In this document: positions 1-64,000 of the stretch, piece after piece | How the letters are laid out: each line of letters begins with the position of its first letter | How positions within the stretch are numbered: position 1 is the first letter of the stretch | DNA from: Candidatus Aminicenantales bacterium | GTDB taxonomy: Bacteria > Acidobacteriota > Aminicenantia > Aminicenantales > Saccharicenantaceae | Reading direction: 5' to 3' | NCBI GenBank assembly: GCA_049512315.1 | Contig: JBEKXF010000014.1 | Coordinates: forward strand, 11,702-75,701 | DNA: 64,000 bases | The notes under the pieces: model-generated | Seen by the model: the letters and a program-made list of their open reading frames with translations, nothing else | What the model was told of the DNA's origin: nothing | The model's database searches: none | Translations under genes and position numbers: made by a program

Positions 1-571
1 TCCCTATCGATCTTTGATCCCAGACGATCTTCAGGACGCTGCCGTCCTTTTCGCGGATCCAGATCCTCCCATAACAATGGGGCTTGATGAACTCGGGTTT
101 CGGCGTCGCCTCGATCACGACCGTCCTTTCTTTGTTGAAACTGTCTTCTCCGATGAATCGAAAGTCATGATAGGCCTGCCAGGACCGGCTCAAGAGCCCG
201 ACCGGTCCGAAAAGGACGTTCTCGTATCGGAATACGATCGTCTGCAGGGGGGAGTCCCGGATGTCCTCTGTCTTTCCGTTGACCGCGATGAGGTTCCGTT
301 TTTCTTTCGCCTCCTGGTTTTTTCGGATGTACTGGTAGTCATAAAGATAGACATCCGTCCTCAGGTCAAGATGCCATGTCCGCTCCGTGACCTCCTCCAG
401 GCAAACAAAATCGAGGGCGGCGTTTTCCAGCCTTTGGCAATAGCCTTCCGCCTTCTTGAGGATCGCTGCCAGCCGCAAGCGCTCCGGCTGCCTTTCTGGA
501 GATTGCCGGACGGGGGAAAACCCCAAGACGACGATCAGGGAGAATATCCCTCCGGCAAGGCTGGTCCTCAA
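1..571 (-). CDS. Secreted hypothetical protein, truncated at the left window edge
   Basis: Hand translation (absent from the ORF track because the stop is outside the window). TTG at 571 after GGAAGGGG gives MRTSLAGGIFSLIVVLGFS (signal-like)...LKKAEGYCQRLENAALDFVCLEEV...YLYDYQYIRK...GRIWIREKDGSVLKIVWDQ, open to position 1. Confidence 0.7.
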   Translation of the reverse strand, partial: MRTSLAGGIFSLIVVLGFSPVRQSPERQPERLRLAAILKKAEGYCQRLENAALDFVCLEEVTERTWHLDLRTDVYLYDYQYIRKNQEAKEKRNLIAVNGKTEDIRDSPLQTIVFRYENVLFGPVGLLSRSWQAYHDFRFIGEDSFNKERTVVIEATPKPEFIKPHCYGRIWIREKDGSVLKIVWDQRSIG

Positions 572-753
572 GTTCCCCTTCCTGCCTGAACGCTGTTTCC
601 CACTGCCGATAATTACTGCTCCGAGGCCCGGCCATTGTCAAGGACGGAATTTTCGGGCGGATGTACGGTCTTAAAAAGCTCGTTTTAGCGGTGGTCAATT
701 GAAAGCGGGAGGGTCGACCTTCACGTCACGTGACCCATGCCCAAGGAGGCGAT

Positions 754-2065
754 ATGTCGAACCGATTTGACTTGAACAGGCGCGCTTTTCTTCGAGGCTG
801 TGCGGTCGGTGTCGGCGCGCTGGCCGCCGCACCCGTCAACGCCCTTGAACGGATCCTTGAGGCGGGATGAGGCACGGCCGGGCTGAGTCCCGAACAAGTC
901 GCTGCCGATGAGGATTTCTGGTTCGAGGTCCAGCAGGCCTTCGCCCTGGACCGCAACTACATCAACCTGAATAACGGTACCGCCCAGAACGGTCTCCGAA
1001 TCGTCCAGGAGGCGGTCCAGAGGCACAACGATTTTACGAGCAACGCCGCGTGGCACTCGATGGCCATCCTGAATAAGGAAATTGAGAGCTGGCGGCGCCG
1101 GCTGGCGTCGCACCTCGGCTGCGACCCGGAGGAGTTCGTCATCTGCCGCGCCGGGTCGGAGGCGGGTGAGATCCCGATTATGGGCAGGGACCTGAAGCGC
1201 GGCGACGAGGTGGCCACCACGAACCAGGACTACCCGCGGCTGGTAAGCTCCTGGAAACAGCGGGAGAGGCGCGAGGGGATCGTCCTCAAGATCGTCCCGC
1301 TTCCCGCCCCGCCGGATCCCGCTCGATCAGTTCTACCGGCTGGTGGAAGAGCAGGTGACGCCGCGGACGAAGGTGATCCTGATCTGTCACATGACGCACT
1401 GGACGGGGCAGATGGCGCCGATCCGCCGGATCTCGGACATGGCCTACGCGAAAGGCATCGCAGTGATCGTCCACGGCGCCCACGGCTTCATGCACGTGCC
1501 CTTCAAGCTCGCGGACCTGGGGTGCGACTACTACACGGCGAGCCTCCACGAGTGGCTGATGGCGCCGCCCGGGAACGGCTTCGTCCGGATCCCGATAGAC
1601 CGGATCTCTAAGGTCTGGCCTCTGACGCCGCCGTGGACGGATACCCCGAACGACATCCGCCGCTTCGAAGATATCGGGACTCGCACGCCGGTGAACCGGG
1701 TCGCCATCGCCGAGGCCATCACCTTCAACGAGGGGATCGGGATCGAGAGGAAATCGGCCCGCATCCGCTACCTCAAAGAACGCTGGGCCAACCGGCTTCG
1801 GACGCTCCCGAAGGTCCGGTTCTACTCGAGCCTCGATCCCGCCGAGTCCTGCGGGGTTGCCACTTTCGGGATCGAGGGGATGGACATGGCCAAGCTCACT
1901 GATCATCTCCCCGACAAGTGGGGGATCATCGTCTCGCCGATCAAGCATCCCGACGGCCTCGTCGACGGGATCCGGATCGTGGTCAACGTGTCGCTCTCGG
2001 CGAAGGAGATTGATACCTTCGCCGACGTCATGGAGAACATCGTCAAGAAGGGCGCGCTGGTGTAG
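754..2065 (+). pseudogene. Tat-exported class V PLP aminotransferase (isopenicillin N epimerase / cysteine desulfurase-like), disrupted
   Basis: AAGGAGG RBS, ATG 754, Tat motif NRRAFL. In-frame TGA at 868-870, then DEDFWFEVQQAF...INLNNG continues. Frameshift near 1320 joins track ORFs 1060..1611 and 1343..2065. Motif VDGAH reads VHGAH and SLHKW reads SLHEW. Confidence 0.85.
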
Positions 2066-2121
2066 CCCCGGATCCGCTCCGGACTTGTGCTCGTCCCCTT
2101 AAGAAGTCGCGCCGGCCACGC

Positions 2122-4305
2122 TCACGTCCGGCCCAGGCCGATCCTCAAACCGAGCGACCATTCGGCCGTCGCCGCCGGCTGGTAAGAGTTCCCGTCCGGG
2201 TCGGGCTCGGTGAATCCGTAGTAGAGGACGTTAAAGATGTTGCGGCCCGAGAGGAAGAGCTCCAGGGGCGTCCCATCGAATTCAAACTTATACCCAAGCC
2301 GGACATGAACGAGTGCGTACGGGTCGGTGCGTCCGTATCCGTTGGAGAGGATCCTGTTCGTCGAGTCGACGTACCAGGCGCTCACATATTCGAGAGCGGC
2401 CCCGGCCGTCAAGGCCCCGGTGACGTGGTACTCCGCGTCGATATAGAGCTGGTGTTGGGGGATGTTGGGAAGCCACGTCCCGGAGAGCGTTTCTCCCGTA
2501 AGGGTATCGACGGTCTCATACTTGAAGTGGGAATAGGTATAGGACAATCTCAGGGCCAGGGGCTCGACGGGATACCAGGCCAGGGACGTCTCGACGCCGT
2601 ACCGGTTGGTCGAACCGACATTGCCGTAGAAGGTCTCGAGCGGCCGGTCTGCGATCCTGTACCGGCCGAAATCGTTGTTCGTCTCCAGGTAAAAGAGGGC
2701 GACATCGTAGCTCACCGACTTGCCGATCGAGCCGCGCGCCCCGACCTCCTCGCCGCTCGACGTGGCCGCGACGAGATGGGTGTTATATCCGCCCAAAGAA
2801 AACGGGTTGTTGACGAGCTCTTCGGTCCCGGGCGGCACGAACCCCGTGCCCCAGCTGGCGTAGAGGCCGAAGTCGGAAAGCGGGTTCCAGGTCACTCCGA
2901 GCCGGCCCGTCGCTTTGTGATATGCGACCTGGCCGGATAGATCATGGGGCAACCGGAGATGGTCCTCCAGCTTGTTCGTGACATGGTCGTAGCGAACGCT
3001 CCCCGAAACGCCCCAGGACGGGCCGATCTCGAGCCGGTCGAGGACGAAAACCCCCGCGCCGGTCTGGGACAGCGTCTGATTGGATTGGACTACGGACCCT
3101 TCGACGGCATGGCCGATGTTGTCATGCTTCAACTCATCGATCCCCTGCCAGGCGACGTCCACCCCGGCGCTCAGGTGGTTCTTTAGCCAGCCTTCTCCGG
3201 CCTTGTGGTTGATCTGGAGCGTGAAGCCGGGAAGGTCGAGGTCGCGGTGGATGACCGAGGAGGGCACGGCCTCCGTGTATTTCGTATGACGGTAGTAAGC
3301 GGTCACCGCCAGGTCCAGGTTCGCTCCGAGGCCGATCGATCCCATCAGGCCGCCCGTCCCGCGTTGGGTCTTCATGTACTCGTTGTAGGTGTAGGAATCG
3401 GGATTGGCCTTGCGGCGCAGGACCTTTGGGTCGGCGCTGAACCAGTCGAGGTTGAGGCCCTCGGGGTTCTGGTTGAAGAAATCCGTCCAGCCGAGGATGG
3501 CCGTGATCTTCACGGTCGGGCTGAGGGTGAAGGCGAACTTGCCGCGGGCGTTGTCCCCGTGGTAGGCCGACTGGTCGCGGTAGCCGTCGCCGGAGAGCAT
3601 CGAGCCCGTGATGTTGTAGTTCATGATGCCGGTCGTGCCGCCCATCTCGCCCAGGCCTTTCTTGAGGCCGTAGGCGCCGCGCACGAGGGCGGCGTTCCCG
3701 GAAACGGGTTCGGGCCCGCCGTCGCGGGTCAGGATATTGATAATCCCGCCGGACGAGCCGCTGCCGTAAAAGGCCGCCGCGGGCCCGCGCAGGACCTCGA
3801 CCCTCCGGACCGTGGCCCAATCGACGTCGAAGAAGTCGGAGACATAGCCGGAGGGGTCATTGAGGGGGATGCCGTCGACGAGCGTCTTGATGCCGCGGGT
3901 GCCGCGCTCGGTCAGGATGCCTTCGCCCCGGATCGAGAGGTGGACGCGCTCGCCGTCGGCCTGGTTGTCGACCTTGACGCCGGGGACGAGCTTCATGACC
4001 TCGTCGATGCCGATCGTCCGCGGCATCGTCTTGAGGATGGGCGTTTCGACGACCGTGGTCGCCGCGGGGTTCTTCTTGAGCGGGATCTCGATGCGCGGCG
4101 CCGTGACGGTGATCTCGACGTTCGTTTCCGTCCGGGCCGTTTCTTTTTCCTTGGCTTGCTGCCCGGATTTCTCTTCGGACGCTGCCTTCGCCGGGTCCGT
4201 GTCTTTCGGGGGGAAGGACAGGGCGAAAGACGGCCCGACCAGGAAAATGAATGCAAAAACGATGACCAATGATATCCAACGGGGCTTCGGGAAGAAATAA
4301 TGCAT
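2122..4305 (-). CDS. TonB-dependent outer membrane receptor
   Basis: Signal peptide, TonB-box-like EITVTA, plug motifs SIRG...LVDGIPLND...RVEVLRGPAAAFYGSGSSGGIINI, barrel motif GRNIFN, GAGGAG RBS. Confidence 0.93.
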   Translation of the reverse strand: MHYFFPKPRWISLVIVFAFIFLVGPSFALSFPPKDTDPAKAASEEKSGQQAKEKETARTETNVEITVTAPRIEIPLKKNPAATTVVETPILKTMPRTIGIDEVMKLVPGVKVDNQADGERVHLSIRGEGILTERGTRGIKTLVDGIPLNDPSGYVSDFFDVDWATVRRVEVLRGPAAAFYGSGSSGGIINILTRDGGPEPVSGNAALVRGAYGLKKGLGEMGGTTGIMNYNITGSMLSGDGYRDQSAYHGDNARGKFAFTLSPTVKITAILGWTDFFNQNPEGLNLDWFSADPKVLRRKANPDSYTYNEYMKTQRGTGGLMGSIGLGANLDLAVTAYYRHTKYTEAVPSSVIHRDLDLPGFTLQINHKAGEGWLKNHLSAGVDVAWQGIDELKHDNIGHAVEGSVVQSNQTLSQTGAGVFVLDRLEIGPSWGVSGSVRYDHVTNKLEDHLRLPHDLSGQVAYHKATGRLGVTWNPLSDFGLYASWGTGFVPPGTEELVNNPFSLGGYNTHLVAATSSGEEVGARGSIGKSVSYDVALFYLETNNDFGRYRIADRPLETFYGNVGSTNRYGVETSLAWYPVEPLALRLSYTYSHFKYETVDTLTGETLSGTWLPNIPQHQLYIDAEYHVTGALTAGAALEYVSAWYVDSTNRILSNGYGRTDPYALVHVRLGYKFEFDGTPLELFLSGRNIFNVLYYGFTEPDPDGNSYQPAATAEWSLGLRIGLGRT

Positions 4306-4325
4306 AGAATTTCTCCTCTATTATA

Positions 4326-4354
4326 TTAGACACGCGAAAAGCCGGGATTCTTCC
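4326..4354 (-). promoter_or_regulatory. Putative ECF-sigma-type promoter for the TBDR
   Basis: Minus strand GGAAGAA-N16-GTCTAA about 20 nt upstream of the TBDR start; resembles the RpoE-type GGAAC-N16/17-GTC(T/A)AA layout. Confidence 0.45.
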
Positions 4355-4392
4355 ATGGGGGCCGGCCGGCTCTCGCCCGGACTCGAGACCAC

Positions 4393-4421
4393 TTGACATC
4401 GTTTTCGGCCGGGGATAAAGT
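4393..4421 (+). promoter_or_regulatory. Sigma70-type promoter of the ECF sigma gene (leaderless)
   Basis: TTGACA-N17-TAAAGT, with the GTG start 6 nt after the -10 box. Confidence 0.6.
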
Positions 4422-4427
4422 GCCGTC

Positions 4428-5024
4428 GTGGCTCCGGACGTTTCTTCCGATCAAACCCTGACTCTGAGGGCTGTCCCCCTCGAAGGCGAGCGGAGGCTCG
4501 TGTTGGCCGCGCAGCGCGGCGATGAGGAGGCCTTCAGAGAACTCTATCAGGCCTATCGCGACCCGATCTGGATCCTGATCAACACTCTGATCGGCGACTC
4601 CCTCCAGGCGCAGGATGTCCTCCAGAACGTTTTCTTCAAAGCCTTCCGGGGTCTCGGGGGTTTCCGGTTCCGGTCCGGCCTGCTCACCTGGATCTACCGG
4701 ATCGCCCACAACGAATGCCGGAATCACCTCCGGAAGCGGAGCGTCCCCGTCATCCCGCTGGAGGCCATCCTCGGGAGTGGGGATGAGATCGACAGGGCCC
4801 GCATTCCCGATCCATCGGAAGCGCGCAAGGCCGCGCTCCGGGACGCAGTGATGCAGCTGCCCTTCAAGATGCGGGAGGTGATCGTCCTCAAGTACGTGGA
4901 AGACCTGTCCTACAAAGAGATGAGCCGGATCCTCGGATGTCCGCCCGGAACGGTGGCCTCGAGGCTGAACCGGGCCCTGGCGGAACTCGAATCGCGGTTG
5001 CGGCCCTTCCGGGAGCTTTTATGA
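4428..5024 (+). CDS. ECF (RpoE-family) RNA polymerase sigma factor
   Basis: GDEEAFRELY, AQDVLQNVFFKA, TWIYRIAHNECRNHLRK (region 2); LSYKEMSRILGCPPGTVASRLNRA (region 4). Confidence 0.95.
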   Translation: MAPDVSSDQTLTLRAVPLEGERRLVLAAQRGDEEAFRELYQAYRDPIWILINTLIGDSLQAQDVLQNVFFKAFRGLGGFRFRSGLLTWIYRIAHNECRNHLRKRSVPVIPLEAILGSGDEIDRARIPDPSEARKAALRDAVMQLPFKMREVIVLKYVEDLSYKEMSRILGCPPGTVASRLNRALAELESRLRPFRELL

Positions 5025-5052
5025 GAGACGGGGAGGCCTTGGAGTTCCGGAG

Positions 5053-5781
5053 ATGAAAGGCCGGTGTCTGTTCCTGCGGAGAAGGTTCGTCCCTTATCTT
5101 GAGGGCGGGATTTCGCCGCGCGAAGCGGCGCGCCTCGAGGAACACCTGGCCGGCTGCCGGGAGTGCGGAGAATTTTTCACCAGGCTTCGCGCCGGACATC
5201 AGGCCGGGCGGCAGTTCGGCCGGGTCGGCCCGGAGATCGGTCAGCGCCCGCCGGATTTTAAAGAGCTCCGGGCGGATATCGGCGGGACGCTCGACCGGCG
5301 CGGCTTGCCGGTCCGCACCGGCAGGACCATCCTCCACCCGCTGACAACCCCGTTCGCGGTCCGGGCCCTCATCGCGCTGGTGCTGGCTCTGCCCGTTCTC
5401 CTCGTGCTGTCCAACCGGATCACTCTGTGGAGGGCCGGCGACAGAGCCGAGATGTTGTCGAACGCCCGGGAATTCCGCAACTTCACTCCGCTCCGCATCC
5501 AGGATTTCTCATCGAACACCAGGTCCCCCGTCGTCACGGAAGGCTTCGTGCGCGACGTGTATTTCGATCAAGAGGAAAAAACCCTGCACATCAAATTGGT
5601 GGACGTCCAGCAGAAAGCGGAGCCCTTTGTGATCTGCGAGATCCTGAGTCCCGGAGGGATGGCTATTCCCCGGGAAGGCAGCCGTGTCCGCGTCTACGGG
5701 ATGGCCCGCTACGATTCCCAACCCGGCCGCGGCTGGCATGAAGTCAACCCGGTCATGAACATCGACGTCCTGAAGCACTGA
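5053..5781 (+). CDS. zf-HC2 (ZAS) anti-sigma factor with one TM helix and a C-terminal OB-fold-like domain
   Basis: EEHLAGCREC (HxxxCxxC), TM ALIALVLALPVLLVL, beta-rich C-terminus ending GWHEVNPV; directly after the ECF sigma. Confidence 0.85.
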   Translation: MKGRCLFLRRRFVPYLEGGISPREAARLEEHLAGCRECGEFFTRLRAGHQAGRQFGRVGPEIGQRPPDFKELRADIGGTLDRRGLPVRTGRTILHPLTTPFAVRALIALVLALPVLLVLSNRITLWRAGDRAEMLSNAREFRNFTPLRIQDFSSNTRSPVVTEGFVRDVYFDQEEKTLHIKLVDVQQKAEPFVICEILSPGGMAIPREGSRVRVYGMARYDSQPGRGWHEVNPVMNIDVLKH

Positions 5782-5805
5782 ATTCCCCCGCGGCCTCCGG
5801 ATCGT

Positions 5806-7983
5806 TCATCGTTCGCGTCCCGGCGGTGATCCCCCTCCTTTTGATCCGATCGCCCGGACCTCTCGCGCCCGGAACCGGCCGGTTTCCCGGACCCGCGTCC
5901 GCAGGCCGTCGATCACCGGCGGAACGGGACCGTGGGGTTCTCCCTTGATGACGAAGATCATGAGGGCCGCCTCGCCCGGGGCATCGACGCTCGAGGTGAC
6001 GCCGACCCCCTGGACGCCCGGGCGCTTCATCCAATCGGCGGCGCGAAGCGCGTGCACGGCCCTCGCGCGATCGGCTTCAGACTCCGGGATGGCATAAACG
6101 ATCTGCGGCGGGACGGCGGTCTCCTCGACGGCCGCGCTCGCGGCGGCCGAGAGCGAACCCAGCTTTTCAGCCGGATCCAGGGCGACGATCCGGGTCCGGA
6201 CGCCGTCGACCTGGGCAGGAATCTCCGAGGGCCGCTGGCCCTTGCTGACGAAGACGAGAAGGGCGGCCTCGCCAGGGCTGTCGTAGCTCGGGCCCACGCC
6301 CACGGCCAGGACCTCGGGACGCGCCAGAAGCTCCGCCGCGCGGCTGTCGCGAGCGGCGCCCGCCGCTTGCAGGGCCTCCGCGGTCACGGCCGAATTCCCC
6401 AGGATCAGGGTCCGGGCCGCCAAGGCCTGCGGCTGCGGCAAACTGCAGGCCGCGACGGGATGTGGGCCGACGGTCCCATCGCCCACGAACAGGGGCGTTT
6501 CACCCGTGGCCGAGTCGGCGAGCTGGGCGAGGACGTCCGCCACCGGGTTCGCCACCGTGTCCGAATCCGAGCCGCCGTACAGCAGTCCCACGGGGTCGGC
6601 CGTGTTCTGGGTGACGATGAGAGAGCCGGAATCCCCCTGGGCGCTGAAGCCCACGCCCGCAATGTCTACCTGGTTCACGTAATCGACGGTAAACGTCGTG
6701 CCCGAATTGCACGCTTTCTGGTATTCAACGCTGATCGAGGCGTTGATGGCCAGGATCGGGGCGCACGTCAGGCCGGTGGCGCTGCCGCTCTTGACGACGT
6801 TTCGTCCGACGGTGGGGGAGACCCCGGGCCCGGGATTCGGCGTCCCGTCCGTTGGCATATTCCCATTATTCACGCTGCCCAGCTGAAGGATGGTCCCCTC
6901 GGGATCCACGGCGCCCGAGATGATCTCGGCGATGGCGGCATCGACGTTCGGCAAGGGGCCCGTTTCCAGATTGAAGAACTGGGAGAGATTCGCGACCGGG
7001 GCCGTGCCGTTCACGGCACAGTTGTTTTGGTCGAGCCCGGGCTGGACGACCGGGTCTCCGATGGAGGCGGCGTCCCTGCGGGCCAGGACGTGGGTATTGC
7101 TCAGGAGATAGAGCTTGCCGCCGCGGGACACGAGCGACCCCAAGGTTCCGCCGCAACAAAACGTCTGGCTGCTGACCGTCGACGTGTCCTCTCCGTTTCC
7201 CCCCGACGTCCCGAGCGGGATCGGCGTATTGAAATGGGCCTGCTGGGCCGGCGCGATCAGAACGACGGCGGAATCGGAGGCGGACGGATCCGCCTGGGAG
7301 ACCGCGGTGATGATCACGTCGGTCGTCTGGCCGTCGTTGTTCGCAGCCGTGGAGACCGGAACGGAATGCGGGGCGCTGTAGACACCCTGGGACGTGATGG
7401 TCCCCGTCGTCGCGGAGCCACCGGCGACCCCATTGACCTGCCAGGTGACGGCCGTGTTCGTCGTTCCCGAGACCGTGGCCGTAAAGGCGTGCGAGCCATA
7501 GGTCGGAACGGTGACCGGCGCGCCGCTTCCCGTGATCGCCAAGCTGACCGTGGAACCCGATTGGATCGTGACCGTCGCCGTGGCGGACTTGGTCGGGTCT
7601 GCGAAGGAAACGGCCGTCACAGAAATCGTGGCCGGATTCGGAACCGCCACGGGCGCGATATACACGCCTCCCTGGGAGATCAACCCCTGGCTGGCGCTGC
7701 CACCCGGCCTGCCGTTCACTTCCCAGAGGACCGTCTGGTCCGTCGCTCCCGTAATCGTGGCCGAGAATTGCCGAGATGCGCCTCTCGACAAGGTCACGGT
7801 TTTTGGCGTGATGGTGACTGTCGAAGTGGGCGGGGTTACTGCGCTGCTTTTGGAGCCGCCGCAGGACCCGGCCGAGAGGATCAGAGCAAGGCCGGACAAG
7901 ATCATCAAGGTCCGGCGAAGAGAAATCCCGGTGGCAGACGGCGATTTTCGGGGGCGAAGCCGGCGGGCGAACATCCGGATCAT
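5806..7983 (-). CDS. Lipoprotein: two Ig-like domains, a trypsin-like (Nal1-like) serine protease and two C-terminal repeats
   Basis: Lipobox-like SAGSC; Ig-like repeats (VLWEVNG..GG...G.I...GVY.AP) twice; GTLG...LSNTHVL (His), VDAAIA (Asp), GDSGS (Ser); AGGAGG RBS. Confidence 0.85.
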   Translation of the reverse strand: MIRMFARRLRPRKSPSATGISLRRTLMILSGLALILSAGSCGGSKSSAVTPPTSTVTITPKTVTLSRGASRQFSATITGATDQTVLWEVNGRPGGSASQGLISQGGVYIAPVAVPNPATISVTAVSFADPTKSATATVTIQSGSTVSLAITGSGAPVTVPTYGSHAFTATVSGTTNTAVTWQVNGVAGGSATTGTITSQGVYSAPHSVPVSTAANNDGQTTDVIITAVSQADPSASDSAVVLIAPAQQAHFNTPIPLGTSGGNGEDTSTVSSQTFCCGGTLGSLVSRGGKLYLLSNTHVLARRDAASIGDPVVQPGLDQNNCAVNGTAPVANLSQFFNLETGPLPNVDAAIAEIISGAVDPEGTILQLGSVNNGNMPTDGTPNPGPGVSPTVGRNVVKSGSATGLTCAPILAINASISVEYQKACNSGTTFTVDYVNQVDIAGVGFSAQGDSGSLIVTQNTADPVGLLYGGSDSDTVANPVADVLAQLADSATGETPLFVGDGTVGPHPVAACSLPQPQALAARTLILGNSAVTAEALQAAGAARDSRAAELLARPEVLAVGVGPSYDSPGEAALLVFVSKGQRPSEIPAQVDGVRTRIVALDPAEKLGSLSAAASAAVEETAVPPQIVYAIPESEADRARAVHALRAADWMKRPGVQGVGVTSSVDAPGEAALMIFVIKGEPHGPVPPVIDGLRTRVRETGRFRAREVRAIGSKGGGSPPGRER

Positions 7984-8165
7984 GTTCCCTCCTAGTCATT
8001 AAATCATACCCCCACTCGGGGAAAAATGGAAATTCCCGGTTGATGCGAAGTTCGTCCCGATGCCCGGACCACAGGTTTCATGTCCTCGAGCTTCGTCCGG
8101 GCTGGCACCTTGTTTCACTCCTGCCGGCTGGCCTATAATCCGGAAGATTAATGATCGGAGGTCCC

Positions 8166-10445
<2,280 letters not shown>

Positions 10446-10653
10446 GACCGTTGGCGCCGTCCACATCGCGACCTCCCGCTTATTAACAATTATCGGCCTC
10501 GATCTGCGACTAAAATGACAGTGTTTGTCCTGAGGAGGACCCGAATTTTTCTCAAGTGTCCGTTCGGCCGCAAAGGTTCGGCTTATCGTGATGTCTAATG
10601 TGTCAAGGAAGGCAGGAATGACCAAGGCCGCGCTTATCGACAGGGACCTTGGC

Positions 10654-10683
10654 TTGACAAGGGCTTCGAGCGGAGTATATCAT
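10654..10683 (+). promoter_or_regulatory. Sigma70-type promoter
   Basis: TTGACA-N18-TATCAT upstream of the AAGGAGG RBS of the 10733 gene. Confidence 0.5.
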
Positions 10684-10732
10684 CCAAAGTGGGAAAGGGG
10701 CATATTTTCCGTCTCGGCGCAAAGGAGGATCC

Positions 10733-12544
10733 ATGAGCCGAATCATCCGATTGCTGGCTACCTACGCCCTGGCCGCTGCGGGCGTCGCGGGCCTCGTCTT
10801 TCTCTCAGCGTGCAACGCTACGTCATCATCCGCCGGCGGCACGGGCACCGTCCGCCTTCTGGTGACGGACGCGCCCTCGGACGACTGGCAGGAAGTGACC
10901 GTTCATGTCAAATCCATCAGTATCCGCAAGGCCGATGACCAGTCCTGGAGCTCTGTCTGGACCGCCGATTCCGCGGTCGCGGACTCCGGCAAGCTGAACC
11001 TCATCGACCTCGCCGGAGTATCCACGCTCCTGTCCAGTGCGACGATCTCCGCCGGCACCTATGACCGCCTGAAGATCTTCATCAACACCGATCCGACGAC
11101 CATGAATCTTGTGGACGACTCCGGCAACACGATCGACCCGGCCAACATCACGGTCGCCGACCCGAGCGGGAACGGTGAGATCAAAGTGGACATCTCCCCA
11201 GCGATCACCGTGGCCGACGGGACCAACAATATCCTGCAGATCGATTTCGACCTGGCCCATCCGCTGTCCATCATCGTCCAGAACGGGAAGGTCGTCATCA
11301 ACCTCCAGATCCGTCACAAGGCCGTGCCGCGCAGCCTCCGCGACATCCAGTTCGCCCGGACCATCGGCAAGGTGAAAGAAAAGAGCGACACCGGCTTCAC
11401 CATCACGACGGACCAGGGCTCGGACGTCGTCTTCGGCGCGAACGCCAACACGATCTTCGTCGACGTGGACAATAGCAAGGCGGGCACTCTCACGGACATG
11501 CCCGTGGGCGATGGCCATTTCGCTCTTGTGGATTCCAACATGAACGCCGACGGGACGCTGTACGCGCGGCGGGTTTGGTATTCCGCCGACGAAACGAAGC
11601 TCCCCGTGTTCACTCCCGAAGGCCTCGTGCGCCGGGTGGGGGACAATTGGATCAAGGTTCTCAACAAGAACATCGAAAATGCCGGCGGCGACAGCCATTT
11701 CTGCCGTTGGGATTCGGACACGATTTACGTGGATGCGAATACGGTCTGGACCTTCCATACCGACATCTCGATGGGGACCGGCACCGCCGTCCTCAAGACC
11801 ATCCGGCGGGGATTCCGTGTTTCCGTGGATTATGTCGACGCGAACGTCACTCCCAAGGTGGCCAAGTCGATCAATGTTCAGAGCGCCCATGACGAAGGCG
11901 CCATCCGGTCCGTCTCGGCCACGGGATTCACGTTCGGCGGCGGCGACTACTGCTACGGGTGGAGATTTCCCGTCCCCCCAGACGCCCAGGGCTACTCTCA
12001 TGAGTGGCTCTACAGCACCGTCACCGACCATGTCTTCTCCTGGTGGTTCTTCGGCCTGCCGTCCGGAAGCTCCACGAGCATCCAGGATTTCATGGACACG
12101 GTCAGCCAGGCCACGGCCGCCCGCCTCAGGGTCTTCGCCAGGGCCGAGCTCTATTGGGACATGACCAATAACCAGTGGGTCGCTGAAAACGTCGTTCTCG
12201 CCCCCGAGAAGCTGCCCGACCCCGCCAAGATCACCACTGCCTACACTGCGGCCAGCGGGTCCATGGGGGTTTCGACGTTCGACTGGGACGATGAAACGCT
12301 CCCCACGGTCATGACCGTCTTCCTGGACAAGACCGGTGACCTCCAAACGGTCGTCGGATCCCTGCGCTGGAACTCCACCACCAGAATTCTCACGTTCACG
12401 GTCCCTGTTCCCTCCGACCAATGGGAAACCCTGCTCACGCCGAGCCGCCTCGGAGTGAGGGTCTGGGTCCGGCCGGTCAAAGGTAGCGACGGCACCTTCA
12501 CCTGGCGCGCCTACACGGTGATGGCCTTCCAGATCATCAGCTGA
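10733..12544 (+). CDS. DUF4382-domain lipoprotein with DUF5666-like beta repeats
   Basis: Lipobox FLSAC; GTVRLLVTDAPSDD..VTVHV..GTYDRLKI..IDFDL typical of DUF4382; repeated G.V...FT...V.V.ANT.F segments. Confidence 0.75.
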   Translation: MSRIIRLLATYALAAAGVAGLVFLSACNATSSSAGGTGTVRLLVTDAPSDDWQEVTVHVKSISIRKADDQSWSSVWTADSAVADSGKLNLIDLAGVSTLLSSATISAGTYDRLKIFINTDPTTMNLVDDSGNTIDPANITVADPSGNGEIKVDISPAITVADGTNNILQIDFDLAHPLSIIVQNGKVVINLQIRHKAVPRSLRDIQFARTIGKVKEKSDTGFTITTDQGSDVVFGANANTIFVDVDNSKAGTLTDMPVGDGHFALVDSNMNADGTLYARRVWYSADETKLPVFTPEGLVRRVGDNWIKVLNKNIENAGGDSHFCRWDSDTIYVDANTVWTFHTDISMGTGTAVLKTIRRGFRVSVDYVDANVTPKVAKSINVQSAHDEGAIRSVSATGFTFGGGDYCYGWRFPVPPDAQGYSHEWLYSTVTDHVFSWWFFGLPSGSSTSIQDFMDTVSQATAARLRVFARAELYWDMTNNQWVAENVVLAPEKLPDPAKITTAYTAASGSMGVSTFDWDDETLPTVMTVFLDKTGDLQTVVGSLRWNSTTRILTFTVPVPSDQWETLLTPSRLGVRVWVRPVKGSDGTFTWRAYTVMAFQIIS

Positions 12545-12563
12545 CAGTTCGTATCGAATCGTC

Positions 12564-12600
12564 AACAGCCGCGGGCCCCGGGCCCGCGGCTGTTCTTTTT
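12564..12600 (+). terminator. Rho-independent terminator
   Basis: 14-bp perfect stem AACAGCCGCGGGCC / GGCCCGCGGCTGTT followed by CTTTTT, about 20 nt after the stop. Confidence 0.85.
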
Positions 12601-12726
12601 CTCACCGCTCATTTCCGATCCCCCCGGTCCTCGGAATACCGTTCCTGTCGCATGGTCCCGTGCCAATCGGAAGGCATTGCCATCCGGCCGTGAGAATTGG
12701 TAAGATGACCGGAACGGAGACAAGAG

Positions 12727-12963
12727 ATGATTAAGCCTGTCGATCGGACGTCCGAGTATCTGGAATTTGAGTGCGGGGCCTGCCGCACGGTCTTCCACCA
12801 TGCCATCCGGATCTACAATGACGCCCCGACCCGGGACGGAAGCCAGGAATATGACGTCCGGAACTGGTCCGTCGCGGGCCTCGAGATCCAGTGCCCGCGT
12901 TGTTTTGCCGAGAAGACCTATAAGCTCGACATCCGGCCGGAGAAAAAAAGGGGCGTGATGTAA
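12727..12963 (+). CDS. Small putative zinc-ribbon protein (78 aa)
   Basis: CGAC...CPRC; GGAGA RBS; upstream TTGCCA-N18-TAAGAT with extended -10. Confidence 0.7.
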   Translation: MIKPVDRTSEYLEFECGACRTVFHHAIRIYNDAPTRDGSQEYDVRNWSVAGLEIQCPRCFAEKTYKLDIRPEKKRGVM

Positions 12964-13033
12964 ATAGCGGGCGGGGGCTTCGCTCCGCCGCGGCGGTCCT
13001 AATGGATCGGCGGAAGCAGGGGAGAGGCCGCTC

Positions 13034-13396
13034 TCAGGCGACCGAGGTCGGGATCCTCGAATCCTGTTGATAGATGTGCTTGATCAGGCTAAGGATGCTG
13101 TTCGAGATCCTGTGCTTGAACTCGACGCCCAGCTCGAAGAGGTCCTCATCTTTCTTGACGTTGAGCCACTTGACTTCCCCCTCGAGGGTGATGAGCTCGT
13201 CGGGCCCGGCGAGCTCGATCTGGATCTTGATGTGCGAGCCGACGTCGAACAGCTCCTTGGTGAAGATCCTCGCCCCTCCGAGAGAGATGTCGCCGGTGTG
13301 CGCGTTGATCCCGATTCCGTTTCTTGCCTGGAGGGAGGGCTTGATCGAGACGTTGTTCCGTTCGACGATCCGGTCTTCCTTGCGCTTGTTGGCCAT
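13034..13396 (-). CDS. Single-domain PilZ protein (c-di-GMP receptor)
   Basis: RKEDR (RxxxR) and DISLGG (DxSxxG) motifs, GEVKW, GVEF; AAGGAG RBS. Confidence 0.9.
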   Translation of the reverse strand: MANKRKEDRIVERNNVSIKPSLQARNGIGINAHTGDISLGGARIFTKELFDVGSHIKIQIELAGPDELITLEGEVKWLNVKKDEDLFELGVEFKHRISNSILSLIKHIYQQDSRIPTSVA

Positions 13397-13544
13397 CGCA
13401 GGCTCCTTACTCCATTAAGCTCCTGAACCCCCCCAGTTTCGGCCGGAGCCCGGGGAGGGTCAATCGCCTCCGGGGGTGATTCACGAGGTGATTGCCTGCT
13501 CCTTTGCGGGGGATTCCAAAGAACTCCCGCGCACCCGCGGGGGC

Positions 13545-13895
13545 TCAGAAAATCAGCCCGCTCCCCTGGCGGTTTCTCATGAAAAGGAGGGCCAGACGGA
13601 TGAGCAGAAAGACGATTCCCCCCGAGAGGGCCAGGGCGTACAGGGTCAGGAAAACCACATTCATGATGGGGAGCTTCCGCCCCACCACCCAAGGGTAGAT
13701 CAGGTCGAACATGGTCTTTCCGAAAAAGATGATCAGGAGGGTCAGCCCCAGGACAGACCGATAGAGATAGGGCTTGATGTTGGACATGTCGACCTTGTCG
13801 AGGTTGATGAGCGGGTAGAGGAACCAGGCCGTGATGACCCAAAGGAGGAGGGTGAAAACGAAGACGACGCGCCTGTCAACCTTGTCCGGTTTCAA
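13545..13895 (-). CDS. Hypothetical membrane protein (about 3 TM helices)
   Basis: Three hydrophobic segments; GAGGAGG upstream of the TTG start. Confidence 0.7.
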   Translation of the reverse strand: MKPDKVDRRVVFVFTLLLWVITAWFLYPLINLDKVDMSNIKPYLYRSVLGLTLLIIFFGKTMFDLIYPWVVGRKLPIMNVVFLTLYALALSGGIVFLLIRLALLFMRNRQGSGLIF

Positions 13896-14082
13896 GCCCG
13901 GCCTCCTCTTCCTTATGGGGGGCGCTGCTCCTCAGGCTTATACCATACCGGGTCTGACGCGTCAAACCCGGGACCGGCCGGCGCGGCCCGGAGGCGGCCG
14001 GGAACCTGAGGGGGCAGGGCCCGTTCGGAAGAAATTCCCTGGCGGAAGGTCTAAAATGATATGAGATAAGAGGAGGCGTGTC

Positions 14083-15252
14083 ATGACAAGTAAGATCGCC
14101 GCGGCCCTGGGGATCTTGATCGCCGCCGCCGGGATATCCTCAGGCCGGTCCGCCGCGGGCGGCGGAAAAGACAGCCCAAAGTATCGTACAGCCGCGGTGA
14201 CGAGGGGAGACATCATGGCCGTCGTCGCCACCACGGGGCTCCTGGCTCCCGTGACCCTGGTCGAAGTCGGGGCTGAAGTCTCGGGGCAGATCGTGAAAGT
14301 CAACGTCGACTTCAATTCCCCGGTCAAGAAGGGCGAGATCATCGCCGAGCTGGACCGGACTCCTTTCGAGGACGCGGTGAAACAGGCCGACGCAAGTCTC
14401 AGGGTGGCCGCGGCCGCGCTGGATAAGGCCAAGCTCGACCTGGACCTGGCTAAGAAGAAATATGACCGGACCCTCGACCTCTATGAAAAGAAGCTCGTCT
14501 CCCAGGATGAGAAGGAAACGGAAGAAGCGGCGTATCTCGAGGCCAAGAATGGGGCCCAGGTCGCGGAATCCGGGACCCGGGAGTCCGCGGCCGAGCTCGA
14601 GTCGAGCCGGATCGACCTCGCCAAGACGCAGATCCGCTCCCCCATCGGCGGCATCGTCCTGACCCGGAACATCACCGTCGGACAGACCGTAGCCGCGAGC
14701 TTCGAGGCGCCCGTCCTCTTCACGATCGCCGATGATCTCCGCAAGATGAGGCTGCAGCTCGACGTGGACGAGGCTGATGTCGGCCGGGTCACAGAAGGCC
14801 AGAAGGTCGAGTTCACGGTGGAAGCTTTTCCGACGGAGGTGTTCACGGGACGGGTCCTCCAGGTCCAGGAAGACGCCGAGGTGGATTCCGATGTCGTCCG
14901 GTATCCGACCGTCTGCGAGCTGGACAACGCGCAGAACAAGCTAAGGCCGGGCATGACGGCGACAGTCACCGTCTACACCGGGGAGGTCCACGGCGTTCTC
15001 CGGGTTCCGAACGCGGCCCAGCGCTTTGTCCCGCCCGTCGTGACGGCCCCGATGGCGGAATTCGTCAGGAAGGCCGCCAAGGACATGCCCCAAAACCAAA
15101 GCCCGTCGATTGTCTGGACGCTCGATCAGAAGGGGCGCCTGACCCCCGTCGTGCTCGAGCTCGGAATGGTCGGGCATGATTTTACGGAAGTCGCGGGCGG
15201 GGAGCTGAAGGAGGGGCAGACGATCGTCACCGGGGTCATCTCCGGCTCCTGA
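14083..15252 (+). CDS. Efflux periplasmic adaptor (MacA/HlyD-family membrane fusion protein)
   Basis: VEVGAEVSGQI..VDFNSPVKKG, IRSPIGGIV..VGQTVAASF, VDEADVG, LRPGMTA. Confidence 0.92.
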   Translation: MTSKIAAALGILIAAAGISSGRSAAGGGKDSPKYRTAAVTRGDIMAVVATTGLLAPVTLVEVGAEVSGQIVKVNVDFNSPVKKGEIIAELDRTPFEDAVKQADASLRVAAAALDKAKLDLDLAKKKYDRTLDLYEKKLVSQDEKETEEAAYLEAKNGAQVAESGTRESAAELESSRIDLAKTQIRSPIGGIVLTRNITVGQTVAASFEAPVLFTIADDLRKMRLQLDVDEADVGRVTEGQKVEFTVEAFPTEVFTGRVLQVQEDAEVDSDVVRYPTVCELDNAQNKLRPGMTATVTVYTGEVHGVLRVPNAAQRFVPPVVTAPMAEFVRKAAKDMPQNQSPSIVWTLDQKGRLTPVVLELGMVGHDFTEVAGGELKEGQTIVTGVISGS

Positions 15253-15435
15253 CCGTGACCGAAGTCCAAGCGAAGAGGCATCCTTGGCTCCCCGGGAGCG
15301 GTCGACGGGATCCCAAGGGAGGCCGGCGCCGTCCGCGCGGCGTTGACAGACCCGCCGAAATATATCACAATCGCCGTGGACCGCGCGGCGCTTGAGGACC
15401 CCATGGCCCGAACGTCGCGGCCCGGCGTTTTGGAT

Positions 15436-16377
15436 ATGGACTTGACCTCATCGCATGATTTGGCCCTCTCCCTGGATTGGGAATACGACTGGGACTTCAT
15501 CCGTGTCGTCGAAGAGGAAGTCCGCGCGTTGGGGCTGAAGACGGTGACCGTCTCCCCGGCCAACATCGCCGAATGCCTGGAAGAGCTCCGGTCAGGTCGG
15601 CTCGGGTTCCGCGTCCTCCTCGACCGCGCCGCGGCCTCCTCGCCGGACTTCCTAGCCTTCCAGACGGTCGCCCTCGAGCGGGGTCTGGACGTCATCGAAC
15701 CGGCCGACAAGCTCCGCTGGGCCTCCGACAAGGCGACCATGCACCTCGAGTTCATCACCCACGGCATCCACACGCCGTACACCCTGATCCTCCCGTCCTA
15801 TGAATCGGCGAAGGTCCCCCCGCTCCGTCCCGACGAGCTCCTCCCGCTCGGGCTGCCGTTCGTCATCAAGCCGGCCAACACGACGGGCGGGAGTCTGGGG
15901 GTCCTCGAGGCCTCTTCAAGCCTCGAGGAAGTCCTGACCGCGCGCCAGGCCTACCCGCTGGACAAATATCTCCTCCAGGAGAAGATCATCCCCGAAGACC
16001 GGGACGGCCGGCGGTTCTGGTTCCGCGGGTTCTACATCCTGGGCGAGGTCCACTCCACGTGGTGGGATGACCGGACCCACGTTTACGATGAGCTCGCCGA
16101 GGGCGAGGCCGAGCGCTATTCGCTCCGACCCCTCGATGAGATCGTCCGGACGATCGCCCGGATCTCCGGGCTGAGGTTCTTCTCGACGGAGATTGTCCGG
16201 GACGTCCGGGGGAGGTTTGTCGCCGTCGACTACGTCAACGAGATCTGCGACATGAGGCTCAGGTCACGACACCCGGACGGGGTGCCGGATGCGGTGGTCC
16301 GGAAGATCGCCTCCAGGATCGCCTCGTACGTCCGGGAAGGCCTTTGGGCCCGGCCGGGGGGGATCGCCGGCGGATGA
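15436..16377 (+). CDS. ATP-grasp (RimK / glutathione synthase-like) domain protein
   Basis: DKATMH, PFVIKPA..GGS.GV, YLLQEKI, WFRGFY, VDYVNE. The track's TTG at 15343 is part of a TTGACA-N17-CACAAT promoter, so the start is probably ATG 15436 (or 15403). Confidence 0.75.
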   Translation: MDLTSSHDLALSLDWEYDWDFIRVVEEEVRALGLKTVTVSPANIAECLEELRSGRLGFRVLLDRAAASSPDFLAFQTVALERGLDVIEPADKLRWASDKATMHLEFITHGIHTPYTLILPSYESAKVPPLRPDELLPLGLPFVIKPANTTGGSLGVLEASSSLEEVLTARQAYPLDKYLLQEKIIPEDRDGRRFWFRGFYILGEVHSTWWDDRTHVYDELAEGEAERYSLRPLDEIVRTIARISGLRFFSTEIVRDVRGRFVAVDYVNEICDMRLRSRHPDGVPDAVVRKIASRIASYVREGLWARPGGIAGG

Positions 16378-16423
16378 TCGGCGCTGCCGGTCATCGCGGG
16401 ATCCATGGAGGGAGGGCACTCTC

Positions 16424-16801
16424 ATGAAATTCAGAGGATTGCTGGTCATCGTCCTGCTGACAGCCGTCGTCGTTTATTTCATCTATTTCGCCAAAGTCGA
16501 AAACGGCAAGGGCGGGCTCCAGACGGAGATCGACCAGTACGCCAAGACGAAGATCAAGCTGACCCAGGTGAACCTCGACTCCCTGGCCCGGGAGGTCCTC
16601 TCCTTCGCGACGGGCGATCAGGGGCTTCCGGAGGACCTCAAGCAGCTCCAAAGGTGGCGGCCGTCTCTCGGGATGGGGCTCCTGGACGCCTGGGGAACAG
16701 CGATCAAGTACGAAAGGCTCTCGGACACCGGGTTCCGCCTCCGGTCGGCCGGGCCCGACGGCGTTTTCGACACGGCCGATGATATCGTGAAGGATTACTG
16801 A
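16424..16801 (+). CDS. GspG C-terminal-like (pseudopilin-like) membrane-anchored protein
   Basis: N-terminal TM; LPEDLKQL...DAWGTAIKY...LRSAGPDGVFDTADDI is the T2SS G signature; GGAGGG RBS. Confidence 0.8.
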   Translation: MKFRGLLVIVLLTAVVVYFIYFAKVENGKGGLQTEIDQYAKTKIKLTQVNLDSLAREVLSFATGDQGLPEDLKQLQRWRPSLGMGLLDAWGTAIKYERLSDTGFRLRSAGPDGVFDTADDIVKDY

Positions 16802-16808
16802 GCCCGGA

Positions 16809-17189
16809 TCAGTCGGAGGAGGGGGGTCGCCGGGAGAACAGGCGGCGGACCTTCTCCCAGAATCCGGGCTTGTGGGCCGCTTCCTCGATCTCCACTTTCC
16901 CGACCGACTTGCGGAACGGGGCCTTGGGCGAATAGTAGAAGGAGTGCTTGAGAAGGGCGAGATCGTAGGCCTTTTTCTTCTCGGGGTCACGGAGTATCTG
17001 GTAGGCCTCCTGGATCCGCTCCATGATCTGGCGGCGCTCCTCTTCCGTGACCAGGCTGTAGGTGGCCAGCGAATCGGCGTGGTAGGTCGCCAGGGCGCGC
17101 TGGTAGCCTTCCCAGATCTCCTCTTTGGAGGCCGTCCTCTCCACGTTCAGGAGCTCGTAGCAGTTCCAGTCCTCGATCCTCTTGATCAT
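16809..17189 (-). CDS. J-domain (DnaJ-like) protein with HAD in place of HPD
   Basis: YELLNVERTASKEEI..Y..ALATYHAD...IQEAYQILRDPEKKKAYD; 4-nt overlap with the upstream ATPase gene. Confidence 0.85.
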   Translation of the reverse strand: MIKRIEDWNCYELLNVERTASKEEIWEGYQRALATYHADSLATYSLVTEEERRQIMERIQEAYQILRDPEKKKAYDLALLKHSFYYSPKAPFRKSVGKVEIEEAAHKPGFWEKVRRLFSRRPPSSD

Positions 17190-18127
17190 CGGCCCTCCGG
17201 GAAGCGGATCTCGGGCGGCGTCCGGTGGGAGAATTCGACCGAATAGGCCAGCTCTTCGGCGGCCTCGCGGACGGCCTTGGCGGCGGCCGAATCCTCGTGG
17301 GCCGCGTAGAAAGGACGCAGGGATCTCAGGGATGAGTGGACCCTCTCGTCATAGGGGATGGCCCCGAGGTAATGGAGGTCGATGAGGAGATACCTCCGGG
17401 CCACGTCGGCCACGGACCGGCCCAGGAGGGCGTCCCGCTCGTCCCGGACCTTGTTCATGATCAGGCAGGGCCGGAAGTTCCGGAGGGCCCTGTAGAGGAT
17501 TGTCCCGTAGGACCGGTCGGCCTCGACGAGCGACTTGAAAAAGCTGTAGAGGGACTGGGAGTTCTTCTCGATCTGGTCGAGCATCTTCTGGTGGAGGTCC
17601 GGGATCCGGTAGTGGTCCATGTAGAGCTTGAGGACCCGCATGATGCAGGATTTCAGGAACAGGTAGGAGTTCTCGATCGCCGTCGGCTCGGGCGTGGCCA
17701 CGACGATGCCGGGATTGGCGCTCAGGAAGAAATCGAGGGTGTTGAAAGAGCTCCCCGTCCCGAGGTCGAGGATGATGTCCTGGGCCCCGAGCTGACGGAT
17801 CTGGCGCAAAAGCCGGAGCTTCTTGTAGTGGTTCAGGTTGGCGATGAAGAGGATGTTCTCCGTCCCGCGGATGATCCGCAGCCCCCGGAAGGGCGTCTCG
17901 ACGGCCGCTTCCTCCAGGGTCGGGATCTTGTTCGTCAGAAAATCGCCGAGGTTCGGGTGGCCGTTCTTCATCCCCAGGAGGGTGTGGAGGTTGGGTCCGC
18001 CGAGGTCGGCGTCGATGAGGAGGACGTCGCGCTCGAGGGAGGCCAGGTGGAGGCCGAGGCTGCTCGAAACGAAGCTCTTCCCCGTTCCGCCTTTTCCTCC
18101 GCCGACGGCCCAGATTCTTGTGTCCAT
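17186..18127 (-). CDS. MinD/FlhG(FleN)-family P-loop ATPase
   Basis: Deviant Walker A GGKGGTGKS, DADLGGPNLH, LDLGTG, TPEPTAIENSY. Confidence 0.92.
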   Translation of the reverse strand: MDTRIWAVGGGKGGTGKSFVSSSLGLHLASLERDVLLIDADLGGPNLHTLLGMKNGHPNLGDFLTNKIPTLEEAAVETPFRGLRIIRGTENILFIANLNHYKKLRLLRQIRQLGAQDIILDLGTGSSFNTLDFFLSANPGIVVATPEPTAIENSYLFLKSCIMRVLKLYMDHYRIPDLHQKMLDQIEKNSQSLYSFFKSLVEADRSYGTILYRALRNFRPCLIMNKVRDERDALLGRSVADVARRYLLIDLHYLGAIPYDERVHSSLRSLRPFYAAHEDSAAAKAVREAAEELAYSVEFSHRTPPEIRFPEGR

Positions 18128-18317
18128 GTCCTTAGCGCAGGGACTACCTTAGCACAACTCGTCCCCTCATTTCAAATTGACTTGGCGGGCGCTTTTCTTG
18201 AGAATTCGGGCCTCCGACGATGGACCCAAAAGACAGGACACCCGGGAAAACCGCCGCTCGCCGGGAGAAGGAATTCGGCAGCGAGCGTCCCTCGGCGGTC
18301 GTCCGAGGCGCCGTGGA

Positions 18318-20033
18318 TTAGTTCGCTGAAATGGCGTCGGGACCCGCCGCAACCTCCGGCCGCGTGACCTTTTTCCTGTTCCAGGCGTTCCGGATCAGGA
18401 TCAGAGCCACGAGCAGGATCGCGGCGATCATGATCCGGGCCCCCCAGAGATAGGGGTGGTTCGCCTTGGGCTTGCCCTTCATCAGGAACTCCTGGACGGC
18501 GTCCGTGAAGAACCAGTACCCGAGGAGGACCAGCAGGTAAAGCGGCGTGACGTACTTGAGGATGAACTTGAAGAATCGCGGGACTTTCAGGTCGGCGCCC
18601 TTGTGCATCTCCTCCCAGCCCTTCTTGATCTTGAAGACCCAGGAGAAGAGGACGATCTCCATGGCCGCGAAGACGACCAGGCCGAAGGTCCCTGCCCAGA
18701 AGTCCAGCTCGTCCAGGAACCCGAACTTGAAGAAGGCGATGACCGACGCCGTCAAGACGACGAGCACGGAGAAGACGGCGATCACGGCCTTCTCCCTTTT
18801 CCACTTGAATTCATCCTCGAGGAAGGCGATGGCCGGCTGGGCCAGGGCCACCGAGGAGGTGATCCCGGCGATGAACAGCAGGAAGAACCACATACCGCCG
18901 AAGAGCTGGCCGAGCGGCAGCTTCTGGAAGATGACCGGCAGGGCCTGGAACCCGAGGTTGAAGGCCCCCTCCTGGGCGATGACCTGGGTCTCGGCCAGGC
19001 CGAAAAAGGCCACGGCCACCGGGATGGCGATCGTGCCGCCGAGGATGACCTCCGCCCATTCGTTGGCCGACGACGTCGTCAGGCCGTTCAGGGTGAGGTC
19101 GTCCTTCTCGCGCAGGTACGAGGCGTAGGTGTTGATGATGCCCTGGCCGAGGCTCAAGGTGAAGAAGATCTGGCCGGCCGCGGCCAGCCAGACGGTGGCC
19201 GACCCCAGGCGGCTGAAGTCGGGATTCCAGATGTAGCCCATCCCGGCGGCGACGTTCCAGTCCGGATGAGAGGGGTCGGGGGTCCCCAGGGTCAGGATCC
19301 GGACGACCAGGACGATGCCGAAGACGAAGAGGACCGGCATCCCGATCTTGGCCAGGACCTCAATGCCCTTGGAAATGCCCTTGTAAAGGAAGTAGAAGTT
19401 GAGGGCGATGGTGATGCCCCAGAAGATCAGGACCGGGGCCAGGGAGTGGAAGAACTCGTTGGACTCGACGCCCTGGAAGCCGCGCAGGAACCTGCCCATC
19501 ATCTCCCGGTTCGTGTTGCCGAAGTACTTTCCCGTCAGCGAGAACCAAGAGAAACCGAGGCACCAGGATTCGATGAAGTTGTAGTAGATGACGATGATGA
19601 AAGGAAGGACGATGCCCAGGGCGCCGAGGTACTTGGAGGCCGGCTTCCGCCACATGATCTGGAACATCCCGGGGGTCGTCCCGTGGCCCTTGAGCCCGCC
19701 CATGCGGCCGATCGTCCACTCGACCCACATCATGGGGATCCCCAAAAGGAGGAAGGCGACGAAGTAGGGGATCATGAAGGCGCCCCCTCCGTTCGCGGCC
19801 GCTTTGACGGGGAAGCGGAGGAAGTTGCCGAGGCCGATGGCATTCCCGGCCACGGCCATGATGAGGCCGATGCGCGATCCCCATTGCTCGCGCTTGCCCA
19901 CGTCCACCAAAACGGCGCCTTGGCGCTTCTTGCCGAACAGGACGCGGGAGAAACAGTAAAAGGTCAGGATGAGGATGAATCCCCAGCCGCAGACGAGGAA
20001 GATCCAACCGTTGGCGGTCAAGCCCTGACTCAT
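18318..20033 (-). CDS. NSS (SNF) family sodium-dependent transporter with a fused N-terminal MetS-like helix
   Basis: REQWGSRIG..AGNAIGLGNFLRFP..NGGGAFMIPY, WLAAAGQIFFTLSLG, AGITSS; extra N-terminal TM GWIFLVCGWGFILILTFYCFSRVL. Confidence 0.93.
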   Translation of the reverse strand: MSQGLTANGWIFLVCGWGFILILTFYCFSRVLFGKKRQGAVLVDVGKREQWGSRIGLIMAVAGNAIGLGNFLRFPVKAAANGGGAFMIPYFVAFLLLGIPMMWVEWTIGRMGGLKGHGTTPGMFQIMWRKPASKYLGALGIVLPFIIVIYYNFIESWCLGFSWFSLTGKYFGNTNREMMGRFLRGFQGVESNEFFHSLAPVLIFWGITIALNFYFLYKGISKGIEVLAKIGMPVLFVFGIVLVVRILTLGTPDPSHPDWNVAAGMGYIWNPDFSRLGSATVWLAAAGQIFFTLSLGQGIINTYASYLREKDDLTLNGLTTSSANEWAEVILGGTIAIPVAVAFFGLAETQVIAQEGAFNLGFQALPVIFQKLPLGQLFGGMWFFLLFIAGITSSVALAQPAIAFLEDEFKWKREKAVIAVFSVLVVLTASVIAFFKFGFLDELDFWAGTFGLVVFAAMEIVLFSWVFKIKKGWEEMHKGADLKVPRFFKFILKYVTPLYLLVLLGYWFFTDAVQEFLMKGKPKANHPYLWGARIMIAAILLVALILIRNAWNRKKVTRPEVAAGPDAISAN

Positions 20034-20222
20034 GATACCTCCTCGGAGACGTGAAGTGAGCGGGTCTCGAACAGAGAGAGGATTTTATAGCATGAGCGGT
20101 CCGCCCTGTCAAAACGGATGCCCCCGGGGACCTTGCCTTCGCCGCCGATTTGCAATTTGCCCCGGTTTCTGGTATGCTTAAGCGCTCTTTCCTTTGAATC
20201 TCCGGCGAGGAGTCGAACGACA

Positions 20223-20618
20223 TTGGATAGCTTCGGAAATATCGACAGCAAATACAGGTTCATCATCCTGGCCTCCAAGCGCGCCAAGCAGCTTCTCAAG
20301 GGCGCCAAGCCCAAGATCAAGACCAAGTCGAGGAACCTGATCCGCATCGCCCAGACGGAAGTCCGGTCGGGCCTCATCGATTACGAGCTCATCCCGACCG
20401 GCAAGGACGAGATTCCGGACCAGGATGAGCACGCGTTCGTCGGCGCCGACATCGGCCCTGACGACATCGGCGAGCCCGAAGCCGCCGCCGGCAAGGAGAT
20501 CGCTGAAGGGGAGGCCGTGAAGGATGCCGGGGAAGTCGTCGAGGACGAGGATGCAGAGACCGAAGACGAGCCCGACGCGGAACTCGAGAACGGCCTGAAA
20601 GAAGACAAGGACGAATAG
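20223..20618 (+). CDS. rpoZ: RNA polymerase omega subunit with a long acidic tail
   Basis: IDSKYRFIILASKRAKQL...IAQTEV; TTG start at 20223 after GAGGAG. Confidence 0.9.
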   Translation: MDSFGNIDSKYRFIILASKRAKQLLKGAKPKIKTKSRNLIRIAQTEVRSGLIDYELIPTGKDEIPDQDEHAFVGADIGPDDIGEPEAAAGKEIAEGEAVKDAGEVVEDEDAETEDEPDAELENGLKEDKDE

Positions 20619-20633
20619 GACCGGGCCGCCCGG

Positions 20634-21164
20634 TCAATCGCCTTTGGCTCTCTCCCTTTCCTTTTCCCGCTCGATCATCTCGATGTAGTCCGTCTGGATG
20701 AAGTCCGCCCGTCCGAAACCCAGGGCTCGGGCGAAGCGGATGATCTCGTGGCGTTCACCCTCGAGCTCGAGGAAGGCGCCGACGGGCGTTTCGTCGAGGC
20801 AGATGACCAGGCGCCCTTTGCGGAAAAGGGTCCTGTGCTTCCGGTAGGAGAAGGTCGGCTGGAGACCGAGAGCCTTGAGGATTTTCCGGACCTGACCCGA
20901 GTCGCTGACGCCCGTCTCGAATTCCTCCCGGACCTTGAACGAGCGCGATTTCTGCGGGCTCCCTTTGAAGGTCAGAGTGGCCCGCTTTCCCGATGTCCTG
21001 AGCCGGAGGGCCCGGCGGCCGGACTTGAGCGTCCCGGCCGGGAAATCATAAAGGACGTTCTCTTCGAGGAGCCGGTCCCTCGTGACGGCAGCCCCCAGGG
21101 CCAGGAGCTTGTCCCGGACAGACTCGGGGTCCTGGATCCGGATCTTGACTTCGATCTCAACCAT
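20634..21164 (-). CDS. CYTH-domain protein (class IV adenylate cyclase-like)
   Basis: EIEVK (ExExK), LRLR, LTFKG, REEFET, YRKHR, LDETPVGAFLELEG. Confidence 0.9.
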   Translation of the reverse strand: MVEIEVKIRIQDPESVRDKLLALGAAVTRDRLLEENVLYDFPAGTLKSGRRALRLRTSGKRATLTFKGSPQKSRSFKVREEFETGVSDSGQVRKILKALGLQPTFSYRKHRTLFRKGRLVICLDETPVGAFLELEGERHEIIRFARALGFGRADFIQTDYIEMIEREKERERAKGD

Positions 21165-21214
21165 CGCTGCGGCTCCTCAGGGAAAGATCCCGTCTCCGGA
21201 TTTTCCGGCCGGAA

Positions 21215-22240
21215 TCAATGTTTCCTGTTCAGGACGAACCGGGTGAGCCGGGCCAGGGCCTGTTGAGGGCCGGAATCGGGGAAGCGACCGAGGATCCCCA
21301 TGGCCCTCTCCGAAAGCCCGCGGGCTTTGGCGCTCGTATAGGCCAGGGCCCCGCTCGCCGCGAGGATTTCCAGGAGCAAGCTCTTCTCGTCCCCGGAAAT
21401 GTCCTTGCGGCGGACAAGCCCGGCGATCCGGTCGCGATAGGGGCGGCCGTCGCTCCGCAAGGCGTGGATCAGCGGCAGGGTCACCCGGCCCTCGGCCAGG
21501 TCCGACAGGACCGGCTTGCCCAGGGCCTTCTCGTCCCCGGTAAAATCGAGGAGGTCGTCGACGACCTGGAAGCACAGGCCGAGGTTCCGGCCGAATTCCG
21601 CGACGGCGCCCTCCTCGTCGGGAGACGCCTGGCCGAGGACGGCTCCGATCCGGCAGCAGGCCGAGAACAGGACGGCCGTCTTCTTCTCGATGATGCCCAG
21701 GTATCGATCCTCGGTGATGCCTAGGTCGCCTCCGACGGCGTATTCGTCGAGCTCGCCTTCGATCATCAGCGTCGAAACGTCGGCCAGAAGCTGAATGATG
21801 CGGTCATGCTTCGACTGCAGGGACAGCCCGATCGATTTGATGTAGAGGTAATCGCCGAGGAGGACCGTGATGTTGGGCCCCCACTTCGCGTGGACGGATT
21901 CGGTCCCGCGGCGGAGGTCGGCCTTGTCGATGATGTCGTCGTGGATGAGGCTGGCCGTGTGGATGAGTTCGACGAGGGAAGCCAGGAAAACGGCCTCGTC
22001 GGCCCCCGGCTTGAACAGGCGGGAGGTGAGGAGGACGAGGGCGGGGCGCAGCCTCTTTCCCCGCTTCCTGAGGACGTAGCGGCTGACCTCGGCGGTCAAC
22101 GGGTTTTCGGAGCGCGACCAGCCCTCGAGCTGTCCCTCGACCTTGTCCAGGTCGGGCTTAATGTCCTTGAAAACGGCGGCCATTTCGTATCCTATCGATT
22201 CGGACATCCACCGGCCGGGGAGGGGATAGGGCGACGTCAT
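21215..22240 (-). CDS. Polyprenyl diphosphate synthase (start may be slightly downstream)
   Basis: GKRLRP, HTASLIHDDIID (first Asp-rich motif), KKTA, FQVVDDLLD (second Asp-rich motif). Confidence 0.95.
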   Translation of the reverse strand: MTSPYPLPGRWMSESIGYEMAAVFKDIKPDLDKVEGQLEGWSRSENPLTAEVSRYVLRKRGKRLRPALVLLTSRLFKPGADEAVFLASLVELIHTASLIHDDIIDKADLRRGTESVHAKWGPNITVLLGDYLYIKSIGLSLQSKHDRIIQLLADVSTLMIEGELDEYAVGGDLGITEDRYLGIIEKKTAVLFSACCRIGAVLGQASPDEEGAVAEFGRNLGLCFQVVDDLLDFTGDEKALGKPVLSDLAEGRVTLPLIHALRSDGRPYRDRIAGLVRRKDISGDEKSLLLEILAASGALAYTSAKARGLSERAMGILGRFPDSGPQQALARLTRFVLNRKH

Positions 22241-22728
22241 CGGTAGTTCATGAACTGCATGTGGATGCCCAGGTCCTGACCCTTGAGGAAGGTGATGACC
22301 TCTTGGAGAACGTCGATTTTCGGAGAGGAGACGCGGACCTCGTCTCCCTGGATGGCGACCTGGGCCTTGAGCTTGGCCCCCTTGACGAGCTTGACGATCT
22401 CGCGGGCCTTTTCGATCGGGATGCCGACCTGAAAGCTGACGACCTGCTTGACGGTCCTGTTCGCCCCGTCCTCGATCTTCCCGTAGGTGAGGGCCCGGAG
22501 GGGGACTTTCCTCTTGACGAGCTTCTCCTCGAGCGCCGTCCGCAGGGCTTTGACCTTGAAGTCGTCATCGGCGACGAGGGTCAGCTTGTCTTTCTCGAGG
22601 GTGATGTCCGCGCGGCTGTTCTTGAAGTCGAAGCGGTTCCGGATTTCCTTCAGGGTGATCTGGACGGCGTTGGTCACTTCCTGGAAGTCGATCCGGGAGA
22701 CGATGTCGAACGAATGATCCTGGGCCAT
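22237..22728 (-). CDS. yajQ: YajQ-family nucleotide / c-di-GMP-binding protein
   Basis: SFDIVS..QEVTNAV..EIRNRFDFK...IQGDEVRVS..LQEVI...QFMNYR. Confidence 0.95.
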   Translation of the reverse strand: MAQDHSFDIVSRIDFQEVTNAVQITLKEIRNRFDFKNSRADITLEKDKLTLVADDDFKVKALRTALEEKLVKRKVPLRALTYGKIEDGANRTVKQVVSFQVGIPIEKAREIVKLVKGAKLKAQVAIQGDEVRVSSPKIDVLQEVITFLKGQDLGIHMQFMNYR

Positions 22729-22740
22729 GGCGGCCCTATC

Positions 22741-23559
22741 TTAGCATTGACGGCCGCCTTTTTCAAACGGGAAGAGGCCGGCGAAATTGCGGGTCGTGGC
22801 CTCGGCCAGTTCCGGAGGAGGGATGCCCCGCAGCCCGGCCAGGAGCCTGGCCGTCTCGGCGACGAACGCCGGCTCGTTCCTCTTGACTTTTCCCCTGAAG
22901 GGGACGGGCGTGAGGTAGGGGGAATCGGTCTCGACCAGGAGCCGGTCGAGGGGGACTTTCTTCGCCACTTCCCGGAGATCGCCGGCCTTGGGAAAGGTCA
23001 GGATGCCCGAAAAAGAGATGAGGAAGCCCCGGTCGATCATCGCCCGGGCCGTGTCCCAATCCTCGGTGAAGCAGTGGAGGATCCCGCCGGCCGTGAAGCG
23101 CCCGGCGTCGACAGCGGCGATAATGTCCGGTCCCGAGAGACGGCTGTGGAGGATCGCCGGGAGGCCGAGCTCGCGGCCGATCTCGAGCTGCATCCGGAGG
23201 ACCTCCCGCTGGCGCTCGGGGGGAGAGAAGTTGTAGTGGTAATCGAGCCCGATCTCGCCGACGGCCCGGATCGCTCCTTTCGCCGCTTGGTCGCGGAGCT
23301 CCCGGAGGTGATCGTCGGTCATGTCCTTGGCCTGATGGGCGTGGACCCCGGCCGCGGCCAGGACCGACGGGAAAAGCTTCCCCAAATTGAGGATCGCGGG
23401 CAGGCTGCGGGGCTGGACCAGGTCCGCCGGACAAAGGATGGCGACGAGGCCCGCGGCGAAGGCCCGCCGGACGACATCCTCCCGGTCCGGGTCGAACTCC
23501 GGCATGTCGAGGTGGGCGTGGGAATCCACGAGCCGGGGAGGATGGGCGGCCGTTTGCAT
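22741..23559 (-). CDS. tatD: TatD-family deoxyribonuclease
   Basis: DSHAHL, GEIGLDY, LHSR, HCF, ETDSPYL.P.P.RGK.RNEP. Confidence 0.95.
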   Translation of the reverse strand: MQTAAHPPRLVDSHAHLDMPEFDPDREDVVRRAFAAGLVAILCPADLVQPRSLPAILNLGKLFPSVLAAAGVHAHQAKDMTDDHLRELRDQAAKGAIRAVGEIGLDYHYNFSPPERQREVLRMQLEIGRELGLPAILHSRLSGPDIIAAVDAGRFTAGGILHCFTEDWDTARAMIDRGFLISFSGILTFPKAGDLREVAKKVPLDRLLVETDSPYLTPVPFRGKVKRNEPAFVAETARLLAGLRGIPPPELAEATTRNFAGLFPFEKGGRQC

Positions 23560-23681
23560 CCCCGCCTCTACCTCCTTGAGATATGGGCAGAAAAACCCAT
23601 CACTCCTAAGAATCCGCTCCCGGCCGCCCCCCGGTTCTGGGGGCCTGATCCGTAAGGATCGATGATTGTCGGCCGCTCAGG

Positions 23682-25418
23682 TCACTGGGCGAGCTTGGTC
23701 TTCAGGGTCCGGAGCGGGAGGGCCCCGAAGCTCGTCAGCTTCTGGAGGAAGTCTTTTTGGGCGAAGGCGGCTCCCTTGAGCTTGGCGTAGTCTCTCCCGA
23801 GCTCCACGATCTCCTGATAGCCGATATAGGCCAGGGCCGCTTCCCCGGGGTTGAGGACAATATGGTTCCAGCGCGCCTCGGCTTCCGCCTGAGTCATGAA
23901 TCCGCCGCGCATCATGTAATCCACGACCTGTTCTTTGGTGTACGCGGCCTCATGGACGTTCATGTCCATCTGGAAGTCGATGACGTTCTTGAGCATGAGC
24001 TTGAGCTGGTTGAGCCTCATCCGGAGGTCGAAGTTGCCGAATCCGGACTGGATGAGCATGTCCTCGATATAGACCGGCCAACCCTTGAGGAGGGCTTGGT
24101 TGGCGGCCATCCTCTTGATGACCGAGGGGTCTTGCCGCGTGAAATAGGCGGGCACAAAGCTGCCCGGGTAGACCCTCTGGACGGTCATGAAGTCGATGTA
24201 GTAGTTGCTGTGCTCCTCGAGGAAGGACGAGACCTGATCGGCCGGCCAGTCCGACGGGATGGGTTGGACATAGAGCGTGCTGGGTCCCGAAGCCTCGAAG
24301 GCGCCGGGCCCGGCCAGCTGGAACCCTCCCCCCCCGGCCATGTAGGCCGGCATGGGCTCGATCTGGAGGTTCTCCTCGGGGAGGTCCAGGAGCTTGGCCT
24401 GCTGGATGAAACTCTTGATATTGGTCGCGGATTGGCTGATCCGGCCGACATACTCGTCCCGGCCCACGTGGTCCGTTTTGATCTTGTCGAAAACGCCCTG
24501 GATGACCGCCTTCCGCGTCGCTTCCTCACCCTTGGTCCGTCCGAGCTGTTCGATCTCCACGTCCGGATACATGATCTTGTAGAACGGGATGCAGACGAGG
24601 AACATGTCCCGGCGGATGTTGTTGTAGTCAGCCTTGGAACGGGCCACGATGTCCGCCGTGATCGATAGGTTGCCCTGGGTCAGGTAGCGGAGGATCTTGA
24701 CATGGGCCTCGCCGCCCCTGAAGTTGCCGTTCGACCGGGGCAGGAGCTCGTTCTGGAGGAATCTCTGGTAGTCCTCGAGCGCGGCCACGATCTTGGGCGT
24801 CTCCGCCAGAAGGCCGTTGCCCGAGCCGCCCAGCTTGGGGACATCGGTCCTGTAGAAGTCTATGATCCCCGGGACCTGCTTGATGGCCGCCTGGGTGTAT
24901 TCCTGGGGCGGGTTCTTCAGGTTGTCCTTGGCCTTCTTGATCAGCCCGGGAAGCAGCCTGGCCCGGGCTGCGGCGGCCGGAGCGCCGGGGTTCCTGACGA
25001 TCAGGGACCGAACGCTATTGACGAAGAGGTCGTTGTAATAGACGGGGTTGTCGATCAGGAAAAGGGAATTCTCGAGCCTCAGAACCTGGAGGTCCAGGAA
25101 ATCGCGCATGATCTCCTGCTCGATCTGCTTCTCCGGGGAGAGCTTGAACTTGTCGATCTTGGCCACGAGCTCCTGGTTGAAAACGTCCACGCTTTCCAGG
25201 AATTTCTCAATGGTCGCCTGGCTCAGGTCCTCGAGCTTGTCGTTGTACTTGGTGTAGCCTTGGAGGGTCCCGGCGGTCGGGAAGAGCTTGAAATAGGCAT
25301 CCCAGAACGTCTCCTGGAACTTGTTGAACTTGGCGTCTTCGGCGGTCTGGGCCAGAACGTTTCCGGCGGCGAACGCGAGGAACGCCACCATTGTCAGTGT
25401 CAAAACTGTCTTTTTCAT
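23682..25418 (-). CDS. DUF885-family secreted protein with a degenerate metallopeptidase motif
   Basis: Signal peptide MKKTVL after GGAGG; P..GT.QG..YND.LED, C-terminal GW..Y.E...LKL....ID..H...PG.A.AY.IG...G.LPL. Confidence 0.8.
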   Translation of the reverse strand: MKKTVLTLTMVAFLAFAAGNVLAQTAEDAKFNKFQETFWDAYFKLFPTAGTLQGYTKYNDKLEDLSQATIEKFLESVDVFNQELVAKIDKFKLSPEKQIEQEIMRDFLDLQVLRLENSLFLIDNPVYYNDLFVNSVRSLIVRNPGAPAAAARARLLPGLIKKAKDNLKNPPQEYTQAAIKQVPGIIDFYRTDVPKLGGSGNGLLAETPKIVAALEDYQRFLQNELLPRSNGNFRGGEAHVKILRYLTQGNLSITADIVARSKADYNNIRRDMFLVCIPFYKIMYPDVEIEQLGRTKGEEATRKAVIQGVFDKIKTDHVGRDEYVGRISQSATNIKSFIQQAKLLDLPEENLQIEPMPAYMAGGGGFQLAGPGAFEASGPSTLYVQPIPSDWPADQVSSFLEEHSNYYIDFMTVQRVYPGSFVPAYFTRQDPSVIKRMAANQALLKGWPVYIEDMLIQSGFGNFDLRMRLNQLKLMLKNVIDFQMDMNVHEAAYTKEQVVDYMMRGGFMTQAEAEARWNHIVLNPGEAALAYIGYQEIVELGRDYAKLKGAAFAQKDFLQKLTSFGALPLRTLKTKLAQ

Positions 25419-25526
25419 TCGCACCTCCTGCCGGCAATGGCAATCATTGCCGCACATCCTAGCATAATTCTTCCTTCCCTGACAATCCCCTTCATGACCC
25501 TCGATATATATGAAAGGAGTTGAACG

Positions 25527-26528
25527 CTACCACCGGATCAAGGCCGAAGCCCAGGTGTATCCCGAGCCGAACGACGTCAAGACAACGAGGTGCCCTTTCC
25601 GGATCCGGCCCTCCCGGACCGCCTCGTCGAGGGCGATGGGGATGGAGGCCGCGGTCGTGTTGCCGTACCGGTCGATGTTGCGGATGACCTTGTCCTCGGG
25701 GATCTTGAGTCCCTTGGCGACCATCAGAGAGATCCGATCGTTGGCCTGGTGGGGGATGAGGGCGTCGATGTCCCCGACCGAGAGGCCGTTCCGCTCGAGG
25801 CCGGTCCGGACGGCCTCGGGCATCCGCTCACAGGCGTTGACGAACACGTGCCGTCCGTCCATCGTTGGATAGAACTTCCCCTGGTCGAAAAACTCCCTCT
25901 GGAAGGTCGGGTTGTCGCCGGGGCACGGCTTTTCCATCCACAGCTTGGAGGCGAAGCGGCCGTCCGAGTACAGGTGGGTCGACAGGATCCCCCGCCCGTC
26001 CCCGGAGTCGTTGGGCTCGAGGATGACCGCCCCCGCGCCGTCGCCGAAGAGCACGGCCATGTCCCGGCCCTCGTCCGAGAAATCGAGGTTGGCCGATTGG
26101 ACCTCGGCGGCGACCAGAAGGATTCTTTTATAAGTTCCGGCCAGGATGAACTGGTCGGCGGCGGCCAGCGCATAGATGAAGCCGCTGCACTGGTCCCTCA
26201 CGTCCAGGGCGCCGATCGTTCCGAGGCCGAGCTTGGCCTGGACAAGGACGCCGATGCCCGGGAAGTAGTGATCGGGCGACAGCGTGGCGGCGACAATGAA
26301 ATCGATGTTCGACGGGTCGAGGCCGGCGTCTTCGATCGCCCGGCGCGCGGCCTCCACGGCCAGGTCCGAGGTGTTGACCCCCGGCTCGACATGATGGCGC
26401 GTCAGAATCCCGGTTCTCTGACGGATCCACTCGTCGGACGTGTCCATCTTTTTTTCGAGGTCCTGGTTGGTGACGACCCGGGGAGGGACGTAATGGCCGG
26501 TTCCCGTGACGACGGTTTTCCTGTCCAT
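25527..26528 (-). CDS. fabH: 3-oxoacyl-ACP synthase III
   Basis: DTSDEWI.QRTGI, QCSGF (Cys), FGDGAGA, PHQAN (His), YGNT (Asn), FGSGYTW. Confidence 0.95.
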   Translation of the reverse strand: MDRKTVVTGTGHYVPPRVVTNQDLEKKMDTSDEWIRQRTGILTRHHVEPGVNTSDLAVEAARRAIEDAGLDPSNIDFIVAATLSPDHYFPGIGVLVQAKLGLGTIGALDVRDQCSGFIYALAAADQFILAGTYKRILLVAAEVQSANLDFSDEGRDMAVLFGDGAGAVILEPNDSGDGRGILSTHLYSDGRFASKLWMEKPCPGDNPTFQREFFDQGKFYPTMDGRHVFVNACERMPEAVRTGLERNGLSVGDIDALIPHQANDRISLMVAKGLKIPEDKVIRNIDRYGNTTAASIPIALDEAVREGRIRKGHLVVLTSFGSGYTWASALIRW

Positions 26529-26588
26529 GGGCAATAACAATTATAAATGATGGGGCCGGAAAAATAAAGGAAAACCCCGGCCCGCCGG

Positions 26589-27563
26589 TCAGAGCAGGCC
26601 CTGCCGGACATACCAGTCGAGAGTCTCCCTCAGGCCTTCCTCGAGGGAAATCCGTGACTCGAAGCCCAGGGCCTCCCGGGCCTTGCGGACGTCGGCCACC
26701 CAGCCGTCCGGTTTCATGTCCTCATATTTCCCGAGGTTGAGGGCGGTCGCCCGCCCCCGCAGGCGTCCGACCCCGCCGGCGGCGGCGCAGACCAGGAAGG
26801 CGGCCCAGCCCGGGATCCGGACCCGGACGACCTTCCGTCCCAGGATGCGGGCCGCCGTTTCCCCCACTTCATCCCAGGTCGAAGGCTCGCTGCCGGCGAT
26901 GTTGACGATCTCGCCGCTCGGCACTCGGGTCCCGGCGGCGAGAAGGATCGCCCGGACGGCATCGCGCACGTGGAGGAGACTGAGGGACTTCTTCCCGCTT
27001 CCGTAGAGGGGGAGGAACCCGCTCCGGACATAGCGGAAGAACTCCAGGAAATCCTCGTCGCGCGGCCCATACACTGCGCCGGACCGGAGGATCACCAACG
27101 GAAAACGATCCCTGAACGCGAGCGCCTCCCGCTCGCCGCGGAGCTTGCTGATGCCGTAAGGGGATACGGGCCGGGGTGGGTCGTCTTCGCGGCTCGGCTT
27201 TCCCGGAGAGGACGGGCCTCCGGCCGCCAGGCTGCTGAAGATGACGACCCTCGGCGCCTCCGTCCGTCCGGCCAAGGCGCGAAAAAGGCTTGCCGTTCCG
27301 GCCTGGTTTACGGTATAATATTCGCTTGACTTGTGGGTTTTGGTCAAGCCGGCCAGGTGAAAGACGATGGACAGGCCGGACGGCAGCTCAGGGACTCTCG
27401 AAAGGTCGCCCTCGAGGAAGCGGACGCGTTCCCTCCCTTCGAGCCAACGGGCCTTCGCCGGGTTGCGGACTAGGGCATGAACTTCCGTGTCCGGGTCTTC
27501 GAGGAGCCGGTCGATGAGATGGCTTCCCACGAAGCCCGTCCCTCCGGTGACGAGGACCTTCAT
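26589..27563 (-). CDS. Extended SDR / NAD-dependent epimerase-reductase, resembling ceramide reductase (CerR)
   Basis: VTGGTGFVG, HLAGLTK, SSLAA, YGISK (YxxxK), VYGPRD; leaderless ATG at 27563. Confidence 0.85.
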   Translation of the reverse strand: MKVLVTGGTGFVGSHLIDRLLEDPDTEVHALVRNPAKARWLEGRERVRFLEGDLSRVPELPSGLSIVFHLAGLTKTHKSSEYYTVNQAGTASLFRALAGRTEAPRVVIFSSLAAGGPSSPGKPSREDDPPRPVSPYGISKLRGEREALAFRDRFPLVILRSGAVYGPRDEDFLEFFRYVRSGFLPLYGSGKKSLSLLHVRDAVRAILLAAGTRVPSGEIVNIAGSEPSTWDEVGETAARILGRKVVRVRIPGWAAFLVCAAAGGVGRLRGRATALNLGKYEDMKPDGWVADVRKAREALGFESRISLEEGLRETLDWYVRQGLL

Positions 27564-27570
27564 GGCCGGG

Positions 27571-27599
27571 ATTGTATGAGAATTGCCGCGGGCGGTCAA
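27571..27599 (-). promoter_or_regulatory. Sigma70-type promoter, leaderless
   Basis: TTGACC-N17-TACAAT with the ATG 7 nt downstream. Confidence 0.65.
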
Positions 27600-27673
27600 T
27601 GACGGCGGCGCGGACGGGAGGAAATCCTCGATGGGTTTCCCGATGAATGATGGAAAAGGAGATGGAGGAAACG

Positions 27674-28855
27674 ATGGATCTTTTTGATAAATGTCAGGAG
27701 TTCACCCGGGCCGACGAATACCAGGCGGCCGGCTTATACCCCTATTTCACGCCCATCCAGGAGGCGAAGGGGAACCGGATCAAGGTCAACGGCCGTCCCA
27801 TGATCATGGTCGGCTCCAACAACTACCTGGGGCTGGCCGACCATCCCAAGGTCAAGGAAGCGGCCAAGAAGGCCATCGACCGCTACGGCGTCGGGACCTG
27901 CGGCTCCCGGTTCCTGACGGGGACCATCGACCTCCACGTGGAGCTCGAGAACCGGCTGGCCAAGTTCATGAAAAAGGAAGCCGCGGTGACCTTCAGCACG
28001 GGCATGCAGACCAACTTCGGGATCATCTCGAGCATCGCCGGCAAGGGCGACGCCATCATCGGCGATCGGATGAACCACGCCAGCATCATCGACGCCTGCC
28101 GGCTGTCGTTCGCCGACGTCTACAAGTTCAAGCATAACGACATGCAGGACCTCGAGCGGCTCCTGGCCTCCCTGGGGCCCGACCTCGGCAAGCTCATCGT
28201 CGTCGACGGCGTTTTCAGCATGGAGGGCGACATCGCCGACCTGCCGGGCATCGTCTCCCTGGCAAAGAAATACAAGGCCCGGGTCATGGTCGACGACGCC
28301 CACGCCATCGGCGTCCTCGGGGCCCACGGCCGCGGCACGGCCGAGCACTTCGGCCTCGAAGGCGACGTGGACCTCATCATGGGCACGTTCAGCAAGACCT
28401 TCGCCTCGATCGGCGGCGTCGTCGTCGGCGAAGAGAAGGTCGTCTCCTACATCAAACACCACGCCCGGTCCATGATCTTCAGCGCCGCCGCGACGCCCGC
28501 TTCGGTGGCCTCGGTCCTGGCCATCCTGGCCATCCTCGAGACCCAGCCCGAGCTCCGCGCGCGGCTCTGGAAGATCACGACGAGGATGAGGACGAGCTAC
28601 CAGGCGATGGGCTATGACACGGGCCCTTCCCAGACGCCCATCATCCCCATCGTCATCGGCGACGACGAGAAGGGTTTCATGCTCTGGAAGCTCCTCCGGG
28701 ACGAGGGGATCTTCACGACGCCGATCATTTACCCGGCCGTGCCCCAGGGCCAGGCCATGATCCGGACGAGCTACGGCGCCGGCCACACGGACGAAGAGCT
28801 GGACGCGATCCTGGCCGCTTTCGAGAAATGCGGCAAGGCGCTGGGCATCATATGA
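27674..28855 (+). CDS. Alpha-oxoamine synthase family PLP enzyme, most like serine palmitoyltransferase
   Basis: GLYPYF, GSNNYLGL, GSRFLTGT.DLH, NHASIID, DGVFSMEGD, VDDAH, GTFSK (PLP Lys); GGAGG RBS before MDLFDKC; no bio genes nearby. Confidence 0.85.
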   Translation: MDLFDKCQEFTRADEYQAAGLYPYFTPIQEAKGNRIKVNGRPMIMVGSNNYLGLADHPKVKEAAKKAIDRYGVGTCGSRFLTGTIDLHVELENRLAKFMKKEAAVTFSTGMQTNFGIISSIAGKGDAIIGDRMNHASIIDACRLSFADVYKFKHNDMQDLERLLASLGPDLGKLIVVDGVFSMEGDIADLPGIVSLAKKYKARVMVDDAHAIGVLGAHGRGTAEHFGLEGDVDLIMGTFSKTFASIGGVVVGEEKVVSYIKHHARSMIFSAAATPASVASVLAILAILETQPELRARLWKITTRMRTSYQAMGYDTGPSQTPIIPIVIGDDEKGFMLWKLLRDEGIFTTPIIYPAVPQGQAMIRTSYGAGHTDEELDAILAAFEKCGKALGII

Positions 28856-28913
28856 CGCCGGCCCTGCCGGGTCCCCGGAAGCCCCCGGCCATCCCCAAGA
28901 GGACGCACCATCC

Positions 28914-30725
28914 ATGAGCAAAGCAGCCCAAAGGATCGCCCTCCTTCTCGTCGGGCTCGCCGTTCTGTCCCTCGCTTCCCGGGCCGCCTCCCCGATCATG
29001 CCTTTGGCCCAGGTCAAGGCCGGCATGAAGGGCAAGGGGAAAACGGTCTTTGCCGGGACGAAGATCGAGGACTTCGACGCCGAGGTCATCGGCGTGCTGT
29101 CCAACGTCCAGCCCAAGCGGAGCGTCATCCTCGCCCGGCTCGCCGGAAAGGGCCTCGAATCGACGGGCGTCATCAGCGGCATGAGCGGCAGCCCTGTCTA
29201 CATCGATGGCAAGCTCATCGGCGCGGTGGCCTTCAGCTTCTCCTACGCCAAGGAGGCCATCGCCGGGATCACGCCGATCGAGGAGATGCTCGCCCTGGAC
29301 AAGGCGCCCCAGGTCCCGCGTCCGGGCCTCCCGGGCCAGGTCCCGATCCGCGGCAGCATGTCCCTTGAGGACCTGTCGGCTCTCTACCGGGCGACTTTCG
29401 CCGCCCGGACGGCCTCCTCGACGGACGGCCAGCCGGTCGTCCCCCTTAGCGTTCCCTTGGTCTTCAGCGGCTTTTCGCCGTGGGCCTTCGAAAGGGCCAA
29501 ATCCTTCTTCGCGGACATGGGCTTTCGGCCGGTCCGGTCCGGGATGGGCGGTCCTCCGGCCCAGGACTCCGCACCTCCGGCAGCTTCCCTCGAGGAAGGC
29601 GACGCGATAGGCGTCCAGCTCATCGGGGGTGACCTGGACGTCTCCGCCGTCGGGACCGTGACCTATGTCAATGGCTCCAAGGTCCTGGCCTTCGGGCATC
29701 CCTTCTACAACCTCGGGGCCGTGGATTACGCCATGACCCGGGCGACGGTCCTGACAATCGTCCCGAGCCTCGAGAGCTCCTTCAAGATGGCCGTCTCCGG
29801 CCCCGTCATCGGCCGGATCTCCCAGGACCGCACGTCAGGGGCACTCGGCGAGATCGGCAAGCTGCCCGAGCTCATCCCCCTCAACATCTCCCTGACGGAC
29901 GGCCCGCTGGACCGGAAGGAGTTCAAGCTCAAGCTGGCGGACGACAAGTTCCTGACGCCGGCCCTCGTGAACCTAGCGGTTTCATCGCTCATCACCGGAG
30001 AGGAGCGGGCCTACGGCTATCTCTCCCTCGACTTCGACGGCGACATCTTTCTGGACCGGGGCACGAGCATCCACCTGGAAGACCTTTTTTCGGGGAACTA
30101 CGACACCTCCGCCACCAGCCTCTCTGGCCTCCTGGCGGCCATCGTCTATTACCTGGGCAACAACGAGTTCCGGGACGTCGGGATCTTCCGGATCGACCTG
30201 AATGTCCGGGCGACCGAGGAAGCCCGGCTCTGCGCCCTCGAGAAGGTCCTCCTGGACAAGTATGAAGTCTCTCCCGGCGAGAAGATCGAGATCAAGGTCT
30301 ATTACCGGACCTTCAAGGAGGAGACCTTGGTCGAGAACGTGACGTTCGTCGCCCCGGCCCTTCCGGCCGGCACCGAGTTCCAGATCGTCGTCGGCGACGC
30401 GGCGACGATGCAGCAGACCGAGAGGTCTCAGTACCGGGTCCCGGACTTCGTGCCGCGGAGCCTCAGCCAGCTCATCCGGATCCTGGGCAACCTCCGGAAG
30501 AACAACCGGATCTATTTCAAGATCCTCGCGCCCAAGCCGGGGATCTTCCTCAAGGGCGAGGAAATGCCGAACCTGCCGCCGACCCTCAAGTCCATGTTCA
30601 CCTCGCCGCGGGCTTCGTCGTCCGCCCCGATGGACCTCACCCGCTCCACGCTGGGCGAGTTCCAGCTTCCGGTTCCCTATGTCTTCCGGGGCGGGGCCGT
30701 GATCCCCGTCAAAATCCGAAAATAG
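28914..30725 (+). CDS. SpoIVB-like peptidase S55 domain protein, secreted
   Basis: Signal peptide; GVISGMSGSPVYIDGKLIGAV; AVGTVTYV...VLAFGHPF. Confidence 0.88.
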   Translation: MSKAAQRIALLLVGLAVLSLASRAASPIMPLAQVKAGMKGKGKTVFAGTKIEDFDAEVIGVLSNVQPKRSVILARLAGKGLESTGVISGMSGSPVYIDGKLIGAVAFSFSYAKEAIAGITPIEEMLALDKAPQVPRPGLPGQVPIRGSMSLEDLSALYRATFAARTASSTDGQPVVPLSVPLVFSGFSPWAFERAKSFFADMGFRPVRSGMGGPPAQDSAPPAASLEEGDAIGVQLIGGDLDVSAVGTVTYVNGSKVLAFGHPFYNLGAVDYAMTRATVLTIVPSLESSFKMAVSGPVIGRISQDRTSGALGEIGKLPELIPLNISLTDGPLDRKEFKLKLADDKFLTPALVNLAVSSLITGEERAYGYLSLDFDGDIFLDRGTSIHLEDLFSGNYDTSATSLSGLLAAIVYYLGNNEFRDVGIFRIDLNVRATEEARLCALEKVLLDKYEVSPGEKIEIKVYYRTFKEETLVENVTFVAPALPAGTEFQIVVGDAATMQQTERSQYRVPDFVPRSLSQLIRILGNLRKNNRIYFKILAPKPGIFLKGEEMPNLPPTLKSMFTSPRASSSAPMDLTRSTLGEFQLPVPYVFRGGAVIPVKIRK

Positions 30726-30737
30726 GAGACCGATCCC

Positions 30738-32918
30738 ATGAGAAAGATGTCCCTGTTCGGAATCCTCTGGGCCGTCGCCCTGTGCCTCACCCTCCAGGCC
30801 GTCGTTCCCCAGAAGTGGGAGCTCCGGACAAAAGAGGATTTCCTGAAGGGCAAGCTCGACGGCGTTTCGGTCTCCGACGAAGGCGTCCTGGCCCTGGCGC
30901 CCAAAGAAGAGAAGATCCTGTCGCCGACAGAGGAATTCTACCTTTCCGTGCTCCTGACGCCCGAAGGCGTCACCTATCTCGGCACCGGCCACGGCGGGAA
31001 GGTCTACCGGATCGGGAAGGACGGGAAGGCGGACCTCTATTTTCAGGCCCCCGAGATGGACGTGACGTGCCTCGCCCTGGACCAGAAGGGCGCGCTTTAC
31101 GCCGGGACATCGCCCAACGGGAAGATCTACAGGATCACGGAAAAAGCGAAAGGCGAGGCCTTTTTCGACCCCGCCGAGAAATACATCTGGGACCTCGAGC
31201 TCATGGATTCCGGTCGGCTCTGGGCGGCCGTCGGCGAGACCGGCGGCATCTACGAGATCAGCCCCCAGGGTGAGGGGCGGATGATCTTCAAGGCCGAGGA
31301 GAACCACATCCTTTGTCTGAGGAAGGGCGGCCGCGGCGACGTCCTCGCCGGGAGCGGCGGCAACGGCGTCGTCTACCGGATCTCTCCGGAAGGTCGGGCA
31401 TCCGTGATCTTTGAGACTCCGTACGAGGAGGTCCGCAGCCTGGCCGTCGACCGCGACGGACTGATTTACGCGGCCGCGTCCGGGACCCCCTCGAAGCCCA
31501 GGAAGGAGGAGGTCCCGACGGTCCAGCCCCGGTCCGAAGCGGCCGTCACCGTCACGGTCAGCTCCGTCAGCGTCCCAAGTGTCCCCGGATCGTCCGGGGG
31601 CGTTTCCGCCCCGGCGCTACCCTCCACCCAGAAAGAGTCCAGCGCCCTCTACCGGATATCGGGCGACGGAATGGCCCGGATGCTCTGGAGCTCCGATGAC
31701 GAGATGATCTACGCGCTCCTCTGGCAGGCGGGGGACCAGAAGGTCATTTTCGGCACGGGCCCGAAGGGCCGGATCTATTCTCTGGACAAGGACGAAAAGG
31801 TGTCGCTCCTCCTCCAGGAGAACTCAGAACAGGTCTTCGATCTCGTCCCGCTTGACTCGAAGATCTACGTGCTCTCCAACAACCCCTGCTACCTGGGGCA
31901 GCTCCTGACGGAACAGCGGTTTTCCGGGGAATACGTGAGCCAGGTCCTGGATGCCCGGACCCTCGCTTCCTGGGGGGGGATCGCTTGGGCCGGGAGCGCG
32001 GATGCCGGGGCGAGCCTCCAGCTCCAGACGCGGAGCGGCAACACTTATGAGCCGAATCCCACCTGGAGCGAATGGTCTCCTCCCTACCAGAAAAAAGAGG
32101 AGCAGGTCCTGAGCCCCAAGGCCAGGTACATCCAGGTCCGGGCGCTCCTGAAGACCCAGACCGGCAAGGTTTCTCCGGTCCTCGACACGCTGACCCTGTT
32201 CTACCTCCAGACCAACATCGCCCCCGCCCTCACGCGCCTGGAATTCCTGAAGCCGAACGAGGTCTTCCTCAAGCTTCCCGACCAGGAGGACGTCATCCTG
32301 GGCGTCGAAAAACGCCTCCCCGAACAGGCGCCGAAAAAGGACGACCTCAGGATCACCTTCCCGGCCAAGAAGGCCGAGCGTAAAGGTTTCCAGACCGTCG
32401 TCTGGGACGCCTCGGACGAGAACGGCGACACGCTCAGCTACACGATCTCCCTGCGGAAGGAAGGGGAGACCGAATGGCGGGTCATCCAGGACGGCTGGGC
32501 CGAAACGATCTACGCCTTCGACACGCTTTCGTATCCGGACGGGACCTACTTCATCAAGATCACGGCATCCGATTTGCCCTCCAATCCCGTGGGGCTCGAT
32601 CTCAAATCCGAGAAGGTCAGCCCGCCCCTCGTCATCGACAACTCGCTGCCGGTCGTCAAGAATTTCACGGCCGTGAGGAACGGGGCGACGCTCGAAGTGG
32701 CCTTCCAGGCCGAAGACGCGTACTCGTCCATCGAGGAGGTCAAGTGGCTGGTCAGGCCGGGCGAGTGGCGGGTGGTCTTTCCGGTGGACGGGATCTCGGA
32801 TTCGAGGAGCGAGACGTTCAAGTTCTCCGTGAGGATCCCGGCGGGCGCCGAGAACCTCATCACCGTCCGGGTCAAGGACAGTTACGGGAACGTCGGGGTC
32901 TATCGCCAAAATTATTGA
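30738..32918 (+). CDS. Secreted beta-propeller protein with C-terminal Ig/FN3-like domains
   Basis: Repeats of the form GxLYAGTxPxGKIYRI; QTRSGNT..P..TWSEWS; WDASDENGD.L.Y; follows the S55 gene by 12 nt. Confidence 0.8.
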   Translation: MRKMSLFGILWAVALCLTLQAVVPQKWELRTKEDFLKGKLDGVSVSDEGVLALAPKEEKILSPTEEFYLSVLLTPEGVTYLGTGHGGKVYRIGKDGKADLYFQAPEMDVTCLALDQKGALYAGTSPNGKIYRITEKAKGEAFFDPAEKYIWDLELMDSGRLWAAVGETGGIYEISPQGEGRMIFKAEENHILCLRKGGRGDVLAGSGGNGVVYRISPEGRASVIFETPYEEVRSLAVDRDGLIYAAASGTPSKPRKEEVPTVQPRSEAAVTVTVSSVSVPSVPGSSGGVSAPALPSTQKESSALYRISGDGMARMLWSSDDEMIYALLWQAGDQKVIFGTGPKGRIYSLDKDEKVSLLLQENSEQVFDLVPLDSKIYVLSNNPCYLGQLLTEQRFSGEYVSQVLDARTLASWGGIAWAGSADAGASLQLQTRSGNTYEPNPTWSEWSPPYQKKEEQVLSPKARYIQVRALLKTQTGKVSPVLDTLTLFYLQTNIAPALTRLEFLKPNEVFLKLPDQEDVILGVEKRLPEQAPKKDDLRITFPAKKAERKGFQTVVWDASDENGDTLSYTISLRKEGETEWRVIQDGWAETIYAFDTLSYPDGTYFIKITASDLPSNPVGLDLKSEKVSPPLVIDNSLPVVKNFTAVRNGATLEVAFQAEDAYSSIEEVKWLVRPGEWRVVFPVDGISDSRSETFKFSVRIPAGAENLITVRVKDSYGNVGVYRQNY

Positions 32919-32929
32919 GGCGAAAGTCC

Positions 32930-32950
32930 GGGCGGCGACAAAGACCGCCC
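32930..32950. terminator. Hairpin between convergent genes (possible terminator)
   Basis: GGGCGG-N9-CCGCCC between the propeller gene and efp stop codons. Confidence 0.4.
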
Positions 32951-32994
32951 CCGTGGGGATCTCACAATAATAATTTTGCCGTTATGAGGGGGGA

Positions 32995-33561
32995 TTATTT
33001 TGTCTTGGCCCGCTCGAGGTACTTGTCGTCGCGGGTGTCGACCCGGATGACGTCCCCTTCCTTGATGAATTCGGGGACCTGGATGATCGCCCCGGTCTCG
33101 ACCGTCGCGGGTTTGTACATGGACGTCTGGGTCGCCCCCTTGAGCCGCGGCTCGGTGCTCACGACCTTGAGGTCCACCGTGTTGGGCACGTCGATGCCGA
33201 CCGGCCGTCCCTCGAACATCTCGACCTTGATGACCATGTTCGGCATGAGGTACTTGACCCCGTCGCCGATGGCCTCGGCCGACAGGGTGATCTGCTCGTA
33301 ATTCTGGAGATTCATGAAGAAGTAGTCGTCGCCCTGCTGGTAGAGAAATTCCATCTCGACTTCTTCGAGGTACGCCTGTTCGAGCCTCTCCTCGGAGCGG
33401 AAGCGGTGCTCGGTCTGGGATCCGACCCGGATGTTGCGGAGCTTGGTCTGGACCATGGCCTTCCACCGCCCGGGCGTGATGAGCTGCATCTCCATGACCC
33501 GGTACAGGGTGCCGTCCATGATGATGATCATTCCTTTGCGGATCTGGGTCGCGTCGATCAT
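32995..33561 (-). CDS. efp: Translation elongation factor P
   Basis: MIDATQIRKGMII...TPGRWKAMVQTKLRN...YEQI...KPATVETG..IQVP.FI.EGD.IRVDTR..YLER; GGAGG RBS. The 505-aa track ORF is over-extended. Confidence 0.95.
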   Translation of the reverse strand: MIDATQIRKGMIIIMDGTLYRVMEMQLITPGRWKAMVQTKLRNIRVGSQTEHRFRSEERLEQAYLEEVEMEFLYQQGDDYFFMNLQNYEQITLSAEAIGDGVKYLMPNMVIKVEMFEGRPVGIDVPNTVDLKVVSTEPRLKGATQTSMYKPATVETGAIIQVPEFIKEGDVIRVDTRDDKYLERAKTK

Positions 33562-33733
33562 GATCCCTCCTGGAGTGGGCGCCGAAGCGCCCGTCAAGCC
33601 GGATATTTTACCATATCCGCCAAGCGGGTCCAATGATCGCCTTGTTCCTTCCTGCCGGTCTTCAGCTTGATATCTGCCGGGTTGATTGATTTCCGGGGGG
33701 AATTCCTTTATATATGAATTTCGACGGAGAGAC

Positions 33734-35443
33734 ATGAACAAAATCAAATCGCGCGGCACCGGCGGGACCCGGGCGTTCATCGGGCTATTGCTCGCGACGC
33801 TGGGGCTTCTCCCGGGGTGTTCTCGGACTCCGGGAGGGAAAATGGTCGACCTCGTTTTGATCAATGGTTCGGTTTGGACGGGAGATCCCCGGCAGCCGTG
33901 GGCGGAGGCCGTGGCCGTCCGGGGGAACAGGATCTTCAAGGTCGGGACGACCCCCGAGATCCGCAGGCTTTCGGGGGAGGGCGTGACCGTCGTCGATCTC
34001 AAGGGTGGGCTCGTCCTTCCGGGTTTCATCGACAGCCACACCCATTTCCTGGCCGGCGGCTTCTCCCTGAGCAGCGTCCTGCTCCGCGATGCCAAGAGCC
34101 GCGAAGATCTCGCCGCCAGGATCGCGGTCAAGGCCCGCTCCCTCGGGAAAGGGGAATGGGTCGTCAACGGCGATTGGGACCACGAGCAGCTCAGCCCGCC
34201 GGAGCTTCCCCGTAAAGAGTGGATCGACGCGGTGACGCCGGCGAACCCCGTCTGCGTCAACCGCTTCGACGGGCACATGATCCTCGCCAACAGCCTGGCG
34301 CTGAAGCTCGCGGGGATCACCCGGACGACTCCGGTGCCTCCCGGCGGCGAGATCGTCAAGGACCCGAAGACGGGCGAGCCGACGGGGATCCTCAAGGACG
34401 CGGCCATGGACCTCGTGTACGCAAAAATCCCCGAGCCCTCGTTCCCGGAGAAGCTCCGGGCCGCCGAGGCCTCCTTGGGTGAAGCGGCCTTACACGGAGT
34501 GACCTCCGTCAATGAGATGGCCGATGCCTCGAGCTTCGAGGTCTTCGAGGAGCTGGACCGGCAGGGCCGGCTGACGACGCGGCTCCATGTCTACATCCCC
34601 ATCACCCAAGTCGACCTGCTCCACCGTCTGAAAATCAAGTCGCCCTTCGGGAATCCACGTCTGAAGCTCGCCGGACTCAAGGGGTTCGTCGACGGCTCGC
34701 TCGGTTCGGAGACGGCCTACTTTTTCGAGCCCTACTCCGACGACCCGAAGGCCTATGGCCTCCTCCACGAACAGATGTATCCGGAGGGGATCATGGAGAA
34801 GAGGGTCCTCGAGGCCGATCGGGCCGGTCTCCAGGTGGCGGTCCACGCCATCGGCGACCGGGCCAACAGCCTCCTATTGGATATCTTCGAGAAAGTGATC
34901 GCCGCGGACGGGCCGCGCGACCGGCGCTGGCGGGTCGAGCACGCCCAGCATCTCAGGGCCGGTGACATCGCCCGATTCGGACGTCTCGGCCTCATCGCCT
35001 CCGTCCAGCCATACCATCTGATCGATGACGGGCGATGGGCCGAGAACAAGATCGGCCGTGAGAGGGCCAAGACCACATACGCGTTCCGTTCCCTCCTTGA
35101 CGCGGGGGCCGTGCTGGCCTTCGGATCGGACTGGACCGTGGCCCCTCTGGATCCCCTGGCGGGGATCTACGCCGCCGTGACCCGCCGGACCCTGGACGGG
35201 AAAACGCCCGGCGGGTGGGTCCCCGAGCAGAAGATCTCCGTCGAAGAGGCCGTCAAGGCCTATACCGTCAACGGCGCGTACACGGAGTTCGCCGAAAGGG
35301 ACAAGGGCTCGATCGAGGACGGCAAGCTCGCCGACCTCGTCGTTCTCAGCCGCGACATCTTCAAGATCCCGCCCGAGGAGATCAGAGGCGTCGAGGTCCT
35401 GATGACCATCTTTGACGGGAAAGTCGTCCACCGGAAGCAGTAA
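33734..35443 (+). CDS. Amidohydrolase 3 (YtcJ-like) family lipoprotein
   Basis: Lipobox LLPGC; PGFIDSHTH, GEPTGIL, KGFVDGSLG, HAIGDRA, RVEHAQ, FGSDW. Confidence 0.92.
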   Translation: MNKIKSRGTGGTRAFIGLLLATLGLLPGCSRTPGGKMVDLVLINGSVWTGDPRQPWAEAVAVRGNRIFKVGTTPEIRRLSGEGVTVVDLKGGLVLPGFIDSHTHFLAGGFSLSSVLLRDAKSREDLAARIAVKARSLGKGEWVVNGDWDHEQLSPPELPRKEWIDAVTPANPVCVNRFDGHMILANSLALKLAGITRTTPVPPGGEIVKDPKTGEPTGILKDAAMDLVYAKIPEPSFPEKLRAAEASLGEAALHGVTSVNEMADASSFEVFEELDRQGRLTTRLHVYIPITQVDLLHRLKIKSPFGNPRLKLAGLKGFVDGSLGSETAYFFEPYSDDPKAYGLLHEQMYPEGIMEKRVLEADRAGLQVAVHAIGDRANSLLLDIFEKVIAADGPRDRRWRVEHAQHLRAGDIARFGRLGLIASVQPYHLIDDGRWAENKIGRERAKTTYAFRSLLDAGAVLAFGSDWTVAPLDPLAGIYAAVTRRTLDGKTPGGWVPEQKISVEEAVKAYTVNGAYTEFAERDKGSIEDGKLADLVVLSRDIFKIPPEEIRGVEVLMTIFDGKVVHRKQ

Positions 35444-35473
35444 CGGAGAACCGGGAAGAGGGGAGCCGGACGC

Positions 35474-36154
35474 GTGACGGAACAGGAACTCTTTCGATCC
35501 GGGCCGGGCCGGATCGGCACGGACGAGTCGGGCAAGGGGGATTTCTTCGGGCCCCTGGTCGTGGCCGCCTTTTTCATGCCCGACGGCGCTGAGGACGTCC
35601 TCCGTGAGCTCGGGGTCAAGGATTCCAAACGGACCTCCGACGGCCGGTGCCATGAGATCGCGGGGATCCTGAAAAAAGGGTACGTCCACTCCATCGTCGC
35701 CGTCGGGCCGGAGAAGTACAACGAGCTTTATGAGAAGCTCCGGAACCTCAACCGGCTCCTGGCCTGGGCCCACGCCCGGGCCATCGAGAATATCCTGGAG
35801 CGGGTGCCCGCCGGGAAGGCGGTCACGGACCAGTTCGGCGACGAGAAGTTCGTCCGGAACGCTCTCCTTAAAAAAGGCCGGGCCATCGAGCTCGTCCAGA
35901 TGCCCCGGGCCGAGGAAGACCCGGCGGTCGCGGCGGCTTCGATCCTGGCCAGGGCCGAATTCCTGACCCGCCTCCATGCCCTCTCCAGGGAAATCGGCAT
36001 GGAGCTCCCCAAGGGCGCCTCGGCCCAGGTGGAGGAGGCGGCCGTAAAGCTTGTCCATGATAAGGGGCCGGACATTCTCGAAAAGGTGGCCAAGACGCAC
36101 TTCAAGACGACGGCCCGGGTCCTCGGCCGGGCGGGCGTCGCCAAGCTCGTCTGA
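35474..36154 (+). CDS. rnhC: Ribonuclease HIII, catalytic domain only
   Basis: IGTDESGKGDFFGPLVVAA, GVKDSK, DQF, VAAASILAR, LPKGAS, KTHFKT. Confidence 0.88.
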   Translation: MTEQELFRSGPGRIGTDESGKGDFFGPLVVAAFFMPDGAEDVLRELGVKDSKRTSDGRCHEIAGILKKGYVHSIVAVGPEKYNELYEKLRNLNRLLAWAHARAIENILERVPAGKAVTDQFGDEKFVRNALLKKGRAIELVQMPRAEEDPAVAAASILARAEFLTRLHALSREIGMELPKGASAQVEEAAVKLVHDKGPDILEKVAKTHFKTTARVLGRAGVAKLV

Positions 36155-36169
36155 GGAGAGGAGAAAAAG

Positions 36170-37411
36170 ATGTCCGAGCCTGGCCCCGATGAAGCGAAGA
36201 GAATGGCTGTGACCCGGCGGCTTGACTTCGACGACGCTTATGCCCGTGAATTCGAGGCCGAAATCCTGGAGAAGAGAAGCCACGAGGGGTTTCCGGCCGT
36301 CATCCTCGATCAGACCTGCTTCTATCCGGAATCAGGCGGCCAGCCGTGGGACAAGGGCACGCTCGGCGGCATCGAGGTCCTTAAGGTCATCGACCTCGAC
36401 GGCGACATCCTCCATGTTCTCAAGGAAGACGTGCCGGCCGGAACGGTCCGTGGCCTGATCGACTGGCCGACCCGATTCGACCACATGCAGCAGCACACGG
36501 GTCAGCACATACTGTCCCAGGCGTTTTTTGAGGTCCTCGAGGGTGAGACACGGTCCTTCCATCTCGGGGCGGATATCTCGACCCTGGAGATCGGCCTCCG
36601 GACGATCTCCGATGAGGCGCTGGACAAGGTCGAGGATCGAGCGAACGCAGTCGTCTGGGAAGACCGGGAGGTCAAAACATATTTCGTCCCGGAGGAGAGG
36701 ATCGACGCCGTGCCGCTCAGGCGTCCGCCGAAGAAACGGGGTCTTCTCCGGGTCGTCGAAGTCGCGGGCTACGATTACTCCGCCTGCGGCGGGACGCACT
36801 GCCGACGGTCGGGCGAGGTCGGCTTGATCAAGGTCCTGGGGACGGAAAAGATCCGGGGAAACCTCCGGTTCGATTTCCTCTGCGGCGGGCGGGTGCTCGC
36901 CGATTACAGGATAAAAGACGGGAACGTCCGGAAGATCGCGGGCTTTTTTTCCTCTCCGCCAGGGGAAACGGGCGGACAGGTGGAAAAGCTCGCGGCGGAC
37001 TTCAAAGCCTTGAAAAAACGGGGGCGCAGGCTTGAAGAGCGCCTGGCCTTCTTCGAGGCCCGGGAGATCATCCGCGGGGCCTCGGGCAGGATCGTCTCCG
37101 GTGTCCTCGAAGACAGGACCCCCGAGGAGGCCCGGTTCCTGGCCCTGAACATCATCAGGAACGGCGAATTCGCCGTCGTCTACGGGGCGGCCGGGGAGAG
37201 CCAAGGGCACCTCATCTTTGCCCGTTCCGATTCGCTGTCGACAGACCTCAGGGGACTGATCCCCGTCGTCGGGGCCTTGGTCCCGATCAAGGGCGGGGGA
37301 GGCCCCTCCCTGGTAGAGCTCGTGACGCCGGAGAAAGACAAGCTGGGCTCGGCCGTCGAAGCGGCCCGGGCCTGGCTCGAGGCGGGCGAGCGGAAGCTCG
37401 GAACGCCCTGA
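36170..37411 (+). CDS. AlaX-L alanyl-tRNA editing protein with a C-terminal DHHA1-like domain
   Basis: FYPESGGQP.D.G, MQQHTGQHILS (HxxxH), ACGGTH (CxxxH), KGGG. Confidence 0.92.
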   Translation: MSEPGPDEAKRMAVTRRLDFDDAYAREFEAEILEKRSHEGFPAVILDQTCFYPESGGQPWDKGTLGGIEVLKVIDLDGDILHVLKEDVPAGTVRGLIDWPTRFDHMQQHTGQHILSQAFFEVLEGETRSFHLGADISTLEIGLRTISDEALDKVEDRANAVVWEDREVKTYFVPEERIDAVPLRRPPKKRGLLRVVEVAGYDYSACGGTHCRRSGEVGLIKVLGTEKIRGNLRFDFLCGGRVLADYRIKDGNVRKIAGFFSSPPGETGGQVEKLAADFKALKKRGRRLEERLAFFEAREIIRGASGRIVSGVLEDRTPEEARFLALNIIRNGEFAVVYGAAGESQGHLIFARSDSLSTDLRGLIPVVGALVPIKGGGGPSLVELVTPEKDKLGSAVEAARAWLEAGERKLGTP

Positions 37412-37458
37412 CCCGGGGCCCGGCCCGGGGCGGTCCGAAAAACGGAGAGACCGAAGAG

Positions 37459-38385
37459 ATGAAACACATCCTCGTCGTCGGGAGCTCCAATACCGACATG
37501 ATCATCAGAGTCCCGCGCATTCCCCGGCCCGGAGAGACGATCCTGGGCGGGGAGTTCTCCATGGCTCCGGGCGGAAAGGGTGCGAACCAGGCCGTGGCCG
37601 CGGCCCGGGCCGGCGGCCGGGTGACGTTCCTGGCCCGCGTCGGCGAGGATGTTTTCGGCGCTCGGGCCATGGCGAACTTCGAAGCCGACGGCATCGACGC
37701 CCGGTTCATCATGAGGGACGGCCGGGCGGCGTCCGGCGTCGCCCTCATCAACGTGGCCGCGAGCGGCGAGAACAGCATTTCCGTGGCGTCCGGGGCCAAT
37801 GCCCTTCTCGCCCCGGAGGACGTGCAGGGGGCGGAGAAAGCTTTCGAGCGGGCGGAGATCGTCCTGATGCAGCTCGAGACTCCCCTGGAAACAGTCCGGG
37901 CCGCAGCCAGGATCGCTCGAGCCCGCGGCATTCCCGTCATCCTGAACCCCGCGCCGGCCCGCCCGCTGGGCGACGATCTGCTGGGATCCGTGAGCGTCAT
38001 CACGCCGAACGAGTCCGAAGCCGAGATGTTGACGGGAATCAAGTTCGGGACGGAGGCCGACGCTAAGCAGGCCGCGGCTGCTCTCCGCGCCCGCGGACCG
38101 CGCCTCGTCATCATCACGATGGGGGAGCGGGGCTGTTACGTCGCTGGAGATGAATTCGAAGGCAGGGTCCCGGCGTTTCAAATGACGCCGGTCGATACGA
38201 CGGCCGCCGGAGATATTTTCAACGGCGCCTTGGCCGTCGCCCTGGCCGAAAAACACCCGCTCCCCGACGCCCTCCGGTTTGCCTCTGCCGCCGCGGCCTT
38301 GTCCGTCATGAAACTCGGCGCCCAGCCTTCTGCTCCTACTCGGCAGGAAATCGAGGACTTCCTGGAGCTCAACTCCCGGGGCTGA
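37459..38385 (+). CDS. rbsK: Ribokinase
   Basis: VVGSSNTD, PGGKGANQAVAAAR, QLETP, NPAPA, PNESE, DTTAAGD.FNG. Confidence 0.95.
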   Translation: MKHILVVGSSNTDMIIRVPRIPRPGETILGGEFSMAPGGKGANQAVAAARAGGRVTFLARVGEDVFGARAMANFEADGIDARFIMRDGRAASGVALINVAASGENSISVASGANALLAPEDVQGAEKAFERAEIVLMQLETPLETVRAAARIARARGIPVILNPAPARPLGDDLLGSVSVITPNESEAEMLTGIKFGTEADAKQAAAALRARGPRLVIITMGERGCYVAGDEFEGRVPAFQMTPVDTTAAGDIFNGALAVALAEKHPLPDALRFASAAAALSVMKLGAQPSAPTRQEIEDFLELNSRG

Positions 38386-38512
38386 TCTTAGGAAAACGGG
38401 AAGCTTCCATTTTCCCCTCCCCGATCACGGATCTCGCTTGGGGTTCCTTATCCCGGGAAAATAGAAACGTCCGCCTTTTCTTGAAGGATCCTTTTTCGGC
38501 TACGAGGGGAGT

Positions 38513-39753
38513 TTATTCGTAACGGAGTGCGACGATCGGGTCCATCTTCGCGGCCTTCTGGGCCGGGAAGACGCCGAAGAAAAGGCCGATGCCGACCGAG
38601 ACGAACAGCCCGACCGCGACCGTCCAGAGGGAGACCGCGGCCGGAAGCGGGGTCGCGACCCGGACGATGAGAGCGATGCCGAAACCGATGAGGACCCCGA
38701 TCAGCCCGCCGACGCCCGTCAGGACGATAGCCTCGATCAGGAACTGCTTGAGGATGTCGCCGGACCTGGCCCCGATGGCCTTGCGGATCCCGATCTCGCG
38801 GGTCCGCTCCTTGACGGAGACCAGCATGATGTTCATGACCCCGATCCCGCCGACCAGAAGGCCGATCGAGGAGACGACGATCATGACCAGGAAGGCCGCG
38901 CCCGTGATCTGCTTGTAGAGGCTGATCAGCGTGTCGGTCGTCATGACCGCGAAATCGTTAGGCTTTCCGAACGGGACCTTGCGGTGCGCGCGTAGGACCT
39001 CGCTGATCTGCTGGATGGTCTCGTCCATCGTCCCGGCGGTCTTGGGGACGGTAATGATCTCCAGCCGGTCCTTCTCGTAGGCAAAATATTTCATCAGCGT
39101 AGTGAGGGGCAGGCCGACAAAGTTGTCCCGGCTCTGGCCGAACATCTGGCCGCGCTTGTTGAGGACGCCGATGACGGTGAAGCTCTCGTTGCCGACGCGG
39201 ATCTCCTTGCCGATGGGGTTGAGGTTCGGGAAGAGGCTGTCGGCGAGCTCGGAGCCGAGGAGGCAGACCCTGGCGCTGTGCGTCACCTCGGCCTCGGTGA
39301 TGAAGCGGCCCATCCTCGGAAGGTACAATGACATGACCGTCGGCCACTTCTCGTTCATGCCGATGACCATGGCGTTGTCAACCTTGGTGTTCCTGAACTT
39401 GATTTCGACCTGCTCGAAAACGCTGACGCTGACGCTGACGGCGACCGCCTTGACAAGGGTGGCATCTTTTTCGACGGCCTTGGCGTCATCCAGGGTCAGG
39501 TCCTTGCGGGTCCGCATCTCCTCGTCCATGCGGCCCATCTGGGCCGGCTCGTACTTCATGACGCCGATCATGTCGGACCCGACCGACTGGAGCTCCCGGG
39601 TGAACGACTTGTTGAGGCCCTGGATGACCGAGACCATCCCGATGACGGTCATGACCCCGATGATGATCCCGAGCATGGTCAGGAACGAGCGGAGCTTGTG
39701 GGACCGGAGCGAATCGAGGGCCATCCCGAAGATCTCGCGGACGATCTGGAATC

Positions 39754-39757
<4 letters not shown>
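38513..39757 (-). CDS. MacB/FtsX-like ABC transporter permease
   Basis: LRSFLTMLGIIIG, LLVGGIGVMNIMLVSVKERTREIGIRKAIGA, PA.KAA.MDP..ALRYE. Confidence 0.93.
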
Positions 39758-40989
<1,232 letters not shown>

Positions 40990-41053
40990 GGTCAATTCTC
41001 TATTCTACACGATTTATACGGGACCGTGAAGAAAAGGTTCCGGCGGCGGCGCC

Positions 41054-41082
41054 TTGACAGGGCCTGACGGGAAAAACATAAT
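41054..41082 (+). promoter_or_regulatory. Sigma70-type promoter
   Basis: TTGACA-N17-CATAAT upstream of the pseudouridine synthase; the track's TTG start lies in this -35 box. Confidence 0.6.
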
Positions 41083-41107
41083 GGTCCCTGAGGAGACCCG
41101 GTTCCGC

Positions 41108-41845
41108 ATGCTCGTCCGCCTGAACAAGTTCCTGGCCCACTCGGGCGTCTGCTCGCGGCGGGAAGCGGATCGCTTCATCGAGGCCGGCCGGGTCAGGGTC
41201 AACGGCCGGGTCGTCGACGAGCTCGGCCAGAAAATCGACCCGGCCCGGGACCGGATTGACGTCGGCGGCCGGACGGTCAGGGGAGGGGACGAGAGGCCCG
41301 TTTACATCCTTCTCTTCAAGCCCTCCGGCCGCGTCGTCACGGTCAAGGACCCCTTCGGCCGGCCCACGGTGATGGACCTTCTGCCGAAGCTCCCGGTCCG
41401 GGTCTATCCGGTCGGCCGCCTGGATGCGGAGAGCGAGGGGGCCCTCCTCCTCACCAATGACGGCGAGATGGCCTACCGGCTGACCCATCCCAAGCACGGG
41501 GCCGGCAAGGTCTACGAGGTCAGGGTGGAGGGGGAGCCGTCCGAGGACGACCTGGAAAAGCTCCGGCGGGGCGTCTTTCTTGAGGGACGGAGGACGGCGC
41601 CGGCCCGGATCCAGGTCCTGCGGAGGAGCTTGCGGAAGACCCTCCTCCGGGTCGAGATCCACGAGGGACGGAAGCGGGAGATCCGAAAGATGTTCGAGGC
41701 CCTGGGATACCCCGTCAAGGGGCTTCTCCGCGTTCAGTTCGCCGGCCTGACGCTCGACGGGCTCCGCCCGGGCCAATGGCGCTATCTGAAAAAAACGGAA
41801 GTGGCGAGCCTGCGGAAGACGACGGGCCCGGCCATCCCCGGCTAA
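41108..41845 (+). CDS. RsuA/RluB-family rRNA pseudouridine synthase
   Basis: S4 domain RLNKFLA..G.CSRREAD; PVGRLDAESEG (catalytic Asp); EGRKREIRKM. Confidence 0.93.
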   Translation: MLVRLNKFLAHSGVCSRREADRFIEAGRVRVNGRVVDELGQKIDPARDRIDVGGRTVRGGDERPVYILLFKPSGRVVTVKDPFGRPTVMDLLPKLPVRVYPVGRLDAESEGALLLTNDGEMAYRLTHPKHGAGKVYEVRVEGEPSEDDLEKLRRGVFLEGRRTAPARIQVLRRSLRKTLLRVEIHEGRKREIRKMFEALGYPVKGLLRVQFAGLTLDGLRPGQWRYLKKTEVASLRKTTGPAIPG

Positions 41846-44289
41846 GAATTCAGCGCTTCATCCTCCTTGCTCTTTTCGTCGGCCTCCGAGAAGGCCTTCC
41901 AGCCTTTGGCCAGCCTCTGGAGCTCACGGTCCACGAGGAAGTGGACGGTCCCTTCCTCGAACGTCCCGTCCTCCCGGGCCTGGCCGGCTTCGACGCCGGT
42001 CAGGATCCCGATGCCCTCGTCAATCGTCTTGACCGGGTAGATGTGGAATTTCCCCTCCTTGACGGTCTCGACGACCTCGGCCCGGAGCATCAGGTTCTGG
42101 ACGTTCTGATGCGGGATGATGACCCCCTGAGTCCCGGTCAGCCCCTTGGCCCGGCAGACCTCGAAAAAGCCCTCGATCTTCTCGTTGACGCCGCCGATGG
42201 CCTGGATCTCGCCCTTCTGATTGAGGGATCCGGTGACCGCGATGTCCTGACGGAGGGGGAGCCCGCAGAGGCTGGACAGGATGGCATAGACCTCGGTCGA
42301 TGACGCACTGTCGCCGTCGACGCCGCCGTAGGACTGCTCGAAGGCGAGCGAGGCCGAAAGGGCGAAGGGCTTCCGCGTCGCGTATTTTCCCCGGAGATAG
42401 CCGCCGAGGATGAGGACCCCCTTGTTATGGGTCGGTCCGCTGAGGTCGGCCTCCCGTTCGATGTTGATGACCCCGGCCCGGCCCATGGCCGTCCGGGCCG
42501 TGATTCGCGTCGGCTTCCCGAACATGAACTGGCCCATGTCGTAGACCGAAAGGCCGTTGACCTGTCCGACGACGCTCCCCTCGGTGTCGATCATGATCGT
42601 CCCTTCCTCGATCATCTCCTGGACCTTGTCCTCGTACAGGCTGACCCGCTCGAACCGCTCCCGGACGGCCTCGTCCACGTCCTCGCGGCCGACGGCGGTC
42701 CGGCCGTTCTTCCGGGCCCAGTAGCTCGACTCGCGGATGACGTCGGCGATGAGGTGGAACCGGGTCGAGAGCTTCCGCTGGCGCCCGGAGATCCGGGTGG
42801 CGTATTCGACGAGAGCCGCGATCCCCTCCCTGTCGAAGGGGATGAGCCCGTCCTCGTTGCAGATCTTCTTGATGAACCGGACGTAGTCACCGACGGCCTT
42901 CGCGTCCTTGGGCATCTCCGAGTCGAACTCGGCCTTGATCTTGAAGATCTTCTTGAAGTCCTCGTCCTGGAAGTAGAGGAGGTTGAAGACGTAGGAATCG
43001 CCGATCATAACGACCTTGACGTCGCACTTCACGGGCTCCGGCTTGATCCGGGAGGGCGAGAAGAAATACATCGAGAGATAGTTCTGGATCTCGAAGATCT
43101 GGTTGCGGAGGGTCCTCTTGAGGGTCATCCAGACGCCCGGCTCGACCAGGGCGTCCAGGGCGTTGATGACGAGGTACCCTCCGTTGGCCTTGAGGAACGA
43201 GCCGGCCTTGATCATCGTGAAATCGGTCTGGCCGAGGCCTATCCGGGAATAAGCGACCTCGATCGAGCCGAACAGGTTCGTGTAGGTCGGGTTGGTCTCC
43301 ATGATGACCGGGGCCCCCTTCTGGTCCGAGTTATCGACGAGAAGGTTGACCTGGTAGTCGTGGAATTCGTCCGGCTGGTCCTTTTCCTTGTTATCCTTCT
43401 TCTGGTTCTTGAAGAGGTCGATCGTCTTGACGAGGTTCTGCTCGACGTCGGTCAGGTAGGCCGCGATCTTCGGGGAGGGGAACTTGGCCCGCATGTCGTC
43501 GATGCCGCCCTTGATGAGCGGCGAGATGCTCTCCTCGTCCCAGCTCTTGAGGAGGCTCTTTGTCTCCTCGTCGATCTCCTTGAGCTTCTCGAAGAGGGCC
43601 TCGAGCTCAGACGTCAGCTCCTCGTATTTTGCCTTGAGTTTCTCCAGGGTCTCCTTCGGGATCTTCTTCTCCTTGACCAGCCCCTCGATCTTGTTGAACG
43701 GGATGGGCTGCCCCTCGATGACCGGGATGAGGTCCGGCCGGGTGAAGAGGCCCATCTGGACCTGGATCACTGAGAATCCTTCCTGGGCCACCTCCTCTTC
43801 GAAGCGCTGGAGGATCTCCCGCTGCTTTTTCTGCTGGGCCTCGACCAGGGCGTCCCGCTTATCGGTGTAATACGGGCTCTTGAGCAGGTTCGGGATGCTC
43901 TTGCGGAGCATGCCGATCAGCTTCCCCATAGCCTCGCTGAAGGCTTTGCCCTGGCCCGCCGGGAGGGAGACGAGGAGCGGCTCGTCGGGGTCCTTGAAGT
44001 TATTGACGTAGAGGATGTCGTCCGGCGTCTTGTCGCCCTTCTCGAGCCGTTCCAGAAGCTGCTTGATCGTCGTCGTCCGGCCCGTGCCGACCATGCCGGT
44101 GATGAAGATGTTGTAGCCGAGGCTCTTGATGTCCAGGCCCGTCTGGATGGCCTTGAGGGCCCTTTCCTGCCCGATGATCCCCTCGCAGGCCGGGGCCTCG
44201 TCGCTCGAAGAGAAGGGGATGCCGTCGGGGCAGCAGGTCCAGCGCAGGCGGTCGGGGGTGAGCTCCTCGAATCGGGTCTTCGTTTTCAT
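41842..44289 (-). CDS. Lon-like (LonC / AAA_32-type) serine protease
   Basis: IIGQERA, GYNIFITG..GTGRTT, KANGGYL, VGQVNGL, FEQSYGGVDGDSAS (Ser), GGVNEKIEGFF (Lys); ATG 44289 after GAGGAG. Confidence 0.93.
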   Translation of the reverse strand: MKTKTRFEELTPDRLRWTCCPDGIPFSSSDEAPACEGIIGQERALKAIQTGLDIKSLGYNIFITGMVGTGRTTTIKQLLERLEKGDKTPDDILYVNNFKDPDEPLLVSLPAGQGKAFSEAMGKLIGMLRKSIPNLLKSPYYTDKRDALVEAQQKKQREILQRFEEEVAQEGFSVIQVQMGLFTRPDLIPVIEGQPIPFNKIEGLVKEKKIPKETLEKLKAKYEELTSELEALFEKLKEIDEETKSLLKSWDEESISPLIKGGIDDMRAKFPSPKIAAYLTDVEQNLVKTIDLFKNQKKDNKEKDQPDEFHDYQVNLLVDNSDQKGAPVIMETNPTYTNLFGSIEVAYSRIGLGQTDFTMIKAGSFLKANGGYLVINALDALVEPGVWMTLKRTLRNQIFEIQNYLSMYFFSPSRIKPEPVKCDVKVVMIGDSYVFNLLYFQDEDFKKIFKIKAEFDSEMPKDAKAVGDYVRFIKKICNEDGLIPFDREGIAALVEYATRISGRQRKLSTRFHLIADVIRESSYWARKNGRTAVGREDVDEAVRERFERVSLYEDKVQEMIEEGTIMIDTEGSVVGQVNGLSVYDMGQFMFGKPTRITARTAMGRAGVINIEREADLSGPTHNKGVLILGGYLRGKYATRKPFALSASLAFEQSYGGVDGDSASSTEVYAILSSLCGLPLRQDIAVTGSLNQKGEIQAIGGVNEKIEGFFEVCRAKGLTGTQGVIIPHQNVQNLMLRAEVVETVKEGKFHIYPVKTIDEGIGILTGVEAGQAREDGTFEEGTVHFLVDRELQRLAKGWKAFSEADEKSKEDEALNS

Positions 44290-44498
44290 GGTCCTCTCCT
44301 CGTTGAGAATCGACGGCGGCCCCGAATGAAGGCAAGTTATCACAAACCCTTCCTTTCCTCAAGCCGCAGTGCCCCGGGCGAACATCCGTTTTCCTCCACC
44401 ATCGTCAAGGCCGTCCGGCCGGCGTTCTTTTTGATGCAAAACGCTCCGACATCTGCTAGAATAGGGCCCGTCCGGACCCGGGAAGGAGAGGTTATGAG

Positions 44499-44969
44499 AT
44501 GAAAACCTACCAAGGAAAGCTTCAGGCCAAAGGATTCAAGATCGGGATCGTTGTCAGCCGGTTCAACAGCTTCATTTCCGAGCGGCTGCTCGAAGGCGCG
44601 CTGGAGGCCCTGGAGAAGATGGGCGCCCTGGACGCCGACCTCACGGTCTACAAGGTCCCGGGGTCGTTCGAGGTCCCCTTGGTCGCGAAGAAGATCGCCA
44701 AGGCCGGGAAGACCGACGGCATCCTCTGCATCGGGGCCCTCATCCGCGGCGACACGCCCCATTTCGATTTCCTCAGCGCCGAGGTCACCAAGGGCCTCGC
44801 CCAGATCGCGATGGAGGACGGCGTCCCGATCGCCTTCGGGATCCTGACTGTCGACACGGTCGAGCAGGGGATCGAGCGGGCCGGCACCAAGGCCGGGAAC
44901 AAGGGCTACGACGCCGCCTTCTCCCTGGTCGAGACGCTGAACCTGATCAAGGAGTCGGGGCTCCGCTGA
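44499..44969 (+). CDS. ribH: 6,7-dimethyl-8-ribityllumazine synthase
   Basis: VSRFN.FI...LL.GA, VPGSFE.P, IRGDTPHFD, ERAGTKAGNKG. Confidence 0.97.
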   Translation: MKTYQGKLQAKGFKIGIVVSRFNSFISERLLEGALEALEKMGALDADLTVYKVPGSFEVPLVAKKIAKAGKTDGILCIGALIRGDTPHFDFLSAEVTKGLAQIAMEDGVPIAFGILTVDTVEQGIERAGTKAGNKGYDAAFSLVETLNLIKESGLR

Positions 44970-44990
44970 CCGGATCCTGAGGGGCCTGCC

Positions 44991-45503
44991 ATGGGGAAGC
45001 GACGGAAAGCGCGGGAGTGCGCGCTCCAGATCCTCTTCCAGCTGGAGTTCAACACGGCCGACCCGGGGACCCTCATCCGCCAATACTGGGACTACCAGAA
45101 GACCACCGCCGATGTCCGCGAATACGGCGGCTGGCTCGTCGACCGGATCCTCTCTTGCCGGGACGAGATCGACCAGGCCGTCCAGTCGGCGTCCCAGAAC
45201 TGGCGCCTGGCCCGGATGGGCGTCGTCGACAGGAACATCCTGAGGATCGCCGCCTGCGAGCTCCTCTACGAGCCGGCCCTCGCCCCGGCCATCGTCATCA
45301 ACGAAGCCATCGAAATCGCCAAGCGATACAGCGGGCAGGAATCCGCGACGTTCGTCAACGGGATCCTCGACGCCGTCAAGAAACACCTCAAGCCGCGCTC
45401 CGCCCCCCCGGTCGGGGCGGGCCAAGAAGGACACCATGAGCGAGAAAGAGAACATTCAGGAAAAAAAACCGGAACCCCCCCGGCCGGAAGACAAGGACAC
45501 TGA
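44991..45503 (+). CDS. nusB: Transcription antitermination factor NusB
   Basis: RRKARECALQILF, NWRLARM..VDRNILR, INEAIEIAKRY, FVNGILD; follows ribH. Confidence 0.95.
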   Translation: MGKRRKARECALQILFQLEFNTADPGTLIRQYWDYQKTTADVREYGGWLVDRILSCRDEIDQAVQSASQNWRLARMGVVDRNILRIAACELLYEPALAPAIVINEAIEIAKRYSGQESATFVNGILDAVKKHLKPRSAPPVGAGQEGHHEREREHSGKKTGTPPAGRQGH

Positions 45504-46962
45504 TCAGGAGCTCGCCCGCAGGGAGAAGCTCCTGCGCCTCGGCCAGGAGGGGGTCGAGCTTTTCCCTTACAAGGCTGGCAAGACCCATTCCGTCCACGAG
45601 ATCGTCGCCGCTTTCGCCGCCCTCTCCAAGGAGGATCTGGAGGCGAAGAAATTGCCCGTCGAAGTCCCGGGTCGGATCCTTTCGATCCGGAAAATGGGCC
45701 GGGCGACGTTCTTCCACATCTCCGACGGCCGGGCCCGGCTCCAGGCCTATATCCGGGAGGACGTCGCGGGGGCCCGGACCTACGAGTTTTTTTCCCTGCT
45801 CGACATCGGCGACGTCCTTTCGGTCCGCGGGACCCTCTTCAAGACGCGGACGGGCGAGCTGACCGTCCTCTGCGAGTCCTTCACGTTCCTGGCCAAGGCC
45901 CTCCACCCGCTCCCGGAGAAGTGGCACGGCCTCCAGGACGTCGAGCTCCGCTACCGGAGGCGTTACCTTGACCTCGTCATGAACCCCGAGGTCGGCGAGG
46001 TCTTCCGTCTCCGGAGCTCCATCGTGGCCTACATCCGCCGCTTCTTCGACGCCCGGGGCTACATCGAGGTCGAGACGCCCATGATGCACACCATCCCCGG
46101 CGGCGCCCTGGCCCGGCCCTTCAAGACGTCCCACAACGCCCTCGGCCTGGACCTCTACCTCCGGATCGCGCCCGAGCTCTACCTGAAGAGGCTCGTCGTC
46201 GGCGGGCTCGACAAGGTCTACGAGATCAACAGGAGCTTCCGGAACGAAGGGATCGACGCCCAGCACAACCCGGAGTTCACCATGCTCGAGTTCTACGAAG
46301 CGTACAAGGACTATTACGACATGATGGACCTCACCGAAGAGCTCCTGACCGGGATGGCCCTCGACCTCCTCGGCACGGACGAGGTCCCCTTCGGCGAGCA
46401 GACGATCTCTTTCAAGAGGCCCTATCCGAGATTGAAGTTCATGGACGCCTGCGTCCGATACAGCGGCCTGGCCCCCAGCCGGTTCTCCGACCGCCCGGGG
46501 CTCGTGGAGTTCGCGGCGACCCTGGCCCCGGACAAAAAGCCCCTGACCTACGGGAAGGCCCTCGACATCATTTTCGACCGGTTCGTCAAGGACAAAGTCG
46601 TCCAGCCGACGTTCATCATGAACCCGCCCAAGGAGATCTCGCCGCTGGCCAAGACCTCGCGGGACAATCCCGAGGAGGCCGAGAGGTTCGAGCTCCTGAT
46701 GGGGGGGATGGAGATCGCCAACGCCTTCTCCGAGCTCACCGACCCCGCCGAACAGCGGGCCCGCTTCGAGGAGCAGGCGGAGGAGAAGAAGAAGGGGGAC
46801 GAGGAGTCCCACGCCGTGGACATGGACTACGTGGAGGCCCTCGAGTACGGACTGCCGCCGACGGGAGGGGAGGGCATAGGCATCGACCGGCTGACCATGA
46901 TCCTGGCCAACCGGAGGTCCATCCGGGAGGTCATCCTGTTCCCGCTCCTCAGGCCGAGATGA
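45436..46962 (+). CDS. lysS: Lysine--tRNA ligase (class II)
   Basis: OB anticodon domain; LPEKWHGL.D.E.RYR.RYLDL, GGALARPF, LRIAPELYLKRL, FRNEG..HNPEFT, EYGLPPTGGEGIGIDRL. Confidence 0.98.
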   Translation: MSEKENIQEKKPEPPRPEDKDTDQELARREKLLRLGQEGVELFPYKAGKTHSVHEIVAAFAALSKEDLEAKKLPVEVPGRILSIRKMGRATFFHISDGRARLQAYIREDVAGARTYEFFSLLDIGDVLSVRGTLFKTRTGELTVLCESFTFLAKALHPLPEKWHGLQDVELRYRRRYLDLVMNPEVGEVFRLRSSIVAYIRRFFDARGYIEVETPMMHTIPGGALARPFKTSHNALGLDLYLRIAPELYLKRLVVGGLDKVYEINRSFRNEGIDAQHNPEFTMLEFYEAYKDYYDMMDLTEELLTGMALDLLGTDEVPFGEQTISFKRPYPRLKFMDACVRYSGLAPSRFSDRPGLVEFAATLAPDKKPLTYGKALDIIFDRFVKDKVVQPTFIMNPPKEISPLAKTSRDNPEEAERFELLMGGMEIANAFSELTDPAEQRARFEEQAEEKKKGDEESHAVDMDYVEALEYGLPPTGGEGIGIDRLTMILANRRSIREVILFPLLRPR

Positions 46963-47004
46963 GCGGATGCACGGCGGGATCGCGGGGCCGGAATTGAGAC
47001 GCCG

Positions 47005-48225
47005 ATGACCTTCGAGCTGTTCGTCGCCCGCCGTTACTTGACGGCTCGGAGAAAGCAGGCCTTCATCTCCGTCATCACCTCGATCTCCATCCTCGGGATC
47101 ATGATCGGCGTCGCGGCCCTGGTCATCGCCATCGCCCTCATCACGGGCTTCCAAGAGGACGTCCAGGCCAAGATCCTGGGGGCCACATCGCACATCATGG
47201 TCCAGGACCTCTCGAGCGAGGGCCTGCCGCGCTACCTCGAGGTCGCGGACAAGGTCCAGGCGGAGAAGGGGGTCCTGTCCGTGACGCCGGTCGTTTACAA
47301 CGAGGTCATCATCACCGGCCTGGCCAAGACCAAGGGGGCCCTGCTCAAAGGGCTTGATTTCGGCCGGGAGCTCCCCGGCGCCGCCTGGCTCCGGAAGCTC
47401 GAGGCCGGCAAGGTCCCGGCGCCGGGCGGCGAGCGCGAGGGCATCCTCCTCGGCCGGCAGCTCGCCTTCGAGATCGGCGCCCAACTGGGGGACATCGTGG
47501 ACGTCGTCACGGCCTCCTCGAACCTTTCGCCGATGGGGCTCCTGCCGAAGCGCAAGAGGTTCCTGGTCACGGGGATCTTCAACACAGGCCTGTACGAGTT
47601 CGACGCCACGACGGCCCTGGTCTCCCTGCCCACGGCCCAGAAGCTCTTCGATCTCGAAGGGCGGGTGAGCTTCCTCCAGGTCAAGATCCGGGACATCTTC
47701 GAGGCCCCGGCGATCGCCGGGCGGATCAAGGCGGGGCTGCCGCCCACGGTCTACGTGACGACCTGGATGGAGCTCAACCGGAACCTCTTCTCGGCCCTGA
47801 AGCTCGAAAAGAACATCATGTTCCTGACCATCACGCTGATCGTCATCGTCGCCGCGCTGAACATCATCGCTACCCTGATCCTGATGGTCATGGAGAAAAC
47901 GAGGGACATCGGTATCCTTATGGCCATGGGGGCGACGCCCCTGAACATCAGGCGGGTGTTCTTCTACCAGGGCGCCCTCATCGGCGTCGTCGGCACCGGA
48001 CTCGGCGTCTTCCTCGGCCTCGCCTGGTGCTGGCTGGCCAACACGTTCCAGCTCATCCGGGTCCCCGTGGACATCTACCAGATCTCCTACGTCCCGTTCC
48101 GGCTCAGGCCCGTCGACCTCCTGGCCATCATCGGCGTCACCCTCGCCATCAGCTTCGTCTCGACCCTCTTCCCGGCCTGGCGCGCCTCCAGGGTCGACCC
48201 GGTCGTGGCTTTGAAATATGAATGA
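47005..48225 (+). CDS. lolE: Lipoprotein-releasing ABC permease LolC/E
   Basis: FVARRYL.ARRKQAFIS, WMELNRNLFSALKLEK, VAALNII.TL..VMEK.RDIGIL.AMGA, IY.IS.VP. Confidence 0.9.
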   Translation: MTFELFVARRYLTARRKQAFISVITSISILGIMIGVAALVIAIALITGFQEDVQAKILGATSHIMVQDLSSEGLPRYLEVADKVQAEKGVLSVTPVVYNEVIITGLAKTKGALLKGLDFGRELPGAAWLRKLEAGKVPAPGGEREGILLGRQLAFEIGAQLGDIVDVVTASSNLSPMGLLPKRKRFLVTGIFNTGLYEFDATTALVSLPTAQKLFDLEGRVSFLQVKIRDIFEAPAIAGRIKAGLPPTVYVTTWMELNRNLFSALKLEKNIMFLTITLIVIVAALNIIATLILMVMEKTRDIGILMAMGATPLNIRRVFFYQGALIGVVGTGLGVFLGLAWCWLANTFQLIRVPVDIYQISYVPFRLRPVDLLAIIGVTLAISFVSTLFPAWRASRVDPVVALKYE

Positions 48226-48913
48226 CATCCTGTTGAGAGCCGAAAACCTGGGGAAATCCTATCCCCTTCCCAAGGGCGTTCTCCGTGTCTTCGAGGGCCT
48301 CGACTTCGAGCTCAAGAGGGGGGACCTGGCGGCCATCATGGGCGCCTCCGGGGTCGGGAAGACGACATTCCTCAACCTCCTCGGGGCCCTGGACCGGCCC
48401 TCCGAGGGCCGGGTGATCCTCGACGGCGAGGACCTGTTCGCCGGCACGGAGCGGGACATGGCCGCCGTCAGGAACCGGAAGATCGGCTTCGTTTTCCAGT
48501 TCTTCCATCTCCTCCCCGAATTTTCGGCCCTAGAGAACGTGAGCTTCCCCCTGATGATCCGGGGGCTCGGCAGGAAAGAGGCCTTCGACCGGGCCCGCGA
48601 GCTGCTGAAAGATGTCTCGCTCGAGGAGAAGGCCGATGCCCGTCCGGGCCGGCTCTCGGGCGGCGAGCAGCAGAGGGTCGCCATCGCCCGGGCCTTGGTC
48701 AACGAACCCCGGCTGCTCCTGGCCGACGAGCCCACGGGAAACCTCGACTGGAAATCGGGCGAGATGATCCTCCGCCTGATCCTCGACCTCCACGCGAGGA
48801 AAGGCCTGTCCTCGATTATCGTCACCCACAACGAGAAGATCGCCCGATACTGCCACAAGCTCTACCTCATGGAGGCTGGGGAGCTGAAACTTTTGTCCGA
48901 GCCCCCGAGTTAA
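48218..48913 (+). CDS. lolD: Lipoprotein-releasing ABC ATPase LolD
   Basis: GASGVGKT, GFVFQFFHLLPEFSALENV, LSGGEQQRVAIARAL, ADEPTGNLD. Confidence 0.92.
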   Translation: MNDILLRAENLGKSYPLPKGVLRVFEGLDFELKRGDLAAIMGASGVGKTTFLNLLGALDRPSEGRVILDGEDLFAGTERDMAAVRNRKIGFVFQFFHLLPEFSALENVSFPLMIRGLGRKEAFDRARELLKDVSLEEKADARPGRLSGGEQQRVAIARALVNEPRLLLADEPTGNLDWKSGEMILRLILDLHARKGLSSIIVTHNEKIARYCHKLYLMEAGELKLLSEPPS

Positions 48914-49045
48914 GGACTATGTGACAGGCAGACCGGTCCGCCCTTCCAGGCCGCGTCATCCCCGCAGCGGACCGCGCTCCCGGAAGGGCCGGGCCTCCGG
49001 CCGGTTTTTGAAAAAACGGGGAGAATATGGTATAAGGATTGAGAA

Positions 49046-51340
49046 ATGAGAAAAATCATCCTGGCCCTGTTCCTGGCCGTCCTTCCCGGACTCCTTTCCG
49101 CCCAGGAGACCCTGGAGAAGATCGAGGTCGCCGGGAACGACCGGGTGACACGGGAGACCATCCTCTACTATATCTCGGTCAGGGAGGGCGATTACTTCAG
49201 CGAAGATCAGGTCAAAAGGGACTTCCGGGTCCTCTGGTCCACCGGCTTTTTCGCCGATCTCAAGATCGAGGACCTCCCCGGGACGCGGGGGAAGATCATC
49301 CGGATCACGGTCGAGGAGAACCCCATCATCAAGGCCGTGACCTTCAAGACCGGGAAAAAGCTCAAGGAAAGCGACATCGTCAGCAAGCTGAAGGAAAAAG
49401 ACCAGTTCATTCTTCCCTATTCCTACTACAGCCCCGCCAAGGTCCAGAAGATGAAGCAGACGATCACGGACCTTCTCAGCGAAAAGGGCCTCCTGGCGGC
49501 CAAGATCGACATGGAGGTCAGGAAGCAAGGCAAGAACGAGGTCGAGGTCCTCGTCAAGATCGACGAGGGCCCCAAGGTCCGGGTCGGCGACGTCGTCTTC
49601 GTGGGCGACACGAAGCTCCCCGCGAGCTCCCTCCGCTGGGCCATGAAGGACAACCGGCCTCACACCCTCTTCAACTGGGCCGCCGGCAAGGACGTGTACA
49701 AGCAGAACAAGCTCAAGGACGACATCGACCAGATCAAGAAGAAATATCAGGAGAACGGGTATATGGAGGCCACGGTCGGGGAGCCCCGGATCGAGGAATT
49801 CGAAAAACGGACCGTTTTCTTCAAGAAGCAGAAGATGATGCGCCTCATCATCCCCGTCAACCCCGGCTACCTCTACCGGGTCGGCGAGATCAAGATCGAG
49901 GGGAACAAGGCCTTCGCCGCCAAGGGGCTCCGGATCATGGTCAAGCTCCAGCCGGGCGAGGTGTACAGCATCAAGCTCAGGGAGAAAACGATCGAGGACA
50001 TCGCCGAGCTCTACCGCAACTACGGGCACCTCTATGTCCAGGTCGCGCCCGTGGAGAACCTGGACCCCAAGAGAAAAGTCGTCAACGTCACCTTCTCCGT
50101 CTACGAGGGCGAAGTCGTCTTTCTCAACCGCCTGGAGTTCAAGGGCAACAATTACACCAAGGACAAGGTCATCCGCCGGGAAATGCTGGTCCGGGAAGGC
50201 GACCGATTCAGCCTGGCCATGTTCAAGGACAGCATCCTCCGCATCAAGCAGCTCGGTCTCGTGGACCTCGAAAAGGACCCCGACATGAAGCCGAATCCCG
50301 AGGACCCGACCAAGATGGACGTCGTGGTGCCGGTCAAGGAGCTCCAGCGGAACAACATCCAGTTCTCGGCCGGCTACAGCGGCTACGACGGGACCTTCGT
50401 GGCCTTCGGCTACTCCACGGTCAACTTCCTGGGGGCCGGGGAGAACGTGGACCTCCAGCTCCAGCAAGGCAAACTGGTCAAGAACTACTCGGTCGGATTC
50501 TCCGAGCCCTACCTCTTCGACCAGCCGATGACGGCCGGCCTCAATCTCTACGACCGGTACTCCAATTACAGCACTTATGGCCTCTACACCCAGAAATCGA
50601 TTGGCGTCGACCTGAGCTTGGGGGCCCGGATCCTCGGCTACTGGCGGGCGAGCGCGACGTACACGATCCAGAAGGTCACCGTCTCCTATCCCACAGCGAC
50701 GACGATGTCGTATATCTACGGCTCCGGCACATTCTATGAGAGCTCGATCACCCCGATGCTCTACCGGTCGACGATCGACAGTCCCCTGACGCCCTCCCGG
50801 GGGACCCTGTATTCGGCATCGGTCAAGTTCGCCGGGTCGTTCCTCGGTGGCGATATCGACATCATCAAGCCCCAGCTCGAGTTCGCCCACTACCAGCCAT
50901 TCATCGCCAAGCACGTCATCGGCCTTCATCTCGAGTATATGTACATCAAGGCCTACAACGCTTCCCAGGTGCCCTACTGGGAAAAGTCCTTTCTCGGCGG
51001 CGAACGCTCCATCCGGGGCTACGAAGTTTACGCGATCGGCCCCCGGAACGAGAGCGGTTACAACCTGGGCGGCAACAAGTCCATCGTCATGAACGCGGAG
51101 TACATCGTCCCCGTCGGCGGGCCCCTGTACGCAATAGCATTCTATGACGTCGGAAACTCGCTTTCGGCGACCCAAAGCTTCAGCCTGAAGGACATGTACA
51201 CGTCGACCGGCCTCGAAGCCCGCATCTTCATCCCGGCGCTCCGGGTCCCCTTCCGGCTGATCTTCGCGTACAACAATCGCAAGACCTACTCCGACCAGTC
51301 GAACTTCGCCTTCCGTTTCGCCGTCGGCACGACGTTCTGA
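49046..51340 (+). CDS. bamA: Outer membrane protein assembly factor BamA
   Basis: Signal peptide, five POTRA-like repeats (e.g. GNNYTKDKVIRRE), IRGY loop motif, C-terminal FAVGTTF. Confidence 0.95.
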   Translation: MRKIILALFLAVLPGLLSAQETLEKIEVAGNDRVTRETILYYISVREGDYFSEDQVKRDFRVLWSTGFFADLKIEDLPGTRGKIIRITVEENPIIKAVTFKTGKKLKESDIVSKLKEKDQFILPYSYYSPAKVQKMKQTITDLLSEKGLLAAKIDMEVRKQGKNEVEVLVKIDEGPKVRVGDVVFVGDTKLPASSLRWAMKDNRPHTLFNWAAGKDVYKQNKLKDDIDQIKKKYQENGYMEATVGEPRIEEFEKRTVFFKKQKMMRLIIPVNPGYLYRVGEIKIEGNKAFAAKGLRIMVKLQPGEVYSIKLREKTIEDIAELYRNYGHLYVQVAPVENLDPKRKVVNVTFSVYEGEVVFLNRLEFKGNNYTKDKVIRREMLVREGDRFSLAMFKDSILRIKQLGLVDLEKDPDMKPNPEDPTKMDVVVPVKELQRNNIQFSAGYSGYDGTFVAFGYSTVNFLGAGENVDLQLQQGKLVKNYSVGFSEPYLFDQPMTAGLNLYDRYSNYSTYGLYTQKSIGVDLSLGARILGYWRASATYTIQKVTVSYPTATTMSYIYGSGTFYESSITPMLYRSTIDSPLTPSRGTLYSASVKFAGSFLGGDIDIIKPQLEFAHYQPFIAKHVIGLHLEYMYIKAYNASQVPYWEKSFLGGERSIRGYEVYAIGPRNESGYNLGGNKSIVMNAEYIVPVGGPLYAIAFYDVGNSLSATQSFSLKDMYTSTGLEARIFIPALRVPFRLIFAYNNRKTYSDQSNFAFRFAVGTTF

Positions 51341-51379
51341 CGGCCCCGAGGCCGGACAAGGCATAGAGGAGGTCGGGCC

Positions 51380-51874
51380 ATGATTTCGATCGAAGACATC
51401 TCCAGGCTTCTTCCGCACCGGTTCCCTTTCCTGCTCATCGACAGGGTTATCGATTTCGCCCCGGAAAAGTTCATCGTGGCCCTGAAGAATGTGACCTGCA
51501 ACGAACATTTCTTCCAGGGTCATTTCCCCGACTGGAAGATCATGCCGGGCGTCCTGATCATCGAGGCCATCGCCCAGGCCGGGGCTGTCCTTCTCTTCAA
51601 CTCGATCCCGGACCCCGAACGCAAGTTCATCCTCCTGAGCAAGCTCGACAAGGCCAAGTTCAAAAGGATGGTCATCCCCGGCGACCAGATCCGGATCGAG
51701 GTCCAGTGGATCCGGCATAAAGGACGGATCTTTCGGATGAAGGGGAAAGCCCTCGTCGATGGCGAGATCGCCGCCGAGGGCGAGATCTTCGCCACGGTCA
51801 TGGACATCGAGGAGCTGGCGGACAAAAAAAAGGCGACGCCGCCGGCCCGGCCTTCCCCCAGCGCGGGATCTTGA
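51380..51874 (+). CDS. fabZ: 3-hydroxyacyl-ACP dehydratase
   Basis: LPHRFPFLLIDRV, KNVT.NE.FFQGHFP...MPGVLIIEA.AQ, V.PGDQ. Confidence 0.95.
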   Translation: MISIEDISRLLPHRFPFLLIDRVIDFAPEKFIVALKNVTCNEHFFQGHFPDWKIMPGVLIIEAIAQAGAVLLFNSIPDPERKFILLSKLDKAKFKRMVIPGDQIRIEVQWIRHKGRIFRMKGKALVDGEIAAEGEIFATVMDIEELADKKKATPPARPSPSAGS

Positions 51875-51906
51875 TCAGCCGGCCCCTGCCGGAGAAAGCC
51901 CGAAGA

Positions 51907-52647
51907 TCACTTGCTCATCGTGAAGAGGGAGTCCGCGAGGTTGCTGTTGAAGGTGATCTTGGTGAAGGTCAGTTTCATATATTCGGAGCCGTCCTGGAGG
52001 GTCCGGATCGAATGGGCCATGATCACCCCGTTGACCTGCTTGTAGTCGGAGGGATAGCTCTCAGCCTTGACATCGGCGCCGTTCATCCCGACCTCGACCG
52101 ATTCCCCCTTGTAGACGAGATAGGTCCCGGGGTCGATGTAGATCGCGGTCTTGTGGCCGTCCGCGGTCGTCTGCTCGAGGACGATGTAGTCCTTGCCCTC
52201 GATCTTGGCCTTAGGCTTCAGCGCGTAGGTGATGTTGTATTTCTCGGGATGGAGATAGGCATCGTTGCCCATGGCCTCCCGGGAAAACGCCTTGGCCTGG
52301 GCCTCGGGCATTTCCTCGACGGCGCCCCCGTTCTGGGGATTGGTCCACATGGCCTTCTGACCGTCATAGGCCTGGGTCATCATCATGTTCATGACGGTGA
52401 TGTCCATGTCCGCCCGCATCTTATTGGGCTCCTTTTGGTACATCGTGAAGGTCCCGCTCATCTGCATCGGAACGAGTTCATAGGTGCCGGTCATGGTCGT
52501 GTCCTTGATGGCCGTCAGGGCCTTGCGTCCGCCCATAGCGTCGATGACCTTGTTGAGGACATCCTGGGCGTTCTGGCCGTAGCCCGGCAGCGCAGCGACA
52601 GAAACCAGGATCAAGGCCGCCATGGTCCAGGAGAAGAGTTTCTTCAT
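51907..52647 (-). CDS. Secreted LolA-like / outer membrane lipoprotein-sorting-family protein
   Basis: Signal peptide; AQDVL.K.IDAMGG..AL, PNKMR, QAYDG..AW, IDP.TYL, SDYKQVNG..MAH, N.NL.DSLF; AGGAGG RBS. Confidence 0.7.
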   Translation of the reverse strand: MKKLFSWTMAALILVSVAALPGYGQNAQDVLNKVIDAMGGRKALTAIKDTTMTGTYELVPMQMSGTFTMYQKEPNKMRADMDITVMNMMMTQAYDGQKAMWTNPQNGGAVEEMPEAQAKAFSREAMGNDAYLHPEKYNITYALKPKAKIEGKDYIVLEQTTADGHKTAIYIDPGTYLVYKGESVEVGMNGADVKAESYPSDYKQVNGVIMAHSIRTLQDGSEYMKLTFTKITFNSNLADSLFTMSK

Positions 52648-52902
52648 TAAAGCCTCCTAAAAGGTTTGCCGTGAGTGGTCATGCGTTCGAAACTAATCAT
52701 GACCCGGGTATTCTAGCGGAAAGTCCGGGTTTTGCCAACCTAAAAAGATGGGCGGAGGATCGTTCCCACCCGCTTTATTGTATTTTCTATAAAAACAACA
52801 GTATCATTATAACCTACATATAAATAAGTAAGTTAGGATGATCAGCAGTTATGTATATGTATATAATATGGACATTTAAATATAGTCAAACAAATATATA
52901 TC

Positions 52903-52957
52903 TTGATTTTAGACAAATTTTGGAGTTATAATCTATGTGTCCTAATTTAGGACACAT
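52903..52957 (+). promoter_or_regulatory. Sigma70 promoter with a perfect palindromic operator over the start site
   Basis: TTGATT (52903)-N18-TATAAT (52927), then ATGTGTCCTAA-T-TTAGGACACAT (52935-52957), in an AT-rich intergenic stretch. Confidence 0.75.
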
Positions 52958-53005
52958 TTATCGAACGCACGAAAACCGGAATGAACGCCGGACGGACGCA
53001 ATGAA

Positions 53006-55495
53006 ATGGCTCATCGGCTCAGCTTGATCGTCTGTTCCAACCTCGATCGCGAGGTCCGGGCCCTTTCCGGACTCCCGGAGTTCCGGGACGTCGATTTCCT
53101 GCCGCTTCAGGTGGAATGCGACGAGGTCGAAGCCCGGTGGGAGGGCCTCGATGAAACGGTCCGCTCCTGCAAGGCGGACGGACATCCCGTTTTGCTGGTC
53201 GGGAGCTTTTGCCTCACTCAAGCGGCGGGCCAGCCGGGTCTCAAAGACGCCTGCCAGGTCGCCCAGAAGGGTCAGTGCTTCGAGTGGATCGCGGACAAGG
53301 ACGTCCTGGACCGCTTCCTCCAGGGCGAAGCTCTCCTTCTCCTCCCTGGATGGCTGAAGAGCTGGGAGCATCACGTCGAGCGGCTCTGGCCCTCGGACCG
53401 GAAGAAGGCCCAGGCGTTTTTCCGGGAATCGGCGAAAAGGATCGTCCTCCTCGATACGGGCGTCTACCCCAAGATCGAGAACGACCTCAGGGAATTCGCC
53501 CGGTTCCTGCGCCTGCCCTCCGAGATCTATTTTGCGGGACTGGGTCACTTCAGGATGAGCCTCGTCCAGGCCCTGCATTCCTGGCAGTCGGAGAAAGAGC
53601 GGGAGGGCCTCGAGGACCGGATAGCGGCGCTGCGGCAGCAGATCTCCGATTACAGCCGGATCGGCCATCTCCTCGGAGCCCTGACGAAGACGCAGACGGA
53701 GGAGGAGACCCGGAACGACATCCTCGAGATCTTCCGCGTTCTTCTCTCTCCACAAAAGGTCGCGTACCATCCCGTCCGGTCTCTCTCCCCGGGAACGCCG
53801 GCCGAAGATTCGCCCCAGGACCGGATCCTGTCCCTCAACGCCGATTACGCCTGGACCGAAGACCGCGGCGGCCTCCTTCTCAAGATCGCCAGCGGCCGGG
53901 AGATCCTGGGCATCCTTGAGCTCGAGGGGCTGGCCTTCCCCGAAAGGCGAGACCATGACCTGAACCTGGCCCTGACCCTGGCCAAGATCGCGGCCCTGGC
54001 GTTCGTCAAGGCCGGCTCCCAGCAGGCCCTGAAGGACGAACAGGAAAAGGCCCGGGCCGCCCAGGCCGCGATGATGGACACCGAAGAGAAGATCAGGTCG
54101 TTCGAAGGCGTTCCCGTAGGACTCTATCGGACCACCCCGTCAGGCCAGATCATCGACGTCAACGCGGCCATGGCCCGCATCCTCGGCTATCCGGACCCGG
54201 CCTCCCTCAGGAAAGTCAACGCCTGGGACCTCCACCTCGACCAGAGCGACCGCGAGAACTGGCAGTCCCTCCTCGAGACGAGTAATTTCGTCGAGAACTT
54301 CGAGACCCAGCTCCGGCAGCGCGACGGGACGATCATCTGGGTCCGGGATTCGGTCCGGGCAGTCAAGGACCGGCGTGGGCAGGTCCTCTTTTATGACGGC
54401 TCCATCGAAGACATCAGCAGGCGGAAACAAATGGACAAGGCAGCCGCCTGGAACCTGCAGATCAAAACCTCCCTGGCGAACGTCTCGCGGCAATTGCTCC
54501 TGCCGACACCGATCGAAGAGATGTCCGCCTTGATCCTCGAACACGCCCGCCGGCTGACCTCCAGCCGGACCTGCTTCGTCGGCTACGCCGAGCGCCAGTC
54601 GGGGAAGCTGGTCCCCGCGGCCATGACGAAGGATGCCCAGGACCTGGCCGCCAAGCACCCGGAAGCCAACGCGACGGCCCACGAGTCTTCGGGCATCTGG
54701 CGGTCGGTCATCAACGACAAGAAGGCCATCCTGGCGAACATGCCCACCCTCGACCCGCGCTACACGGACCTGCCGAAATGGCACTTCGCGGTCGCCCAGC
54801 TCCTGGCCGTTCCCGCCCTCATGGACGGCCACCTCGTCGGCCTCATCGTCGTGGCCAATTCCGAAAACCTTTATTCCGAAAGGGATCTCGAGGCCGTGGA
54901 GCAGATGGCGGCCCTTTATGCCATCGCCGTCGACCGGAAAAGAAAGGAAGACGAGCTCCGGGAGATGTCCCTGACCGACGAGCTGACGGGGCTCCATAAC
55001 CGGCGCGGCTTCTTCACCCTGGCCGACCAGCAGCTGAAGATTGCCAACCGCTCGAAGAAAGCGATGTCCCTGCTTTACGCCGACCTCGACGGCCTCAAGA
55101 TCATCAACGACACCTTCGGCCACGATGAAGGAGACCGGGCCCTGGTCGAAACGGCCGCTCTCCTGCGCGACGCCTTCCGCGAGTCCGACATCATCGCCCG
55201 GATCGGCGGCGACGAGTTCGTCGTCCTGACCGTCGACGTCGGAGACGTGAAGCCGGATTCCCTGATCTGGCGGGTCCAGGAAAAGTTCGACGCCCGGAAC
55301 GCGGCCGGCCACGGGAAGTTCATCCTCTCGGTCAGCCAGGGGATCGCCTGCTACGACCCCGAGGAACCCTGCTCAGCCCAGGAACTCGTCAACCTGGCCG
55401 ACCAGAGGATGTACGACAAGAAACTCGCCAAGAAAGCCGGCCGGCTGGACCTATCCTCCGGTCGAGCGGGTCTTTTCCCCTCGAAGCCTTCATGA
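53006..55495 (+). CDS. Diguanylate cyclase: DUF1638-like N-terminus, GAF-like, PAS, GAF and GGDEF domains
   Basis: LIVCSNL..E...C...FC...QCFEW..LLLPGWL..W...RIVLLDTG (DUF1638-like); PAS PVGLYRTTP.G.IIDVN; TDELTGLHNRRGF, DLDGLK.IND.FGH.EGD, RESD I-site, ARIGGDEF. Confidence 0.9.
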   Translation: MAHRLSLIVCSNLDREVRALSGLPEFRDVDFLPLQVECDEVEARWEGLDETVRSCKADGHPVLLVGSFCLTQAAGQPGLKDACQVAQKGQCFEWIADKDVLDRFLQGEALLLLPGWLKSWEHHVERLWPSDRKKAQAFFRESAKRIVLLDTGVYPKIENDLREFARFLRLPSEIYFAGLGHFRMSLVQALHSWQSEKEREGLEDRIAALRQQISDYSRIGHLLGALTKTQTEEETRNDILEIFRVLLSPQKVAYHPVRSLSPGTPAEDSPQDRILSLNADYAWTEDRGGLLLKIASGREILGILELEGLAFPERRDHDLNLALTLAKIAALAFVKAGSQQALKDEQEKARAAQAAMMDTEEKIRSFEGVPVGLYRTTPSGQIIDVNAAMARILGYPDPASLRKVNAWDLHLDQSDRENWQSLLETSNFVENFETQLRQRDGTIIWVRDSVRAVKDRRGQVLFYDGSIEDISRRKQMDKAAAWNLQIKTSLANVSRQLLLPTPIEEMSALILEHARRLTSSRTCFVGYAERQSGKLVPAAMTKDAQDLAAKHPEANATAHESSGIWRSVINDKKAILANMPTLDPRYTDLPKWHFAVAQLLAVPALMDGHLVGLIVVANSENLYSERDLEAVEQMAALYAIAVDRKRKEDELREMSLTDELTGLHNRRGFFTLADQQLKIANRSKKAMSLLYADLDGLKIINDTFGHDEGDRALVETAALLRDAFRESDIIARIGGDEFVVLTVDVGDVKPDSLIWRVQEKFDARNAAGHGKFILSVSQGIACYDPEEPCSAQELVNLADQRMYDKKLAKKAGRLDLSSGRAGLFPSKPS

Positions 55496-55517
55496 GACCG
55501 GGCCCCGGCGCCGGGCA

Positions 55518-56885
55518 TCAGTCCTTGGTCTTGTATCTGGCGAGCTTGTTGTAGAGGGTCGTCCGCGAGATCCCCAGGATCTTGGCCGTCTGGCGGAGGT
55601 TCCTCTTCGTCACCTTCAGGAGATAAGTGATGTAGTCCTTCTCCAGGTCGTCGAGGGAGGACAGGTGCTCGCGGCCGACGAAGGCCATCGCCCCCTGGGG
55701 CGGAATAAAATCGCGGAGGTTTTTCGGCAGATTGGCGAGCTCGATGAAATCCTTCTTGCAGAGCATGGCCGCGCTTTCCAGGACGTTCTCGAGCTCCCGG
55801 ATGTTGCCCGGCCAGCCGTACTTGAGGAACAGCTTCTGGACCTCCCGGGAAACGCCCTTCAGGTCCTTGGAGAATTTCTTGTTGGATCCCTGGAGAAAGT
55901 GCCGGACGAGGAGCAGGATGTCTTCCAGTCGCTCCCGGAGAGGGGGCAGCTCGATGACGACCTTGTTCAGCCTGTGGAACAGGTCCTCCCGGAAAGCCCC
56001 GGACCGGACCCTCTCGGCGAGGTCGCGGTTCGTGGCCGCGATAACCCGGACCTCGACCTGGGTGTTTTCGTTGGCGCCGAGCGGCCGGAACTCGTGGCTT
56101 TCGAGGACTCGGAGCAGCTTGGCCTGGACGGCGACCGGGATCTCGGCGATCTCGTCGAGGAAGATGATGCCTCCGTCGGCCTCCTCGAAGAGCCCGGGCT
56201 TGTCCTTGTCGGCGCCCGTGAAAGCGCCCTTCTTGTAGCCGAAAAGCTCGGATTCAAAGAGGTTCTCGGGGATCGCGGCGCAGTCGCAGATGACAAGGGG
56301 CTTCGCCCGGTAGGGGCTCAGGCTGTGGATGGCCCGGGCCACGACCTCCTTCCCCGTCCCGGTTTCGCCGGTGATGAGGACGCTCGTGAAATACTTGGCG
56401 ATGTTCTCGATGAGCCCGAAGATCTCGAGCATGTATGGGTTCCGGCTCGACAGGCCCTGGAAGGCGTATTTCCTCTCGAGCTTCCGTTCGAGCTGGAACG
56501 TCTCGCGGCGGAGCTCCCGCTTCACGGAGATCCTCCGGAGGATGTCCTGGAGGATGTCGTTCCTATAAGGCCGGGGGATGAAGTCGGTCGCGCCCGCGTG
56601 GATGACGTCCAGGATGGCATCCCGCTCGAGCGGCTCGCCCCCGATGAGGACATCGATCAGGGCGTCGAACTTCTTGAGCTTCTTGAGAGCCACGAGGGCG
56701 CCGGCGATCGAATCGCCCGAGTCGACGAGGGCGACCCGGATGCCGTTCCCCCGGACGATCGCCAGATAGTCGTCGTTGGTCTGGGAGAAAAACAGGTTGA
56801 AGTCGCCGGTCATGGAAGCCCTCTTGATGGTCTCGTAGAGGGAGAAATCGTCGGAGATGATCAGGAGGTTGGTCTGTGCGTCCAT
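55518..56885 (-). CDS. Sigma-54-dependent (NtrC/Fis-family) transcriptional regulator with an atypical receiver domain
   Basis: GETGTGKE, ESELFGY.KGAFTGA, FLDEI, QAKLLRVL, WPGNIRELEN, HTH TAKILGISRTTLYNKL. Confidence 0.95.
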   Translation of the reverse strand: MDAQTNLLIISDDFSLYETIKRASMTGDFNLFFSQTNDDYLAIVRGNGIRVALVDSGDSIAGALVALKKLKKFDALIDVLIGGEPLERDAILDVIHAGATDFIPRPYRNDILQDILRRISVKRELRRETFQLERKLERKYAFQGLSSRNPYMLEIFGLIENIAKYFTSVLITGETGTGKEVVARAIHSLSPYRAKPLVICDCAAIPENLFESELFGYKKGAFTGADKDKPGLFEEADGGIIFLDEIAEIPVAVQAKLLRVLESHEFRPLGANENTQVEVRVIAATNRDLAERVRSGAFREDLFHRLNKVVIELPPLRERLEDILLLVRHFLQGSNKKFSKDLKGVSREVQKLFLKYGWPGNIRELENVLESAAMLCKKDFIELANLPKNLRDFIPPQGAMAFVGREHLSSLDDLEKDYITYLLKVTKRNLRQTAKILGISRTTLYNKLARYKTKD

Positions 56886-57053
56886 CCTGTTTCGGCCCTT
56901 CCCTTGGCGCCCCCTATCTTAACAATTTTACCGGCCTTTGGCAACCGGTTCACCCTTTCGGCTTTCATTTTAGCATCAAACCCCTTATTGAATTCCCGCC
57001 CGATGTGCATTATATTCGGGGCGCCTTCCGAACGCCCGGACAAAGGAGTCCCC

Positions 57054-57566
57054 ATGAAAGCGGTGATCGTCCTCGCCATGCAAGGCGCCCCGCCCCTGGA
57101 TTTTCCGGAGCAGGAGCTTGCCGAATTCACCAACCTTCAGGCCAGGCTGGCCCACACGTTCGGGGCCGGAGAGACGGCGGCTCATCGCCGCTACGCCGAG
57201 CTCGAGGCGAAGATCCGGACCTGGCCCCGCACGCCGCGGAACGACCCCTTTCACGCTGGCTCTCAGGACCTGGCGGTCCAGCTCCGGCGGGCCAGCGGCC
57301 GCAAGGTCGTCCTGGGGTTTAACGAGTTTTGCAAGCCGAGCCTGGACGAGGCCCTCGACCAGGCCGCCGGGCAGAGTGCGGAGAAGATCATCATCGTGAC
57401 GCCCATATTGACCCGGGGCGGCGAGTACGCCGAGAAGGACATCCCCGAGGCCGTCGAGCGGGCCCGCCGGCGTCATCCTAAGGGGAGTTTCATCTACGCC
57501 TGGCCTTTCCCCGCCTCCGAGGTGGCCGATTTCCTGACGGCCCAAGCCGCCCGAGCGATCGGCTGA
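57054..57566 (+). CDS. CbiX/SirB-family chelatase-like protein lacking both catalytic His
   Basis: ATG after AAGGAG; IVLAMQG, GFNEFCKPSLDEALD, IIIVTP..TRGGEYAEKDIP, YAWPF; C-terminal part of track ORF 55665..57566. Confidence 0.85.
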   Translation: MKAVIVLAMQGAPPLDFPEQELAEFTNLQARLAHTFGAGETAAHRRYAELEAKIRTWPRTPRNDPFHAGSQDLAVQLRRASGRKVVLGFNEFCKPSLDEALDQAAGQSAEKIIIVTPILTRGGEYAEKDIPEAVERARRRHPKGSFIYAWPFPASEVADFLTAQAARAIG

Positions 57567-57604
57567 TTGAAAAATGATACAATGACCCCGTCATGGAGCC
57601 ATGA

Positions 57605-58606
57605 ATGGACGACATCCGGGTTGTCGAGCTGACGCGGAAATTCGACGATTTCACGGCCGTGGACCGCATTTCGTTCGCGGTCCCGAGCGGTGAGCTCTTC
57701 GGGCTGCTCGGGCCGAACGGCGCGGGGAAGACGACGACCATCAACATGCTCTCCACCCTCCTCCGGCCGACCTCCGGGCTGGCCGAGGTCGCGGGCTTCG
57801 ATGTTGTCCGGAACCGGGACCAGGTCCGGCGAAGCATCGGGATCGTCTTCCAGGAGCCCGCCCTGGATAGCCAGTTGACCGGCCGGGAGAACCTCGAGTT
57901 CCACTCCATGATGTACGGCATGGGCCGGGAAGAGCGCCGCAAGAAGGTCGACGAGGTCCTGGCCCTGGTGGAGCTCACCGAGAAGGCCCGGGTGAAGGTC
58001 CAGAACTATTCGGGCGGGATGAAGCGCCGCCTCGAGATCGCCCGAGGCCTGATCCACCAGCCCAGGGTCCTGTTCCTGGACGAGCCGACCCTCGGCCTCG
58101 ACGCCCAGACGCGCCGCCATATCTGGGACTACATCAAGAAGCTCAACCGGGAGCGGGGCGTGACCATCATCCTGACGACCCATTACATGGAGGAAGCCGA
58201 TTTTCTCTGCGGCCGCGTGGCCATCATGGACCATGGGACCTTTGCCGCTCTGGACACGCCGGCAAAGCTGAAGGATGGGCTGGGCGGAGACGTCATCTCC
58301 CTGGAGGTGGAGGGCAACGGCGCCGCCTTGGAGACGGAATTCCGGGCTCTCGACTGGATCCGAAAGATCAAGATCCACGACAACGTTTTCAGCCTGACCA
58401 TGGAGAAGGGCGAGCGCCGGATCCCGGAGCTCATCGGGCTCGCCCAGAAGGCCGGCGTGACGGTCAGCTGCGTGGAGCTCCGGAAGCCGAGCCTTGAAGA
58501 CGTCTTCCTCTACTTCACCGGCAAGACCATCCGCGAGCATGAGGCGAGCCAGGCCGACCGCAACAGAGCCGCCATGATGACCCACCGCCCGAGGAGGGGA
58601 CGGTGA
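57605..58606 (+). CDS. DrrA-type ABC exporter ATP-binding subunit
   Basis: GPNGAGKTT, YSGGMKRRLEIARGL, LFLDEPT.GLD.QTR, TTHYMEEAD, PSLEDVFL..TG. Confidence 0.93.
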   Translation: MDDIRVVELTRKFDDFTAVDRISFAVPSGELFGLLGPNGAGKTTTINMLSTLLRPTSGLAEVAGFDVVRNRDQVRRSIGIVFQEPALDSQLTGRENLEFHSMMYGMGREERRKKVDEVLALVELTEKARVKVQNYSGGMKRRLEIARGLIHQPRVLFLDEPTLGLDAQTRRHIWDYIKKLNRERGVTIILTTHYMEEADFLCGRVAIMDHGTFAALDTPAKLKDGLGGDVISLEVEGNGAALETEFRALDWIRKIKIHDNVFSLTMEKGERRIPELIGLAQKAGVTVSCVELRKPSLEDVFLYFTGKTIREHEASQADRNRAAMMTHRPRRGR

Positions 58607-59367
58607 TCAACCTGACGGCCATCTACGTTCTCTGGCTGCGGGAGATGAAGCGCTATTTCCGGGCCAAGTCCAGGATCCTGGGCTCCCTGGCGATTCCCTT
58701 CTTCTTCCTGGCCTTTCTCGGCCTGGGCTTCAACAGGATGGCCGTGCCCGGGGTCACGGGCGGGGTCAATTACATCCGCTATCTCGTCCCGGGCATCATC
58801 GGCATGAGCCTCCTTTTCCAGAGCATTTTCGCCGGGCTGTCCGTCCTCTGGGACCGGGAGTTCGGCTTCCTCAAAGAGATCATGGTCGCCCCGGTCAGCA
58901 GGGTCTCGATCGTCCTCGGCCGGATCGCGGGCGGCATGACCACGGCCATCGTCCAGGGGTTGCTCGTGATGGCGGTTTCCCTTCTTGTGGGATTCAGGAT
59001 CAAGGGCCTCCCGGCGCTCCTGATGGCCCTGCTCTTTATGGTCTTTGTCTCGACTTCGTTCATCGGTCTCGGCCTCGTTTTCGCCTCCAAGATCAAGGAC
59101 ATGCAGGGCTACAGCATCATCATGAACTTCGTCGTTTTCCCGCTGTTTTTCCTTTCAGGGGCCCTCTATCCGCTCGAAAACCTGCCGGCCTGGCTCCGGG
59201 TCTTTTCCTATTTCGACCCGCTGACCTACGGCGTGGACGGGCTCCGAGGCTCCCTGATCGGTGTTTCGTCCAGGGGGGTCGGGCTCGACCTCCTGATCAT
59301 GGGCGCAATCTCCGTCCTCATGGTTTTTCTGGGGGCCTGGTCGTTCGAGCGAAGCGAGAGCGCCTGA
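58603..59367 (+). CDS. ABC-2 type permease (DrrB-like)
   Basis: WLREMKR..R, WDREFGFLKEIMVAPVSR, FFLSGALYP, PLTYGVDGLR. Confidence 0.93.
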   Translation: MINLTAIYVLWLREMKRYFRAKSRILGSLAIPFFFLAFLGLGFNRMAVPGVTGGVNYIRYLVPGIIGMSLLFQSIFAGLSVLWDREFGFLKEIMVAPVSRVSIVLGRIAGGMTTAIVQGLLVMAVSLLVGFRIKGLPALLMALLFMVFVSTSFIGLGLVFASKIKDMQGYSIIMNFVVFPLFFLSGALYPLENLPAWLRVFSYFDPLTYGVDGLRGSLIGVSSRGVGLDLLIMGAISVLMVFLGAWSFERSESA

Positions 59368-59426
59368 TCGCCCCTGGCCCGGGAGGAACGGCCCGGCCCA
59401 TCAGTCCCGGTCGCATGGAGGGTGGA

Positions 59427-61553
59427 ATGCAGCGAAAGCCCCGAACAAGCATAAGGCCGCTGTCCTTCCCTGTCGTCCTCATCCTGGCCTTTTTCCTGGC
59501 CTCCTGCTCGAAGCGGGCCGGAGCGCCGTCCGGCGTCCCGCCGAACGAACCGGCCAAGGTTGTTGTGAAGGGCGCGAAAATCCGGATCACTTATAGCGGG
59601 GTCGATATCTTTTCCGGCGACGTCGGGTCGCCGGAGTCCGGCTTCGAAGCCAGGACAAACGTCTACCGAGATGGGGACAAGGTCAGCCAGGTCATCCTCC
59701 TCGTCCCGAAAGGCGAGGGCAGGGTTGGCCTCTCCGGCACGGTCCTCGGCAGCCCGGAGTCCTTTCCCTGTGAAGCCGACCGGCGGGACCGGGGCCCGGT
59801 CATGGTCCGTCATTCATCGGGCCTGAGCCGCAGCCTCCTCAACCGGGCCGTCTACGACCGGCTCCGGGACTGGGCGTTTTCCGTCGACGCCGGCCCCCGG
59901 GCCGCCGTCCGGCCGATCAAAGAGGGCCCGGCATCGAGGCTGTACGGGCTCGAGGCCGCCGGCGGCGAGATCGTCCTCCGTTTCCGTCCCCGCTTCTACC
60001 AGATCCACCGGAACCTCAGGTTTTTCGAGCCGTGGACGTATAAGGTCTGGCCGCGGCCCGTGGCCGGCTGGATCTCCTGGTTCGCCTTTTTCGACCGGGT
60101 CACGGAACAGGACATCGTGGACACGGCCGACGCTCTTGCGGAGGTCCTGCTGCCGTTCGGCTACGAGGTCCTCCAGATCGACGACGGCTACCAGAGAGGG
60201 GAGGGGCGGCCCGACCTCTGGCTGAACGCGAACGCCAAGTTCCCGCACGGCCTGGGATTCCTGCCGCAATACATCAAGAGCAAGGGCCTCCGGCCGGGCA
60301 TCTGGACGAATGTCGCTTTCAAGCAGGCCGACTTCGCCGAATCCCACGGGGACTGGTTCGTGACGGACAAGTCGGGTCAACCCGCCCGGGGGAACTGGGT
60401 CGGGCTGAGCCTCGACGCCTCCAACTCCCAGGCCCTCGACGCCATCGTGAGGCCGGTTTTCAAGGGTCTCCGCGGCATGGGTTGGGAGTATTTCAAGGTG
60501 GACGCCCTCCGCCACCTCCGCTATGAGGGGTACAACGCCCACGCGGATTATTTCCGGCGGAAGAAGCTGGACCTCGTCGTGACCTACCGGCGCTACGTCG
60601 AGGTCATCCGGAACGAGATCGGCTGGGACGTCTTCCTCCTCGGCTGCTGGGGGATCCGGCCCGAGCTCATCGGCCTCATCGACGGCTGCCGGATCGGAAC
60701 GGACGGGTTTTCCTACGCCGGCCTGGCCCAATTCAATTCCTGGAACAACGTCGTCTGGCGGAACGATCCCGACCATATCGAACTCAACGACGACCGCTAC
60801 CGGTCAACCCTCGTGACGTCCCTGACGGGTTCCGCCCTCCTGCTGACGGACAAACCGTCGTTCTACAGGACAGGCGACGTCAGGCCGGCCAAGCGGGTCG
60901 CGCCCGTCCTGGGGACGCTTCCCGGCCAGATCTTCGACGTCGACCCGTCGCGCTCCGACGCCCTCGACCGGGTGGACACGGAGGTCAGCGGAAGCGGCCC
61001 CAGGGTCTTCGATGCGGGGCTCGCCCCGACCTGCGACCTCTTCCTCCTTGAGGTCAACCGGCCCTTCGAGGACTGGGTCGTCCTGGGCCGGACCGGAGAG
61101 AGCGCCGCGGAGATCCGGTTCGCGGACCTCGGCCTCGACCCGCTGAAGGAATATTTCGTCTACGAATTCTGGTCGGACCGGCTCCTCGGGAGCTTCACCG
61201 GCGGGTTCGGACCGGGGCCTCTGGACCACGTCTTCAGGTCCCAGGCCCTCATCATCCGGGAGCGCAGGCCCCATCCGCAGGTCGTCTCGACGAGCCGGCA
61301 CGTGACGGGCGGCGGTGTCGATCTCGCCGACGTCAGGTGGAAGGACGGAGTCCTCTCCGGCCGGAGCCGCCTGGTCGCCGGTGACCCCTACGAGATCGTG
61401 ATCACGGAGCCGGAGGGGTTTCGGTTGGAGGGATTCGAGGCTGACGGGGCCGCGCCGCAAGAAATCAGGAGAGAGGGGATCGTCCTGAAGGTCAGGTTCA
61501 CTGCGGCGGAGAGCAGGGAGATCGGCTGGACGGCGAGATTCAAGGGCCGGTGA
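59427..61553 (+). CDS. GH27/GH36-like (clan D) alpha-galactosidase-like lipoprotein
   Basis: Lipobox FLASC; GWISWFAF, QIDDGYQ, KFPHGL, GLRPGIW, YFKVD (nucleophile), RIGTD (acid/base), NDPD. Confidence 0.85.
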   Translation: MQRKPRTSIRPLSFPVVLILAFFLASCSKRAGAPSGVPPNEPAKVVVKGAKIRITYSGVDIFSGDVGSPESGFEARTNVYRDGDKVSQVILLVPKGEGRVGLSGTVLGSPESFPCEADRRDRGPVMVRHSSGLSRSLLNRAVYDRLRDWAFSVDAGPRAAVRPIKEGPASRLYGLEAAGGEIVLRFRPRFYQIHRNLRFFEPWTYKVWPRPVAGWISWFAFFDRVTEQDIVDTADALAEVLLPFGYEVLQIDDGYQRGEGRPDLWLNANAKFPHGLGFLPQYIKSKGLRPGIWTNVAFKQADFAESHGDWFVTDKSGQPARGNWVGLSLDASNSQALDAIVRPVFKGLRGMGWEYFKVDALRHLRYEGYNAHADYFRRKKLDLVVTYRRYVEVIRNEIGWDVFLLGCWGIRPELIGLIDGCRIGTDGFSYAGLAQFNSWNNVVWRNDPDHIELNDDRYRSTLVTSLTGSALLLTDKPSFYRTGDVRPAKRVAPVLGTLPGQIFDVDPSRSDALDRVDTEVSGSGPRVFDAGLAPTCDLFLLEVNRPFEDWVVLGRTGESAAEIRFADLGLDPLKEYFVYEFWSDRLLGSFTGGFGPGPLDHVFRSQALIIRERRPHPQVVSTSRHVTGGGVDLADVRWKDGVLSGRSRLVAGDPYEIVITEPEGFRLEGFEADGAAPQEIRREGIVLKVRFTAAESREIGWTARFKGR

Positions 61554-61743
61554 TCCCCGTCTGAGGTGGGGAAAAATATTTTTATCAATAAGTTATCTTC
61601 TCTTCGCGCCTCCGGAGTTCGGCCCGCATTTGACAGACGGGCCGGTTTCCTGTAGGTTGGAAGGCAAGCGGGCGCATCCTGACGGCAGGAATACAAGAAC
61701 TAGTGGAGAAATTGAAAAATGCTAGCATATATTGAATATCGGC

Positions 61744-61773
61744 TTGACAAGTCCCGGGGGACTTGTCTAGAAT
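61744..61773 (+). promoter_or_regulatory. Sigma70 promoter whose spacer is an inverted repeat
   Basis: TTGACA-N18-TAGAAT with GACAAGTCCC-GG-GGGACTTGTC (61746-61767). Confidence 0.7.
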
Positions 61774-61804
61774 AAATCCGTCCCAATAGTCAGCCCAAAG
61801 ACCC

Positions 61805-64000
61805 ATGCGTTTCCGCAAGATAAACTATTTTGTTATTCTATTCCTCGGGTTCTCGTTCTTCGGGGGCGTCCCCGTCGAATTCGGGAACGAGGGAGCGTTC
61901 TTCCACGGGTTCATGATCCCCAAGCCCGTGATCAGCATCGGCCTCGGCACGAACCTCAAGGATCTCCAGGTCCGCTCGTCTTCGGGCATGAAGGTCTACC
62001 AGGTCGACACGGGCTACAAGCTCATCTCGGATGACGCCGTCGAGGCCCAGGTCAAGGGCGGCAGCCAGAAGATCACCGAGAAGTTCGTCCTCCTCGTGGC
62101 CCACGCCAAGGAACGGAAGGAGGCGGACCTCCTGGTGGCCGACCTGAAACGGAAGATCTCGGGCAAGATCTATATCGAAGAGAACCGGGAGAACACGGCC
62201 GGCGGCGTCTTCGAGGTCAAAGTCGGGGACTTTTTGACCCGCGGCGACGCCCTGGCCGCGATCAAAGTCCTGAACGGATTGGGCCGGAGGGACCTCTGGA
62301 TCCTCCGCGAGGACATCACCGAGCGGGAATCCCAACCGACCTGGATGCTCCTCGACAACCACCTCCTGCCCCTCGGCCGCGAATCCGTCCTCTACTTCAT
62401 CCCGGCCAATCCGCAGAGCTTCCTGTCTTTCAACGGCCGGAGCTACCGCGGGCTTTTCATCCTGAAGGGGACGGCGAAGGGGGTCGTTCTGGTCAACGTC
62501 CTGAACCTCGAGGATTACCTGAAGAGCGTGGTCGCCGGCGAGCTCAACCCCGATCAGTTCAACGCCATCGAGGCCCTCAAGGCCCAGGCCGTGGCCGCGC
62601 GGACCTACGCCATCAAGAACATGGGCCTGTACAAAGATTACGGATACGACCTGATCGACACGCCGCGCTCCCAGTTCTACTCCGGGATGGATTCCGAGCG
62701 TCCGCTGAGCACCCGGGCCGTCGATGAGACGCGCGGCGAGGTCATGCGCTACAAGGGCGATCTCATCAACGCCCTCTACATGAGCACCTGCGGGGGCAGG
62801 ACGGAGGACGTCGAGAACGTGTTTCCCGGCACCCCGTCTCCGTACCTCAAGAGCGTCGAATGCACGTACGAGAAACAGCCGGAGTGGGACCTCGAAGTCA
62901 AGAACCCCGTCGTCCCCGTCATGGTCGGCGGGCATAACGCGAGCCTGGATGCGGCTTTCCTGGTCGGCCTGGGCGTCATCCCCTTGGGCATCGAGCCCCT
63001 GGATTTCCGCCAGGACTGCTCCTTTGAGGAGGCGATGGAATGGATCGGCTCGGCGCGACGTCTCCTGGGCGTCATGCCCAGGGATTTCGCCCCAGAGCCC
63101 GCGCCTCTCGACTACGCCAACCTGGCCAGGATTCTGGTCCAGGCGTTCGGCTGGGAGGAGCGGGTCGTCCGCCTCATGGTCCCGTCCGAGGCCGATTTCC
63201 AGCTGAAGGACCTGCCGCAGATCCATGGAAAAGACCGGGGGGCCCTGGCCTATTGCCTCCAGTCGCAGATCTTCCCGGCTTCCCTGAAAACGGGCGACCC
63301 GCGTCGCCCCGTCAGCCGGGCCGAGCTGGCCATGGCCCTGCGCAGGATCCTCGCGGCCGAGAAGAATTTCTACGAGTCGGGGACCTTCCGTTCGGCCAGG
63401 AAAAATACCATCGAAGTGGGCCAGGACTTCGAGCGCAGGACCCTCCGCCTCTCCCCGCATTTCTTCCTGCTCCGGAAGCTGGACGACGCGGAGCCGGATT
63501 CCTTCGCCTCCCACCTGACGCTCCTCGGCGGGGAGAAGGTCCAGTGGATCGAGCGCGAGGGCGAAGTCAGCTGCCTCGAGGTCTTCTACCCGCCGAACTC
63601 CAATGTCCTCGACCGGTCCTCGCGGTTCAACCGCTGGCAAGTCCAGAAATCGGCGAGCGAGCTCGACGCCATGATCGGGCCGTCTTTCCCCGTCGGACGC
63701 ATCGTCGACATGGCCGTCAAGGCCCGGGGGGCCTCGGGACGCGTGACCGAGCTCCTTATCACGGGCACGGACAACAAGGTGACCGTGCGCGGCTTCCAGA
63801 TCCGCGAAGTGCTGGGGCTCCGGGACACGCTGTTCGTCATCGACAAGTCCTACGACGAAGCGAGCCGCGTGAGCGGCTACACGTTCTCCGGCCGTGGCTG
63901 GGGCCACGGCGTCGGCCTCTGCCAGGTGGGGGCGTACGGGATGGCCCTGGCGGGCGCGAGGTACACGGACATCCTGAAGAAGTATTACGTCGGGATCAAG
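61805..64000 (+). CDS. SpoIID/LytB-family lytic transglycosylase with SPOR-like and SLH-like segments, truncated at the right edge
   Basis: Hand translation (not in the track): MRFRKINYFVILFLG...FEVKVGDFLTRGDA (SPOR-like)...YRG..VNVLNLEDYLKSVVAGE..EALKAQAVAARTYA..SQFY..STCGGRTE...GRGWGHGVGLCQVGA..ILKKYY. Confidence 0.92.
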   Translation, partial: MRFRKINYFVILFLGFSFFGGVPVEFGNEGAFFHGFMIPKPVISIGLGTNLKDLQVRSSSGMKVYQVDTGYKLISDDAVEAQVKGGSQKITEKFVLLVAHAKERKEADLLVADLKRKISGKIYIEENRENTAGGVFEVKVGDFLTRGDALAAIKVLNGLGRRDLWILREDITERESQPTWMLLDNHLLPLGRESVLYFIPANPQSFLSFNGRSYRGLFILKGTAKGVVLVNVLNLEDYLKSVVAGELNPDQFNAIEALKAQAVAARTYAIKNMGLYKDYGYDLIDTPRSQFYSGMDSERPLSTRAVDETRGEVMRYKGDLINALYMSTCGGRTEDVENVFPGTPSPYLKSVECTYEKQPEWDLEVKNPVVPVMVGGHNASLDAAFLVGLGVIPLGIEPLDFRQDCSFEEAMEWIGSARRLLGVMPRDFAPEPAPLDYANLARILVQAFGWEERVVRLMVPSEADFQLKDLPQIHGKDRGALAYCLQSQIFPASLKTGDPRRPVSRAELAMALRRILAAEKNFYESGTFRSARKNTIEVGQDFERRTLRLSPHFFLLRKLDDAEPDSFASHLTLLGGEKVQWIEREGEVSCLEVFYPPNSNVLDRSSRFNRWQVQKSASELDAMIGPSFPVGRIVDMAVKARGASGRVTELLITGTDNKVTVRGFQIREVLGLRDTLFVIDKSYDEASRVSGYTFSGRGWGHGVGLCQVGAYGMALAGARYTDILKKYYVGIK

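Follow-up and report, generated by a model that had tools for sequence, protein, structure and literature searches.

The question posed by this locus is whether a lineage of Aminicenantes carries genes for making sphingolipids. Aminicenantes are anaerobes that abound in sediments and subsurface waters but are uncultured, and to our knowledge nothing is known of their membranes. The window (the whole stretch of 64,000 nucleotides that was analysed) contains an alpha-oxoamine synthase gene divergent from an extended SDR gene, with fabH behind the latter (Table 1). The original prediction was that the first two are spt-like and cerR-like and that FabH may supply acyl primers. Judging by the sequences, it is quite probable that each of the two divergent genes encodes one step of a bacterial ceramide-type pathway; the role proposed for FabH is not supported.

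Layout of the Locus

Table 1. Features of the locus, and the bCerS-family genes found elsewhere in the genome (contig names precede the positions of the latter).
Feature	Position	Strand	Remarks
fabH, canonical KAS III	25527..26540	-	same strand as SDR, 48 bp downstream
CerR-like extended SDR	26589..27563	-	324 aa; GGTGFVG and YGISK; without signal peptide
Divergent intergenic region, 110 bp	27564..27673	.	promoter-like site for SDR at 27599-27571 (-)
Spt-like alpha-oxoamine synthase	27674..28855	+	393 aa; open frame from 27647; PLP lysine within GTFSK
Empty GNAT site, 155-bp gap	44344..44498	.	type-A (YghO/bCerS-like) GNAT gene here in relatives G001, G002, G039
YghO/CC_1154-family GNAT	C40:18808-19905		full-length homolog; groups with YghO and Sphingomonas aca, 100/100
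YghO/CC_1154-family GNAT	C9:60588-61715		full-length homolog; groups with Bacteroides GNAT, 100/100
YghO/CC_1154-family GNAT	C16:38491-39597		full-length homolog; groups with Bacteroides GNAT, 100/100

The three open reading frames are present where they had been placed, and all the quoted motifs occur in the translations: GLYPYF, GSRFLTGTIDLH, DGVFSMEGD and GTFSK in the synthase, and HLAGLTK, SSLAA, YGISK and VYGPRD in the SDR. It is also confirmed that no bioA, bioB, bioD or tdh family is among the annotated genes across the window, and that a bCerS-family GNAT, when searched for, is absent from it. Pfam assigns Aminotran_1_2 to the frame at 27647-28855 (+) (E 4e-64) and the Epimerase family to the frame at 26589-27599 (-) (E 7e-35). 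The shorter start of the synthase in Table 1 fits, since its close homologs are mostly 393 aa, and that of the SDR fits because its relatives align from residue 13 of the longer frame. The TTG at 27599 that opens this longer frame is part of the -35 hexamer of the promoter-like site, which consists of TTGACC, a 17-nt spacer and TACAAT (10 of 12 matches) and is a consensus match only. No terminator-like site was found in the 48-bp gap between the SDR and fabH, and these two genes are probably co-transcribed.

The Synthase

The top NCBIfam model for the synthase is NF047600 (SerpalmtaseCFB), at 516.8 bits, about 100 bits above its Kbl and BioF model scores. Its closest solved structure is the Sphingobacterium Spt (8guh/3a2b) at 415 bits, with the next family at 321 and E. 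coli Kbl at 288. The synthase is under every curated Spt cut-off, namely NF047600 (640), NF047599 (387.4 bits, cut-off 500) and NF047603 (326.5 bits, cut-off 670), models that were built for the CFB, beta- and alpha-proteobacterial Spt clades. Control Spts from Bacteroides (700.5 bits), Parabacteroides (683.8), E. coli (599.9) and Sphingomonas (833.4) exceed their own cut-offs. The synthases of the AOS-GNAT-SDR sets of Aureispira, Rubrobacter and Streptomyces score like the one in the window, at 487, 444 and 377 bits.

A rival explanation is a housekeeping enzyme of the Kbl or BioF type, acting in threonine catabolism or biotin synthesis, and the SDR would then be an SDR-type threonine dehydrogenase or unrelated. 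The synthase falls little short of the cut-offs of a Kbl model (NF005394, 416.7 bits against 460) and of the BioF model (TIGR00858, 403.6 against 426.45), and farther short of a second Kbl model (TIGR01822, 348 against 493). Against an E. coli chromosome its match to Spt, at 298 bits, is hardly better than that to Kbl, at 287 bits, and its homologs are annotated in the sources as 8-amino-7-oxononanoate synthase. However, the genome has a true Kbl on contig C6, which passes both Kbl cut-offs at 564 and 563.8 bits and groups with E. coli Kbl. As for biotin, BioB is missing from the genome (best match 44 bits, cut-off 225); tblastn with E. coli BioB and BioC, at a threshold of E 1e-8, found nothing, and E. 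coli BioA gave only weak matches of 28-30%.

A tree with Spt, BioF and Kbl, as suggested with the original prediction, gave a mixed outcome. In a 40-row tree that had one Kbl and one BioF reference besides the C6 gene, with HemA and CqsA left out, a clade with support 98/90 unites the window clade with all four named Spts, three set-linked synthases and two AOS-GNAT fusions, while E. coli Kbl and the C6 synthase lie outside the Spt clade with support 100/100. The AU test, however, did not reject a topology in which the window clade groups with Kbl (log-likelihood difference 26.65, p 0.121). We set the Kbl grouping aside because of branch support and context, and the AU test is not the basis for this. 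With a true Kbl on C6 and BioB missing, a BioF or Kbl identity is rejected, and we regard the housekeeping explanation as most improbable. The synthase is thus taken as Spt-like, with the Bacteroidota Spt as both its best model and its best structure. Some matches were uninformative for the synthase: the plasmid matches from Thioclava and Methylocystis proved to be clusters of the PKS type, and that of Streptomyces NBC_00158 is a PKS-fused synthase.

The SDR

The SDR carries the NAD(P)-binding GxxGxxG (GGTGFVG) and catalytic YxxxK (YGISK) motifs. The SDR and E. coli epi (ECD_02852-type) are each other's best hit, with 30% identity over the full length (E 2e-29). With epi as the query, the SDR ranks first in this genome at E 1e-22 and the runner-up follows at 1.8e-8; with the SDR as the query on the E. 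coli chromosome record, epi ranks first at 85.9 bits against 50.3 for the next. According to passages of PMC9386255, ECD_02852, ECD_02850 (yghO) and ECD_02854 correspond to Caulobacter CerR, CerS and Spt, and epi to CC_1164. The tie to the characterised Caulobacter CerR and bCerS thus runs via the E. coli and Sphingomonas homologs named in those passages. The nearest named relatives of the SDR come from AOS-GNAT-SDR sets found in three other phyla, with identities of 36% in Rubrobacter, 42% in Streptomyces and 33% in Aureispira. The CerR likeness that had been predicted is upheld by the reciprocal best hit together with the conserved adjacency to the synthase described below. The suggested placement in a tree with CerR was not obtained: in a tree of own and E. 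coli paralogs, in which one E. coli row is a 45-aa fragment, the base is unresolved and no CerR clade is recovered.

Two other identities for the SDR were weighed. An SDR-type threonine dehydrogenase was set aside, as that name is absent from the best 60 of the 81 solved relatives of the SDR; this, and the fact that its top E. coli counterpart is the CerR homolog, also speak against the Kbl/BioF explanation of the pair. Alternatively, the SDR could be a sugar-nucleotide or hopanoid-type epimerase or dehydratase, or a partner of FabH in fatty-acid metabolism, and so a mere conserved neighbour of the synthase. Consistent with this are the top NCBIfam match, HpnA at 99 bits, the sugar epimerases and dehydratases among its best solved relatives, and the lack of a resolved CerR clade. 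However, all such matches, HpnA included, are far under cut-off, and the SDR lies outside a 9-row clade (89/96) that holds seven of its nine own paralogs and two E. coli sugar-type SDRs. With the reciprocal best hit to the CerR homolog and the relatives in AOS-GNAT-SDR sets also against it, we consider the neighbour explanation very unlikely and continue with a CerR-like SDR.

Conservation and Linkage

Of the 61 genomes of the order, 42 have a synthase ortholog with an identity of 66% or above, and the synthase is present in all 22 sampled genomes of the class. The SDR is divergent from it in 30/30 synthase-centred loci of the order and in 25/30 SDR-centred loci. Outside the order, 15 class-level genomes are present in both tables, and 10 of them have the divergent arrangement. 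Three genomes (G038, G046 and G050) keep the SDR and fabH with the adjacent synthase absent, so the SDR is not strictly dependent on an adjacent synthase. These three genomes count in favour of the neighbour explanation for the SDR, as does the frequency of fabH given in the next section.

Farther afield, Rubrobacter, Streptomyces, Aureispira, E. coli and Sphingomonas also have a synthase-SDR pair, in each case accompanied by a YghO-type GNAT. Aureispira has a divergent synthase and SDR plus a GNAT, a layout like that in the window, and Rubrobacter and Streptomyces have operons of synthase, GNAT and SDR. In two fusion proteins (P0127 and P0132), the synthase is joined to a GNAT. In the present genome, the association of the synthase is with an adjacent CerR-like SDR and with bCerS-family genes elsewhere.

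fabH

The window fabH is over the FabH cut-offs (NF006829, 380.6 bits against 249; TIGR00747, 357.9 against 292.1), and the other three of the four KAS III genes in the genome are under both. The fatty-acid gene cluster on contig C9 does not include a fabH. Being the sole canonical fabH of the genome, and with the C9 cluster lacking one, the window gene looks housekeeping. The proposal that FabH furnishes special acyl primers is therefore not supported, and fabH looks like an ordinary initiation condensing enzyme that is merely a co-located neighbour of the pair.

In 21 of the 30 SDR-centred loci, the SDR is followed by a fabH no more than 1.5 kb downstream. The synthase-centred count of fabH nearby is 20/30, a figure limited by the 1.5-kb flanks measured from the synthase. 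In other families, the SDR-centred loci have fabH downstream behind an opposite-strand ORF of 165-169 aa. Adjacency to fabH is thus no mark of the LPS-less genera alone.

The bCerS-Family GNAT Genes

The original prediction called for a genome-wide search for bCerS, and this found three genes of the YghO/CC_1154 family, on contigs C40, C9 and C16 (Table 1). The lack of any bCerS homolog, named in advance as a ground for refutation, is thus not what the genome shows. Nearly every one of the 61 genomes of the order has a C9-type GNAT, with an identity of at least 63%. In three relatives, a type-A GNAT sits between a LonC-like gene and ribH, about 17 kb downstream of the pair, and is about 40% identical to the C40 GNAT of our genome. 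At the corresponding site in the window, the upstream leader sequence is retained and the GNAT ORF is gone. The syntenic bCerS-like GNAT of the relatives is deleted in this genome.

A Proposed Pathway

By homology, the genes are assigned to Spt-like, CerR-like and bCerS-like families, their adjacency is conserved where it was described above, and all three families are in the genome; what we infer are the substrates, the order of the steps, the partner GNAT and the making of any sphingolipid. In the proposed pathway, the synthase would condense a long-chain acyl thioester with L-serine, or with an amino acid closely resembling it, and so form a 3-keto long-chain base. Since the synthase gene has neither a dedicated ACP gene nor one for an acyl-ACP synthetase beside it, acyl-CoA is the probable donor, as it is in Bacteroidota. 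A YghO/bCerS-family GNAT from C40, C9 or C16 would N-acylate the long-chain base, and the cytoplasmic extended SDR would reduce the 3-keto group with NAD(P)H.

A synthase of this kind might instead make a non-serine amino-lipid base (a capnine-type sulfonolipid base from cysteate, a 1-deoxy base or another), with the SDR again as ketoreductase. The chemistry would be identical, and the head group and lipid class would be different. Scores under all Spt cut-offs fit such a specificity, as does the position of the synthase clade on a separate, long-conserved branch. The solved cysteate-C-fatty acyltransferase 28eh is clearly related to the synthase, at 252 bits, and a passage of Ding et al. (PMC11334938) hypothesises other amino acids for Spt-like enzymes. 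Still, characterised Spt is far closer, at 415 bits, and the partners found (a CerR homolog and GNATs of the bCerS family) match those that act in ceramide synthesis. We judge a non-serine base unlikely and keep to the ceramide-type pathway.

The synthase belongs to a known kind, as Spt-like genes have already been reported in about 40 phyla, 38 of them in PMC11334938. Substantial amounts of sphingolipids are now described from anoxic waters and sediments (PMC11334938, PMC12619533). Since the pair is conserved across the class, Aminicenantes would be a predictable environmental source. A paper listed for both Aminicenantes and sphingolipid mentions each word once. The genome also offers a concrete case for sorting out three bCerS-family paralogs.

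LPS Loss and the Outer Membrane

The lineage is without lpxA, lpxB and lpxC and retains outer-membrane machinery. In five genera, none of the 28 genomes, of which this is one and the other 27 are its relatives, has lpxA or lpxC, and BamA, LptD and LptFG are kept in those 28. LpxC-positive relatives have the same sphingolipid-type genes, so these are not specific to the LPS-less genera.

Because LPS genes have been lost in close kin, sphingolipids may help to build the outer membrane. We put forward, as a tentative and rather doubtful idea, that five Aminicenantes genera, that of this genome among them, dropped lipid A synthesis and form their outer leaflet from sphingolipids, which the Spt-, CerR- and bCerS-like set would make and the kept Lpt machinery would export. 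If true, this would be an independent natural repeat, in Acidobacteriota, of the Sphingomonas case, and would mirror what Caulobacter can be forced into. On this view the sphingolipid-type genes, being older than the loss, may have been a pre-adaptation permitting it. With lpxA and lpxC missing, a connection of sphingolipids to an LPS-free way of life becomes testable in a further phylum. In two papers that mention both Aminicenantes and lipopolysaccharide, the passages that name lipopolysaccharide are silent on Aminicenantes.

Comparison with Known Systems

The LPS-lacking sphingolipid bacteria known from PMC11087976 and PMC9393093 are Sphingomonas and lipid A-less mutants of Caulobacter. The lineage resembles them in lacking lpx genes while having outer-membrane machinery and a Spt, CerR and bCerS gene set, and differs in that glycosphingolipid genes were not identified in it.

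The synthase is most like the Bacteroidota Spt, as represented by that of Sphingobacterium multivorum (3a2b/8guh; NF047600). It aligns over residues 12-394, shares motifs including the PLP lysine in GTFSK, and is likewise a soluble-type enzyme that stands alone, without an adjacent ACP gene. Identities to the Parabacteroides, Bacteroides and Aureispira homologs are 46-51%. It differs in that the Bacteroides and Parabacteroides Spts pass the 640-bit cut-off that it misses, and in that it forms its own clade. Bacteroides spt adjoins a diacylglycerol-kinase-family gene, whereas the window synthase adjoins the SDR.

The SDR resembles CerR (CC_1164) and epi in being an extended SDR of about 300-325 aa, in its reciprocal best hit with E. 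coli epi and, as in E. coli and Sphingomonas, in being encoded next to the synthase. Its identity to the epi homologs is 29-30%, and the pair in the window is divergent rather than operonic and is without acpR or aasR. Caulobacter CerR is reported in a passage of PMC11087976 to be periplasmic, whereas the window SDR begins directly at its Rossmann motif and so has no signal peptide. The 3-ketosphinganine reductase BT_0972 of Bacteroides thetaiotaomicron catalyses the same step, 3-keto reduction, as is proposed for the SDR. However, BT_0972, which has about 31 kDa and was found via its similarity to Tsc10/FVT1 (PMC9278070), belongs to the classical SDRs, and the window enzyme to the extended ones of the epimerase type. 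With regard to bCerS (CC_1154) and YghO, the genome has three full-length homologs, of which the C40 copy groups with YghO; the differences are that no copy is in the window and that two copies belong to a second subfamily, which Bacteroides also has. Read from its sequences, the locus shows a putative variant of the pathway, in which a Bacteroidota-like synthase is combined with a CerR-type reductase and no dedicated ACP.

Gene Calls and Genomic Setting

The three genes that the original prediction joined into a candidate ceramide synthesis locus are all real open reading frames, and every motif quoted for them is present in the translations. Its shorter versions of the alpha-oxoamine synthase (AOS) and the SDR are the better choice, since the AOS homologs are mostly 393 aa long and the SDRs of relatives align from residue 13. 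The TTG upstream of the SDR is part of a promoter-like site, lying within its -35 hexamer. The spacing between the SDR and fabH is 48 bp, and no terminator-like site was found between the two. The remainder of the window consists of housekeeping genes. The genome is 3.55 Mb in 77 contigs and 96.6% complete. Among the 120 closest synthase homologs listed, there are four organism names, all 'Candidatus Aminicenantes'.

Immediately after the synthase, on its strand, come two genes. The product of the first has 603 aa and an S55 (SpoIVB-like) peptidase domain; that of the second has 726 aa and matches beta-propellers weakly. The order of these three genes is kept in the relatives G001, G002 and G039.

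Coordinates of the features discussed (bare numbers are window positions; G000 is the genome itself, C its contigs, L extracted loci)
Feature	Position	Strand	Basis
Class I/II aminotransferase-fold AOS	27647/27674-28855	+	profile matches
Extended SDR, epimerase family	26589-27563	-	profile matches
FabH	25527-26540	-	profile matches
Promoter-like site	27599-27571		
S55-like peptidase and 726-aa protein genes	28914-32918	+	
Gap at site of relatives' GNAT	44344-44498		
bamA	49046-51340		
Gap bamA/fabZ	51341-51379		
fabZ	51380-51874		
Gap fabZ/lolA-like	51875-51906		
lolA-like	51907-52647		
Fatty-acid cluster	G000:C9:51500-57500 (L012:512-6458)		
C16 gene run	G000:C16:35300-41900 (L013:6301-12895)	-	
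C40 lipid-type cluster	G000:C40:7000-20000 (L011:5322-17927)		

Identity of the Synthase

All AOS models match the synthase, each below its own cut-off. The CFB-group Spt model scores highest (516.8 bits against a cut-off of 640), with lower scores for a BioF/Kbl-related subfamily (432.4), Kbl (416.7, cut-off 460) and BioF (403.6, cut-off 426). As controls, Bacteroides and Parabacteroides Spt exceed the CFB cut-off, E. coli Spt that of the beta model and Sphingomonas Spt that of the alpha model, as expected. The AOSs found in sets with a bCerS-family GNAT and an SDR in Aureispira, Rubrobacter and Streptomyces score 377-487 bits on the CFB model, comparable to the window synthase. The top solved structure is Spt of Sphingobacterium multivorum (415 bits), and further ones are Thermus BioF/Kbl (321), Sphingomonas Spt (283-295) and E. 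coli Kbl (288). More distant are cysteate acyltransferase (252), BioF (212), ALAS (184) and CqsA (128).

In a tree of 40 rows, with few outgroup rows and with HemA and CqsA left out, the window clade (seven rows, support 100/100) joins all four named Spt, three set-linked AOSs and two AOS-GNAT fusions in a clade supported at 98/90. Outside it are E. coli Kbl together with the AOS on contig C6 of the same genome (100/100), BioF, and AOSs of PKS clusters. A quick tree of 81 rows is concordant. The alternative, that the window clade belongs with Kbl, is not rejected by an AU test (log-likelihood difference 26.65, p 0.121), and on the E. coli chromosome the synthase matches Spt at 298 bits and Kbl at 287. 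This genome encodes just two AOSs, that of the window and that of C6, the latter exceeding both Kbl cut-offs; BioB was not found in the genome.

Identity of the Reductase

An excerpt of PMC9386255 matches the five ceramide genes of Caulobacter to homologs in E. coli BL21 and Sphingomonas: spt, acpR, epi (CerR, CC_1164), aasR and aca (CerS, CC_1154, which is yghO). The E. coli and Sphingomonas clusters of these genes were located in named records, and the comparison of the window SDR to CerR runs via the homologs named in that excerpt rather than via the Caulobacter sequences. When E. coli epi is searched against the genome, the window SDR is the top match (E 1e-22, the next being 1.8e-8). In the reverse direction, within an E. 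coli chromosome record, epi is the top match (85.9 against 50.3 bits), with 30% identity over the full length. The closest named relatives are the SDRs of the AOS-GNAT-SDR sets in Streptomyces (42%), Rubrobacter (36%) and Aureispira (33%). In a tree with paralogs from this genome and E. coli, the window SDR falls outside the sugar-epimerase clade, the base of the tree being without resolution. As an extended SDR, it differs from BT_0972, a classical SDR in an excerpt of PMC9278070.

Candidate Acyltransferases

The bCerS that had not been seen in the window has candidates elsewhere in the genome. A Rubrobacter GNAT query recovers three full-length homologs, on contigs C40, C9 and C16, any of which could be the partner. 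The lack of a bCerS homolog, named beforehand as grounds for refutation, is therefore not observed. The bCerS/YghO family tree has two groups, each supported at 100/100. The C40 copy belongs to type A, along with YghO, Sphingomonas aca, the set-linked GNATs and the AOS-GNAT fusion proteins. In type B, the C9 and C16 copies group with a Bacteroides finegoldii GNAT. Almost every one of the 61 genomes of the order has a C9-type GNAT at no less than 63% identity. An additional type-A GNAT lies 15-19 kb from the AOS in G001, G002 and G039, between a LonC-like gene and ribH. At that site the window has a 155-bp gap, with the upstream leader conserved and the ORF gone.

Two of the copies have neighbours that may act on lipids. 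The C40 cluster, a second lipid-type one, has a lower third-position GC, and its genes lie on one strand. It encodes the type-A GNAT, whose ortholog in G002 is 93% identical, a PKS of 2667 aa (NMO-type enoyl reductase, KS, AT, ACP, KR and DH domains), a PPTase, an Rce1-like protease, a PAP2_3 protein and an extended SDR. Its products might feed into an N-acylated lipid or decorate one. The C16 run encodes a FabH-like KAS III, a radical SAM protein, the type-B GNAT, a CDP-alcohol phosphatidyltransferase, a second radical SAM protein and a 338-aa protein without assigned family. This make-up suggests an operon that modifies lipid head groups or tails.

Linkage and Distribution

An AOS match at E <=1e-60 was obtained in each of the 61 genomes of the order, among them this one. 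Of these, 42 have an ortholog with 66% identity or more (split in one of them), 18 have only a homolog of 48-55% identity, and one has only a Kbl-like gene. The 48-55% class is a second Spt-like paralog, frequent in the order (e.g., G012:C22:50014-51135 and G038:C21:23999-25129) and absent from this genome. In a sample of the phylum, which includes the unpublished genome G084, Spt-like matches at E <=1e-100 occur in 61 of 251 genomes: 22/22 in the class and 39/229 outside it.

The SDR is divergent from and adjoins the AOS in all 30 AOS-centred loci, in 25 of 30 SDR-centred loci from the class, and in 10 of the 15 genomes that belong to the class but not to the order and are represented in both the AOS and SDR tables. 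The exceptions G038, G046 and G050 retain the SDR and fabH without an adjacent AOS, and in G038 the SDR directly adjoins the S55-like peptidase gene that comes after the AOS in the window. Aureispira, in the Bacteroidota, has the divergent SDR-AOS layout of the window, followed by the GNAT. Rubrobacter and Streptomyces have AOS-GNAT-SDR operons. In two natural fusions, P0127 (777 aa) and P0132 (780 aa), an Spt-like AOS part, sharing 56% and 50% identity with the window enzyme, respectively, is joined to a type-A YghO-like GNAT. Adjacent AOS-GNAT pairs also occur in the relatives G008 (contig C7) and G049 (contig C70).

FabH and the Loss of Lipid A Genes

The window fabH is the sole one of four KAS III genes above the FabH cut-offs. 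The fatty-acid cluster on C9, yceD-plsX-acpP-fabF-fabG-fabD, has no fabH, which supports the window gene as the housekeeping copy; YceD and PlsX were identified there by Pfam, and ACP, FabF, FabG and FabD are named by position and size. The SDR is followed by fabH in 21 of 30 loci. We read fabH as a housekeeping gene within a conserved neighbourhood. Nothing indicates the special role in supplying acyl primers that had been proposed for it; it is the only canonical fabH of the genome. In the LpxC-positive families, an ORF of 165-169 aa without a Pfam match lies on the opposite strand between the SDR and fabH (L104:2473-2982, L123:2454-2951). It is absent from the 48-bp gap in the window.

LpxC, LpxB and the LpxA C-domain were not found in this genome, which retains BamA, LptF/G and an LptD-like gene. 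Across the order, 33 of the 61 genomes have LpxC and 33 have the LpxA domain, with identical genus tallies: 0/28 in genera g1, g3, g4, g6 and g7, and 33/33 in the remaining genera. The LpxC-positive G039 has the order bamA-skp-fabZ-lpxA-lpxI-oxidoreductase-M48-lolA-like, the oxidoreductase between lpxI and the M48 peptidase gene being of the GFO/IDH/MocA type. Against that arrangement, a gene-loss scar is visible in the window, where bamA, fabZ and the lolA-like gene follow one another with gaps of 39 and 32 bp at the missing genes. The sphingolipid-type genes are also found in LpxC-positive relatives and are therefore older than the loss of the lipid A genes.

Relationship to Known Pathways

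Reading the locus as Spt-like and CerR-like genes was largely right and is now extended by the bCerS homologs; the part assigned to FabH is not supported. We infer Spt-like, CerR-like and bCerS-like function throughout. One paper reportedly describes ceramides in an Acidobacterium. Among known systems, the bacterial pathway of Spt, bCerS and CerR comes closest. The window synthase is Bacteroidota-like, without a dedicated ACP, and the reductase belongs to the type found in Caulobacter and E. coli. An excerpt of PMC11334938 places Spt-like genes in MAGs of 38 Black Sea phyla. Since the closest system is known and Spt-like genes are already widespread across phyla, the locus adds to the bacterial Spt-bCerS-CerR pathway rather than being a new kind of system.
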